A stretch of 64,000 bases of DNA. It comes from Raillietiella orientalis (Eukaryota). Location of the stretch: positions 1,798,001 through 1,862,000 of the forward strand of contig JAYWIR010000032.1 of NCBI GenBank assembly GCA_036172245.1, given 5' to 3'. The translations under genes were made by a program, and so were the position numbers. Positions 1 to 64,000 of this stretch are shown piece after piece. The first letter of the stretch is position 1. The number at the start of each line of letters is the position of its first letter. The notes beneath the pieces are model-generated. The model saw nothing but the letters and a program-made list of their open reading frames with translations. It made no database searches and had not been told where the DNA came from.

Positions 1-306
1 TGGGCGGTGGATTTCTGACGTCAAAGCTCCAGGTAATCCAACATCCCCTACGTTCCTGGAATCGCAGGCGAGCGAGCCTGGACCCTAGTAGTTTCTCGGA
101 GACGTTCCCGCGCATCCTTGGGGAGCTCTGCACGTATCCTCAAGGTCACCGTGTCTTCCGAGAGGACGTGACTGAAGGAATCTCGTGACCTTGAGTGACT
201 TCCGCTTGGTATCCTCACTCGAGACGGCTCGAGAGAGCACCTGGCGGTCTCTGCCGGAGCTTCGAGTGGCCGGACGGCGGAAGCGGTCGCGACTGCATCT
301 CAGCGG
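1..306. repeat. Left arm of a perfect inverted repeat (partner 2070-2375); truncated by the window edge
   Basis: Base-by-base comparison: 1-306 is the exact reverse complement of 2070-2375. Confidence 0.97.
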
Positions 307-821
307 TGGAACGGGCGCATGATGAACGATCTGCTTTCTTCTTTTCGTCTCCATGAGGACCACCCACGACTTTCGTCGTCGGAGTCCTTCCCGACGTGCT
401 CCTCAGGGACGAGGTGACCTGGAAGCCTGGCAGTAGCACCGCATGACCACTGTCCACCTCTATGTGATCGGACGGGCACGCGTGAGTGTTCGATGGGAGA
501 AAACGTAGACCAAGAACCATCCGGAAAGCAAATTTATCGGGATGCTTAGAAAGATGGATGGCCCGAGGCGGTGTCCAGACTTGGATTTGGATTCCTGCCG
601 CGAGGTCTGTCGGGGCGATTTCAGGAAGTGGGATCGCTCACCCCCGATCTTACCCCCGTTGCTGCGGCTACGGGCTCTCGCCTACAGGATCCCGATCCCA
701 GCGTCCGAAGACTACTCAACCTCGCCAGCTTCCTTTGCTGGGCTTCTCTCAGCCCTCGCGTCGTTTCCCTTCCCTCCCCTTCTTCCTCTTCTTCCTCCTC
801 CTCCCTGCTCCCGGGACTCAC

Positions 822-961
822 CTGGGACGAATCCTGAGGTCCGGCGTTTCGCGCGGAGCTGAACAGCATGTTGGCAAGGTACCCGGGCAGCTCCCTGAGA
901 AGGTCTTCCGGTACGCGGATCGCTGGAACGTCGGCCGACTCCGCCTGGAGCTCGGCGAAAG
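822..961 (-). CDS. PlexB: Plexin-B coding exon 13 (start of cytoplasmic region)
   Basis: Splicing to actttccag| rebuilds the conserved KQ-AFAELQ; donor CAG|GTGAGT after 822, phase 0. An alternative in-frame acceptor exists at 1021. Confidence 0.82.
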
Positions 962-1167
962 CTGGAAAGTCGCGCGGGAAGTGACGTCGCTCAGAGCGAC
1001 AAAGAGAGGTCTGTGGCCCCGCTGCAGGAGAGGAAGGAAGAAGGGAAGAGAGCAGCTCGGGAACGCTTCCTCGCTTCCCCGGTCGCATTCATGGAGAATC
1101 TCTTCCCCCCTTCCCCCATTGGGAGCACCGAATGTGACGTCACCGCCAGCGCATACCCCCTGCTCAC

Positions 1168-1588
1168 CTTGCTTGTATTCCATGCCGACTATCTGCTCCA
1201 GGGATTCCATCTGGGACCTGATGGACTTGAAGTCCCGCTTCGCGCGGACCGACTTGCAGACGTACATCGACAGGGAGAGGAGGAAGAGGAGGAGGGATAG
1301 GCTGGCTCCAGAGATGATGGCGACGGACGTCAGCACCGAGCCGTCCTCGGTCGGCCTGTCTCCGTACTTTAGAAACCCCAACGGGAACTTCAGCGTGCCG
1401 CCGATCTTCAGGACGACGAGCGGTAGTGCCTCCGCGGTCTCCCTACCGTCCTCGTCGGTCGGAAAGGGCTGGTGCTGCGGGGGGACGCACAGGAGCCGGC
1501 GGGCCGTCAGGAAGGTGACGTTGCACGGCGACGTGCCGACGGTCACCGACACGTCGTCATCCTCTGCTGCCGCGTTGAGGCGGTCGCC
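1168..1588 (-). CDS. PlexB: Plexin-B coding exon 12 (last IPT, transmembrane helix, juxtamembrane)
   Basis: GDRLNAAAEDDDVSVTVGTSPCNVTFLTARRLLCVPP...TM segment VAIISGASLSLLLFLLSLSMYVC, then KSVRAKRDFKSIRSQMESLEQIVGMEYKQ; preceded by a 74-nt intron; donor G|GTGAGC, phase 1. Confidence 0.92.
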
Positions 1589-1662
1589 CTTCGGGGGGAA
1601 ACCGAGAAAGGGAAAGGAGCGGGGCACTTGTGGGTCTTAGGTGAGCGGCCCCCGCTACTGAC

Positions 1663-1935
1663 TTCGATGACCAGGGAGTCCCCGCTGTACAGCTTGATGG
1701 GGTCGGAGAACCGAAGCACGATGGGATCCTCCACGTAACGGATGCGGTAGCTCGTCACGATGGTGTTTCCGGCGCGGCCGTCGCTCGTGGAGAATCCGAA
1801 GAGGAACGTCGATCCCAGTCTCTGTTGCTGCTGCTGCTGCTGCTCCGCCCTGCTGGCGCCGTTAGCCGTTAGCTCCAGGTCTCCAATGGGAGGGGAGATG
1901 CACTCCATCTCCAAGTCGCCGACCACCTCGCAGGT
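1663..1935 (-). CDS. PlexB: Plexin-B coding exon 11 (IPT, 91 codons, includes a Q7 run)
   Basis: TCEVVGDLEMECISPP...YVEDPIVLRFSDPIKLYSGDSLVIE; acceptor gttctcctccag|, donor GAA|GTCAGT. Confidence 0.9.
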
Positions 1936-2069
1936 CTGGAGGAGAACGGGAGACCGATGACCTCAGTGCAGCGCCTTCGGGTGAGAGAGATCCGCACCCC
2001 GTGGTTTCGGAACGGGGGGGATCTTCCGCGCCGGTCTACCTCCCTACGATCACATGATATCTCTTCTCG

Positions 2070-2375
2070 CCGCTGAGATGCAGTCGCGACCGCTTCCGCC
2101 GTCCGGCCACTCGAAGCTCCGGCAGAGACCGCCAGGTGCTCTCTCGAGCCGTCTCGAGTGAGGATACCAAGCGGAAGTCACTCAAGGTCACGAGATTCCT
2201 TCAGTCACGTCCTCTCGGAAGACACGGTGACCTTGAGGATACGTGCAGAGCTCCCCAAGGATGCGCGGGAACGTCTCCGAGAAACTACTAGGGTCCAGGC
2301 TCGCTCGCCTGCGATTCCAGGAACGTAGGGGATGTTGGATTACCTGGAGCTTTGACGTCAGAAATCCACCGCCCA
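2070..2375. repeat. Right arm of the perfect inverted repeat (partner 1-306)
   Basis: No mismatch over 306 bp; inner boundary at the 2069/307 mismatch. Confidence 0.97.
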
Positions 2376-2569
2376 CGAAAGGATGGTTGGGGTGAGGGTT
2401 TGAGCATGCTGAACACTGGAGATGTGGCATGCCGCGGGATGGGTGGTTCCCCTCACCCCGTGGCGTACCGGCGCGGAGAGACACGCGCGTTTCCTCGCCG
2501 CATATCTCTCCGAGGTTGCATTACCTCCCTGCTTTCCATAACAACCCATCCCCTCTCTCGGGAGGTGAC

Positions 2570-2830
2570 GGGTTTCGTGACCCAGCGTTCGGTTTTCCCA
2601 TTCCACGTGGCCCACTGGGAGAGGTCTGACGAATGAGGCAGTTCGACGCTTCGGCGACCGAGACCGCCCGACCCATTCGAAGGTTGAGGATAGGTCGAGG
2701 CCATTTCTCCTCCAAGTGCTCTCTGATGGTTCGACTTGAAAAACAAGACTCCGCTGTTTCCTCTTTCTTCGAGGCGACCCTGCCAGACTTTAAGATGATG
2801 ATCATGATGGAGGAGGCGGTGGAGAAGACC
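2570..2830. repeat. Diverged dispersed repeat family C (second copy at about 7755-8010)
   Basis: ataggtcgagg(c/a)catttctcct.caag.gctctctgatg.ttcg and taagatgatg are shared with 7860-7980 in the same orientation. Confidence 0.75.
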
Positions 2831-3559
2831 GACGGCCGGATCGTAGGGGCAGCGGGAGTGAAGAGTGCGCAGAGCGCGATGGAAGTAGACTGTATCCGGA
2901 TGACGTCCGGGGTCCGAGCACCCCATGGGTACGAGTTCATTGCAATTCGGGAGAGACCCCCGCAGAGGACATCGTCGTCATTTCAACAGAGAGTTCCCAG
3001 AGGGCAGACTCGGTGCGCTGGCGAACTTTGGATTCGCCCTGTTAAGGCAAATCTATCCGCCAACGGACGTGTGCCTCCCTGCCTTCCTCCCCCGTCCCCA
3101 TCGTGAGTGCTTCCAAACAGGTCAAGGAAACGAGAGGACCGTGGAAGATCCACCTCTCCCTTTTGCACCCATCCGTGCGCTGCAGGTCCCGGGTGGAACC
3201 TTCGGAGGGAGAGAGCAGCCGGAAGCAGGAGACACCCGACGAGTAAGCCTGTTGACCCGCAGCAGCAGCAGTGGTCATTCTACAGCACTTCTCAGGACGC
3301 CACCTGGACGCTCTTCCGACGGTGCTCTTCAGCGACGACTGGAATTTTCCCCTCGGTTGTGTCTGCTTTCCTTCACCTCTGCCCAGAGACAAGAGGTCCA
3401 GCAGTTTCCGCATCCGGAGGTCCCATCCCAAGGGGGAGAGCGACGTCGGGCCTCTCTCCCCAAGGTCAACGGCCCTCCCTCGCTCCTCATCCCTTCGAGG
3501 AGTGGGGCGAAGGAGTTGCAGCTGACCACTACCCTTTCATCGTCCAGGAGGAAGGATTG

Positions 3560-3820
3560 CGGATCCGCCTTTCCCACTCCCTTTCCAAGAGACCGATTCC
3601 TCCGGAGAGAATGAGGAAGAGATCTCCTTTGGGAATCTCTCCTGTGGCAGCCAGAACAATGGTTCCCAAGGGTAAGAGGATCAAATTCATGAATCCAGAA
3701 CCTTCCTGGATTCATAGGGTGGCATCTCCGGGCTCACCCTCAAAATTGAAAAGTTGGGGGTGGCGTGGACAGTCGTAAAGCTCTTCGTGAGTCCCTCCTA
3801 GGAGGCGGACGGTTCTTCAG
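3560..3820 (+). mobile_element. SINE-like family A, 3' body fragment
   Basis: tccggagagaatgaggaagag, ccttcctggattcatagggtg and ggtggcgtggacag match 18250-18420 and 60500-60590. Confidence 0.55.
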
Positions 3821-4249
3821 CACTTGGCGAGTCCCGAAAAAGAAAAAAAAAAGAGATGGAAGGAAAGCAGAAAAAATCGAAGAACCCAAAGGGATTTCCA
3901 TCGTCCCAAGCCGATCCCACAGTGAGTTCTCCAAAAAAAAAAAAAAAAAAGGGATAGCAATGAGAAGCCACTTCTTGAAACAGGGGTAAAATCCTTGGCA
4001 CTCGTGCTGGTGAAGAGGAATGGACCGAGCGATGGGCAGTCGGTGGTCTGCAGTTCAACTTTTCTTTGTCCCGAAAAAGAGGCGGAGGGACCCTTCACGC
4101 GCATCTCGGTGGAAGGAAAAAAATGGCTCCTCCACCGCACTTGAACTTTTCCACTCCTGCGAGAGTGCTTCCTTCATTCTGGTCCCCAACCGTCTGTCTG
4201 CAGGAATGTTCCTGCTCCCTCTGCTTGTCGCGCATTTTGGCTCCTCCAG

Positions 4250-4780
4250 GAGGAAGCTGCTTTGGTCCAGCGCCAACTTTTCCTTCAGCCGCCATGAATC
4301 CCGATTGCTTTTTCGAAGATGAAGCACATTTTCCGGTGATGAAGGGCAATAAGAGGGAGTCCAGGAGAAAGCGCTCTGAGGGTTTCTCTCTCCGGAAATG
4401 CAGCTCTCAGCACCTGACGTCTCATTCCAGACAGGGTAGAACCTCGTTGTTTGTATTTCACGGTCCCGTTCGCGGAGCTGACCAGACCATGGGATTAGGG
4501 ATGCTCCCGAAAAAGTTAGGAGCAGCCTCAGATGTGGATCCCTCATACTCGAGCAGGGGCAGGAAGATTACGTTGTGTGTCACGTGCTCGCCGTTTTTTT
4601 TTTCTTCTTGAGGAGAGCGTTGAAGAGCTGTCCCTCTTGAAGTTCCAGTGCCTCTCATGGATCTCTAAAAGCAATTCCAGGAAGCAAGAAGACTTCTTCT
4701 CGGACCACCAGTCCAGACCTGCTCTACTCTACGCTTTCACCTGGACCATTCTTAATTTGAGGAGCAGGAACAATTTTCAA
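4250..4780 (-). mobile_element. Possible decayed LINE fragment
   Basis: NVIFLPLLEYEGS resembles the LINE IRPxLEY motif; the support is otherwise weak. Confidence 0.3.
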
Positions 4781-6099
4781 TCCTTTTACACATTTGGAAG
4801 ATTCGCTCTGGAGTCGGTTTTTCCTTTCTTCCTATCAGAGAGCGTTCCTCGACGTAGGCGATAAAGAAGGCTTGTCATGGGCTGCTGATATCGGCTCTGC
4901 AGCCTGCCACTGGTTCGCCGTGGCGCTGGTTGACGGCAGACGGGGGCTCTGAATGCCGACATGCTTCTGGAGGGAGTGTGAAGATAAGTAGAGATGCTGG
5001 GGAAGTGCAGACGACGACAAAGAACTCTTGCTAACGAGATTAAGGGAGGCAGAGGAAGCCTCTCGGTGGAATTCGAGCCTAGCTGTTCTCTGGAAGTCGA
5101 TGTGACATCACCTCGTAAGAGCAGTGAACTCCATGCGTGGCTAGAGTCCACCCACTCTGATTGGACAGTCTTACGAATCAGACGGGAGAGAAGAAGTCCA
5201 CAGAATTGGTGAGTACGACACGCTCTGTTGAACGGGGATTTTCATATGGATGCTTCTCAGCGGCAACCACGCGGCTTTGTTGAGAACACCCCAACACAAG
5301 AAAATTCTTCTGTTCTCTCCTGGAACATGATGTGAATCCGTCTGATTCGGATTCTGCGACAATCTAGACTCAGCTTTTCATCTGGAGCTACCATGCTACC
5401 GAACCTGAGGGAACGCTATCGTTTCGTGGGGACGGGTCTCTCTCCTCATGAAAGGCGACGAAGATCGGTACGCACCAAGAAAGAGGATCACCGCGAGTCT
5501 GGTTCGCGTCTCAGCGGTCATGCAGGCTTCTGACGGCCAATCGATCACTTCCGCGGAGAACAGATGCTGGACCCCCCTCCAGAGATTCGAACCTGATGGG
5601 CGGAAAATTCATCTGCAGACGGACCACAACAATTTGACCTCGTTCCCCACCAAAGCAAAGAGATCACAAGAGAACGGGGGTGGTGGCGAATGAACACGTG
5701 GCAGCACTACGTCCGCTTTGCGGTTTCCGTGTCAATGAGGAATAGGGAACCGGTCCACTGCCGAAAGTGTGCTCATAGCGGGGTCCCTGTTTCTTGCTCA
5801 GAGAAGCAGCACGTTCGTTCGCAGGCGAGTTGCACGGAACGCTGAAGAACCCATATGTTCGGCTCCTCAAGGGTCTTGCGGTGCTAAAGGACGGCTTCAT
5901 CTGAATCTTTCGGCAAGCTCGAGAGACCGCGATTTCTCCTGCTCAGAGCGGGAGCAATCGCGGTCAGAGCGATTTCGACGCTCAGAGCACTTTGCCCGCG
6001 TTCCTCGACGACGGAATCGCGCGCAATCTTCCCTCTTCTCCCCCCTAATGAAAACCGCCGGGCCGGGACCAAGCGGGTAGGGCACTGAGAGGAACTTAC

Positions 6100-6516
6100 C
6101 ATCTTGCCCACTGGTTTTTCGTTGCCGTCGTGGAACAGAAGCATCTCCGGCCTCTGGATGGACGCAAACGACTTCCCTCTCACGTGTATTAGCCGCCCTC
6201 CCGAGTTGAACGAAACGAGCGGCTCTATCTGGTGTATGACTGGGTCTTCTGTGTATTCGAAGTGCACATCGGTCAACACTCTGTAAGCCTGGTCAATCCG
6301 CACGGCTATTTCGCATCCCTGGACCGGACTCGGAGAGCGAGTCGTTGTGCAAATTATCACCGTGGAAGATCTCTGGACGGAATTGACCAGGCAGGGCAAC
6401 TTTCCGACGGACACTTGGAGTTCCGAACCGATGTTGAGGTTCGCTCCTTTGATGTGTAGCTGGGTGCCGCCGCTCTGAGGTCCTCTAGCTGGGTACGCAC
6501 TGGTTAAGCTCACATT
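6100..6516 (-). CDS. PlexB: Plexin-B coding exon 10 (IPT domains, 139 codons)
   Basis: NVSLTSAYPARGPQSGGTQLHIKGANLNIGS...FEYTEDPVIHQIEPLVSFNSGGRLIHVRG; acceptor gtgattttag|, donor ATG|GTAAGT. Confidence 0.93.
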
Positions 6517-6568
6517 CTAAAATCACAAACGTGCAAGTTCCTTCCTGGGTGGGCCTCGGGATATGGAC

Positions 6569-6817
6569 CTTGTAGTTATACATGAGGGATGAGGAAATTT
6601 GAAACGTGTCACTACGGACTACGACATGTCCTTTTAGTGCACTTTCTGCAGCTCCAGTTATACACACAATTTTGACTGAAACTTGGTAACCTGACAATTT
6701 GCATGACACATTAGCTATTGTTACCGATATTAGGGATTGATTATCCCATGTTCCAAGATTTGTACCTTCTATTATTATTTGAGTACCTCCCTCTAGCGGT
6801 CCTTGCAAAGGATGGAC
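6569..6817 (-). CDS. PlexB: Plexin-B coding exon 9 (IPT/TIG domain, 83 codons)
   Basis: VHPLQGPLEGGTQIIIEGTNLG...VTIANVSC...YQVSVKIVCITG...YNYK; acceptor ttgtttgcaag|, weak donor AAG|GTCCAT followed by a 52-nt intron. Confidence 0.88.
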
Positions 6818-7754
6818 CTTGCAAACAATACATCAACAGATTAGGGGAATTTTTCCCCACAGCAGAAACGCAAGATGACAGCGGAAGAACAAATCAGGAG
6901 ATCAGAAATAGAAACTGAAGGTCAGCAGAAAATGGCTTTGAAATTCGTGCCTTCCTCAGGGATGTAGAGAACCCTCGAAATGCAAGGAAGGGACAATGGA
7001 ATAGAGGATTGTCGTTGACTGTTCTCGTCACGATTTCTATTTATCTTCATCGATTTCTCGACTTCCTTCTACTCATTCTTTTTCTTTCTCCGTGTGCGAG
7101 CATCCTTCATCTTTTTTGAACTGGACCGAGGGGTGGCGGAGTTTTTAGCAGAGTTTCGATCGGCAGAGGAAACAGTAAGTATTGGCATTTGTGTGAAAGG
7201 TAGCAGGACGATTAGTTGAGTGAGCCATGCTGAAATTTGGCTTGCACCCATCCTCCTCATCACACCTTCGAGTGTTTGCCCCCACACCGCAACGACCTGG
7301 GCTGACGAAGGCTCCAGGCGCACCCTCTTCCTACTCGCTTGGAACCTACTGTCTTACGACGATGAAACGCCAGAGGGCAGGAAAGGCTCTGGGGTTGAGA
7401 TGCCTTTCTGCTCTGTGGTCGAGTCCTATTCTCGAACTTTGAGTGGGTGAGACCTCTGGCTTGAACATCGAAGCTCGCACTGTCGGATCCATTAGTGACC
7501 CCTAGTGAGCTCAATTTTGATGAGCAGAACTGACGCTGTGGGAGGAGCCGAACGGTGGGTCACAGGAGTCCATCAGACCCATGGTAGGAGTGGGTTGCCA
7601 CGGAAAGCAGGAGCGAGGCGATCATAGAAGTTGGAATCCCCTGAGGAATGAGCAACGAATGGTCTCTGTGGAAGCAATTGATCCTGCGCGGGTACAAAAA
7701 ACCGTCCCTAAAGGTCGGTTCCTTCTCCCGAAGCAACTACTCCTTGGGGGTATC

Positions 7755-8010
7755 ATAACCTAACGTTCGACTCCCTTTTTCCCTTGCATTCTGGTGGCGT
7801 TTTCTGATGAGATGGAACTGCCTAACTTCAGCGACCGAGGATGTCAGACTCGTTCAAAGGTCGAGAATAGGTCGAGGACATTTCTCCTACAAGCGCTCTC
7901 TGATGATTCGCCTTACAGAACGAGATTCCCTTTTTTCGTTCCTCTTCGACGATGCCCAGCTACTCTAAGATGATGGCAGTGGTGGTGACGGAGTCAAAGG
8001 TCCAGCTGAT
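7755..8010. repeat. Diverged dispersed repeat family C, copy 2
   Basis: Aligns by eye to 2570-2830. Confidence 0.75.
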
Positions 8011-10124
8011 GACGAGGAAGATCGATTTTCGAGAGCCGGCCACCCGATAGCTCGATTGACCACTCGTCCCTACACACAGCCCTTGAGACCGATTCGTTCG
8101 GCCGCTGCTGCAACCGTTGAAGCAATATTCAAGAATGGAGGATCCTGTTTCGAGTCTGCCGTCAAGGAAACCAGACTGAAAACATCCTGCGATCTCGTGT
8201 TTTAGCATGTTAAAATTCTGAGTGGTTCTCGAATGAAACATCGGAGAAGCAACATCCAAGACGCTCCTGCAAGGCGTGTCGGGGCCAAGAAAGCGCTCAC
8301 CTGCCGAACGTCTACACCAGGACTGGACATTCCTGAAGGTAGTGACAGGTGCTCAGAAGAGACCAAGGATGGAACTGCTTGAAGGGAATGGCGACGATTT
8401 TCGATACGATCCCATGGTGTGCAGCACGGTTGTCCTCATCATCACAACCGTTGTGACCGGAAGGGCAGGCACTTGGATGCTGGGAACGGAGCAGCGCTTG
8501 CCGTTCATGTTTTCAGAGGAATCATTCGGGGTGAGGCCGGCTTCAGTAGCAGCGGCAGTTTCTGGACTTGTCGCCGCAAAGATTAGAAATAATGCCTAGG
8601 TAAGGGGGATGCTCAAGAAATCCTGGTGGCCAGACCCAGGAGGTGAGAATCCGGATTCTGCTCCTCGATAAAGTCACCCAAGGCTGGTCAGATACCCAGT
8701 GCGGCTGCGAACGACCTTCGGACGCCTCCACGAGAAACCAAAAGCAAACTGGCAGCGGACTGAGAGAAGAGTGGCGACTCAGTCTTCTGCAGGGTCAGGA
8801 ACCTCGGTCGCTCCCTCGGCGTCTGTTCGCTCTCCGTGTGTCACCTGAGAGCCAGCTATTAGCTCCACTGGCCACGAGGTATTTGCTCTCCTGGGTTGAT
8901 GGCCATTCAAAAGATGCAATAGTGGTTTTCAAATTCCCCTGAATAAGCTTCGTTGTGATGATGCTGAACGGGAATAGCCTGGAGATATTTATGGCCACAA
9001 GACCCAAAAAACAGCAGGGAGAGAGAGGAAAAAAAATTTCCTTTCCCGAAGTATCGTGGAATCTATTTGTGCTCTTCCGATTGGCTCCTCTTCTCAAACA
9101 CCTTGTGCTTCTCATGGGATTGATCCTTCGTTCCCTCCTCAGAACGCACATGCTCGCATCACCCTGTTTGCATGCTTCCTGGTTCACGAATTCCTTCGGG
9201 AAATCGATAGGCGAGCAGATGAAAGCTTTCATGAGATGAAATTGATTCGGGGAGGAGGAGCAGGTAGATCACCTGGTGGAAGGGAGGAAGGGAGTTAGGG
9301 AAGAGGAAAAAGGGAGGGAGGGAAGAGGAGGAAAATCATTTGGTGTAGAACACTGCACTCATCTGCTGATTTGACGATGAAACCTTTTATCGCTCTGCCT
9401 AGGGGCTTGGACCGTGTCGGCCACAGCCCCTATGCTTTCTAGGAAACCAGATTCCTACTTCCGGAAGCGCTTTCTGCCTTGCTTTGCCTTCTTCGGCAAA
9501 CACTTCCACGCCTCGCGCAGTGTCCTCCCACGTCCCGCGGGAGGCAAACCTTGCGGTTCTCGGTAGACTTTGGCTATCCAAAACGCGGGATGAGATGCCC
9601 TCCGTCGAATCGCTCTGCTGCCGTTTCTGCCGCGTCATCTGCCGGCGGTTCTTTGAGCTCGTGCCGTGAAGAAAATAGCCAATAGAATGGAAAGCACTTT
9701 CAAAAGATGCTCTGAAGAAGTCTTCGCCACCGTCCTTCTTCCTCCCTCACGGACTATGAAGAAATGGTGATGGCTCGTGTGGCTCCTTCGAGGCCGCCGA
9801 AAGGTGTCGCTTCCGATGGCGAAGAAAGGAACGAAAGCCCTAGGCAGCGACTCCCTGCTTGAGGAGCGCCGTGCCTCGGACGCGCCTCCATAGGAAATCC
9901 ACTACTCTCCCGGGAGCATCTCGGTCTTTCGGCTTTCTGTGCGCGATGTTTCGCAGCTCAGCTCGATACGCGACTCCCGGGGGGCCGTGCCAACCAAGTC
10001 GCTGCTGCGCCGCATCTGGTGCACGGCTGAAAGCGAGCAGGAAAGAAGGGGAAAGGACAAGAAGGAACAGAACGTGCGGTTTCGCGTCCAGATGATCCCA
10101 TTCGCATACCCCGAGGGTACTCAC

Positions 10125-10382
10125 CACGTCGATGCGAGGTTTTGGGCAGGTGTTTGCGTTCTGTGCGTGGCAAAACTGCTTGTACACGCAGCTTTGGGAG
10201 CACCACCTGCAACCGTACTGAACGGAGTGAGTCTGGCAGAGCAGACAGTCTGGCTTGTCGTTGTGCGAGCCCAGGAATTCACATCTGTATATCGTGAAGC
10301 CGATGTGATCCGTGTACAGCTTCCCGTTCCAGAGGATGGCAATCTTTCCGGACGCTTTCCCCTTTGCATCGTGGAGAGCGTA
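10125..10382 (-). CDS. PlexB: Plexin-B coding exon 8 (PSI 3, 86 codons)
   Basis: YALHDAKG...ILWNG...TIYRCEFLGSHNDKPDCLLCQT...YGCRWCSQSCVYKQFC...CPKPRIDV; acceptor gtcttttccag|, donor GTG|GTGAGT. Confidence 0.92.
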
Positions 10383-11026
10383 CTGGAAAAGACGGAGAGA
10401 GATGGGGGGAGGGAAGAGAGAGACAGAGGAAACACGAGCAAACCCATGGAGTATCGAGATTACCTGCACGCGACCCCAAGGCCCACAGACTATGACGCAC
10501 CGCTCTCAGCGCATCGTGAATCTCAGAAGGCGCAAAATTTCCCGCTGCTACAGCGGTCAACAGGCGCCACCGAGCAAAACGCGCTTCTTGGGGCACGTGC
10601 TTCCGCCGGGGTACGTTTTCGCCTCACCGAAGTCTCCACGGGAACTTCGGCTACTTCCGGTTTCGACTTTCAGTTCGCGGTGTTCCAGTAACTAGGCAGC
10701 GGTGTTTCTGCGGGAGCCGGAACTCGTGCTCCGTCCCGCTTTCTCCTCCTCGCCAGCCCGCGTCGACCGCGGGAACCGGAGCTGCTCATGATTCACTACG
10801 CCTTCGCCTCCTCATTCGCGGTGTTCCAGGTTTTCCCTGCCTTCGACTCTGTGCGCCCTCTGCATGGCAACGCGGCTCACTCCATTTTCGACTAACTTCC
10901 TCTTGTAAATGGAGTCTTCCTTGAACCGCGGGTTTTCCCTCCTTCCCCCCCACCCTCCCCTTCCCCAAACCCGTGAGAAATGCACCACAACGCCTTTCAG
11001 CTACCAGCGCCAGCTCCCCTTTGTAC

Positions 11027-11260
11027 CTGCCACCTTCCGCACTCGATGCTGCTTCCGTCGGCCACCTTGGCAGTCAGCTCCGCTCTGCTACCCTCCAGTT
11101 GGACGAGGCACGACAGATCCCTCATGAGATTCCAAGGGAGGAGCAGATTTTCGACCTCCAGGCGGATGCTGGAGTTAAATCCGCTAGGGATGAGCAGCTC
11201 GGAAGTTTCCGCCAGGCGTGGGCACTGGCCCTCCTTGCCGGACACCATCTCCGTGGCGGT
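11027..11260 (-). CDS. PlexB: Plexin-B coding exon 7 (TIG domain; 5' boundary uncertain)
   Basis: TATEMVSGKEGQCPRLAETSELLIPSG...SCLVQLEG...SSIECGRWQ; donor CAG|GTACAA. Phase-0 acceptors are possible at 11260, 11281 or 11290, with an in-frame TAG just upstream of the last. Confidence 0.8.
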
Positions 11261-11364
11261 CTGGAAGTTTTCACCGTTCCGCTGGATGCTCTACCCTTTC
11301 GCTATTTGCGGCCATCTCACTGGGGGTGCAGAGGTGAGAGGGATGGTGGCGGCGGCGAACGGCG

Positions 11365-11720
11365 AAGAGGAAGTGGGAGAGGAGGCAGTGGTGAAGAAAA
11401 AGGTAGCGGAAGAAAAAAAAGAGGGAAAAGAAAAGACGACGACGACGAGCAGGAAGTGGAAGAGGAGGAAAAGAGAAGAAAGGGGAGAGGAAGAGGAGAA
11501 ATAAAAGAGAAAGAGGAAGAATAAAAGAGGAAGAGGAAGCAGAAAAGAGAGAAAGGAAAACAAAAAAAGGAAGGTTGGAGGATGAAGGAAGGTAGAGGGG
11601 GAGGAGAACAGGAAGAAGAGAAAGCAAAGAGGAAAATTGGAGGAGGAAGGGAAGAGGAGGAGTGGAAGAAGATGAAGGGAGGTGGATGAGGAGGAGAAGG
11701 AAGGGAAGAGGGGGATGAGA
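11365..11720. repeat. Purine-rich (GAA/GGA) low-complexity tract
   Basis: About 350 bp of mostly A/G on the plus strand. Confidence 0.9.
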
Positions 11721-12085
11721 GTGTTCGTGCTTGGACAAAACGCCTAAGAAGTGAGTCTGTGTAGGGCGACCCAGGACGTCAATGTCACTCTGCATGAGGG
11801 CAGAGAGAGCTCGTTGCTTGGGTCGTGGCTGAACGCGCTGCGTTTGTGCGTCGACACGGAGCTATTGTGGTCTCCGGCAGTGCGCAAGGAGTAGGACAAC
11901 TGCGGCCCTTCTTCCTGAGGCAAACGACATGCAAGGGTGCCCTCTCGATTCCAGGGGTAGAAACGGGGAGGACTACTTGCCCGGTGCTCTCTCCCAGCAG
12001 CGTCCCAAAACTTCTTCGAGGAAAGGGTAAGGGATCAGCGCGCAGTGAGACGGGAATGATGGGCGCAAAAAGCGTGGACACTCAC

Positions 12086-12466
12086 CGAAGTTCCAGAGAA
12101 CCACTTTCGGCAGGCGTCGCTCTCGTGAGAGCAGACCATGGCATCGTGGCACCACCGGCATCCCCATGACGATGCGATGCAGCTACCGCAGGAGCTGTAG
12201 GCGGCGCAGTCGTAGAAGGTAAAGTTGGAGCTGAGGAAGGGCACTCCCGTCTCGGAGGACTCCACGAAGAGTGGAATGACCACGTGACCAGACCCTCCTC
12301 CGATCGTGGCGCTGCCTCGGGGCAGCGCGTCTACTTGCGGTGTCCGGCACCTTAAGACAGTCCCACCGGCGTCCACCCGGGCAGTCGCCGAGCCGGCGGC
12401 CCCGAAGACGCAGGAGTAGCTCTCCCCTGCCGGCAGCGTGGGGAGGTGCCGGACGCGGAGACTCAC
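12086..12466 (-). CDS. PlexB: Plexin-B coding exon 6 (Ig-like TIG domain and PSI 2, 127 codons)
   Basis: VSLRVRHLPTLPAGESYSCVFG...LRCRTP...NFTFYDCAAYSSCGSCIASSWGCRWC; acceptor ttttgtcttccag|, donor TCG|GTGAGT. Confidence 0.92.
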
Positions 12467-12694
12467 CTGGAAGACAAAAGCGGTGGGAGGACCTCCCCAC
12501 ATTTTACAGATGGGAGGTCAGAAGTCGCTGCTCCTTTTGCCCAGGGTAGGCGGAGGAAGAGTAGACTCGGTCCCTCGAGAGAACCCCTCATCTCTCTCAG
12601 GTTCCTTCGAAAAAGGATACAATGCCTCCCGACGAGACTATCTCTGACCCCTCCAGGTTCTCCGCTTCCTTTCAGGGAGGGCCGCATATCTCAC

Positions 12695-12824
12695 CTCCGT
12701 CGCCCTGTGAACTGCAGCTCTGTTGGGCAGCACTTCCATCAGGGCGGTGCAGTGCTCCTCCAGCACCACCCATCTGTCGAACAAGTTGGCAAGTGAGCTC
12801 ACACAGCCCTCTCTGGTGGCGCAC
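12695..12824 (-). CDS. PlexB: Plexin-B coding exon 5 (end of PSI 1)
   Basis: (R)CATREGCVSSLANLFDRWVVLEEHCTALMEVLPNRAAVHRATE; acceptor ttttttgttccccag| completes the phase-2 codon; donor GAG|GTGAGA. Confidence 0.88.
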
Positions 12825-13129
12825 CTGGGGAACAAAAAAGTCCTGGGTCAAGCGACCTTGCCGCCGCAGGAAAAAAAGGTGTGGCACTCCGCAGGATGAG
12901 GCGATCCCTTTCCTTCCTCGTTGGCTCCCCGTGCCAAAGTCCTGTCGCTTCTGCCGGCATTCAGCGCAAAATGACGAAGAACTACGCCCTGGAGTTTCAT
13001 TAGAAGAAGGAAGGACTCGTTCTCCCCTGTCCCCTGTCCGGGAGCGCCCAATATTCAACGATAACACGCCGGAGGTTCGTCTATGCTTTCAAGAGGCACC
13101 AACGGCAAGGACGCGGAAAGCGGGAACTT

Positions 13130-13360
13130 TTGAGAAAGAAGAGAGGAGGAAGGAGGGAAGAGGAGAGGGAGAGAAGGAAGGGAAGAGGTGGAAACGAGGG
13201 AAAAGGAAGGAGGAGGAGGAAAGGAGAAAGGAAGGAGGGGAGGAAGAGAGGAGGAGGAGGATAAAAGTTGAAAACGGAAAGAGAAGGAAGGGGGGAGGAG
13301 GAAGAAAGGGGTAAGAGAAAAGGAGGAGGAAAAGGAAGAGGAAGTAAGGAGGAGGGAATG
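13130..13360. repeat. Purine-rich (GGA/GAA) low-complexity tract
   Basis: About 230 bp of mostly A/G on the plus strand. Confidence 0.9.
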
Positions 13361-16300
13361 TGTATTAGAAAATAAGGACCAGAAAACGTTCAGGGAAGAA
13401 GTGATAGGAGAGAATGAGGTGAGTTTCCTATTACAGTAGGCATTGGGGTTAAGCTGGTCAAGTGTATCCAGCATCCCAGAGATTGAAGAGAATGAAACAA
13501 CTGCATCCTATGACTCGGCTATTTCTCTTCACTAAGAGATCGAATAGGGCAGAAGAAAACGAAAGGGATTGTAAAGTTTCCTAATTGCACGGAGGAAGGG
13601 GAAGAGATAAGACAAGACCCTTCATTGCTTTTGGATGCAGCTGGGGTCGACGCCTCTTCGCTGCACAGCAGCATCCAACTCCCGAAAATGAGAATGATCC
13701 GAGAAGGTATTGTCCACCCAGAGTGGGTCCAGCAGCGAGATCCAACACCTTCGCTGATTCAGCATCCCGTCTCACCGTTTCCTCTGCAGCAGTGGCAATC
13801 CCGAGCACAGGAATCCTGGATGATCGCTTGGGGCACGATTATTATAAATGACGGACCTGCGTCTGTCCGGAGAAAAATTGATTCTGCGAGGGTCATCCAT
13901 ACGCGTTTCGTTTGTCCTGATCAGCAGACTCAAACAGACTCGGGATTTCCTTCCTCCCGTCGTATCTTTCATCTCATTTTTCTGCTGTCGTTGGATCGTT
14001 TTTTTGTGAACCAGCCAAGTCTTCCGTGCCCGTCCTCTCCTCCGAAAGCGTATCCGAGAGCGTGTCCCCCAAGATCCGATCTTTGATCGTTTCCTCCAAG
14101 CATCTCATCCTTCTTCCGGCGCGCATCCAGACCTCCTCGCTTGCTGCATCGATGAAATTCAATTCCCGCCCGTCTTCCTGATCTCCAGGTCGGCTCCCTC
14201 GTCCGGCAGCGGGAATGTGGCTCCGATGGTGGACTGGTGGACTCTTTCCGCGGGACGCAACGACGTCTCCAGGGTAGTGCGCGGGCCACGGGGTGCTGCA
14301 ACTCTCACCCGAGCGCAGGACGAATCGCCAAAGCGGATGCATTTCGAAGGACCGGTCACTGTTCGAAATGGTCCCATCCTGTCTGCCAACCAGAAGAACG
14401 AAGGGACCAGTTACTCACATCATCCTGAACATTAGATGCAGAAAGTGACCATGGGCAGAGATAGTGAGAATGCTCCTTCGAAGGAGATGGGTTGCGGGAT
14501 AAAATCGAATCTCGTGCTCTCTCACTCTCTCTTTTTCGGCGCTCCTCCCGATGGCAGGAACAGATTCTTTGATTCCAAGCACTGATGAAGTTAGATGAAA
14601 CGCAGTTGTTGGTCTGGTTCCCACGCGAGAGGCTGAGCAGCAGCTCAGTGCAGCCAGCACATGGCACGCAGCTGCTACAAAGAAAACCCTGGTTCTCTCT
14701 TCTACGGTGCCAATGGAAGTGCTCCATGGAAAAGCAGATCTCGGGAGAGATCTCAGCTAACGCAGGTAAGTCTTCAGCCAGAGCATAAATTCCTTCCGTC
14801 CGCGAGGATGATGCGCGGAACTGCAGAGTCGTGAAAAGTGCTGCATTCGGGGGGGAGGGGGGAAGAATCATGTCATCTTTCCCTTGAACCGCAGAGACCA
14901 CATAGCAGAACCGTTCCTTCCTCTTCAGCACTGTTTGCAAAGTTTCTTGAACATCATGAGCTCCCACATTCTGCGTCACCGCTGATGACATCGGGAAACG
15001 GTCACACAAAAAATACCCGCATCGAGAATCCCAGCCTGGAATTTGACACGAAAGTCTAAATTTTTCCTTCCGCGACCCAAGGGACTCGTGTTCCGCGAGC
15101 GCAGAAGGAATTCCACGAATTTCCCATCGATTACCGTCGCAACGCTTCGCCCAGAACGATGAAGACGAACTCTTCCAGGCCAGCCACAGGAGACACAGCG
15201 GGACGCGAGCCCGCCCAGAAACGTGCTGGTTTAGATAAGTCAGTTAATTAGATCGAAAATGTATAATGAATCTATGAATTAATAACAGCCACCTTTGCCG
15301 GCAAGACCAGGGACCCATTTTTGCAGGCTCGAAAGATTAGGTTGGCACATCATCCACGAAGCAAAAAAGGGTTCACTAGGGAGGGCGCGCGAATTTCAGT
15401 GCTCTTCTTGCACTCGCGCTGAAACTTATGGACCCCTTTCAAACTGGGGTTACTCTGGGCATGGAAAGTGCGGAGTGACCTGACCACATTCGGGATGAAT
15501 TTTCGTTTCTTCAGTGTGAGCGCCGCCGAAGGAGGTAGTTTACTTTCTCTGGCTTGGAATTCAGGGACCCCCATGGTGGAAGCATAGACGTCAGGGCTTC
15601 CCTCTATACCACTACTGATCCTGCTAGGTCATTCCTTCGAGGCTGAAGGGAGGATCGGCTCTGTTACCCGGATGACCGGCCATTCCCCGAGTCTTCCCCC
15701 AACAGAGCCGTAGGTTTGCAGCCGGAAAGCCTCCCTCGAGCCCTTGAGTCCTGGCCCCTGGCCTTCAAGGGAAGAAGCAGAGGCCTCCAAGCACCCGCCG
15801 TCTCGCGACCAGCCCGCAGAAGGCTTTGATGTTTTCGGGTTGATCTGCGGCGCGAGATAAACATCATCGGCGATAAATTCCCGCGCTCGGTCGTATTCGT
15901 CGTATCCCGGATAATGAGGAATTTTATTGGGGCGTAAAATCCTCAATCCCTGCAAGCTTGTCACCGAAGGCTGCTTGCATATTGGGGATACGGTCTCCAG
16001 ATACCAGGTCCCTTGTGGGCAGTTGCCTGTCCACTATCAGTTTCATTTCGTCCGAGATTTACTGCTCCTTTGAAAACAGCCAATAACATCCGGCAAGAGA
16101 ATTGCACAGCCCGGGATCCACCAAGCCATTTTTCCGGGAAGTGCGGCGTTTATTTGTCGATTGTGCAGGATCGGCCATCGGGATGTATACAGATGTGCGG
16201 TTTTTGAACTTGATTTATGACGAAGGAGAACATCCCGCGCAGAGAGGATAGCACTGCAGATTACTTACGGTCAGGGATAGCAGGGACCGCGGGAGAATGG

Positions 16301-17183
16301 ATGTAACGTTAACGCGAGCGTCCAGGTTCCGTGCCGGAGGTCCCGAAATGCGAAGTCGGGATTCAGTGGACATCACTTGAGGTGATGCGTTCGTTTTGAG
16401 CCCACTCGGGGAGAGCTCAAGAGCTGCTCAAGCGGGACGCAGCGGGGCCTTCGAAAGTACGGGCAACACCGCCAATTCCTTCCGCCCCGGACCCGGAAGA
16501 ATTTCAATGAGTTTAACGTCGATCAAGAGGCTACCAAAGAGAGATCCTAGCAGACCGTTGGCTACTGGAGACGAGCAAAAAAGAAAAAAAAAAGGGAAAG
16601 AAAGAAAGAAAGGAGAAAAAAAAAAGAAAGGAAACGAAAATGATTGGAATCTCAAACATGATGTCTGCTCGAGTACTCAGTTTCGAAATCTCTCTCGGAG
16701 TAACGGATCCGAAACGCGCAGCAAACATTATTTTCTTCTCTTTGCTTTTCCGAGTAACGTAGCAACTCCGCCGGCGTGGCCAAAAAAAAAATGGAAGAGC
16801 GAAATTTTCGATTTTGAAACCTACAGTCAGTGCCGGTTCACGCTGCAGATCTTCCGAGTTTGATTATGGTGGGGAGCAGAACTACCCACTTGTCGTAAAC
16901 GAAATCTGATAGATTTGCAAAAAACCGAGATCCGGTGCGCCTGTGCAGAGGAATCGAACCGCGCCACCAGGAATGCTTCTTCTTGGAACTTTGCCAATGG
17001 CGAAGACTCACCAAGAATGAGAATGCTCAGCTAGAAGACCCAGTTCCTGATCATAGAAAAGACATTACTAGGATGCAACAGCCAACTAAGGAACTTTGGA
17101 CTGCAGCCACGGCATCCCTGCCTCCCGCTTCGAACGAATTTCGGGGCGCGGTCGCTGAGAGCGCCGTTGAGCGGGCAGCATAC

Positions 17184-17284
17184 CTTTTCTCGAGGGCACA
17201 CCATCCGCAATGGGGGTCGTCACAGAGAACACATTCTCGGCAGGTCAGGTAAGTGTCGCAGGTCTGCATCCTCACCTTCACGAT
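17184..17284 (-). CDS. PlexB: Plexin-B coding exon 4 (PSI 1, first half)
   Basis: IVKVRMQTCDTYLTCRECVLCDDPHCGWCALEK(R), a typical PSI cysteine motif; acceptor ctgattttcag|, donor AG|GTATGC, ends phase 2. Confidence 0.92.
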
Positions 17285-17779
17285 CTGAAAATCAGTTCGT
17301 CAGTCGTTTCGAGATACCCGGTGGTTCCTCTTTGAATTTCAGTTGCCCGCTTCCAAAGAAGGGATCGCTGCCCTTCGGGGCCTAAAGCACTGCTGGGCCT
17401 CGGTTCGCTTAGAGTGACTCAAAGCTCCGTGTTTTGATCGAGCGAAATTCCTGCTGGGCGCCGCTGTCAGCCACGGAATGCCGCCCAAATCCATTCAGAG
17501 TTCTTCATGTCTTTCAGATACGCAGTTGCAGCTTTCGGGACGCTTAGGACGATCGGGAGGACGTCTGGCTCTTTGCTGAGGACTGAATCCACCGGTCCAT
17601 GGAGCTTTTTCGTTCCGTCTTTGCGGGAGCGCGAAAACGAACTTTGGGGAACGCATGCGCGCATCTCTTGTGCTGAAGACCAGCGAAAATGAAATTCAAT
17701 GATCTCGCTACAGCTCTTTAAAGCTCGGCAAAACTGCGATCGTAGCCGCACGGTCCGCGTTGGCGGCCGCGCAGCTGCG

Positions 17780-18460
17780 TTCTCCGCTCGCGTGGTGCCA
17801 AGCGGCGCGGGTTGGGATCTCACCGGAGGAAGCGCGGACGGTCAGAGAAATGGGGATGCCTCGTGAGTTTGAGTTCTCTCCGCAAGATGACGCTGGTTAA
17901 GCTACAGACTTCGGGTGCGGCGCTGCTGAAAGCCGGAAACCGGATGTCCCTGCTGAGCAGCCGGGGATTGGAAGTCGACCCGCCTGGGTCCTACTAGAAA
18001 TCAAGGAGGACCGGTTCCCTTCAGTTGCGAAATGATGCCTCCTTCCCCCTCGAGGAAAGACCCTTCATCGCGTAGCATGGAGCTGGTTGACACCACTCAG
18101 GGGGTTGTCTCTGCAGAGTGTGAAGAAGAGCTCTACTCCCTCCGGAAAGAGTCCTTCGGGATTCTCTTCGGAGGAGTAAACAAGGAGAGATTCCCTTGCG
18201 GGAGTTCCCCCGAGAGAAGAACTTCCAGGAGCAGCGACCTCCTGAGGGGTCCTTCCGGAGAGAATTAGGAAGAGCTTGTTTTCGGCGTTCCCCCCCCCCC
18301 CCCTCTTAAGAGAAAAAGAACCCTTTCTCTGGTGCCTTCCTGGATTCACAGGGTGTACCTCGCGGTATGCCTCAAAACTGGAAGGCTCATGCTCACCCTC
18401 GGGTGGCGTAGACAGCGTCAAAGATTCGTCAGCCTCCCTTAAGCAGGCAAACGGTTCTTT
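17780..18460 (+). mobile_element. SINE-like family A, copy 1 (about 700 bp, degenerate tRNA-like head)
   Basis: Shares blocks catggagctggttga, ggattggaagtcgaccc, gccggaaacc and ggtggcgtagacagc with the other copies; head reads ctccgctcgcgtggtgcc...gggttgggatc. Confidence 0.65.
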
Positions 18461-19439
18461 ACTGCTTAGCGAACCAAAGCTATGAGTGACGTCACAGGCA
18501 GTGCCGGGATTGTGCGTTTGCAAAAAACATGCCGCGATCCATGATTGCATTGCCGCCCTGCACCGTTCCACTCCTGAGGAAGCTGACCAAAGGAGCGGTC
18601 GCTCTACTTGAATTTCCCAACCCCGCATCCAAGAGCTTTCCCGAGTCAGGGTTTCCAGGTTTGCCTAACTTTCCCACCTAGCCCACTGGAGCCGTCCTTC
18701 GCTCTTCTTTCTGGGGACCCTCGTTACTCTGTGACGTGCGAGGACCTCGCGCCAACTGCGTAAGACCCCGTGATGCCTGCAGAGCGGCCATTTCGTGACG
18801 GTTTGGTTTCCGAAGCCGTGGTCCAGGTTGGCGGAGAGCACTTCCGCGCCGTCACGCACGTGCTGCCCATTTCATCAAGGAGCGCCGTTTTCCCCGAACG
18901 ATCCAGTGAGCTAAGCTGGGACATCCACCACATCAGGTCGCCTTAATTATCCCACAGCTTCAAGGGAGCATCAATCTCGCGAAAGCACGCGGGTCCGCAG
19001 CGAGCCCTTGCCTTTCTACGAGAGTAATGTCCGAACTGCAGCCGGGAGGATGGGAAAAGCCATGGCATGGTTGCAAATTATGGCATGCAGTCTCCGTCAG
19101 CCTCGATACCTACCCGGTAGCTGCTGGACCTCGGGCGAAGGAAAGTCCTTCGAAACAAACCCTTCAGGAAAAGAGGGGAAAGCACGTCACTTGCAAGGGC
19201 TGCCGGAGAGGGATATTTTTGGGGGAGGATGCTGCCTGTGATTCGGTAGTAGCGAAGCTCCCGCTGCCCAACCTTCGAAGATCCGGCGATTGTAGTTGGC
19301 AGGGGTCGCTTTCGCAAACTCGAGGTCGGCAACGAAATTTTCATGAAGCGGACGCATCTCCTGGACTCCTCCAGCCCGAATCATCCGCCACTCTTCGAGG
19401 AAACTGAGCGGAGAGAGCGAGTGCGGTACACAGAGGTAG

Positions 19440-20640
19440 CAGGCATCTCAGAGATGCTGACCAGCACTCGTGCTGTCAGAACTGCTGAGATGATTCCGGC
19501 GAAGGAGAGTCCCTCCCTCATCTGCTCGTGGACTGTGTTGCCCTCCGCCCCCTGTGGGAGCGCTTTTTGCGTCTCTGAGGATTCCCGAAGGCAACCCCAG
19601 AGACGTTTTTAAAGCGCCTCTTCCTGCGCGACGACATCATGCCGGCCGCATCCCTAGCAACATTTTGCTGCCCATGCAGCAGGATCATTGCTGCATGGAG
19701 CAACGCCCGAGGAAACCAGGAGGACAGGGACGCCATGTATTTTGCTGTCTTCTTCATGAGGACAGCGTCGAAACGGTCCCATCCGGGAACCTTAACCCAG
19801 GAACTTTCCAGCATCCTGCATAGGATGCAGAAGACCCCCTCCAGCACTCGGTGATCCATTCGCAAACCCCCCATTTTTTGGTACACAATTTTTGTTTCGT
19901 TTTTCTTTTTTGTTGTGGTGAAGCAACAGAAACGCAAAATGAAACAAAAAATTTCCCCACCTCCCCTATGCTGCCGAGGCGAACATCGCCGGCCTGCGTT
20001 CCGGTTCTCGGCACGTTCCTTCTCGTAGTTATAAATAACGTGGCAGTACCAAGCGTTCTGCCACTCACCTGTATGTTTATTTTTTATATAAATAAACATA
20101 TAGGATCTGCACCACAATGTACCAAGAATGGCAAACCCTGAAGAGGCCCAACAACACGAAGATGGAAGTCTTCGACGTGATGTTCCAAGGAACAGCAACA
20201 TGCCCGTTACAACCCGATGGTCGGGACGACCATAGCCCTATTCATCACTGTCATCCTTATACGATGCTAGAAGATGAGGAACGCCAGGATAGCCATATCT
20301 CCCCTGGAAATCCTGAAAGGGATAATCCAAAGAGAGATTGGCATCAGGAACAGCGAGAAAGTGCATGCCCGGACGTACCGCTTCATCTTGAAAAGGATTG
20401 AGGACATCGTCCAGATACACAAAATGCCCAGTCCCCCCTAATGCAAAGACCCAAGAGCAGTCCCCCAAAGGAAGTGAACTTAAGGAAACAACGGATCTGT
20501 GCCCTGTGTTGAGTCGAATGTGTTTTGCAGAGTGAATGTAGATAAATAAATTTACCGCGCCCCTCGTGGGACCAGGGAAACTTTTATGGATAAATAAAAG
20601 CCCCGGCGCAACCGGGTGTAAAACCAGAGCCCGCGCTGGT
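19440..20640 (+). mobile_element. 3' fragment of a non-LTR retrotransposon (family B) with a decayed CCHC zinc knuckle
   Basis: Frame reads CQNC*DDSGEGESLPHLLVDCVAL (zf-RVT-type C-x2-C...H-x4-C). Segment 19530-19880 aligns in reverse complement to 59180-59525, and a shared ccgggtgt motif occurs near 20612. Confidence 0.7.
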
Positions 20641-22169
20641 CAGCGCTGCTCACCAGCGGTGCCGATCAGGCCAGGGAGGAAGCAGAGGGCCAATTTCCGG
20701 AGCAGCAGCTCAAGGCTCTCATTCGTCCCGGAAAAGAGTGATGGCCGCAGAGGTGTGCCGAGGGGGAAGGATAGCATGGCGACCATGAACGAGGCGGGGC
20801 CCGATTACGGGGAGCTCCTTGCGTTTCGAAGCAGGCAGCACAAACACGTCTCCCTAATCCCAGGAGAGAAAGCCATCAGCTGCGGAAGTCGACTCGAGTC
20901 ACGTGATTTACGGCCTGCAAAGGCGTCGTATTTCAAAACTTCACGGAGCGCAGATATCGTCTCTCCGTCGCTGAACGATGAGAAAGAGAGAGGCCATGAA
21001 TGGGAATGAAAGGAGGCGTGGGGGAGGGAAGGGGTAAACTTCACTCGTTCGTGTTCCTTGTCCCCGTTACTGATGCTGATCGCGCGAGCCAACGAGCCTG
21101 GTTGTAGGTTCCGTGAAAGCCGGGAATGGTACCAGGGTCGGAAAAGGAAAACCTCAGCCCCCCATCGGAGCTGGCAGCCGGCCGAAGGCGATCATTTCGC
21201 TCTACGAAATGATCGACGTCCCCGGCGGAAGAGCTTTCTCTCTTGCGTTTCCTGCCGAAGATGAGCTCCGATCTGCACTTTTCGCGCCAAACACGGATCA
21301 TTTCACGTTTGCTTCCTTGTGCTGCCTTTTTTTTTCTTCTTTCTTGTTTTCCGGGGAGAGGGGAGGAGGAACGACGCTCGAGGAGCGACAAGCCGTTCCC
21401 GGAATCATTTCACACTCCCCACGCAGTACGAAGCATGGGAATGATCCTGGAGCCTATCGCACCCGAGCTGCGCAAGCATTCTGCATCGGTAACGCTCAGC
21501 ATCCCCGAATTTCGAAGCGGACGCTGCCTGGGAGAAGCTGAGATCCGCGAATACCTTGCTGGCCTTTCCCCAGTTGCCTCGGTTACTCGCTGGCTGGGTA
21601 CTCCAGGAAGAGCACGAACGACCGCGAACATAAGAAAATACCGGAAATGCGTATACGCGCGAGCGTGCCTGTACAGTGGAAGGATTGAGGGTGAGTCTGC
21701 ATCTCGACGGCGGGAGGACGAACATGGTTTTTCGGAGATGACGGGACGGGGGGGAGGAAGGATGCTGTGGCACCTCAGTGATTCGCAGGAAACAAACAAA
21801 CAAGCAAACAGAGGTGTGGCGAATTCCGGAGAGCTTGCAAAAGCGCATGTGCAAAAGTCTGAGAGAGAGGGAAAGCCCCGGACGCTGGCGGAAACCGTCA
21901 GCTGCCCTCCAAATGCTCGTCCATCCCACGGATCCTGTCCTTTGCTGCTTGCCCTTCCTTCCTCATGACGTAGGCAAGAACGGAACGGCTTGGATCGCAC
22001 CGGAGCGTCTCAGCAGTTCCGAGGGAGGAAATTTTCGTGGTGAGGATGCTGAGGAACCAGAGTTGCTTGCGAGAGAGAAGGAGGGATCTTCCGCGCGGAG
22101 CAAGCGGGAGGCGCTGCCGCTTCGGATCCTCTGCTCGCCCGCTGTTCCAAATGCCCCGCCACCGGAAGG

Positions 22170-22715
22170 CGCTGCGGAATGCCAACCACCAGAGGGAGCG
22201 TGTGGACTCTCCAAAATAGAGGGGTACTCGGGAGGAGACCACCTCATGATCTAGGAAGGTGTCCGGAGGAAGGAATCCATCTGTTCCTCTGAGTCCTCGT
22301 AGTGAACCCCAGAAGGGACGCTTCCAAATTTCCTCAGAGGGGTGCCTCCCCAAAGAGAATAGCGCGCTTCTGACACTCTGGAGAGGCAACCCACTAAGGA
22401 GGGTATCAACCAGCTCCATGGCATGCGACCGAATGTCTTCCTCCGAAAATGGAGCTGTTCCTCCGAACAGCTCCATTTTCACAACTGGAGGGCAACCACG
22501 AAGGGGCTCCTTGATTCCTGTAATGACCCCGGAGGGTCAACTTCCAATCCCGGCCAGTCAACGGGGTCTTCGGTTTCCGGTTGCCGCCAGTGCCACACCC
22601 AAATTTTGTAAGGCCAAACAGCCCACCTTGAAAGTGGAACTCGTAACCCACGACGCCGCAATTTCTCGGTGTGTATCTTTCCCGGGCGGAATTCGAACTC
22701 GCGACGCTTGTCAGC
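22170..22715 (-). mobile_element. SINE-like family A, copy 2
   Basis: ggagaggcaaccc..aaggagggtatcaaccagctccatgg is near-identical to 62732-62772; ggaattcgaactcgc reads as a B box on the minus strand. Confidence 0.7.
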
Positions 22716-25700
22716 ACTCAGGAAAACCGCAACCACACGGGACCGCTGACTCGGGCAGGTCGTCCAGCTTTTCAGTCTTCTGCAGCAAATTTCTGAAAAC
22801 GAAGGGGAAAGACATGAATGGGAGCTGCGGCAACGTGGGGACGTCCCTCAGAGAGAAGGTCCTCAGCTTCCAAGTTCCGCGACACACGCGACACCAGCCC
22901 TCGGACCTGATGGCCAGCGCCGCGCTCCTGCAGCGGAAGCCGAGCCTACTAGCGGCCTCCAGCAGCGTCTTCCAGAGTCCGATTCGTGACTGCTGTGACT
23001 GGACGAGGCGGCGACCTTCGTCCCCGGATCGCGCTACTCCAAGGTCATCCCGGTGCACCCGTGGCGCAGGCGGCGCGTTGACGGAGCTGAGGCGAAGCTG
23101 CCTCCGGTGAAGGTGCTGCGTACAGGAAGACGTAGGATCGCCTCTGCACTCTGGTACTGAGGCAGGAGAGTGGGAGCGATAATTTCTAGTGGGTCCAGTT
23201 CCTTTACGCTTCGGGGTTGGTCTCCAGCAAGAGCCGTATCGGCATGCAAGTCATCGACCTCTTGCCGATCCTCTTTGAGCTTCGAGACACTAGGAAAGCC
23301 TACGCGCACGCCCGCTATCACCTGTTCCAGGTGGCACCTGCCTCGAACAGCTATCTCCCGACCGCCGGGAGCTCTTCCAGCACCTTAGAGCACTATGGGA
23401 GGATGCGGTTCGGTACCCCCGACCGGGACAGCGACACCAGCTGGACCTACTCCTCGCAGCACTACATGGGGCGGCTGGAGACACGGGCGCTGCCAGCACC
23501 CGAACTTCAGCGGACGCCACAGGGTTGCACTGACCTGACGGACTCGCACAAGGGGATACAGCTGAAGAAGAAGGTGGGAGTGAAGATCGGCTTCGCCGCT
23601 TTCGGGCAGGACTCGTTTCCATGCGGACGGGGAGCCGTGATCCACAGGAGGGGATGCAGAAATCTTTCCCCTGCTTCCCATGTCCTCTTCCTGCTCTGCC
23701 GAGCGACCAGCTGCGGTGACCGGAAGATGCAGCGCAAGAATGAAAAAGAGAACGGCCAAAAGAGAAAAAAAGGGGGGCCGTCTTGGTAGTTGGCACGCGC
23801 ATTCGTGACGGAAACAGTCAAAGAGTGGTATGCCCTTGTAGGTCTTTTTGCCGAAACGCAGCCAATAACTGAGCTGGGTGGAGGCTGCCAAGTCTCTAGT
23901 CGACTGGCAGGATCCGCACGGATCCACTCGGCGAGGACGCGCGTCAGAGGCCGACTTCACATGCGAAAGGACTCGCAACTTGGCCGTCCCAGCTTTATCG
24001 GCAATGACGTCACGCTGCGTCACGCAATGCCCACAGATCTGTCGTTGCTCCACTTTGGGACTACGAGGGCAGAGCGGAAAGGTGGGTACGGTCCATCACT
24101 GGTGTTGCTCAGCATGATTTCTATGGAGTTGCGCCATCAAACAGAGTCTGGAGGATCACTACCGTACGTGGTCATGTATCTTGAAGAGCGATACTGCGGT
24201 CGTGGTCATCCTGGCCGGCGCTCCAAACTGAGTCCCCATCTCTCGGCTACACTAAAAGTCAGCGCAGAGCATCTGCTTAGGAGATCTTGAGTTCTCTGAA
24301 CATCTGGCACTTCGACGAAAGTCAGGAGACGGCAGTGATCGCGAACTCTCAAAGACCCTACAACCAATGCTGGCATTGGAGCCGGTACTCCCCTGGCGGC
24401 GAAAGGAAAGGCAGCCACGGGTATTTGCTTCGGAGTGCTTCTCCCTATCATTGTTGAATTCTCATCTCAGGGGTTGTGATCGACTCTTGTTTCGAATCTG
24501 ACTGGTCATCAAGAGCCGAAGACACCTTAGATTCCCAAACGCGATTCCCAGGAGCATTGCTTGGATCCTCTTATGCCCAGAAATCACCGAATTCTGCTTG
24601 TCATTTCTCCTGATTCGCAGCATCTCATTTTCCATCAACTCGCTTTCTCCATTGCATCCCCATAGTCCCACTGCCTTCCCCATTCAGCCCAAGAGACTTT
24701 CGATGGCCGCAAAAAGACCCAGTTCCAGCCTCGAACGGTTCGTTCGAGAGCTTCGAGCGAACCGTCTTCGCCTCTGCCGCCTCATCTGCGTGTCCCGATT
24801 GCGTTCTTCAAGGCACGTGGCTGAGTCTGCCGTCTCCATCAAGCAACCGTCTGGCCCGCCGAGGAACGCTGGCCAAGTGCTTCGCTCAGGAAGATCCGAG
24901 ATGCGGACAGCTTTCAGAGCAACTGTGCAGACTCCAGAGACGAGGTTGCTTTTTCTCTTCCTCCCTCTCAACAGGAAACGAACGTTTTTTGGCGCTCTTC
25001 AGCAGGCTGGGAGGTACGAGAGCGTTAGCTAGCTCGTAGCCAAGGAAACAGCTATCCCTTGATTCTCGCTATTCACTCGTCCGCGACGGACTTTCCCGGC
25101 AGTCTGTCTCTCAAAAAGACGCGCTGTGCCGCTGCTGAGGAGCTACTCTGGAGCGTTCTTCAGCGTTCCACAGTCCGATGCACCGACAGACGTGGAGAAG
25201 CAGAATTTTCGGATCGCTCTTCGGTTGAGATGACTTTAACGAAAGAGCCGAAGGAAGAAGGAACGGAGCTCTGGCAATCTGGAAAAGAATCGAAGGAGGA
25301 AGGCACGCGGCTAACGAGCTTGCAGTCGAGGAAGATCTTCCTTTGTTGAGACCTACGTCCGTTTCTTTTGCGAGCTGAACTCCCCCATGAGGATTCGCAT
25401 CCGATGGTGTGAGGACCGCATGCCGAAGACAAAAAAAAAAAGGCAAGAAAAAAGCCGATTTTCTTCGTCTATTAGGAAGACGAATTGAATTGGATGCAGA
25501 CTTGACCTGGAGTGCACTTCTCACTTGTGCTTCCGAAGGAAGGTCTAGAACGAATTTTTCAAAAAAGGGAGGCGTCGATGGAGATGCAACTGAAGACGAA
25601 GGGGGAAAGGAAGCAGGCGAGATGGCAGTCCCTGGATCTCACGTCGGCTTCTACCGATCCTGCGTCGCCACCCGGCAAATCATAAAACCGGCTGACTGCA

Positions 25701-27033
25701 CTATCCGGGCAGATATACCGCCACGAGATAAGCCCTTCTCGCGGAGGTCCATTCTACGCACGCGTTCCGCGCCGTCTCCTCAGTAACCGCGGATACACCA
25801 ACTCGGTGGTCGCGGATGGTGTCTTCGGCTCGCTGGTGAATGAAAAGCTCGCTGCAGAGCGAGCAAAACATCGCCTGGTTCATGTTAATCACTAATAGCT
25901 ATTAATGATGGCAGTGATGACGACACTGGCTGATGATGGTATCTGCAATGGGAGACTCTGCCTCTGAGAACCCGACTGCGGGCATGTGATGCATGCAGGA
26001 AATCGTTCTTTGGTTGGCTAATGTTCCAGCAACCTCGGAGAGGTTTCGAGCTGGCTCATTTCCTTCTGGAATCTCTGCAGCTACCAGAATCTCGGCTCGT
26101 GTTCAGGGGTGCTCGGGTGTTCGGCTCGAAAGCAGCGGCCTCTGGTTTCCTTCCCGCGCCCGAAATTCGGGACGCGAATCGAGAATCTTCCGAATTTTCG
26201 GTTGGGCGGAGTGATGGAGGAGGCTGTGGATCCAGTGCGTGCATCGGTCGTTCCCGACGCTTGATGAATGCCATCCACGCCACGCCAGGGAACGTTTTCT
26301 CATCCTTTCCGCGTTCATCTTTGGAATCCGGGAATTTTTTGATCGCTCCATCGCTCCTGGCTCCCCTTTCTCGCATCCGAGTCCGCGCCACGGGCAAGCG
26401 CAAAGTTTCATCCCCTCTCCCTTCCCCCAGAACTGCATGTTCTCGCGTTCCTTCTGACTGAACTCAGCGAAAGGCTCGGGAAGCTGGAGATCGGCAGAGC
26501 CCAGTTTCGCAGACTCAGCGCCATTCCCGCCCGGATGCCTTCGATAAGAAGTTCCGAAGTCTCAAGAAGAGTGAGCGTTCTTGCAGACAGGACAAAGAGA
26601 AGGAGTGCTGCCAGTCCCATCTCTCCTTTTTCCCGTTTAGCCCTTTGGTAGGATCTGTGGCAAGAAACGCAAGCACACAAGCGAGGAAAGACCCATGAAC
26701 CCTTGGAGAAGTCCTCAGAGAAGAGAGGTAGCGCATTTTTTTCCCCTCAACAGTGGCTCCAGAGGCGACGCTATCTCGGCACCGAAAACGACGGAGCATT
26801 TGCTTCCTCTCTCCTCTTTCCTTCTATCCTCCAGAACCAAAGAAAAACCAACTCAAGGACGAGACAAGGGTTGTTTTTTTCCTCTTTTTTCCTTGTCTGT
26901 AGAAAATTCCAAAAAAAGCGAGGCAGAACTCTGGAGCGAACCCTTGAGAGCAGCGTCTGTCCTTTGAGAAACCCTCGTATTTCAGATACCGTTCCGAAAT
27001 GGAGAAGATTGTCTCGGAAGATTGTCAACGTAC

Positions 27034-27162
27034 CTTCGAGGAAGTAGCCACGTACACAAAGGTCTTGTTGGAATCGATGTGGATGTCGGGGAGCACGCCG
27101 TTGCCCGAGTCCACCTCCAGCTCCTCGTACTCTTTCGCTTTGGATCCAGAGACCAGCAGGAT
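27034..27162 (-). CDS. PlexB: Plexin-B coding exon 3 (end of Sema, 43 codons)
   Basis: ILLVSGSKAKEYEELEVDSGNGVLPDIHIDSNKTFVYVATSSK; acceptor tcttcacag|, donor AAG|GTACGT; 129 nt. Confidence 0.9.
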
Positions 27163-28299
27163 CTGTGAAGAGACCAAGGATGCAGATGGTTGTTGGAATC
27201 GTGGCTGAGAGAGGGAAGGGAGGCAAGCGCGTGCGGACGCAAACCAGCCTTCTTCAGGCTCTGGTGGGGTTGGTGGGGGAGGAGAGAGCTGACGCGGGAA
27301 GGACTTCGGCACACGACCGATCAGAGGTAGCCGGGAAACGCGAGGCAGGCCAGGGGCAATGCGATGATCTCAAAACCATGCGACCGCGCCTGGCTTCTTA
27401 GATCTTGCGTGCCTAGTTCTCCACCCCAAGGCGAGTTTCCTGACGTTCATCAGGGGGCGTCGCCAGGGCGCTGCCCAAGAAGAATGACGGGCATGCCCTC
27501 GCGTGCCCGGCTTCGTCCCTATGCGATGCGGAAGAAAGAAAGATTCTGGGAGGAAGGCATTCCGGGAGGCAGGATACTCTGTGGGATGCTGGGCAACAGA
27601 GGAGCGAGTTTGATTCCGAGGAAGACCATTTGCCCATTTGACTTCTTCCGAGGAGAGAGAGAAAAGCGCACTGTCGCAGTTTCCAGGGCCCCTCGAGAAT
27701 CACGCGGAAGCTTCGGAGCGTTCCGAGAGACTGGAAGCAGCAAGTCCACCACCACGAAAGGTCGATTGAATCTCTGGAGTCTGGTTCTCTTGTATCATTC
27801 GGATCTTTCATTTGCCGAAAAACTTTTCTGCGGATTGCGTGAAGCCCAGAAAGGACCAATGAGCTCCACTTCGCCACCAACTGCTTGCTGCACCTCCACT
27901 GAGAAAGACCTCTTGAGAATGACGTGCAAAAGAATGCAGCTCACGTCACTCGAGAGATCGTACGAGTGACGTCATGTGGGTGCGCATCGAGGAAAGCTCC
28001 GAACTACCTCAAGTCCTCAACTCTTTCTATCCTCATGGTGTAACCGGAGTAACCGGAAGGTAACCCTCATAGCAACAGCATCCCTGACGGCAATCTGTGC
28101 ATTTTCTCCTTACAATCATCACCACTTCCCTCCTCCCTGCAACAACTGGGAGTCATAACATCCACACACTGTGATCTCCCTTTCCTTAGCGAGGAAAGCA
28201 AGCTGCGAGCTCATTTTGATTCCTTGCTCTTGCCCCCTCAAATCAGGGAAATCAATCCGGGGTCTCTCCTTTTGTTTTTGGGGGTTCGCCAAGTGCTGA

Positions 28300-28965
28300 A
28301 GAATCATCTTCCTCCTCAGGAAGGACTCAGAAAGCCACATAAGGCTGTCAAATAAAGCTGAGAGACTCTGTCCACGCCCCCAGTCCATCTACAAGTTAAG
28401 AGGGGATCCATAGAGCATCACCCTACGAGCTGAGGAAGGTTCCAGAGGAAGGAAGGATCGATAGGAAATCCTCAAGGGAACGCTCTCCCTGGTTGTCTCT
28501 GAAGGGAGTCCCAAAGGAAAGGTCTTTTCCATTCTCTCCGGAAACACCGGTCCCCAGAATTTCTTCTCCGGAGGGAACACGCAAGGGATCCGCTCCTTGT
28601 TTTCCTCCTCTGAAGAAAACCCCGAAGGGACGCCTCCAAAGTTCCCTCTGAAAGGCTCTCTCCCCGAATGGCGCAGCGCTCTTTGGAAACTCTGAGAGCA
28701 TCAGCCAGCTCCATGGCACGCGATGAGGAATTCAGAAGGGAACCAATTCCTAGAAGCATCCTGGATGGTCCACTTCCCATCTCAGCCGGTCAACGGCGGA
28801 GTGGCCGGTTTTCATCAGTGCTGCATCCGAAGTCTATAGGCCGGAGTCATTCTGCGGCAGGGAATCGGCACCGACAACGCATTCCCCATTTCTCGGCGTT
28901 GATCCTTCACACATGGGGATTCGAACCCGTAACTCTCTGCACCACGCGCGGAGACCGTAGGCTAG
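28300..28965 (-). mobile_element. SINE-like family A, copy 3 (best-preserved head)
   Basis: Minus strand tagcctacgg (A-box-like) then gggttcgaatcc (B box, 28917-28928), followed by the shared body blocks. Confidence 0.7.
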
Positions 28966-31900
28966 CGCCGAGATGAAAGAAGAGAGCCAACTGTGGTGAT
29001 CCGACAGTGGCGGGAATAAGAGCCTTCCATCGGGAGGAAGACATGCACCCCCAAGAGATTCCTTTCATCTCCGAATAGAAACTTCAGGGAAGGGTTGCGT
29101 CAAGGACGGCAAAAGTCCCAGAAACGAAACGAAGAGAATGACCAACAGATCTTGAGAGCCACCCTGAAAAGCCCTTGGACCAACCTCTTTCCATATTCAT
29201 CTCGATTTTACTTCCGGAGCACGAGATCCCGATTTACGGGAGTTCCTGATGGAGGCATCCATTCCCGGAAGCTAATCAACCGGAAGAGCGAATCAAAACT
29301 TAATCCGAGGTATTTTCGCCGCATCATTTGATTGTTTTTCCTGGTTCATTAGAGCAAGCTGAACCCAGATGCAGAGTGGAGGGAACGAATTTTCCCGACG
29401 GCATCGGCCTTGGCAGTTCTAAACGACGGGAAGCAGCGAAACCAATTAGCTGAATCATGTGCAACATTGAATCCTTGGAAACGAAAGCGCTCGGCTCCAC
29501 ATGATCTGAACGCTGCATCCGGAAAGATCGAACAGACACAACCCCACAATGGAAAACGAGCTGGCGATGATGCTCAGGTACCGTCAGGCGACGTCGCCTG
29601 CTTTGCCGGTATCCGGCTGAAGAATGCTGCAGCAACTCAGCCGGTTTCCGTGGAAACCTGTGTCGAATGGTTCCGGCACGCAGGACCCAAGTGTCCACTT
29701 TTCGCGCGTCTTCCTCCCTTGAGTTTCCCTCGGAGCATCCGGCCATCACGCCGGTTGCGGGGGGAGCTGCGTGCCAGAGAAAAGGCGCACTCCTTTGCAC
29801 GACCAGCTGCTCTCAGGGAATGAAGAAGGGCAGGCTGTGAATACGTCTGGGTGTGTGCCGGCATCCCTTCGGCGCCAGGGACAAGCCGAAGCAGGCAGAA
29901 ACGACGTCGCCTGCTAAACCCGTGAGGTGCTTCTAGAACTTTCTTCCAGAGTGAATCTGGAAAGAACGCTTAGCGTGCCGAGTAGAAAAAACTGATTTCG
30001 TTTTGGTTCTCTTTCTCTTTCTCTATCTGTCTCTGTCTCTTCCTGTGTCTGTCCGTGTCTCTCTTGTCTTTCTCCTTCTTGACGGTCTCGAAAACTGTTC
30101 GGAAATTCATCCGTGGGATCCTCTGCGAGATGATACGGGTCCTCGCAGCATCCTTCGCGCAAAGACATGCGGAGGAAATCTTTTCCCCCGGCACACGCTG
30201 CTTCGTTCGACGGTTTTGTTCTCTCGCGCCTTCCCCGTCTCGATCGGAAACCACGGGATCGCTGCTGGCTGCAGCGGCGGAAAGGGTGCAGATCCACTGC
30301 ACCACGGGATGTTCGAGCGACGTCTCGCCCGAGAGCCCGGAATTTCAATCGAGCCCCTGGGTAGCAATTAGCGAAGTGGGCGCAATCATCGGGAAGTGTT
30401 TCAAAATGTCGAAAGCGATTCGGGGAAGAATTCCAAATTGAAGCTTAGTGTTGGCGTCGGGAGCAGCGGAGCGCCCGCACGTGTACTCCGGAAGGATTGC
30501 GCGCCGGCGGAGCAGCTGCAGTGCTTCAAAAGGAACCGTTCCCGAATCCGGGAAAAACCCTCCCGTGTTTTGCGAATAATCCTGCTAGAGTCCGGGAACG
30601 GACCCTGGATTTTCCCGCCACCTGAATATGCTGATGGAATTTTCTCGTGTGCAGAAGAAGGGAGTTTATCTGGTTTAAAAACCTCCTTCCTCCCACCCAA
30701 AAACCCGAATAAGACCGGAATTTGTTTGCAGCGAAGAGCTTGGATATCGACAGCGCGCGTGTCTATTCTGCAAGCGGCGTATTCCGCACCTCGGTTTTGA
30801 TGGCGAGGGGGCGGCTGGAAAGGCATGGCTGTTCCAGTAAGGAGTCTTATTATTGGATCTCCAGCTTTCGATCCAGAGGATCTCAGAGTTGTGGTCGGCA
30901 GCCAATCTAGCCGAATGTGCGAAACCCATGAGCCCAGTGGACGGCTACAGATGTTCGCGATGGCGCTGCCGACGAGAAATCGCTCCCCAGTTGCCGTAGG
31001 AAGGGGGAGAAAGATCAGTCGTGGGCGCACCCAAGTAGAGACCCCCTCGTCTGGACATGTTCCTAGCAGGGCGTTAGGGGAATTCGGATGGGCACAGGTA
31101 GCGGGACAGAAGAAGAGACCGTTATTTCCCGCCAAAATTGACACCTATAACTTGTGTCGGATCAGGGTCGTTGCTACCTCCCAGCGTCGCGTCGCTGGAG
31201 GACGACATGTTCCGGCGAGCGGGAGTGGGACACCGATGGGGTGAGGGCAGGAAAATGGAACGCAGCACTCCGGGAGGACCCGCCGCCGGAGCAAGTCGTG
31301 GCACCGACAGGAAACATTACATAATCCGTTATGGTTTTTTAAATGTTTTCTTTTTTGGTAGGATAACACTACTACATTTTTGCATAGAAAGCCTCTATTG
31401 GAGTGAGAATTGCACCCTGCCGACCACCTTCGGAGAATGCACTGGAAGCTCTACACATAATTGCGGTGACATCAGCGCGGGAGCTTCGATTCATATTGGC
31501 CTCAAGAGAGTGACGTAAAGGGCCGAAGTCGGCAAGCTGACTCTCTTCGTAAGTCTTGTTGATAACGGGAAGTGCTCCAGGCGAATGCGGCTCATTGGAC
31601 CCACTGCTGCCCTGGTAGATAGCCGACTCTGATATCCGTGGTTACGACAAAGGAAATTTGTCATCCTGTGATAACTGTCAAGGGATGCAGCAGGTGGCAG
31701 AATGCGCTGTTCGACTGCTACTCGTAATGAAGTCATTTGGATGCCCATGGTCTCTTTCGCTGCTTAGATAGCTTAGAAAAAGAAAAAAAAAACATTGGCT
31801 GGATTTGCGAAGAGCTCGGATGAAAAGAGTCAACGAAACGCAGCTTCCGTGGGTCACATTGAGCGCAAAGCCAACTTATTTTAAGCTTTCGTTTGCGATC

Positions 31901-33754
31901 AAGAGCGGCGGAAGAGGGGGGGAGGGACTCTCATTTCATCCTAATCTTCGAAGAAAGGCTTGCGTACGTCGCAGGCCGGAAATGTCTCTTCCTTTTTCTC
32001 TTGTGTTTCGCGCCTCAGGATAGCAGGCATTCTTCACGCTTTTCTGGTCCGTTTCGCCAAAGTACCCCTTCGGGACTTGGAAACTGCGGCGTTGCATCAA
32101 CAGAGTTTTCTCCTACAAAACTCCCTCCCAAAGCGCTTCTTAGGTAAACAGGAAGGAGAACAGGAAACGGGTTTCGATTCCCGGAGGGTGTGTGCAGGGG
32201 AGCTGGGAAGGTTCGGGACACCATTTCCTCCTGGAGCATCGGACGTCGGCATGGCAGTATCCAGGGAGGTGGAAGGATGCAGAAGAAAGTTTCCTACTGA
32301 GATCTTTGCTGGTGGCCAATAAATGAAGCGTGGAGAAGAAGCAGGCGCCTTGAACGGCTACGGTGGATTCCTTGGGTGCTACCGGACTGGCTACCGCCGG
32401 CTGCACCCGGAGACTGAGCGTCAGGTGGCGACGGCGGTGGAGCGCGCGGCGAGGGGAAAGCGGAAGAGACGCCCAAGCGAGTCGCCGAACCTCGACGTGA
32501 GACGAAACTGCCGTGCTTGGAGGCAGTGCTTTCGTGCTCCCTTTCCTCAGATCTCAGCGCCCCCTTCCTTCCTCATCAACTCCGAACAAATCGACTCCTC
32601 AAATTTCTCCCGGTAATGTGAAGTCATCTAGCAAGTCGTCGTTTCTCCCCCGTAAGTGTGCCTCTTTAAAGTTGGCATCATGGAATGCCGGTGTACAGGA
32701 AACGAAACAAAAGTAACTTCGTTACGATTGTTAAGGAAGAACAGAGACCATGAGCGTAATTATGGATTTGAGTAAAGGCGCAACATCAAAGATTATCATT
32801 TACTACGGCGTCGCAACAGCCCTCTCAGGAAATATCAAAGCCATCTGGGAGAAAGAGAGAGGAAAATCCCTATTATGAAATTAGACTTTCAATAGATCAA
32901 AAGGACTCTTCGCCTTCCTGTACATCCCAGCATTCGTAAATCGAGTCTTTCGGAATGTTTCCTTGTGGCGTCATATAGTACTCGCCAATCTCGGTTTTCC
33001 ATGATGAACCACTAAGTCTGGCCACGGGAAGCTCGCCGAAAAGCAGTCCGCCGACAGGAACTCCCGCAATTTGTTTCGATGGTAGCTTTCCTTGTAAGCG
33101 ACAAAGCAAAGTCAGGTGCAAGTAGGAAACGGCTGCTAATGGCCGATGGCTCCTCTCCGGCGCAGAAGATCTGCAGTAGTTCGAATAAAAGGGGACGAAA
33201 AGGGGAGGAGGGAGGAAAAGACGCTGGGGGAAGAGACAGGCTCCTGCACGGTTTTCTGCCTCTTCGAGTCTCACCGAGGAATGCAGCTCTCCTGCCGGAA
33301 TCCCAGAAGACCAAGAATCGGTTCGCCACGGTCGAATCTGCGTCCATTTCTCATGTTCAGACAATTTCTTGGGGCCTTCCGCTATCTCGTTTACTGTTCC
33401 GATCGACGGTTTACGGGTAAGCCATGTTCACTTTAGACTTTCCGACTCAACGCCGCTTCGGATTTCTCTCGTCTGTTTCCCGCCACTCTTTCCTCAGGCT
33501 GTTTTATTCATGCTTATCCAAATTCAGGAGTTTAAGTGGCCGGTTTCAGTTTGTGGCTGAGCGAAATTCGAAACTAGGAGTCAAGTCACGATGCGAATGG
33601 CTGGCTGGAGCACCACATGGCACCATTGCTAGAAAGAGGTTGTCAACGAGATGCTCGAAACGTTCGACAAAGACTTTCGTTCAAAAAAGAACAAGCTTCG
33701 ATTCGTCGGTAAAAAGAACCAAGAGCACTAAGAGATGGAGCGGCTCCCGTTCTG

Positions 33755-33898
33755 CATTGTTGCCCGTTCTTGTGCTGGTGTCGCATTGTTGCCCGTTCTT
33801 GTGCCGGTGTCACATTGTTGCCCGTTCTTGTGCTGGTGTCGCATTGTTGCCCGTTCTTGTGCCGGTGTCTCATTGTTGCCCGTTCTTATGTCAGTGTC
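33755..33898. repeat. 29-bp minisatellite, 5 copies
   Basis: Unit cattgttgcccgttcttgtgc(t/c)ggtgtc(n) starts at 33755, 33784, 33813, 33842 and 33871. Confidence 0.95.
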
Positions 33899-35549
33899 AT
33901 AAGACGATTGTGCGCCCCAAAATGAAAAAAGATAAAATAAATGCAAAGGATGGAAATTTTTCGGATGGAAATTTTCAGTTGAACACAACGTGTGTTCTCT
34001 TGAAAAGCAAGCACTTTCACGAACAATGTACGGCTTCTGGCATTTCCGTTCCATTATAAGATGAAGACGTCGGCGCACGAGCTTCACGCTCATTTGCTCG
34101 TTTCCGACCTCATTTGAAATCACAGAGGTGGCTCTGAGGAGTCGACAGTCTCATGTTCCTCCCTGCGTGGATCACCAGGAGGGTAAACTAAGGTCTACCC
34201 CGGGTGGCAGCGAAGGAAACAAACAATTGACTCAAGAAGGAAGGATCGCTCCCAAGAGGGAATCGGTTGCGGTCATTTCGCTTTTCGTGACCGTGCTGCA
34301 GGCCACGAGCGCAAACGGTGCCAAGGACGACCCAGGCTCACCATCGGAGCATGCCAAGGACTAGTGACAGTGGGAACCTTCCCACTAACTGCGAATGTGG
34401 AATTACAAGCTCAAGCTGCAAGGGTGGGCGACCCACAATTCTCCCGCACTGCTGCAGGACCAAGGATCGCACCAGATGCGAGTCCACCACCGGGCTCTGG
34501 ACGCACGCACAGATAGCGCGCATCACCGCTGGCGAAGCGATGGGATCTGCACGGGCAAGGTTCGGACATCCGACCTTGAACCCGCCAGACATCGGGACCG
34601 TCCCATGGAGGCCTGAACTGCTGCCAGGGATCCAAGACCGCCTCCTGATGCTTCGTTACGGAAGGATGCTGTGCGGCACGAGTCTCCAGCACTGGACAGG
34701 CAACCCGAATCGCGCCGTCTTCCCGGGGCACGGAAGGTCGACTCCACGTGTTCAGGGAGAGGGTTTCCCTTATAATGCAGAGGATGTGCGTTATAAGGTA
34801 CCATACGACGATATACGACCCCTGTATAGGAGCGAAAATACGGTAATGTCATAAGAATATAAGCAGACGTCATCACACGCGCTCCCGGAGGAGATGACTT
34901 AGCAGTTGGCGCTCACGCTCGAAGGACTCACTCGAAACCTGCATAACTCCCTCCCTGGACCGGAAAGTAGTCAAACGAGAGGTGGGATCGCTACCCGAAG
35001 CCGGAATCGGCCTCCTCTGCGGACTCTTTTGAGGAGAAGGCGTCGTTCCCTTGCATCGTGGCCTGGCCTTCTTCACGATGGACTTAAGGCAGGAGTGAAG
35101 AAGCTTCCAGGGGTGTGCAGGCCAGCGCACGCGAGACAAGAACGGTTCTCCTCAAATGAGAGGTGGGCATAAAGAGGCTGCGGCAGAGCGCCGGCCTGGA
35201 TCATCTCCCACCTCTGAAGGGGATTCAGGAAAGGCTGGCTGGTTCTCGGCACAGTCGGACTACAAAGGCGCAGTGGCACGCGGTGAATGGAAGATCCACC
35301 TTTCCCCTTCCCTTCCCCTCCCAACCCGTGCTCCACTTCAGCTTCTCTCCCCTCACTTGCACATAAAAACAGAATCTGACTCCGAAGGATATGACTCGAG
35401 CGGTTTCGAGTCAGGGACGAACTCTATGGCTACAGTTTTGTACCCCAAACGTAGGATTTTGAAAGCAAAATAAATCCACCTTACTGACAATTGGACTCAG
35501 GAATTCCCATTCGAATTACTTCAGCTCTATCGGATATAAAGTCGCCTTC

Positions 35550-36690
35550 CTACTTTTAAATAGGGATGTATTTGTGTACACCGTTGTGCACCGATTTCAA
35601 GTCTTGCAAGACTCAACTCTGCATTTGAATTCTTGATTGCACCGACCCTTCCCGCTGAATAAATAGCGGCAATTCCAAGTGAGAAGCTGAGTTCATGGGA
35701 CCCGACTGCATGGATCCTTTTGCGATGTTTCTGCAGTCTTGAGCATTCTTGTAGAATCTGCATCCAAGTGTGTTTAAGAACGAGCATCTGTTCACGGATT
35801 AGTGCGCTCATAATACGGAACGGAATCCGTTCGAGCTTACGGAATACTTTGTTCCAGGCTTTGGGATCTTGGGCCAAGTCAAAGCAGAGGCGTGATTTCG
35901 TGTCTGGAGCTCGACACATCCATAGAGACACACCAGATTTCGTTCTTGAAGAGGGAATCGTTCCTTGTGGGAAGCATGTTTGCGCTCTGTTGTACTTGCA
36001 AAAGTCACCTGCTCCTTGTCGAAATTCATTCAGCCGTCAGTTAAGCATCCTGGATATTCTGGAGGGGACCGCGAAAGTTCTGATAGGTGAGGAAAAAAAA
36101 AATGTTTCGAGGGAAGGTGCGGTATCCAAGGGAGGGCGGTTGAAGCTGCTCATCATGACTCTTCTGTATGCTGCAATAGAAGCCAGGAAAAAGTCGATGC
36201 TCTCTGATACTCGAATATGACCTAAAATTTACAGGTATCTCCACAGCTATGCGTAGTCTCTCCTCAAGGAAGGATTCCTAAACACAAGCTGCAGCCAATA
36301 CCAAGAAGCTCTTGGAAGGAATGGAATCTCAGCACGACGTTTGCAGAACAGCTCCAAAGATACCAGTCGTAAACTACAAAAAGCTGAAGATTCCCAACGC
36401 TTGCTATGCGATTGATTAGGCACCGACAACCTCGCTCCATGGTCTTTTGCCACTGGAACTAGCCTTCCATGTTTCAGCAGGAGGTGAGGAAAAAAAATCC
36501 TTAGATAACTGATCTGAGAAGAATGTGTCGGCTGAGAAATGTCGCACCTTCGAGTATGTGCAAGTTACGACGATGACAAACCAGACCTCTCCTTGCGTCC
36601 AGAAAACACGGGAACAAACGGACAAAACATTCGATCCTGAACGTATTCCCCCATGCTTAGGAACCCACGCGCCAGAAGGCACGATCACAC
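35550..36690 (-). mobile_element. Degenerate non-LTR reverse transcriptase fragment (CR1/L2/Jockey-like)
   Basis: Collinear decayed motifs WVPKHG, ELLGIG/ESFLEERLRIAV (SFLxxRxQxV-like), EYPGCLTDG*MNFDKE (KYLGxxLDxxLxF-like), LY and KLERI, interrupted by stops and frameshifts. Confidence 0.5.
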
Positions 36691-39600
36691 TTCGCCCATT
36701 GAGATCTCAGGGAACGCGGCGTTCTTGAAAAGCTGGAAATTCCCGGACCGTATGCTGATCGTTTCAGAGAGGTCCCTGTGGTCCCGTGGTGTTCAGCACA
36801 GCACGGAAATCTGCTGAACTCGCTGGGCACTGACCCGTGCCGACGCCTAAGGTTCACCTAAGCAGAGGCGGATCGGTGGCAGAGACTCCGCGTGCCGGTC
36901 TCAAGGCCGAGTGGATCCTATCCGACTGGGTTGACCCTTCCAGAAAGACGCTCAAGCTTCCAGGAAACTACTGCGTCCTCGTGCACCCGCCGAATGCCAA
37001 CTCCACGATCAGCAGTGAGAACTCTTCACCGATGGCTCTCTGTTGAGAGCGAAATCCCAGCCAGGCCCTCGAAACCTCTTCTCCTTACATCTCATCGCCT
37101 CCCCTCTGCACTCGTGGTCACTGGACAGCGGAAAGAGACGTTCTCAGGACAAACCACCTCCGGCCGAACCGAAATTGATTGCACATTTGATCGTCAGATG
37201 TCAGAAGAAGGCAATCACTGACGCGAAGAGCAATGTGGTTGTGGGAATTGATCACCTCCTTTGACTTTTCCGACCGATTCTATGATCTGCGCGTTTTTCC
37301 CAGCAGCTCAGCTCTCAAGCATCTTCTCAACGAGCCATCAGCCAGTTCGTGGTTCCTCGCCTCAGCGTGGGAAGCTGAAAACCGTTTCACAAGATCGCAG
37401 GGTCATCCATCGCGTTTCCTCTCGCCAAGCGAGTGAGCACGCCTACTACGAAGTTTTCCTTTTACTGCTTTCTATCGAGCGTGAACATCTACTTCACGTG
37501 TTTTTTCCCCCTCTCTCTCGAAGAGGGTAGGTGGAACAGACACTTGGAAGAAACGCCGAATTCTTATGGATGAAAATCTCAAATTTCGGAGGAATCTTCC
37601 GCTTAGAAGTTCTGGATGTAAATATTCGCCTTGGAGGGCGCTGCCAACCTCCTGTGTTTGCACAGGAGCAAGACGCCTTCTTCCTGCCTTTGGTTTTCTG
37701 CAGATCCAGAGTCGCCCATCCGAGCGTCTAAGTGCCATTCGCCCCCATTATTGGAACTGAGCTGCCTTAGATGGAAATATTACACGCAACGGAGTATGAA
37801 GAAACAAGTCTTCTCTAATGACATGCTAGGATCCGCCTTGAGATCACAGAGTGTTGGCGAGCAGCACTCCTCAAGAAGTAATGCATTTCAACTATCCTTT
37901 GTCCTAGCACGCGCATCCCCGGACTCATGGCTGAAACAGCCGCGTTATTACTTCGCTTGTTAACACTGCTGCTGACAGCTGATGCATGGTCCATTGCCAT
38001 GCGTTGAGAGCATTATCCGACTATCGTATGCGAATGTCAAGAGAGCACGAGTTTTGCTCTTCTCCGTACTCGGGTGATGCAAACGATCCTGACTGTAACT
38101 GTAACCTAATCTTCTCTCGGCAGATAAGTATAGCCAAGGCAACCGGCTCGACTTCTCTGGAAGGGAAGTCTGCTCCTTTGTATCGCGTTGTTTACGTGGT
38201 TCGAGCTCTTCTGCGTCCTTTTCTGAATGAGATATATTGCACTCGTGTTGAAATCGCTAAACTCTTCTCTTGACGATGCGACCTTCATTTTGGAAGGTCA
38301 TCAGCATTACGAAAGCCAGCGCTGAAAGCTTCTTTCGCTAATCCGTAAGTCAACTCTGATCGCGGCAGTCGTTGCTGGGTTTATTCTGATGTTATGGACG
38401 CATGAGCTTCGAGAGCCTCTGGAGCTTCTCACAATGGCATCTCAGAGCTTTCAAGAAGAAAATATTCTCTCCGGAAGAAATTAGTAGCCACTCGTTCTCA
38501 GAAGCCGAGTATGCGCTACAAGCTAGCCGTCCAGAAAACAGGCTTCCAAGGAGGAGCGGGCTACTGCGGTCGCTATATCTGTACATCTGAAAGCGTGCGC
38601 ATGGAACGGCAAGCCGAATTGCATCGACATCGCAAAACTAAAAACACGCGCAACGAATCTCGAGAGGCGGCGCGAAGGAGGAAAAACTTCTTACGCTCTT
38701 TCGAGCCTGCAAACAGAACAGAATGAAGGCTCATCATCACTCAGCTTGCCAAGAGATACCACCTCCTCCTTGTAGTCGCACGCTCAATTTTGCTCTTTCT
38801 TCAGAACCAAATTTTTCCAAGGACAACGCCTTCGAACATCTGCTTGCAGCAATGCAAGCAGCAGCAAACAGTTCAGGCTTCTAAGAGTTGGAAGGGAACA
38901 ACTACCTGACCCAACCTGACCCAGTGCAACCGAACAGAAAGAAACCGAAGCTAGCCCAATAAAAGCTAGCCTCACCCCCCAAAAAAAAACCCAAGTTGGT
39001 TTTGTCTAACCAAACCTAACCTGAAGACGAACCTAACCTGAAGGTTCATCTTCTGTCTCACCGACTGTTTGCTGGTTTCTTTGCAGACTCGCTCTGAAAG
39101 CTCCGGGGGAAGGTGAGCTGTCTGCCAAGCGGCAGTCGGGCGCTGCTGAGGGAGTTGCACGGAGTGGAGCCACGTTAAAAGCCACCGAGTCCTGGCTCTT
39201 TCGTGAGACGGAGACGAAGAGCGGGCCACTATGCATTCGTGGAACATGTGCCTCCCTCCACTTGGACTGTCACCGAGACCCCTTTAGCGGGAAAGTGAAC
39301 ATGACTTTCTCCCACGGTTCGAAACTGTTCTCTCTGCTCGGTGCCTTGGACCCTCGCCCGACTTGCCAAAGATTTCCTCTGAAACAAGGCTGATCTGTAA
39401 AGTCCTCAGCCTCTAACCTACTTTCTTTCGCTCCTCGATTGTCATGTCTCCATAGTGATATTCGCGGGTTCTGAGGACACCTGTTAGATCAGCCCTACAA
39501 GTCTGCAAGTAAGGCTGAAGCTAGATTATTGCTTACCCCATTTCCCTTCTGGCACGTACCACCAACCCTTAGGCTCTCTCTACGTTAACCTCACAAACAT

Positions 39601-41455
39601 GTAGCCGAAGCCACAGATCGCTAGTGGGATCGAAGCTCCCCAGTGCGATGTTTTCGTTTTTTCGTCTCTGCGCCTCCGAGTCGCTGCTCGATCCTCAATT
39701 CGCCATTCATTTGTATACGACCTTCTTCAACCTTCGTCACGAGATGACAACGAGCCGGAGCTTCCCGAAGACACTCGACACTTGAAGACACTTGTCCTCC
39801 AGTTCCCACAAAGGGAGCGGAATGCCGACAAAAGAGAAGTCTGCCGTAACGCTCCTTTCCCGAGACGGTCGCTACGGCAGCCTTGGACGATCCTATCGAG
39901 GTGGGGATGAGCTTTGGCGAAAGCTCCTCCTCAATGGCAGAGTTCGGAGAACTTTGGTGTGTCCTCCGCATCCTCCGTGCCCCATCCCCACCAGACTGGA
40001 AGCGAAGTGACCCGCCCGCGACTTCAAGGCGGTGCAGAATTCACAATCGGGGCCACGGGGAATAGCTTTCGACGTTTTCGAGAGCCAGGAATTCCACACG
40101 ACCCCTCCTCCTAGCGGGAACATTTCATACCGACTTCATCTTTCCATGCCCACTCTAAACACTTCCTCCAAGACTCTCTTTCTAGAAGTTCCCATTTCTA
40201 GAAATCGAGTGAAGGGCTACCAGACACTTCACATCTGCAGACCTAGGGCAGAGCGAAGAGGAGATCTGAAGCAGAAGAAAAATAAATTTCGGTGCATTCA
40301 GTCTCCAGTGGCTCTCTCAGATTCCTCTAGGGCTTATAGACACCAAGGCAAAAATAGCCATCGAAACGGATGAGACTCTGATAACCTCCCTATCTTTCCT
40401 GTTAATAGAGGGTGGGAAGTGGAAAACTTCCACTCAACTAGCGAGGCCAGGAAGGCGATCTTCCCGTCCTCCGTCCTCGTGGCTCCGAATTTCTGGTCCA
40501 CAAAATGGAACCAGATGAGCAGAAGGCGTAGATTGAAAGAATCAATGAGACGCTTCTGATCAAGACAGGTCTCCTGGAAAGCTGGAGCTTGTGTCTAGGA
40601 AGTAGGAAGGACTTCGAAAATTGTTTTGTGAACCAGCATCTGTGCTCATGGAGAAGGGACGGTGTTCATGAGAAGAAGAAAACATCAACGAAAAAAAAAA
40701 GGACAAGAACAAGAACGGGCAGAACAAGAACAGGATGAACGAGAACAGGAAGAATAGGAAGTAGCAGAAGACGATTCGAGAGATACGCAGAGCAGCCGGA
40801 GGCAAGGTCCTTTTCACTTCCTCCCTTTTTTATAACGACGGTTTGGTACGATTTTACGGAAATGAGCGTCTGAAGAGAGGTTGAAGAGGACGCTGAGGAG
40901 TGGATCCAGATGGCATGGCCAAGCGCGCGTGCCCACATAAGCGGATATGCGGGATGCACGTGTATGGGTTAAGTGTGGGTGGTTTCAGAACGGAAATTCG
41001 TTAAACTTCATATTAACTGAGGGAACTTGAGGCAAGAACTTTCAGGGGGCGAGGCACTGGACAGCCCCTCTGGTGCGGCAGTCCTTCCCTTGTGCGACAG
41101 GCGCGCGCAAGGGAAGAAGGAAGATTCTGGAAGAGATTCCCGGATGTGGATGGATCCTGTTCCCACGTGCGAGGGTCAGGTGGGATTGGGGTGAGGGTGC
41201 TCGTTTCCACGCGGAACGGCCAGGCCCAGGCTCCCGGTAGTCCTCCGGGATACCGGAACGCGCGTCGTGACCTTGCAAACTGAGCGGGTGGCGCAGTAGC
41301 TAGACCTCTCTCGGCACCGAACGAACCACACGCGTGGCGCACTCCGCGAGGACGGCTGGCACCTTGACAGTCTCCACGGAGGAGTCCGACCGTCGCAAGA
41401 AGAAGAGCTTCCATCCCTTCCGGACAGAGGTCGCTCTAGGAAAGGACGTACGTAC

Positions 41456-41641
41456 CTTCTTCAAAGTCCCCCATCCGGTTCCGGCCAGGAGGACCGTGTG
41501 CTGATGGATGGATGTGGCGGCGACAGCGGTCACGGAGCCGTTGGCGTGCTCTAGGGATGCTCCGGACTCGATTGGGAGCGGTCCAGAGAGCTTCAGGGCT
41601 GCGTCGCAGGAGGGTGGAGGCGGCGGACTGTCTTCGCCGGT
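41456..41641 (-). CDS. PlexB: Plexin-B coding exon 2 (Sema, 62 codons)
   Basis: TGEDSPPPPPSCDAALKLSGPLPI...VTAVAATSIHQHTVLLAGTGWGTLKK; acceptor ctgacatttctctctcctctgggacaag|, donor AAG|GTACGT; 186 nt. Confidence 0.88.
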
Positions 41642-42324
41642 CTTGTCCCAGAGGAGAGAGAAATGTCAGCCGGAAGTGCGTCTCCTGCGCAGTTTGCAGG
41701 TCGCTATCCCCCAGATCTGCCGCGCATCCGCCTCCCTTCCTTTCGCTTTCCCCTTCCTCCAGCTCTCCAGCGCCCCTGGAAAGTGTCCCTAGGTGGACTT
41801 AAGCTCTTCAAGAAGAGCTCATTGGCCCCCTCAACAGAGTTGTCGAGTGTCTTTTGGGGTTGCTGCGGCACTTCGGACTGCGCGCTGCAGCTCAGCTTCC
41901 GGTGTTCCCGGATGGGTCCCCTTCGCCGCGGTTTCCGATCGGAAATCTTGTTTTCTTGCTTCGCTTCTTCCCTTCCAACACCTCGTCCCTATTCCATTCA
42001 AGAGGTGGACAGGATTCCAAGGTACCAGTTGGATGACCATAAGATCCTATCTGGTGCACGCATTGAGGACAGTGGCTCACCTACGTGTCTTCATCGTGAA
42101 CCGTTTTTTTGTTTCCTGGTTGCCACTAGTCTGGGAACGAACTAGCGACCTCTGCCTCGACGACAAGGAAGACGGTCTCTCGCAGAAGCTGTTGCCATCC
42201 CCCCGCTTACCGACCACGATAGCTGCTGTTGCTCATTAGAAGACCAGATACGTGGGAAATCCTAACTACCCGGAGTATGCAACACCGGAAGCCACTTCCT
42301 CTACCTTTCTATCGTTCAATGAGT

Positions 42325-42600
42325 TCTTCTAGCTTGGCTCTCTTCGGCTGCAGCTGCTTCTCCTCCTGTTCTTGTTTTTGTTCTTCCATGCTTGCTCTCT
42401 TTCCATGTTCTTGTTCGTCTCCTTCTTCGTGTCCTTGCTGTTTTCCTTCCTGATGTGCTTCTTGTTCTTTTGCTTGTCCTCCTTGTTCTTCTAATGTGCA
42501 TTACACTATCCCTCTTCCATGAGCATAAGTGCTGATCCACAATGAAATTCCTGTTACTGTTCTTCTTCTTCCTGTTTTCCTTGTTGTTTTTTTTTTCATG
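42325..42600. repeat. Pyrimidine-rich (TTC/TTG/TCC) low-complexity tract
   Basis: Repeated ttcttg/ttcttc on the plus strand; a shorter mirror aagaac tract lies at 40670-40770. Confidence 0.8.
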
Positions 42601-43174
42601 GACACCGTTTCTTCATTATGAGCATAGATACTGGTCCACGAAGCAACTTTTCGGGTCCCTCCTGCTTCCTGGACACGAGATCCAGTTTTCCAGGAGACCT
42701 GACTTGATCAGAGGCACCTCATTGGCTCTTTGCATCTACTCCTCTGTCGTTCTGCTCATCTGGTTTCATTTTATGGACGTAGAATTTGGAACCACGAGGA
42801 CAGAAGTCGGAAAGGTCGCTTTACTGAGTCCTCTCGTCAGTCTTCCTCTGTCCTCTCGTGCATAGCGCACCCCTTCTTCACTCCATCGCCTTCAAGTTCC
42901 TCTCACGAAATTTCTGGGAAGTTTCCAGCGGCTTTCCGAAATATGAAAAAGTACGGCTATTCGCGCATCGGTATTGCCATCCTCGGTGCCTCTTCCAGCT
43001 TCATCCAGATTTCCTTGCACCTGGATAGGCGTGGAATATCCTCGTGACTCCCTCCTGGAAGACCTCTTGTCGTGCAGCTCCCTCCCATTTCGGCACTAGG
43101 GTGGAAGAGGGCTTCATTCCGCCCGTGCATCCCTCTGGCATCTGCGCTAAGCTCAGTCCGCGCTGCATAATCAC

Positions 43175-44326
43175 CTGAGTCCTGGAGGGGCACTTCCCTT
43201 CCTGGATGGAGCCGGACACGTAGTCCAGCCTCCTGTGCGGGATGGTGCCATTGAGGCAGAGCCGAATGTTCTTCTCGAAGACGGCGTGGACGTCGCTCAT
43301 GCGGAAGAGGCAGATGGCGGAGCCGAGCGCCGGATCCGAGGTGTGGTTGACCGCCTTGGAGAAGGCACCGACAATCAGGTGGTCGCCCTTCTCTGCGCTC
43401 ATCGCTCTCGCCAGGTCGTCCCCGGGCTTGAACACCTTGGCGTCGCGCAGGATGCTGTAGTCGGCGGAGGCATCCGCTGAGGACACGCACCTCAGCGTGA
43501 CCTCGACGTAAGTGTCGTAGTTGGAGTCGTTGGCGCAGATCCTGGAGATGCGGGTCAGATAGCCGGCCTCCTCGTGAGCGGGTAGGTGCGAGTGCTTCTG
43601 CACCGCGAGGAAGTATGCGAAGGGGCCGTGCGCAAACCCGTAGACGTACTTCACGACGAAGTGGTCCCTGTGTTTCACGTCGATGGTGAGGAAGGACTGC
43701 TTAGAGAACGAGTACTCCACGAACTGCAAATCGGACAGGCGCCGGCTGGACAGCGCAGGGACCTCGTCCCGGTAGCTGCCCAGGTTCGTGAACGTGGTGC
43801 CCACGTACAGCACGTGGGAACCACCCCCATGGGCTCTGCTGCTCCCGATGAAGGCCAGGGTCGAAGACTTCTCGTCGTTCGCCGCGATCCCTCTGGAGAT
43901 TGGTGCCGGCGGCGATTCCAACAAATTGCCCAGGGCGTACTTCTCGCAGGAGCCTTGGAACAAAGAGCCGCAAACGATCAGGGAGAGGTGGTCCGTGTCA
44001 GCCACCAGGACCTTGTTGAAGTTGTCCGTCAGGGTCCTGGTGGCGTTAGGGCTGCTGCAGCCGCCGCTCGCGTGACACATGGGGCTGTCCAGTTTCGGCC
44101 CTGTGACCACTTCTTCGAGAAGTTCGAGGTCGTGGTTTAGGTGGTACAGGCGGTTCACTGCCCCGACGTACAGCCCTGTTCCGGGATGCCACACGAGGTG
44201 GCTAATGGTAGAGTTCAGGGAACGCGCCTTGACCTTCGGCTCGAGCCCGTCCCGCTCTGGAGCGTCCTCTCCGAGGGAGCGCGTCGCTACGACCAGCAGA
44301 GAGGCCATGAACCACGGAGGCGGCAT
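43175..44326 (-). CDS. PlexB: Plexin-B coding exon 1: signal peptide and most of the Sema domain (384 codons)
   Basis: Starts MPPPWFMASLLVVATRSLG; contains GLYVGAVNRLYHL, VTGPKLDSPMC, DNFNKVLV, LIVCGSLFQGSC and SAICLFRM; donor CAG|GTGATT after 43175, phase 0. Confidence 0.93.
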
Positions 44327-44434
44327 GACGCGTAGGTTGCGGAAGGACTGGCGCGGCACCTTTCAGACTCCCATGTGACGGCGACTACGACCTTGTCGAG
44401 ACCACAACCGGAGGTCTTTTTCTACTTCTCGCTC
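44327..44434 (-). other. Probable 5' UTR part of the first coding exon
   Basis: Minus-strand ctaat-gttccttactactgtgttccag| (branch point, pyrimidine tract, AG) ends at 44435; an in-frame TGA at 44365-44363 lies upstream of the ATG. Confidence 0.55.
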
Positions 44435-47400
44435 CTGGAACACAGTAGTAAGGAACATTAGAGCTCTCCCGCCACTCCTCCGATCCGAGGTCGCTCTGCT
44501 CCCGTGACGACGCGATGCGGCGATGCCCCCCGCATGCGTTGTGGAGGGAAGGAGAGGAAAAGGAGCTCTTTGCAGCAGCTGCCAAAGACTCGACGGGGAA
44601 ACCCATCGTTCGAAGCAGCCTCCAGGAAGCCAAGCCTCCTTTCCTCCGGAAGTCTTCTGAGCTTCTGGCAGGCCGCCAACAGGTGGGGAGTGCGCTTGGG
44701 AAAGCGAAGTTGAGGAAGATGTTGAGGGATCGAAATAGAAACTGCCGGTTACAACTCGGCGGCCAACTTCCGAGACCTGGTCACATGCACGACCTTGAGG
44801 AACCTCACCCGAACAGTCTCCGAGGATGACAGGCACAGCAGCCATCCAATGTCAGGAACCTATTTCGGAAGACGGATCTTTCTTTGTGTCAGCAAAGGGA
44901 GAGGAAAGGGGCCAAGGTCGGAGAGACATCCAGCACATGGTCATTCAACATTTAAGGCGCCTCGGTGGGAGCTGAACGGGAAGTGAGTGAAGACGCGGTA
45001 CGCATGCGTGCGATAAAGACGCGTAAGAATTACCAATTAACCCTTGCATGAGGTGAAATGGATGATTTTCTAGAGAAGTTTTCCTCTTCCAGAGGGCGCT
45101 CGACACACCCTCTGGTCAGAGAGCCCCGTTCCTTCCCCGTCCATCAGGTGGCGCCCCTTTAAGTTGGCGGGATGTGTCAGTGTGGTCCACGACCACAGGC
45201 GGTCTCATTCGACGCCGCCGAGAAGGAAACTCACCTTCTGCTCTCCGAACAGCAGAGACGCCAGAGCGGCAGCCGCCTCTTCGAGGGGAGCAAATCCGGG
45301 AAAAAAAAAATTTCGACCCGGATGATGCATCCTGATTGGATTTCCTTCTTTCTACACACTTCTCCTTGTGTGCTAACAAGGACATTCCGCTTTCTAAATC
45401 CCGAATTATCCGTGTTTATTGGATGAAGCAGGCAATGACGAAACCATCTTTGTAGTCAAGCCGATTATTACTAGTAGTAGGTAACAGCATTAGAATTCCT
45501 GAGGGAGTTCCTGGGTTTCCCAGCCTTCCGTGTCACGTGCAAGACGATCACCCTAAGGACGGGTTTCCCAGGATGCCAGTACAAATCCAATTACCACTCT
45601 ATTCGTCATACGGTTTTTCGAGATGTGGAACCTTCCTATCTGAATTCCTCTCGGAGGCGCCAGAGACGAGGTTACGGCAAACCCACTAAGAAACCTGTCC
45701 TGGTAGCGTGGGGCCGATTTACGCTTCCCAAGGAAGAGAGAGGAGCAACCAGGCGATCGAGTGCAGACGGCCCTCCTTGACGCCCTTTGCTCAACAAGAC
45801 TGCTGCAGATTCCCCATCACCTCGAAAGCATCTTGTGAGGGTTTCATCGGACTTTGGATAAGATGTTGCTACTGAGGACCCCTCGCTTCTCTCGAGGCAT
45901 CGATTCCGTGCAATCACCATCTGCCGCCCCATCCCTTTTTTCCACTCTTCGACATTAGCATCTTCTTGAGTCATTCCCTACGAATGTAGTTCAGGACACG
46001 ACGGGAGTAGAGAAAGGGAAATTCGACGGTCACCTCGTTTCACCATCCATTTCAGATTGCTCGTTTCACCTCCGTTTTCTGGTCACTTGCTGGTCACTTT
46101 CATTTCAGCTCATTAAGGGATTCTCTCGGGCATCCACGAGCTGTTAATTACGCGAGAAGTTGGTACGCCCTTGCATTCATGTGCAAGTGGACGCAAGGAG
46201 GGAATTCAAGATATCACAAGCGGCGAGTCATATTTCGCCCGAAACGTTTGGGGCTGTCGGCAGCCTGATGCAACTGAAACTCTCAGATAAGCAGTCACAA
46301 GAGGTGCAACACAAGCAGCACAAGAATTTGGCTGGGAGGGCACACGCGGATAAAAGGATACCAACGTGACGAAAGCTGCAGGGTGAAACCACGTCTCATC
46401 GTCGCTGATCCTAACGATGCATCCCACTATGCCCCTCCCACCTCATCTAAGAAACGAAACCTGGATGCGGAGCAAAAGACGAAAGCGACCACTTCCTCAA
46501 CGTGTGCTTCCGCGAGTTCAACAATCTGTTGGAAAAATGTACGATTGTAGAAAGCGGAATTTTAGTATGCAAAAGTGGCTGCATTTTTTCTTTTTTTTTC
46601 TTAGGCCGAAGCGCTGGATCTTCCCTAGGAAATCCTTCATTATTCGTATTTTTCCAGCCCAGAACGAATGCACATGTTGGAGAATGAGGAAGACCCCGTT
46701 ATGAACATGGCGAAGAGGATGCACGAAGCAGTTTTGAAAAGCGCGAAGTTTCCTCCGAGAATTCCCACATCTTGCTCCCTATCCTGTTTTCTCGTGTTGT
46801 TCGAGGTGCGGGAAAGCAAGCGTGGCTCTCCTGATCTCCATAAATCACGCAGCTTGAAGAAATCGGAAAAAGCCGGATGCCTGAAGGAGTGCGTTTTAAA
46901 TTATTCAAGATGATGGTTTTCATCTGAGCTCCGCAGTAAATCAAATCAAATCATGGGGTGCCGTTATTTGACCATCGGAAGCTGAATCTCCGATTCTCGA
47001 TGATTTTTAGTCTCTTCCCACCATCGCTGCCCATCCCAATCGATCCTCTGCTCAGGAAAGCATTCCCCGGTTACCTTCCCTCCAACACAACTGACCACTG
47101 AAATCAGTCTACTGCTGCGACGGCTGACCGAGAAAAGAGCTTCCCTCCGGGACATTCGTCTTCCACTGACGAAACTTATTGGTACTCGAGAGATGATGGA
47201 GAACCTTTCTTAAAGGAAAACATACCAAAATACCGTGCACTAAGATTGCATCCGAGAAGCTGCCATTTTTAAAAAAAAACAAAACAAAACAATGGATGCG
47301 TCCTTTTAATCAATTCGCCCGTCCCGGTGCAACTCATGAACTGCAATTCTTATTCCCCTACCATCCAACGCCACACTTTCGTCAGCCGAATGACAGTAGG

Positions 47401-48739
47401 TGAATTTCAAGTTTCATTAGAGCAATACGGCGGCGCGTTCTTCCGCTCGTGTAGGAGCATCATCCACGACGTTTCGGAAGTCGGAATTTGAGACGTAGCT
47501 TGGAGCTTCAGATGCAATAAAGGGAAGGATAGAAGACGGGATCACTAACTCTCCACGAAGCACCATCAGTGTGGGATCTGCGGCTCGAGGTGCTCTTGTT
47601 TCTTTAAACATCCCGCAGACACATTTCGCAGCTACACGATCCGGTGTTTGAAACAGGAAAAATGTCCTACTGGAGGCGTGATCCACTTACAAAGTGACGC
47701 CGGTGGTTCACCATCCCTACTGCACGGATGTCCATAGCCCAGCTGCTGAAGTTAACTGTGAGGATCTTCCAGTGCCAGTTACTTACGAGCTCATCCTTTC
47801 AGAGGAAATGTCGGAACACAACAAAAGCTGGAGAGCTGCTGCTTGCATTGCTGAGGCAATTAGTCAGTTCCCTCCGCAATCAAGTCAACCAGAACAAAGT
47901 TAAACACTTGCAACTTAGTTCCGAAAGATTTCGAGATAAACTTGCGATTCGCAAATGAACTCCTATAAACCTTTTTTTTTTTTTTCAAGATACGCATCTC
48001 AGAGCCATCGAACATGAGCTTTCCCCCTGTACACGTGCTTGTGACGTGTCACGCTTTTCTTAATTCATTGCTAGCGAGTGTGCGACCGAATTCCCGTGTT
48101 AGGACTGTACGAACAGCAACACAGAGCTGGAACGAGGCGATGTAACCTCGTCCTGGGAAAGCAAAATCTCGTCACAGACATCGACGCGTGCTGCCTGTTG
48201 GAACGCCCAGAAGCAGCATACGCAGGTGAACGAAAGTGAGTCGCGTGCTTCCCTTCCCTCTTTCAGTAACTCGAGAGTCATTTCTTGTGATTGTCACCGG
48301 CTTTTCCGTGCTAAGAGTCCTTAGCTCAGCCAGCCTGCAGCACTTCCTATGTTATAAGGCGGACCTTTAGCTCTGAACAACCGAGGTCATCATGCAGAAC
48401 TCACCCTTCAGCGACCTCACACTCACTTAAGAGTGTCTTCTCTCAAATCCTCACTGTGAATAGCAAAGTCACTATGAACCCTTCCTTGCCAATTTAGCGC
48501 ACCCAGTACGTGTGCACTTTAGTAGACAAATGCACGTTTTTCAATATACAGGGTGAGCGGTTTACAACCGGCGTTCTACGCTCCGGCTACGCTACGTTTC
48601 TCCGAGAAGTCAGATTTCGTGAAAAGCGATTTTAAACAGGGGTTTTAATTCGTTCACCCTTAGAATGTGTTTGTGTTACGAGGAACATAGAAGAATTGAT
48701 GAAATGCAATGATGCAGCAAGATCTATCTTAAGCTACCC

Positions 48740-49580
48740 ACATCCAGGCGCGCTGCATTTCGCCACATGACGTCAGCAAGACAAGGCTTCAGACGGGTCG
48801 GTTCCAAGCCGCTTGCCCTTTATTTTAGACTGCATTGTTGCCCGCCGTGCTGCCCGAGCAGCTAGACGTCACGCCGCGAAGCCGGAAGCGGCGCGACTCC
48901 AGCCTCTTCCCAGCCGCTCGCCCTCCATTTTTAGACTGCATTGTTGCCCGCCGTGCTGCCCGAGCAGCTAGACGTCACGCCGCGAAGCCGGAAGCGGCGC
49001 GACTCCAGCCGCTTCCGAGCCGCTCGCCCTCCATTTTTAGACTGCATTGTTGCCCGCCGTGCTGCCCGAGCAGCTAGACGTCACGCCGCGAAGCCGGAAG
49101 CGGCGCGACTCCAGCCTCTTCCCAGCCGCTCGCCCTCCATTTTTAGACTGCATTGTTGCCCGCCGTGCTGCCCGAGCAGCTAGACGTCACGCCGCGAAGC
49201 CGGAAGCGGCGCGACTCCAGCCTCTTCCGAGCCGCTCGCCCTCCATTTTTAGAATGCATTGTTGCCCGCCGTGCCGATCGCGCACGCTGACGTCAGGGCG
49301 CGGCGCCCGTTCGCGGAGCGCGCGCGCTTTTTCGAACTGCGCGAACGCTCGTGCTCGAAATCAGCGAGGTTGGCACCTCGGCCCCGGAGGGCGCCGGCGA
49401 TCCACGTGCGCCGAGCAAAGAGAACTTTGGCGGAAGACGCGGACTTGCAGCTTCGTTGGTTAACCTTGGTATTGACCGAGTTCGGTTTTTATCCCTCGCG
49501 CATTTCCTATTGTCATAGGAGCGAGCGACATGAAAACCGACCCGCTGAGTCAAGGCTCTTTACGATTGCCCCACTTGAGG
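48740..49580. repeat. Left arm of a long inverted repeat, containing a 106-bp tandem array
   Basis: Reverse complement of 55503-56020; the ORF track shows mirrored, near-identical peptides (MTQRVGF... versus MTQRAGF...). Confidence 0.95.
48803..49276. repeat. 106-bp tandem repeat, about 4.4 copies
   Basis: tgcattgttgcccgccgtgc recurs at 48831, 48937, 49043, 49149 and 49255, an exact 106-bp period. Confidence 0.97.
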
Positions 49581-51479
49581 TGAGATTTTCAGTCGCTTAC
49601 TCTATGTAGCAGGTCCTATGTAGATAGGCGGCTCTGCTTCAAAAATGTATGGAAAGAATACAGGTGATTCCTCTGCACAATGCACAACCTTGCCTACTGC
49701 AGCTGGCGACAAAAACCCTTGCAACAGCACGATGTTTCAGTAAGGGAAATTCGAGATCGCATCAGATCACTTTGAGGAAGTAATGCCTTCTGTGGAATTC
49801 CTATTTAAGATTCCCTACTGACCTTTGGCTCTGTGCTTTATCGTTTCGTTTGAGCGTACAGTTCTAAGAGTGACAGTCTTTTAAGTGCAAGGTGCGAGGA
49901 AACACTTCCTTTCCTTTTTATGGAGTCGATTCCAAACCAAGGTCTCGTCTTAGGTGGCTGCTGTTGTGTTGTCACTTCCTGAGTCCTACACAGGCATCAC
50001 CGTTAATATGCCAGCAAGTTTTCGAGCTACTTCTCGTACTGGTTTTCCCCTTAGAGAGAGAAAATGCGTCTGCCACATTTTGCCATGGACTTAATTCATC
50101 TCTCTGCTAAGATCCTTTCCGAGCTGCATCCCTGATTCTTAAACTTTGCTCACGGTTCCTTCACCGAACTCTTCCTAAACACTTAAGTGTTTTCTGTTTT
50201 CCTTTGCAGATCGTAAAGGAAGGAGGGGTAGATGCTTGGAGCCCGCTATATATTTCTGTGTGTCGTATTTCTGCGCGATATGTATCCATCATTGGCAACT
50301 TCTTGAATGCCCGCTGAGAATCCAAAGCCTCCAAAGAGATGTGCTTGCTTCAGATCGTTTTCTCTCTCATCATCAAGGATGGGACAGGCACATCTCTTCC
50401 CATTTGACGTCTGAAGTGAAGGTCTCCACCTCCGACACCATCATCGAAAGAGGTGCTTTCACAGTCACATCCGGAGATTCTCGTTAGAGGAATTCTCAGC
50501 AACTTTCCTCTACGAGCTGGGTGGGATGCATACGAAAGGTAAAAATTCGCCCTCAACCACATCGAACTGTTCTCCTCTCCATACTGATTCTCAATTCGTT
50601 GAGACGGAGGAGAGGCGAACAGAGAAATGAAAGAATTGACTGGACTCCCTGGGAGATCTGGTTTGATTAGTCTGCTGATCTCTCGAAGAGTCCAGTGCCT
50701 ATTGACTATACGCTACTCCGTGCGACACTTCGGGAACAACCCTGATGACTCTGTTCAGATCACAGAAAAGTGACTGTTCATCAGGAATTTTCAATGCCAA
50801 ACATTTCCTGAGTTCGAAGGCATGAAGTCTGCCGAATTCTTTCTGAGGTGAACATTCGACTAAGGGTCTGCCCCAACTTATGGCTGTACAATTCTTCCGC
50901 TTGCCGATGCCTTCGCTGTCCCAGCTGCCATGTCGCATATCGTTTCCATCTCCGCGAGTGCACCCTACGAGCTTCCTTAGAAAGCATTGCCGGAGAGATG
51001 CAACATTTTTCCATCACCGGAAAATTTTGCGTCCCCCTTCTCCTGGCTGAAGCAGAGGGTTTCTTGAGGAGTCACCTGGAGACTCATTTCACTGGGATCT
51101 CGGCGGACGAACTCAGTCTGTATGGATTCTCCATTCTCCGCCTACTCCGTTATCCTGCTCCACTCTGTTATCCACTTGCTGCTCTTGCTGCATCTGGTTA
51201 CAGAAATCTCTGAAACGCAGACATCCAAATACGCTGTTCTTATTGAATTTCGTTCGTTCTGAATATGGGGAAAAATGTGTTTCGTTTTGCACCTCCCCGA
51301 GAGACCAGGGTGGATAGCGGATCGCCACTCGTTCTATTGGACTCGTTCTGGGTGCTGCCCTCCCCTCCCACAAAAAACGGGAGCGCCATTAAAAGCGCCG
51401 TCAGAATGAGGTTCATCCAGAATCACCATGGTAAGCACCCCTGATAAATCAAATATCTCCTATGGCAAGTCAGTGAGTG

Positions 51480-51790
51480 CTGCGGACTGCACCAGCGAAT
51501 ATGACCGCTAGGCACTCCACTTGCGTTCCTTTCGTCCACTCGTTGGCCCGCTTCCAGAGCTTCAGATGAAAGTCAGCCACATCAGGGCAATTCCGAAAGC
51601 ATCTTCTACGAAGATGCCACTGCCAATGAACCCGCCGCGCCGTTGGACTGATGACTCGCATAGAAATGACCTCTGACTATAGCATTAGCTAACTGAAGCA
51701 GAATGACGAGAGGTAGCGCTCGCATAGACCGTGTGCATAGACGTAAGACTCCATCACCAATCAGCACACCGCAATCAAAATTTCGCACGT
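51480..51790 (-). mobile_element. Possible RTE-like LINE 3' fragment
   Basis: LRLCTRSMRALPLVILL followed by RRVHWQWHLRR and WKRANEW resemble RTE MRxLRxIL...RRLRWxGHxxR...GKR motifs. Confidence 0.35.
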
Positions 51791-54700
51791 TCCGTCACGC
51801 ACACGGTTTCCTCGCAGCAGCTTGGAGATGCGTGCAGACTCCCTCCGAGGGATGGGGGGTCCGATTGAGGATCGCATCAGCACGGTCCCCTTTGCGCCTT
51901 TCTTCTGGAAGCTGAGGACTTTTATCTTTGAAGGACGTCGTGGAATTGCTCTGTTGCATGATCCCATACTTTTGAGTGCTTGTGGGCAAGGTACTTTCGT
52001 GTCCCATGATACAATCGAATCAATCATTTTCCGTAAGGAAATTTTATTTTTCAAAGCTGTAGCAGCAGCGACTTCCGCAGCTCCTCTCGTGTTTTTTTAA
52101 AATGCCATGCTGGAAAGCGTACTTTCCGATTCCTGGACGGAGTTATGTAGACGACGTACCCTTTGTAGAACAAAAAAAAAAAAAAGTCGTTATCCCTAGA
52201 TATGCTGTAGATGCTGTTCGCTTAACTCCAACTTCGAAACCATCCATCAACTGGAAAATCTTAGCAATCTCCACAAGAGAGCTCTTATTGTTGAATATTT
52301 TACATAACTTTGATTAAGATGCAGTAGGTTTGCTTTTTTTCGAGATCCCGTGTAGGCTGGAAATCCATGAACTGTGATCCCGCATCTCTTGCGCGAGCTC
52401 TCTGACCACCACATTTACAGTCCTAGATTTCACAGCTACCTTCTCACAGACGGTCCCTAGCTGAGGAAAGCAGAGCGAGCACGAAGCCACTGTCTCCTTT
52501 GAAATCCTCTGGCTCCCATATATCGCGTCACTATGATCCTTCTTTTGGTTCGTTATCAGTGAACAGTCTGAGGTCCCGACATCAACTTGGCCGCATCGAG
52601 CGATAACCCATGTGACCACCAAACGATGATTATCGTAGCAGAGGGTCAGAAGAGCTCTCCGAAATTCCTCTTCATACCACAAGATCAGGTGCGTGTCACG
52701 TGCCGCCGACATCACAGAGCACTGCTAAGCAGCTGAAACACCTTGTACACTTCCGAGGAGCGTACTGCTGTCAGCGCGACCCAGTGTTGCAGTCAGCCCT
52801 CCTAGAGGTGCTGCAGGGATCCTCCACCATCATGAAATCTCACTTTTAGAGGATAGGACGAGCGTCTTTGTTATGAGTGGCTTCTAACCGACTTGACCAC
52901 TCTGGCTGGCTAGAATCTTCGAGACAGCTGAAGTGTGATCTCGGGTCACTCATGAAAAAAGCCAAATTGTTTCTTTCACTGCAATCTTACGAAGGGCATA
53001 CGCACGGAGATGGAGCACAAGGAGAGAGGCGCCACTCTGGTAGCGTTCGAGAGAGATTTCTTTCAGGATCATTTCCGGATTCCTGCAAACACGCCAAGGG
53101 ATTCTTGCACTTATCTCTTTCCTACCAAATCGGCAGACTTGGGTTCCGATCTCTCACTATGAGCGCAGTGATAAATGGAGCGCGCAAGAGCGACGATCGG
53201 CGATAAATTGATCGCTGGAGAGGAACAGACGCCAGTTCCTTCACCGCTCCCTTGTTCCTTACGCGGGCGACTTCGAGTGCTTCGCTGTTGCTTCGGTCTC
53301 TGGTTTACGTTCGCTGCCTTTGGGGACATGCCGAGAGTGTCATGCGGTGGGGGTGAAGCGGAGTTTTTCAAGTTTGTCCACGTTTTCAGCTATCAAGCTC
53401 GTCTCTTTGACGTTTCCTCCCTCTGACTGATTCATACATCCTGGGCCGTATCTTCTGGCTATCTCTCGCCACAGGGGACTCACTTATGGAAAGGAAAGCA
53501 CCAGAAATTCCCCATTAAAGCTAAGAGTCCGGATGTTGCACAGAACAACGCCTTCATCATTCCTGAAGTACGACTTAGACCAGAAATAGAAGTACGACAT
53601 GCTGTCTATCTGAATCACATCCCCTATTTTGACCAGAGATGACAGGTTTCCTTACTGAGAATCGCTGCTTGCACCCATTGATTGGTCCTTTTCCTGATGC
53701 TAATATCTGCGGATTTGGTCGGAAGGAGGAAGGAATTGCCTATCCTCGAGGAATGGAACTGTGATGCTGCAAAGTCCGAAAGAGTCAGGATAAATCTACG
53801 TTACTGGGGAGAATATACACTGCGAAGGAGCTACGGCACTTCAGGATGCTGATTCGCTTGAGCTGGAGTTTGTCATGGCACGAGAATTAAATTCCACTAA
53901 TGTAGAAATGATGTAACGAACATGTCAATTACTGCAACGAGCTCGGTTCGGGATGAAAAGTTCCCGAACGAGTTATTCATTAAGGCATTCAACATTGGCA
54001 GCATTACTAGTCCATCGGCAGCGCCCAGGAGGAGGCTCGCGAGATACCCGTATGCTCTGCTTATCCGGGATTCAATTGTTCGTATAGTGCGTTCGAAACT
54101 CTGTTCGCAAAGCCACTCTTTGGCAAGGAAGAGAAATTCTTACGCAACACTTATGGAGCTCATCCACAACCCAACGGTTGGAAACGCCCATCCCGCAAAT
54201 CGGCAAAGAGTAAGGGAAATCTCTAATGGCCAAGCAAGTGTTTCCTTGCTCCGGCCACCGTGCTACACTCCACAGCCTGGTACCAAATCGATGGACAGTT
54301 TATTTGTCGAGTAAAGATTGTGACATTTCCGATGGCTTTAGGCTGTTGGTGCTGCCTCCCACCCAGTAAAAGAGAGTTCTCTGATTCTCTATCCTTCTTT
54401 ACTATTTCGCATGTTGCGTTCAAGTTCCAGCCCGTTGCTTATGAATAAGACAGAACTACGTTTAAGGATATTTTGAAAGACTCTGAGAAGATCTTCCTAA
54501 AATATTTCCTAATCACTTAATTTTCGAAACTTTAGGAAAGATAATAAGATTGTAATACGATGAAACTTTACGATAATGTCAAAAAAAATTTTTTCTTCAC
54601 ATATTTACACATATATGAAAGAAAATTTTTTAACGGCTTCCTGGTCCAAGGAATTTTCTTGCCTACTTTCGATGCCTACCGATGGTCTGGTTTTCTCCTC

Positions 54701-55502
54701 GATACCATACTTTTTGCGACTAGCGAGTGCTAGCATCACAAAACCTGCAGTCTGGCTGACACCCTCTGACTACAAAAATCTCTTTGACTTTTCGGTGTCA
54801 GGAGCTGCCAAAACATGGTTCTACAAGGGGAATTAACTGAGAATTCTTTGACCCGTAGGGTTTTCCTATAGGGTCACTAAGCTAATCTAAATAAGGAATT
54901 CTCATCACTCGAGATGCTCATTTGCATTGCTATTGTAAAATGTCATTCTGGGTCACTTCTTCATCGAGGTAAACGCACCTCGAATCAACTGAAACAACGC
55001 TTGCGCAAAGTTTATTTTTAAAGTTTTTCTGATTCAGTGTGTGTCTGTGTTTTTTTTTAAGTTTAAATTTTATTTGAATTGCACTTTCACCCACGACTTT
55101 GGACAGTATTAATCCAGAATGTTCTTTTCCGAAGCTATGGGTGACTTCCTGGTCGCTACGAGCGGATGATGCTTTGTTACACGTACCAGGTTGATGACAA
55201 GGATTTACATGCACTCGTAATCCGAGGCCACCAGAGTTAACCGATCAAGTCATGCCCTATGAGTCCACTCGTCTTCCGAGTTAAAACGAGAATCCGTCAT
55301 AAATCAGAGAGCCGAATCCAGCGCACATTTTTCCTACTGGCATGTTTATCGATCGTGCACGAATTCGTGTTGAGAGTGCACAAAAAACGAGCGCCAAATG
55401 CTCAAAAGTGGCATCTGGGTGGGTCAAGTAATAGAACTTAGCATTTTCTGCGCTTTGTTTCCTTCGGAGGAGGCAAGTGAATTCTGTAGTGCGAGCAGCC
55501 CG

Positions 55503-56020
55503 CCTCAAGTGGGGCAATCGTAAAGAGCCTTGACTCAGCGGGCCGGTTTTCATGTCGCTCGCTCCTATGACAATAGGAAATGCGCGAGGGATAAAAACCG
55601 AACTCGGTCAATACCAAGGTTAACCAACGAAGCTGCAAGTCCGCGTCTTCCGCCAAAGTTCTCTTTGCTCGGCGCACGTGGATCGCCGGCGCCCTCCGGG
55701 GCCGAGGTGCCAACCTCGCTGATTTCGAGCACGAGCGTTCGCGCAGTTCGAAAAAGCGCGCGCGCTCCGCGAACGGGCGCCGCGCCCTGACGTCAGCGTG
55801 CGCGATCGGCACGGCGGGCAACAATGCATTCTAAAAATGGAGGGCGAGCGGCTCGGAAGCGGCTGGAGTCGCGCCGCTTCCGGCTTCGCGGCGTGACGTC
55901 TAGCTGCTCGGGCAGCACGGCGGGCAACAATGCAGTCTAAAAATGGAGGCCGAGCGGCTCGGAACCGACCCGTCTCGAGCTTGTCTTTCTAAATCATGTG
56001 GCGAAATGTAGCGCGGCTGG
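55503..56020. repeat. Right arm of the long inverted repeat, with about 1.4 copies of the 106-bp unit
   Basis: cctcaagtggggcaatcgtaaagagcc... is the reverse complement of ...ggctctttacgattgccccacttgagg ending at 49580; the outer ~90 bp are more diverged. Confidence 0.95.
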
Positions 56021-57479
56021 AAGTTGCTCATCCTGTGATAAATAAACCCAAATTTGGCTTCTGGTCGGAATGCAGTCTTCTTGCAGAAGTCACTGATCAG
56101 AGGCTCGAGCTGTCTCTGTTCAGCAGCGAGCCCTTGCTTTCACTGCAACTCGTTCGCGCATCCAAAAGGGAGGAAGTGGGATTGGCACCTCTGCACAGTG
56201 ACGATGCTTTTCGGTACATTATTTACATGCATGATATGAGCGTTCTCACCGCTCTTCCTATTCAGCGGACTCCACCCTTCGATCTTTTCGCTTTCATCCC
56301 GTTCCCATAGAACCGACACAAGCATGCCTGCTATTCCACTTCTTGCAAACCCACATGCAGTTACTGGATGCTAAAAGCAGCATGCTTCTCGAATTACCAG
56401 TCAAGCAACAATGCAGCAAGATTTGTGCACGTATTCGTGGCTACGCGACAAGAGCATGCACAGGCATTAGGGGAAGAAATCGTGACAGCTCCACTGAGTT
56501 ACCCTTGAAACCAAGACGCCAGCGTCTTTTCAACCAACTGCCGGAAGGTGAAATTCGCCACGAAAGTCCTCCATCCGAACGGGGCACACGAAAAATCACT
56601 TTCCCGTGATTGGAAAAAAAAGACGCTCAAACAGCGCTCCAAGAAAACACATGCCTCTGGTTCGCAGCTGCTGTGAGATGCTGTTTCCTTTATCCTTCTT
56701 CTCTGTATCTTCTTCCAAAACACATTGTTGCAACCGTGATCAAAAAAGTTACACGGCTCCACCGCTCAGAGTCCCGACATCGAGGCGATCCGTATCCGCA
56801 TGGAGCAGACGATGATAACTTCCTGTTTTTCCCGAACGCGCCCGCGAACTGAGTCGGGATTTTCGTCGCTGATGAAAAGCGGCTTTTGACAAATAGCATG
56901 TGTTGGAAGCGGCAGCGGAGAGTTTTAACGAGATACAGCAATTCGGAATGATTTTTTCGTATGATAACATTCTATTGCGGGAACGATTGGACGGAAACCG
57001 TTGCAAGTGGACGTTGGTCGGGCAAGGTTTCTGGAAGGGAGAGGAAGAAAAATTTAATTTTAATCACACGAAAATGAGCAGGCGAAGGAGAACGATTCCG
57101 GTTTTCCCCTTGGGTAGCATCACAATAGCGGAATCAACTCTGAGTGTGCCGCTAGCATAGGAAGATGAACTCCCTAGCTCAGATAGGCGAGTCATCTACG
57201 TAGAATAAATAAGCAAAGAGGGGGAGGACCCGGGAATGGATGGGAACTGCGAGAGGAAAGGGATTTCCAGAAATTTCGCCCGATCTGTCCCATGGTTCCG
57301 TCTCCGTGTTGTGCGCCTCCCCGGCCACAAACCTGCCTCTTGCCATCCAAGATACGCCATGCTCCTCTCACCCAGACTCTTGTTGCTTGGGGTGCGTTCG
57401 GACAAGAGGCTCAGTTCCAATACTAGGTTTCCTGGATGACAACCGTCCGACGTGAAAAAAGGCCCAGTAGATCAATGGG

Positions 57480-58330
57480 AGTGGGATGGATCGACGTAAC
57501 GGTGACGGTCCACGACGGCAGACGCCGGCGTCGGCAAGGGATGGCAGGGAGGGAATGTCCCCCGGTACAGCGTGGTCTGTCCACAGCTGCCCCGAGGCAG
57601 TTGGAGCGAGGATGACGACGAATGTCCTCCTATGTCGGCAGCCGCGCTCTTCTCACACCGAGGCTTCCGCTACTCCCCGCAGGTAACAGAAGCGAGAAGA
57701 CCACCTGTGAGTCCGAAGTTTTCGTTTCATCAAAGTCTTGGCAGCGGACGACCGCAAGCGGCGCGTACTTTGCCTTGCAGGTGACTCTGTCGACCTCGGA
57801 CTGGATGTCGGGAGGGTCGATTTCGGCAGTGTGAGTTGCCGAGTGAGAAGACGACGGTGGTCTCGAAGACTTTCGTTCCAGCTTCGACCCTGTGCGACTG
57901 CCTCGGCAGCTTTTCCCTAGCCGGAGCCTTGAGGATGGTGCGCACAGAAATGGCAGGCAGACCTGAACGGCTCTGCCTTCCCTATCTTTCGGCTGGCAGA
58001 GCACCATGTTCGAGCCTTGGCAGGTTCCGTTTCCTCGAGGAAGAGCAAACGGGAGGAGACGAGAAAGGCTGAGGCGTTTCCAAGGATGGGTTCTCCTGGT
58101 GCGAACCGAGGAAGAGGCTGCTCGCTGACCTGGTGGGCGGAGGGAGAGTTTGCGCCATCCCAGGCAATCGGCTGTGGAGGGCGAGAAGCGAGAAGTCCAC
58201 CGGCGAGTCCGAAGAGCGGGATGCATCATTTTCGCATGCTGCTGAAACGCAGGTCCACAGAGTCTGGCGTATCCCGAGAGCACGCGAGGACTATTCTTGC
58301 AGTACTGTGATTCCTTGAGTGCCGTCGAGG
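57480..58330 (-). mobile_element. Degenerate LINE ORF2 fragment (CR1/L2-like, downstream of RT)
   Basis: EIDPPDIQSEVDRVTCKAKYAPLAVVRC...VFSLLLP resembles IDxxLxFxxHVxxVxxKAxxxLxxxxR...YxSLxxP; RTWCSAS lies upstream in another frame. Confidence 0.4.
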
Positions 58331-58839
58331 AAGTGGCTGGCAATGGTCCGCTTGAAGGAGACGCCCCTATCGTCTCAGATCCTTACCAAGAAGACATTTG
58401 CCACAAATGCTTCAAAATAACGTTGCTCTCCAGTGTGTGTGGGCACGTTTAAGCTGTTGTCTTCTAGAAATCCCACGCAAAGGCATTATTCGGACGTCTC
58501 TTCACGCATGGCGGGATGTCGCCTGGCGCGACGATCGCAGCTTCGTGCTGCATCCGCGCATTCTCAGCGGCTGGAAGCCCCGATGGCAGAGATTGGAACA
58601 GCAGAGAAGCCACCTCCTTCGTTTTCTCGTTCCTTAGAATCGAGATAAGATGCCTGCTGAGGCAGGGGGACTAGCCGGCATCTTTGAGAGGATGCAAAGT
58701 TCACCAGGGAGCTATCTGCGATCCTTTACTTTACCCGCCCTCAAGACATTTTGAAGCCATTTTTTGATTGATATTTATTTATTTCTTGTTTATCGCCTTT
58801 ACCCCTAATTTCCCTGCTCTTGGAGGTCGTGTGGGTACA

Positions 58840-60635
58840 GTCTCCGCGCGTTGTACCAAGCGGGTTCGAATCCTCACGTGGAGGGTCGACGCCGAGAAAT
58901 GGGTGAGTCATGGGCTCCGAGTCCTCCTCGAATGATGGCACTGTTTGACCTGTGGGTTCCATGCTCGGCAGTGGTTGACACCCGGTCACGCCGGGACGTT
59001 TATTGATAAAATAAACGTACACATCTGTGGCAGAACGTTTGATCCTGCCATGTTACTCTTAAATACGGAGAGGAACCTGCCAGGAACTGGCACGCAGGAC
59101 AGCGGGGTTCGTCTCAGCAGCACATGGGGAGGGGATACAAACAAAAAAAAACAAAAATGAGACAAAACACCTACAGTCAGAAAAATGGGGGGCTGGGGAA
59201 GGGACCACCGGGTGCTGGCGGGCGTCCTCTACCTCCTTGAAAGGGTGCCCGCAAGTTCCTGTTTTATGGTTCCCAGATGGGGCTATCTTGACGCTGTCCT
59301 CATGAAGAGGACAGCAAAATAGATGGCGTCCCTGTCGGTGTTTTCTCCTCTGGCGTTGCTCCATGCAGTCACGATTCCTCATGGGCAGCGCAATGCTGCT
59401 GGGGATGCGACCTGCCGGCGTGAGGATGTCGCGCAGGAAGAGGCGCTTCAAAACGTCTCTGGTGTTGCCGTCGGGTTTCTAAGGGTCGCAGCAAAGCGTC
59501 GGGAGGCCAGAGGGCAACACAGCCTACTAGAAGGTGATTCTTGAGGCGATATTCTCGCTCCCTGCACCTAGCACAGCTCGGATCCACTCCCTCCCTCCAT
59601 GTCCATTGATACCACGGGTGTTCCACGGGAGGTCCCAGTGCATCATCATCAGTGCCAACTCCTGTCACTTGAAGGGGAGAATGCGAGTATTCATGAGCAC
59701 CAGGGGCCACGGCAGACCTTCATCCTCAATACCCAGTAGCATGCCCGAGAGCAAAAGTCCGCGAAGTCGAGCACTCGGGGTCGCAGCGTCGGTGATCTGA
59801 CCCGTCGTCCATTCGTCCTGTCCTTTTCTCCTTCCGGAGATTTCCACAATAACCACCCACCTAACCGCCAGACTGCTGCCCATGTGTTCCCTAAGTGGAG
59901 ACAGCGCGGTGTCCAAGGGGCAACACACCTTTTTGCCCAAGCACTGTTCAAGGGATTTTCCAGGATCTCCTGGAGCGTGAAGTTACTGTTGCTCGCATTG
60001 GTGGAATGGGTGTGTCACTGATGGAAGCTGGTAACTGGATGCCTCCGTTACTCAACGGGGGCATCCTGACTTGAAAGTTGACCCTCCGGAGGGAATCAAG
60101 AAACCGGTTCCCTTCGGGTTTCTCCACTGACTGTGAAAATGGAGCTCTTCTCCCTCTCTATGGGTGAGCGACCCTCCATTGCGTTCCGTGGAGCTGGTTG
60201 ATACCTCTCCAGAGTGTCAAGAAATGCACTGTTCCCATCGGGGAACTATCCTTTAGAGAAATTCAGAAGCGTCCCTTCGGATTCTCCTGAGAAGAGGAAA
60301 CTGGGCGCGGTCTCCTTGTGGGGGTTCCCTCCAGAGAAGGAATTCCTCGAGCGGATGCTTTCCGGTTTCCCTTTCGGAGAAGAAACGGGTTACGGTTGCC
60401 TCCGGAGGATCCGAAGGGAGAGATTTAAGAAAGAGATAATAAGGGAGAGATTCCCTTCGGGGTTCCCTGAAGAGTAAGAGGAACAGACTCCATCTTCTGG
60501 TGTCCTTCCTGAATCGTAGGGTGGTCTTTACGGGGTTACCCTCTATGACTTGGAGAGTTGCACGCACTTTTTGGTGTCGTGGACAGCATTAAAGAGCTTC
60601 GTGAACTTCCTCTAAGGAAGAGAACGGTTCTTCAT
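58840..60635 (+). mobile_element. SINE-like family A, copy 4: head (58840-58910) and body (60050-60635) separated by a LINE fragment
   Basis: B box ggttcgaatcc at 58863 followed by gacgccgagaaatggg; body blocks gaaagttgaccctccgg and tggagctggttgatacc from about 60070. Confidence 0.6.
58960..59700 (-). mobile_element. 3' fragment of non-LTR retrotransposon family B
   Basis: VDPSCARCREREYRLKNHLLVGCVAL zinc knuckle; aagcgcctcttcctgcgcgac and catgaggacagcgtc are shared with the 19.5-kb copy. Confidence 0.7.
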
Positions 60636-61099
60636 TAACCCTCGAAAACCAAAAAACTGCCCTGAGCAACGATATCCTCCAAGACTTCCTGAATCAGAAG
60701 GATTAAACTCTTACAACGGAGGGAAAACTTTATGTGACGTTTCATTGTGAAAATTTGATTTTGCCCTAAACGCTTCGGCGTGACTGGATGAAAAAGCGCG
60801 CAGAGATCGTGCCGGTTGCCCCACGTTCCAGATGCCCGTACGCTCCTGGATGTCGGTTGCAAACTCTTCCAGCTCAGGAGCTGTTCCCACGAGCTGGACC
60901 ATCTCTGCGTCGAGGACCCTCTTCCTCTTGAAGCTTGGGAAGGAGACGAACCGCTACCTCTGGAGGACGCAGTCAGCTTCCAGCAGCCAGCTACGGAAGC
61001 ACGGGTCGAGGCCGAGGTTGTCGGCGAAAGAATTTCTGCAAGGCGGTGGATACCATCAGTCGATCAGCGACCTCCCGATACTTCTCCTCTCTTTCTTCT

Positions 61100-62430
61100 T
61101 TCTCTTCCCTGGAAAAGTAGACTGAGGTGGTCGGCCCCTATGAGGGAGGGGTCACGCCCCATCCTAGCGCTACGGGGGTGGAAGTATCCAAGCAAGAGGT
61201 CTGTATGCAGGCTGCACTTCACTCAGCACTGGTCCGTTAGCATCTCCAGGGCAACGGGATCCTCGTCTTCAACGCGCACCCTTACGGTGGCGCGTGAGAG
61301 AGTTCGGCGAGAGCCAAGCAAAAAGACGAGCGACTGGCTGCGATGGACTGTGGCGACCCTTCTTTCGCTGAGCCACCGGAGCATTTCCTCTTACAGCGTC
61401 TCGCTCAGGCAAGTGACTGCCCTGGAAAGCAAACACTCGTGAATCTCCTGTGGCTCCACAAACTCTCACGCCTGGGGCGAAGAGGAAGGAGGAAAGTGGG
61501 CTGAGATCATTGCCTGGAGAAACCGCCTGCCTGTAGCTCCTCAGGAATGCCACAAGAGCAGCAGTAAGCAGCGAGCCATCCAGGATGGCCTGCCCAACAG
61601 CCATCTCCTTCTCCACAGCGGCGTCCTCCAAATTCGAGATCCATGACGTCAGCCCATCTGCAATGCAGGAGACTTCCTGCCAAGTCTCGGCTCGCAGGAA
61701 CCCCTTGGTGGCCGCATGGAGCATCAGCTTGCTGACGTACCATCAATCCTTCCAGAGGACTTCTTTGCTCTCCGAAATTCCGGCCGAGGAACTCGAAGTG
61801 CCCTCAGTGGCGACGGACAACTCGTTACTCCCAATCAGGTGGGCAGCAGTCGGAGCTGCTGATGCTCCGTTGTGGCCTTTCCGTGCATAGAGCGCTGCTG
61901 GACGAGGGGGGTGTCACACCGAACTGCGCATATGCGGGGAGATGGGGTCATTCTCGCACCCACCAGTGCGTTGCGTTGCCCTCCAGGAATTGTGGGAACG
62001 TTCCTCCTCTTCCCTTATTGGGTAACTTCACGGATGCAGAGGAGAACCTCTTGGTGCCTGGTCGCCAGTTGCCGCCGTCGCAGAGCCGTTGCTGCCTACG
62101 CGAGGGGTTCGCCTCCAGGAACGACGACAGGAGACAACAGCATGGCAGAGGATGCCATCCTTTTTGTCATTCGGTTCCTCAAAATAGCATATCGAGATGG
62201 TCCCACCTGGGAAGAGCTCCTCAGCATCCTGCGAAAGATGAAGAGGACCCAGCACAACGGGACTGTGATCCCTTCGTACCCATCCCTCCTCCCACACTTT
62301 TGAAAAGTAAAAACAGCCCTTTTTGCTTTTTTTGTTTGTTTTTTTCCTACTCATCCCTCTCCTTTCCCGCCGAAGATCTCGTCAGCACCCTTGAAGGATT
62401 TGTTGCGACGCGACGTCCGGGTGTCACATC
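61100..62430 (+). mobile_element. Longer, more diverged relative of family B
   Basis: Frameshifted knuckle CA(Y)/CGEMGSFSHPPVRCVAL; DAILFVIRFLKIAYRDGPTWEELLSILRKM resembles DAMYFAVFFMRTASKRSHPGTLTQELSSILHRM at 19.7 kb; upstream KRKEESGLRSL resembles the K..GGLG motif of L1/Tx1-type ORF2; T-rich tail. Confidence 0.5.
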
Positions 62431-62449
62431 AGAAAGACGAACATGCTGA

Positions 62450-63025
62450 CTGCCAAGGAAGACTCCGGAAGAAGAAGTCCATTTTTCTTACCCTTGAGAG
62501 GGAGTCCTGAAGGGAATCTCTTCCTCATTCTCTCTAAAGGGGTTGGCCCCTGAGGAAAAGGCCACTTCTCATTCTTCTCCAAAGAGAACTCGGAAAGGAC
62601 CTGCTCTTGGAATTTCGTCTCTAGAGACAACTACTCCTTGTTACTCCTCTAGAGAGAATCTTGAAGGGACGCTTGGACATTTCTCTGAAAGGGTCTCTTC
62701 CCAAAGGGAGCAGCGCGCTTCTTGATACTCTGGAGAGGCAACCCCTGAAGGAGGGTATCAACCAGCTCCATGGTACGTGATAGAGGGTCTCTTCCCGAAG
62801 GGAACTCCGAAAGGAACCGACTCTTTGATTTGCGGAAGGATCTTGGAGGACCAACTTCCAGTCCCTGCCAGTCGACGGGGCATCTGGTTTCCGGTTGCCA
62901 CGAGTGCCGCTCCCGAATATAGGCCAGCCAGCGTTATCTTACGGAAGAACCCATTTTTCGGCGTCGATCCTTTCTCGGAAGGTATTCGAACCCGCAACGT
63001 TCGGTACTCCACGAGTGGAGGCCAC
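62450..63025 (-). mobile_element. SINE-like family A, copy 5
   Basis: ccatttttcggcgtcgatcc...attcgaacccgc head and gggtatcaaccagctccatgg body. Confidence 0.7.
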
Positions 63026-64000
63026 AGTCACACGACCGCCAGCGCGGTCAACACCAAAGAAGAAGGCAGGAAATCCCTGTTTTTCCGACCAGTGTTTTTC
63101 AAGCTTCTATGGAGCCTGGACCAGTTTGTGTCCCATTGTTGTCATCGCGATTTGTCGAAGCGCCCTTTCCACGCAGACGCACGAACCAGCCACGTCGGCT
63201 TCTCTCCACGCGAAATGCAACTCTGATGGTGTTGGCCTCCCGGTGCTCTACCTCGTGGACGGTTGAGGGTGCGGACTCATTGCTTCCCTAGCAAAGAAAG
63301 TGGAAAGGGAGGACGGTTCATTCCTCAACTCCTGTTCTTGGAAGTACGAGAGCGGCGCTCTCCGGAGACTTCTTTGAGGGAGTCGTAAGAGATGGATCCC
63401 TCTAGATGGGCAGAAGTGGCCAAGGGTCCGAATGCATCCTATGTGGCTCGTGGGGTTGGTCCTTGAAGAATGTTCCAGGTGCCAAATCTCCTGCTGCCGA
63501 CATCCGGGCTGTCCTGCAGCTGCAAGGATTTTTGGAGCTCCTTCAATGGCCTTCGAAGGGGCCACCAGTCTATCGGATGGTGGGACACTCTCCCTATTAG
63601 GGGTTCAGTAAAGAGTCTAGTGAGAGTCTTTGCCTTTTCTGAAATTGGGGTCACATGATTTCCCCAGTGGGCTTTGTAGCCATCTCCTCCTCCCTTCATT
63701 ACTGTTAGGGTCATAAGCTCTTCCATTTTTATAAGTGCGGGAGCGCTGTTTCCTCCTCGCCGAAAGCAATAAGAAGTCCCGTTTTCAATTTCATGCCTTA
63801 TTGACGAGTTCACTGCGCACGTGAACTTCCTTTAAACGAACAGTCGTGACCAAAGGTTCGAGAGACAAGGGGAACCCGGAACTGCCTGGAAAAAAAAGAA
63901 AAAAGGAAACGCAGGAAAGAGAGCAAGTAAACAGATACTCCGCTTGCCATAAAGACCGCTAGCACGGCAGTGGCAGCCCTACCTGTGAACTCTCCACGTG

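What the first reader, a model, noticed from the sequence alone, without database searches (positions are those of the whole stretch)
1..2375. Perfect inverted repeat of at least 306 bp brackets the transmembrane exon block of Plexin-B
Seen: 1-306 and 2070-2375 are exact reverse complements, both intronic, enclosing exons 11-13. Apart from the 48.7-56 kb pair, other dispersed repeats here are heavily diverged, so this pair is very recent or homogenised. Seen: the block begins and ends in phase 0 and totals 273+421+140 = 834 nt. Established: complementary intronic sequences promote back-splicing and exon loop-out, and long dsRNA is an ADAR substrate. Inference: the pre-mRNA could loop out the block, giving an in-frame plexin without its last IPT domains and TM helix (a possible soluble form) and/or a circRNA. 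A DNA inversion between the arms is also possible.
Basis: partly seen in the sequence, partly recalled or inferred. Interest (0 to 1): 0.72.

Follow-up and report, generated by a model that had tools for sequence, protein, structure and literature searches.

The report
Conversion-polished inverted repeat inside plexin gene
Two mirror-image copies of about 770 bases of intron DNA flank the membrane-anchor exons of an animal plexin gene; they are an old local duplication kept alike by copy-to-copy repair, one of many such pairs on this contig, and nothing yet shows that they change the gene's splicing.

Summary
The repeat is real and longer than reported: 766 bp, 97.8% identical, running 460 bp left of the window; the inner 361 bp are exact. 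The exon block (834 nt, phase 0/0) is confirmed. The pair is old, not recent: in its outer 100 bp the arms differ at 13 sites, more than either differs from a third local copy (6, 8), while the interior is homogenised (permutation 0 of 100,000). This points to arm-to-arm gene conversion. It is not exceptional: 14 inverted pairs of at least 95% identity lie in 404 kb of this contig, and none of 407 matches between sampled blocks reach 85%, so a young transposon is unlikely. The in-frame layout is ancestral: a paralogue without a repeat has the same intron phases. Skipping or a circRNA is mechanically plausible but untested; no reads were listed. The scan has already noted the same layout in other genes of this genome. 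Verdict: an ordinary member of a locally abundant class; the abundance is more interesting than this locus.

The parts
1..306 (.). Inner part of the left arm (intron after the TM block). The arm continues 460 bp left of the window, to G000:C32:1797541; probably the source copy
2070..2835 (.). Right arm, 766 bp, in the 4164-nt intron before the block; probably the inserted copy
2070..2430 (.). Inner 361 bp of the right arm, exactly complementary to the left arm
2523..2835 (-). Outer segment of the arm: decayed fragment related to 28S-rRNA-derived dispersed copies; has local relatives C3 (92%, 8.3 kb away) and C4 (88%, 77 kb away)
2736..2835 (.). Unconverted outer edge: 13 differences in 100 bp between the arms
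1663..1935 (-). Plexin exon 'E11', 273 nt, IPT-region sequence with a Q7 tract
1168..1588 (-). Plexin exon 'E12', 421 nt: last IPT/TIG domain, transmembrane helix, juxtamembrane segment
   Evidence: PF01833 E 6e-5; hydropathy peak 2.23
822..961 (-). Plexin exon 'E13', 140 nt: start of the cytoplasmic region
6100..6516 (-). Upstream exon 'E10', 417 nt, IPT/TIG domain; its donor is phase 0
   Evidence: (PF01833 E 2e-16)
2042..2051 (.). 10-bp sequence whose reverse complement lies at 2839-2848, so that the two flank the right arm; seen in 1 of 38 arms examined

Best explanation
[quoted passage not shown] Step 1 (inferred): a decayed 28S-derived fragment came to lie in the intron after the TM block. 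Step 2 (inferred): about 770 bp spanning that fragment and unique intron DNA was copied, flipped, into the intron 1.8 kb away, most likely by templated repair or template switching. Step 3 (shown by sequence pattern): later non-crossover conversion erased differences in the interior but not at the outer edge. Step 4 (inferred): when both arms are in one pre-mRNA they can pair; low-level skipping, circles and A-to-I editing are likely by-products, not a selected switch.
For: Topology switch: in 2523-2735 the arms differ at 2 of 213 sites and each differs from copy C3 at 18; in 2736-2835 they differ at 13 of 100, against 6 and 8 to C3, each arm with private changes (max chi-square permutation 0 of 100,000). 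Class: 14 inverted and 5 direct pairs at 95% or more in 914 kb, 2 and 1 more in a further 90 kb; 0 of 300 and 0 of 107 between-block matches reach 85%; old repeats are orientation-neutral (81 direct, 77 inverted). Across 14 inverted pairs differences sit at the edges (3.7 and 1.5 per 100 bp at outer and inner edge, 0.36 inside; direct pairs 1.33 inside). Four other arms have near-identical partners only on their own contig nearby. Direction: the left locus matches C3 over 432 bp, the right arm over 313. Paralogue with the same intron phases and no repeat. 0 of 9 other pairs with spacers under 10 kb enclose a coding-like stretch.
Against: One assembly, no reads, no related species: conversion is inferred from paralogous copies, and C3 has itself been exchanged with C4 in the interior segment. 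Inverted excess at 95% or more is not significant alone (14 vs 5, p = 0.064); the 24 vs 7 count at 85% (p = 0.003) includes pieces of the same events. Outer-over-inner bias holds in 8 of 14 pairs, is reversed in 4, and this pair supplies 13 of the 52 outer differences. Interior identity does not correlate significantly with spacer length (rho 0.39, p = 0.16). No GC excess in this pair (0.59 vs 0.58). The coding model is crude (it missed E13). The density is uneven: 0 pairs at 95% in 200 kb each of C41 and C1.
Confidence: 0.7

Rival explanations
1. A functional RNA switch: the arms pair in the pre-mRNA and drive regulated skipping of the TM block or an 834-nt circRNA, and selection keeps the arms alike.
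For: Predicted duplex of -1709 kcal/mol; arms lie 134 nt from the E11 acceptor and 515 nt from the E13 donor and spare all splice sites; block in frame, circle would hold a stop-free frame; intronic complementary matches promote both skipping and back-splicing in C. elegans (PMC8330042, passages).
Against: Phases are ancestral; many such pairs arise without enclosed exons; a duplex does not need 361 bp of perfect identity (own knowledge); the skip product fuses ectodomain to a truncated cytoplasmic region with no hydrophobic anchor; the duplex can form only after 1.76 kb more has been transcribed, so splicing of the upstream intron competes (inference).
Confidence: 0.1
2. A single recent duplication whose outer 100 bp were copied from, or later overwritten by, another template (copy C3), with no ongoing conversion between the arms.
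For: In 2736-2812 the right arm is closer to C3 (3 of 77) than to the left arm (8 of 77); C3 is inverted to the right arm and 8.3 kb away; the inner end is sharp.
Against: The right arm has its own changes in the outer segment (2741, 2745, 2789 and three near the end) where about 0.3 would be expected at the interior rate; eroded edges recur in other pairs with no known third copy.
Confidence: 0.12
3. Assembly, polishing or whole-genome-amplification artefact that created an arm or flattened its interior.
For: No reads were available to check; chimeras from amplification are mostly local and inverted (recalled).
Against: Both arms carry private substitutions placed by third copies; a step from 13% to 0.6% difference is too large for read mis-mapping; interiors of direct pairs are about four times more diverged than those of inverted pairs, while polishing ignores orientation; the exons between the arms are in the right orientation and open.
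Confidence: 0.05
4. Two chance insertions of a young transposon in opposite orientation.
For: The outer 313 bp belong to a repeat family; one other pair in the sample has a TTAA-like end.
Against: The inner 306 bp match only these two places; the arm spans a repeat/unique junction; no target-site duplication above chance; no near-identical copies between blocks.
Confidence: 0.03

Closest known systems
Conversion-maintained palindromes of primate X and Y chromosomes (PMC8981503, passages read; others seen as search listings)
   Same: Two inverted arms around a unique spacer, identity kept high by arm-to-arm conversion; arms richer in G+C than flanks in 12 of 14 pairs here.
   Different: Arms here are 0.4-1.8 kb, non-coding, about one per 29 kb on C32, some interleaved; nothing ties the contig to a sex chromosome; this pair shows no GC excess.
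Reverse complementary matches in introns flanking circularised or skipped exons (C. elegans, PMC8330042, passages read; Alu pairs and mouse Sry cited there)
   Same: Complementary sequences of several hundred bases in the two introns around an exon block; the deleted elements there were 385-1276 bp.
   Different: No circle, skip or editing has been observed here; the arms are a two-copy duplication, not members of an abundant young repeat family.
Young, adjacent, inverted duplicates of C. elegans (as summarised in PMC4546093, passages read)
   Same: Least-diverged duplicates are local and mostly inverted, older ones show equal orientations.
   Different: Those are gene duplicates scored by synonymous divergence; here the arms are non-coding and at least this pair is old and converted rather than young.
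Fold-back interaction of widely spaced inverted repeats in single-stranded DNA (yeast, PMC10164571, abstract and outline read)
   Same: Shows that inverted repeats up to 30 kb apart can pair in cis, a route that would favour inverted over direct pairs.
   Different: The outcome there is gross rearrangement, not conversion; it offers a possible route only.

Membership tests
Conversion-maintained inverted duplication | Two inverted arms with a unique spacer, low copy number | tested here: met
Conversion-maintained inverted duplication | Arms more alike than their age allows (topology switch against a third copy) | tested here: met
   paralogous outgroup only
Conversion-maintained inverted duplication | Concerted changes seen against an orthologous outgroup or in a population | not testable with these tools
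   no relatives held, no runs listed
Conversion-maintained inverted duplication | G+C excess in arms | tested here: inconclusive
   12 of 14 inverted pairs (p = 0.025) but also 5 of 5 direct pairs; this pair 0.59 vs 0.58
RCM-driven circRNA / exon-skipping locus | Complementary sequences in both flanking introns of one transcript | tested here: met
RCM-driven circRNA / exon-skipping locus | Observed back-splice or skip junction that depends on the match | not testable with these tools
   no RNA run listed
Young transposon pair | Many near-identical dispersed copies | tested here: not met
Young transposon pair | Defined ends with target-site duplication | tested here: not met
   4-bp direct match at the right arm is at chance level; outer end eroded
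Plexin | Sema, PSI, IPT domains, TM helix, cytoplasmic GAP region | tested here: met
Plexin-B (arthropod class) | Orthology to PlexB rather than PlexA | tested here: inconclusive
   The PlexA orthologue is another gene on C52 (342 vs 214 bits to fly PlexA); this gene is closer to two C41 paralogues (35-36% vs 29%) and shares intron phases with one; PSI_Plexin-B 21.1 bits is under the cut-off of 27; no tree with named PlexB was built

The most novel reading that the evidence does not exclude
Parts of this animal genome run an unusually active local copy-and-convert process that makes and maintains 0.4-1.8 kb inverted pairs about every 30 kb. Because conversion keeps the arms paired-ready long after they arose, the process continually supplies genes with long intronic duplexes, and some, such as this plexin, have been recruited to make circular RNAs or anchor-less isoforms, or to flip the enclosed exons in somatic DNA (a flip would give the same in-frame E10-E14 product).
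Probability: 0.12. Interest if true: 0.75.

Novelty: new member of a known kind. Interest (0 to 1): 0.33.

Why it matters
As a single locus it matters little: a known kind of structure with no shown function. If reads showed a regulated anchor-less plexin or a circRNA it would be a clear case of a neutral duplication recruited into axon-guidance signalling. The wider point is the class: about one near-identical inverted pair per 29 kb on this contig, strictly local and with eroded edges, which makes the genome a good place to measure ectopic gene conversion, and which sets the background against which every 'inverted repeat brackets exons' finding in this genome should be judged.

Tried and rejected
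Sequencing runs: none was listed for C32 1795001-1805000, so no reads were laid; this is no evidence either way. Rfam found nothing in the arms themselves; the 28S link rests on two better-preserved relatives. Pfam found nothing for the 158-codon open frame over the outer arm; rejected as a gene. Target-site duplications or flanking hairpins as a general signature: not above shuffled flank pairs in 38 arms; the 10-bp flanking inverted match is confined to this right arm (P about 0.0008 per arm, about 0.03 over 38). The inner junction alone does not fold (z 0.74). Correlation of interior identity with spacer: not significant. Homologue search gave only two unnamed plexins at 28-31% and the Atlas only the family, so the animal group was not determined. 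Literature searches for a comparable density of such pairs in an arthropod and for TM-skipped soluble plexins listed nothing apt by title or abstract start; with the organism unknown this is weak. No supplements were read.

Full report
Observation. Window 1-306 and 2070-2375 are exact reverse complements. The window is G000:C32:1798001-1862000 in a 210-Mb, 491-contig assembly. With upstream DNA the repeat is 766 bp at 97.8% (window -459..306 and 2070..2835); the inner 361 bp are exact and all 17 differences lie further out, 13 of them in the outer 100 bp. The three enclosed exons, their lengths and the phase 0 ends are as reported; the reading frame is open through the block and also when it is left out. 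The block holds the last IPT sequence, the only strong hydrophobic helix (mean hydropathy 2.23 against 1.17 for the best stretch left after skipping) and the first 47 codons of the cytoplasmic region. The gene is one of four plexins found; the PlexA orthologue is on C52, so this one is B-like by elimination only.

What the arms are. The inner 306 bp match only these two places in the genome (the tool warns that counts are lower bounds, but it returned 40-58 matches for true repeats). The outer 313 bp have two local relatives, C3 (92%) and C4 (88%), and two short distant ones. The distant ones lie in 28S rRNA fragments (Rfam RF02543, 329 and 338 bits), which align to both arms at 68-69% over 166 bp; such fragments are dispersed over many contigs (222 candidates, 40 scored). 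The left locus follows C3 for 432 bp, the right arm for only 313, and the right arm carries the junction between this fragment and unique intron DNA. The simplest order is that the left locus is the source and the right arm a flipped copy (inference).

Age. In 2523-2735 the arms differ at 2 of 213 sites and each differs from C3 at 18. In 2736-2835 they differ at 13 of 100, while each differs from C3 at only 6 and 8, and both have private changes. The clustering was not reached in 100,000 permutations. The pair is therefore about as old as its split from C3, and its interior has been made alike since: gene conversion. A caveat is that C3 is itself one arm of an 855-bp, 93% inverted pair with C4, so it is an imperfect outgroup; a young mosaic copy remains possible.

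Background. I self-aligned 914 kb in four blocks (C32 314 kb, C41, C52, C1 200 kb each; 0.4% of the genome). Matches of 200 bp or more within blocks: inverted 14 at 95% or more and 10 at 85-95%; direct 5 and 2; three overlapping tandem matches set aside. Between blocks 0 of 300 reach 85%, although between-block space is 74% of the total. Matches under 85% are orientation-neutral (81 direct, 77 inverted within blocks). A further 90 kb of C32, 1.1 Mb away, gave 2 inverted and 1 direct pair at 95% or more and 0 of 107 matches to other blocks at 85%. C32 thus has 14 inverted pairs in 404 kb, C52 2 in 200 kb, C41 and C1 none at 95% (5 and 2 matches at 85-95%). Some 85-95% rows are pieces of one event, and one 535-bp pair may be a transposon; all were kept in the counts. 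Four of four other arms searched genome-wide have near-identical partners only nearby on their own contig. Differences in the 14 inverted pairs sit at the edges (52 in the outer and 21 in the inner 100 bp, 0.36 per 100 bp inside; direct pairs 1.33 inside); by pair the outer edge wins 8, loses 4, ties 2. Arms are richer in G+C than flanks in 12 of 14 inverted and 5 of 5 direct pairs, but not in this one. A crude codon model found no coding-like stretch between the arms in 9 of 9 other pairs with spacers under 10 kb, and none in the arms of 18 pairs; it missed short exons.

The splicing idea. The arms could form a very stable duplex (-1709 kcal/mol) and leave all splice sites free (134, 515 and 185 nt from the nearest). 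In C. elegans such matches promote both back-splicing and skipping (PMC8330042, passages), so some by-product is likely. But the in-frame ends are not evidence of design: the paralogue at C41 1.10 Mb has phase 0 introns at the same four places and phase 1 at the fifth, and no repeat in these introns. The skipped protein would join ectodomain to a clipped cytoplasmic region. An inversion of the spacer would yield the same product constitutively, which is probably harmful and would explain why only non-crossover exchange is seen (inference). No runs were listed, so nothing here tests expression.

Comparison. It works like a miniature conversion-maintained palindrome (PMC8981503, passages) and has the layout of an RCM-flanked exon block; the bias of least-diverged local duplicates to inverted orientation is described for C. 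elegans (PMC4546093, passages). Membership of the first class is met on the features testable here; membership of the second needs RNA. The scan's notes list the same layout in UNC5, a KH-domain gene and a DPP10-like gene, and conversion or template copying as readings; these are unchecked leads, consulted after I had the density result. Searches listed no paper on such a density in an arthropod; the organism is unknown, so this is weak, and no supplements were read.

Verdict. Real, old, converted, and one of many. Interest 0.33; new member of a known kind. The regional abundance of such pairs deserves a whole-genome count.

Noticed in passing
G000:C32 1738001-2052000 and 600001-690000, against C41, C52, C1 blocks: Near-identical local inverted pairs are dense on C32 (14 in 404 kb, several interleaved or nested) but absent at 95% from 200 kb each of C41 and C1: a regional property of unknown cause.
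   Followed up: partly
L033:1232-1807, L034:1159-1839; window 7416-7677, 7839-7969: Decayed 28S rRNA fragments covering much the same part of the gene (Rfam model about 665-1450) are dispersed over many contigs at 79-94% identity (222 candidates).
   Followed up: partly
G000:C32 1722883-1723725 / 1791568-1792422: A further inverted pair, 855 bp at 93%, 68 kb apart (copies C4 and C3), linked by shared sequence to the plexin pair: a chain of local copying.
   Followed up: partly
window 57201-58321: One arm of a 1121-bp, 99.6% inverted pair whose partner lies 42.6 kb away beyond the window; only two matches in the genome.
   Followed up: yes
window 48717-49580 / 55503-56024: The second pair of the window: 462 bp at 99%, with a 106-bp tandem unit that has 70-80% relatives on many contigs but near-identical copies only here.
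   Followed up: partly
window 40448-40719 / 42550-42826: An older inverted pair (77%) inside the long intron after the Sema exon of the same plexin.
   Followed up: no
window 2042-2051 and 2839-2848: A 10-bp inverted match flanks the right arm; before insertion the site could have formed a small hairpin. Unique among 38 arms.
   Followed up: partly
G000:C32 1933883-1934417 / 2033378-2033910: A 535-bp, A+T-richer pair 99 kb apart that begins with TTAACCC, resembling a piggyBac end (recalled label); may be a transposon rather than a local duplication.
   Followed up: no
G000:C52 246007-246593 / 248180-248766 / 100483-101061: Whole members of an old 580-bp repeat family (about 72% genome-wide, 1084 candidates) are 96-99% alike only to local copies.
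   Followed up: partly
window 822-44182 (-), C41 1.10 and 1.44 Mb, C52 0.27 Mb: Four plexin genes; this one is the most diverged (about 30% to solved plexin cytoplasmic regions) and has a Q7 tract in E11.
   Followed up: partly
L003:2558-2634: Weak U4 snRNA match (33 bits, under the cut-off of 46).
   Followed up: no
window 33726-33899: Tandem array of a 29-bp unit.
   Followed up: no
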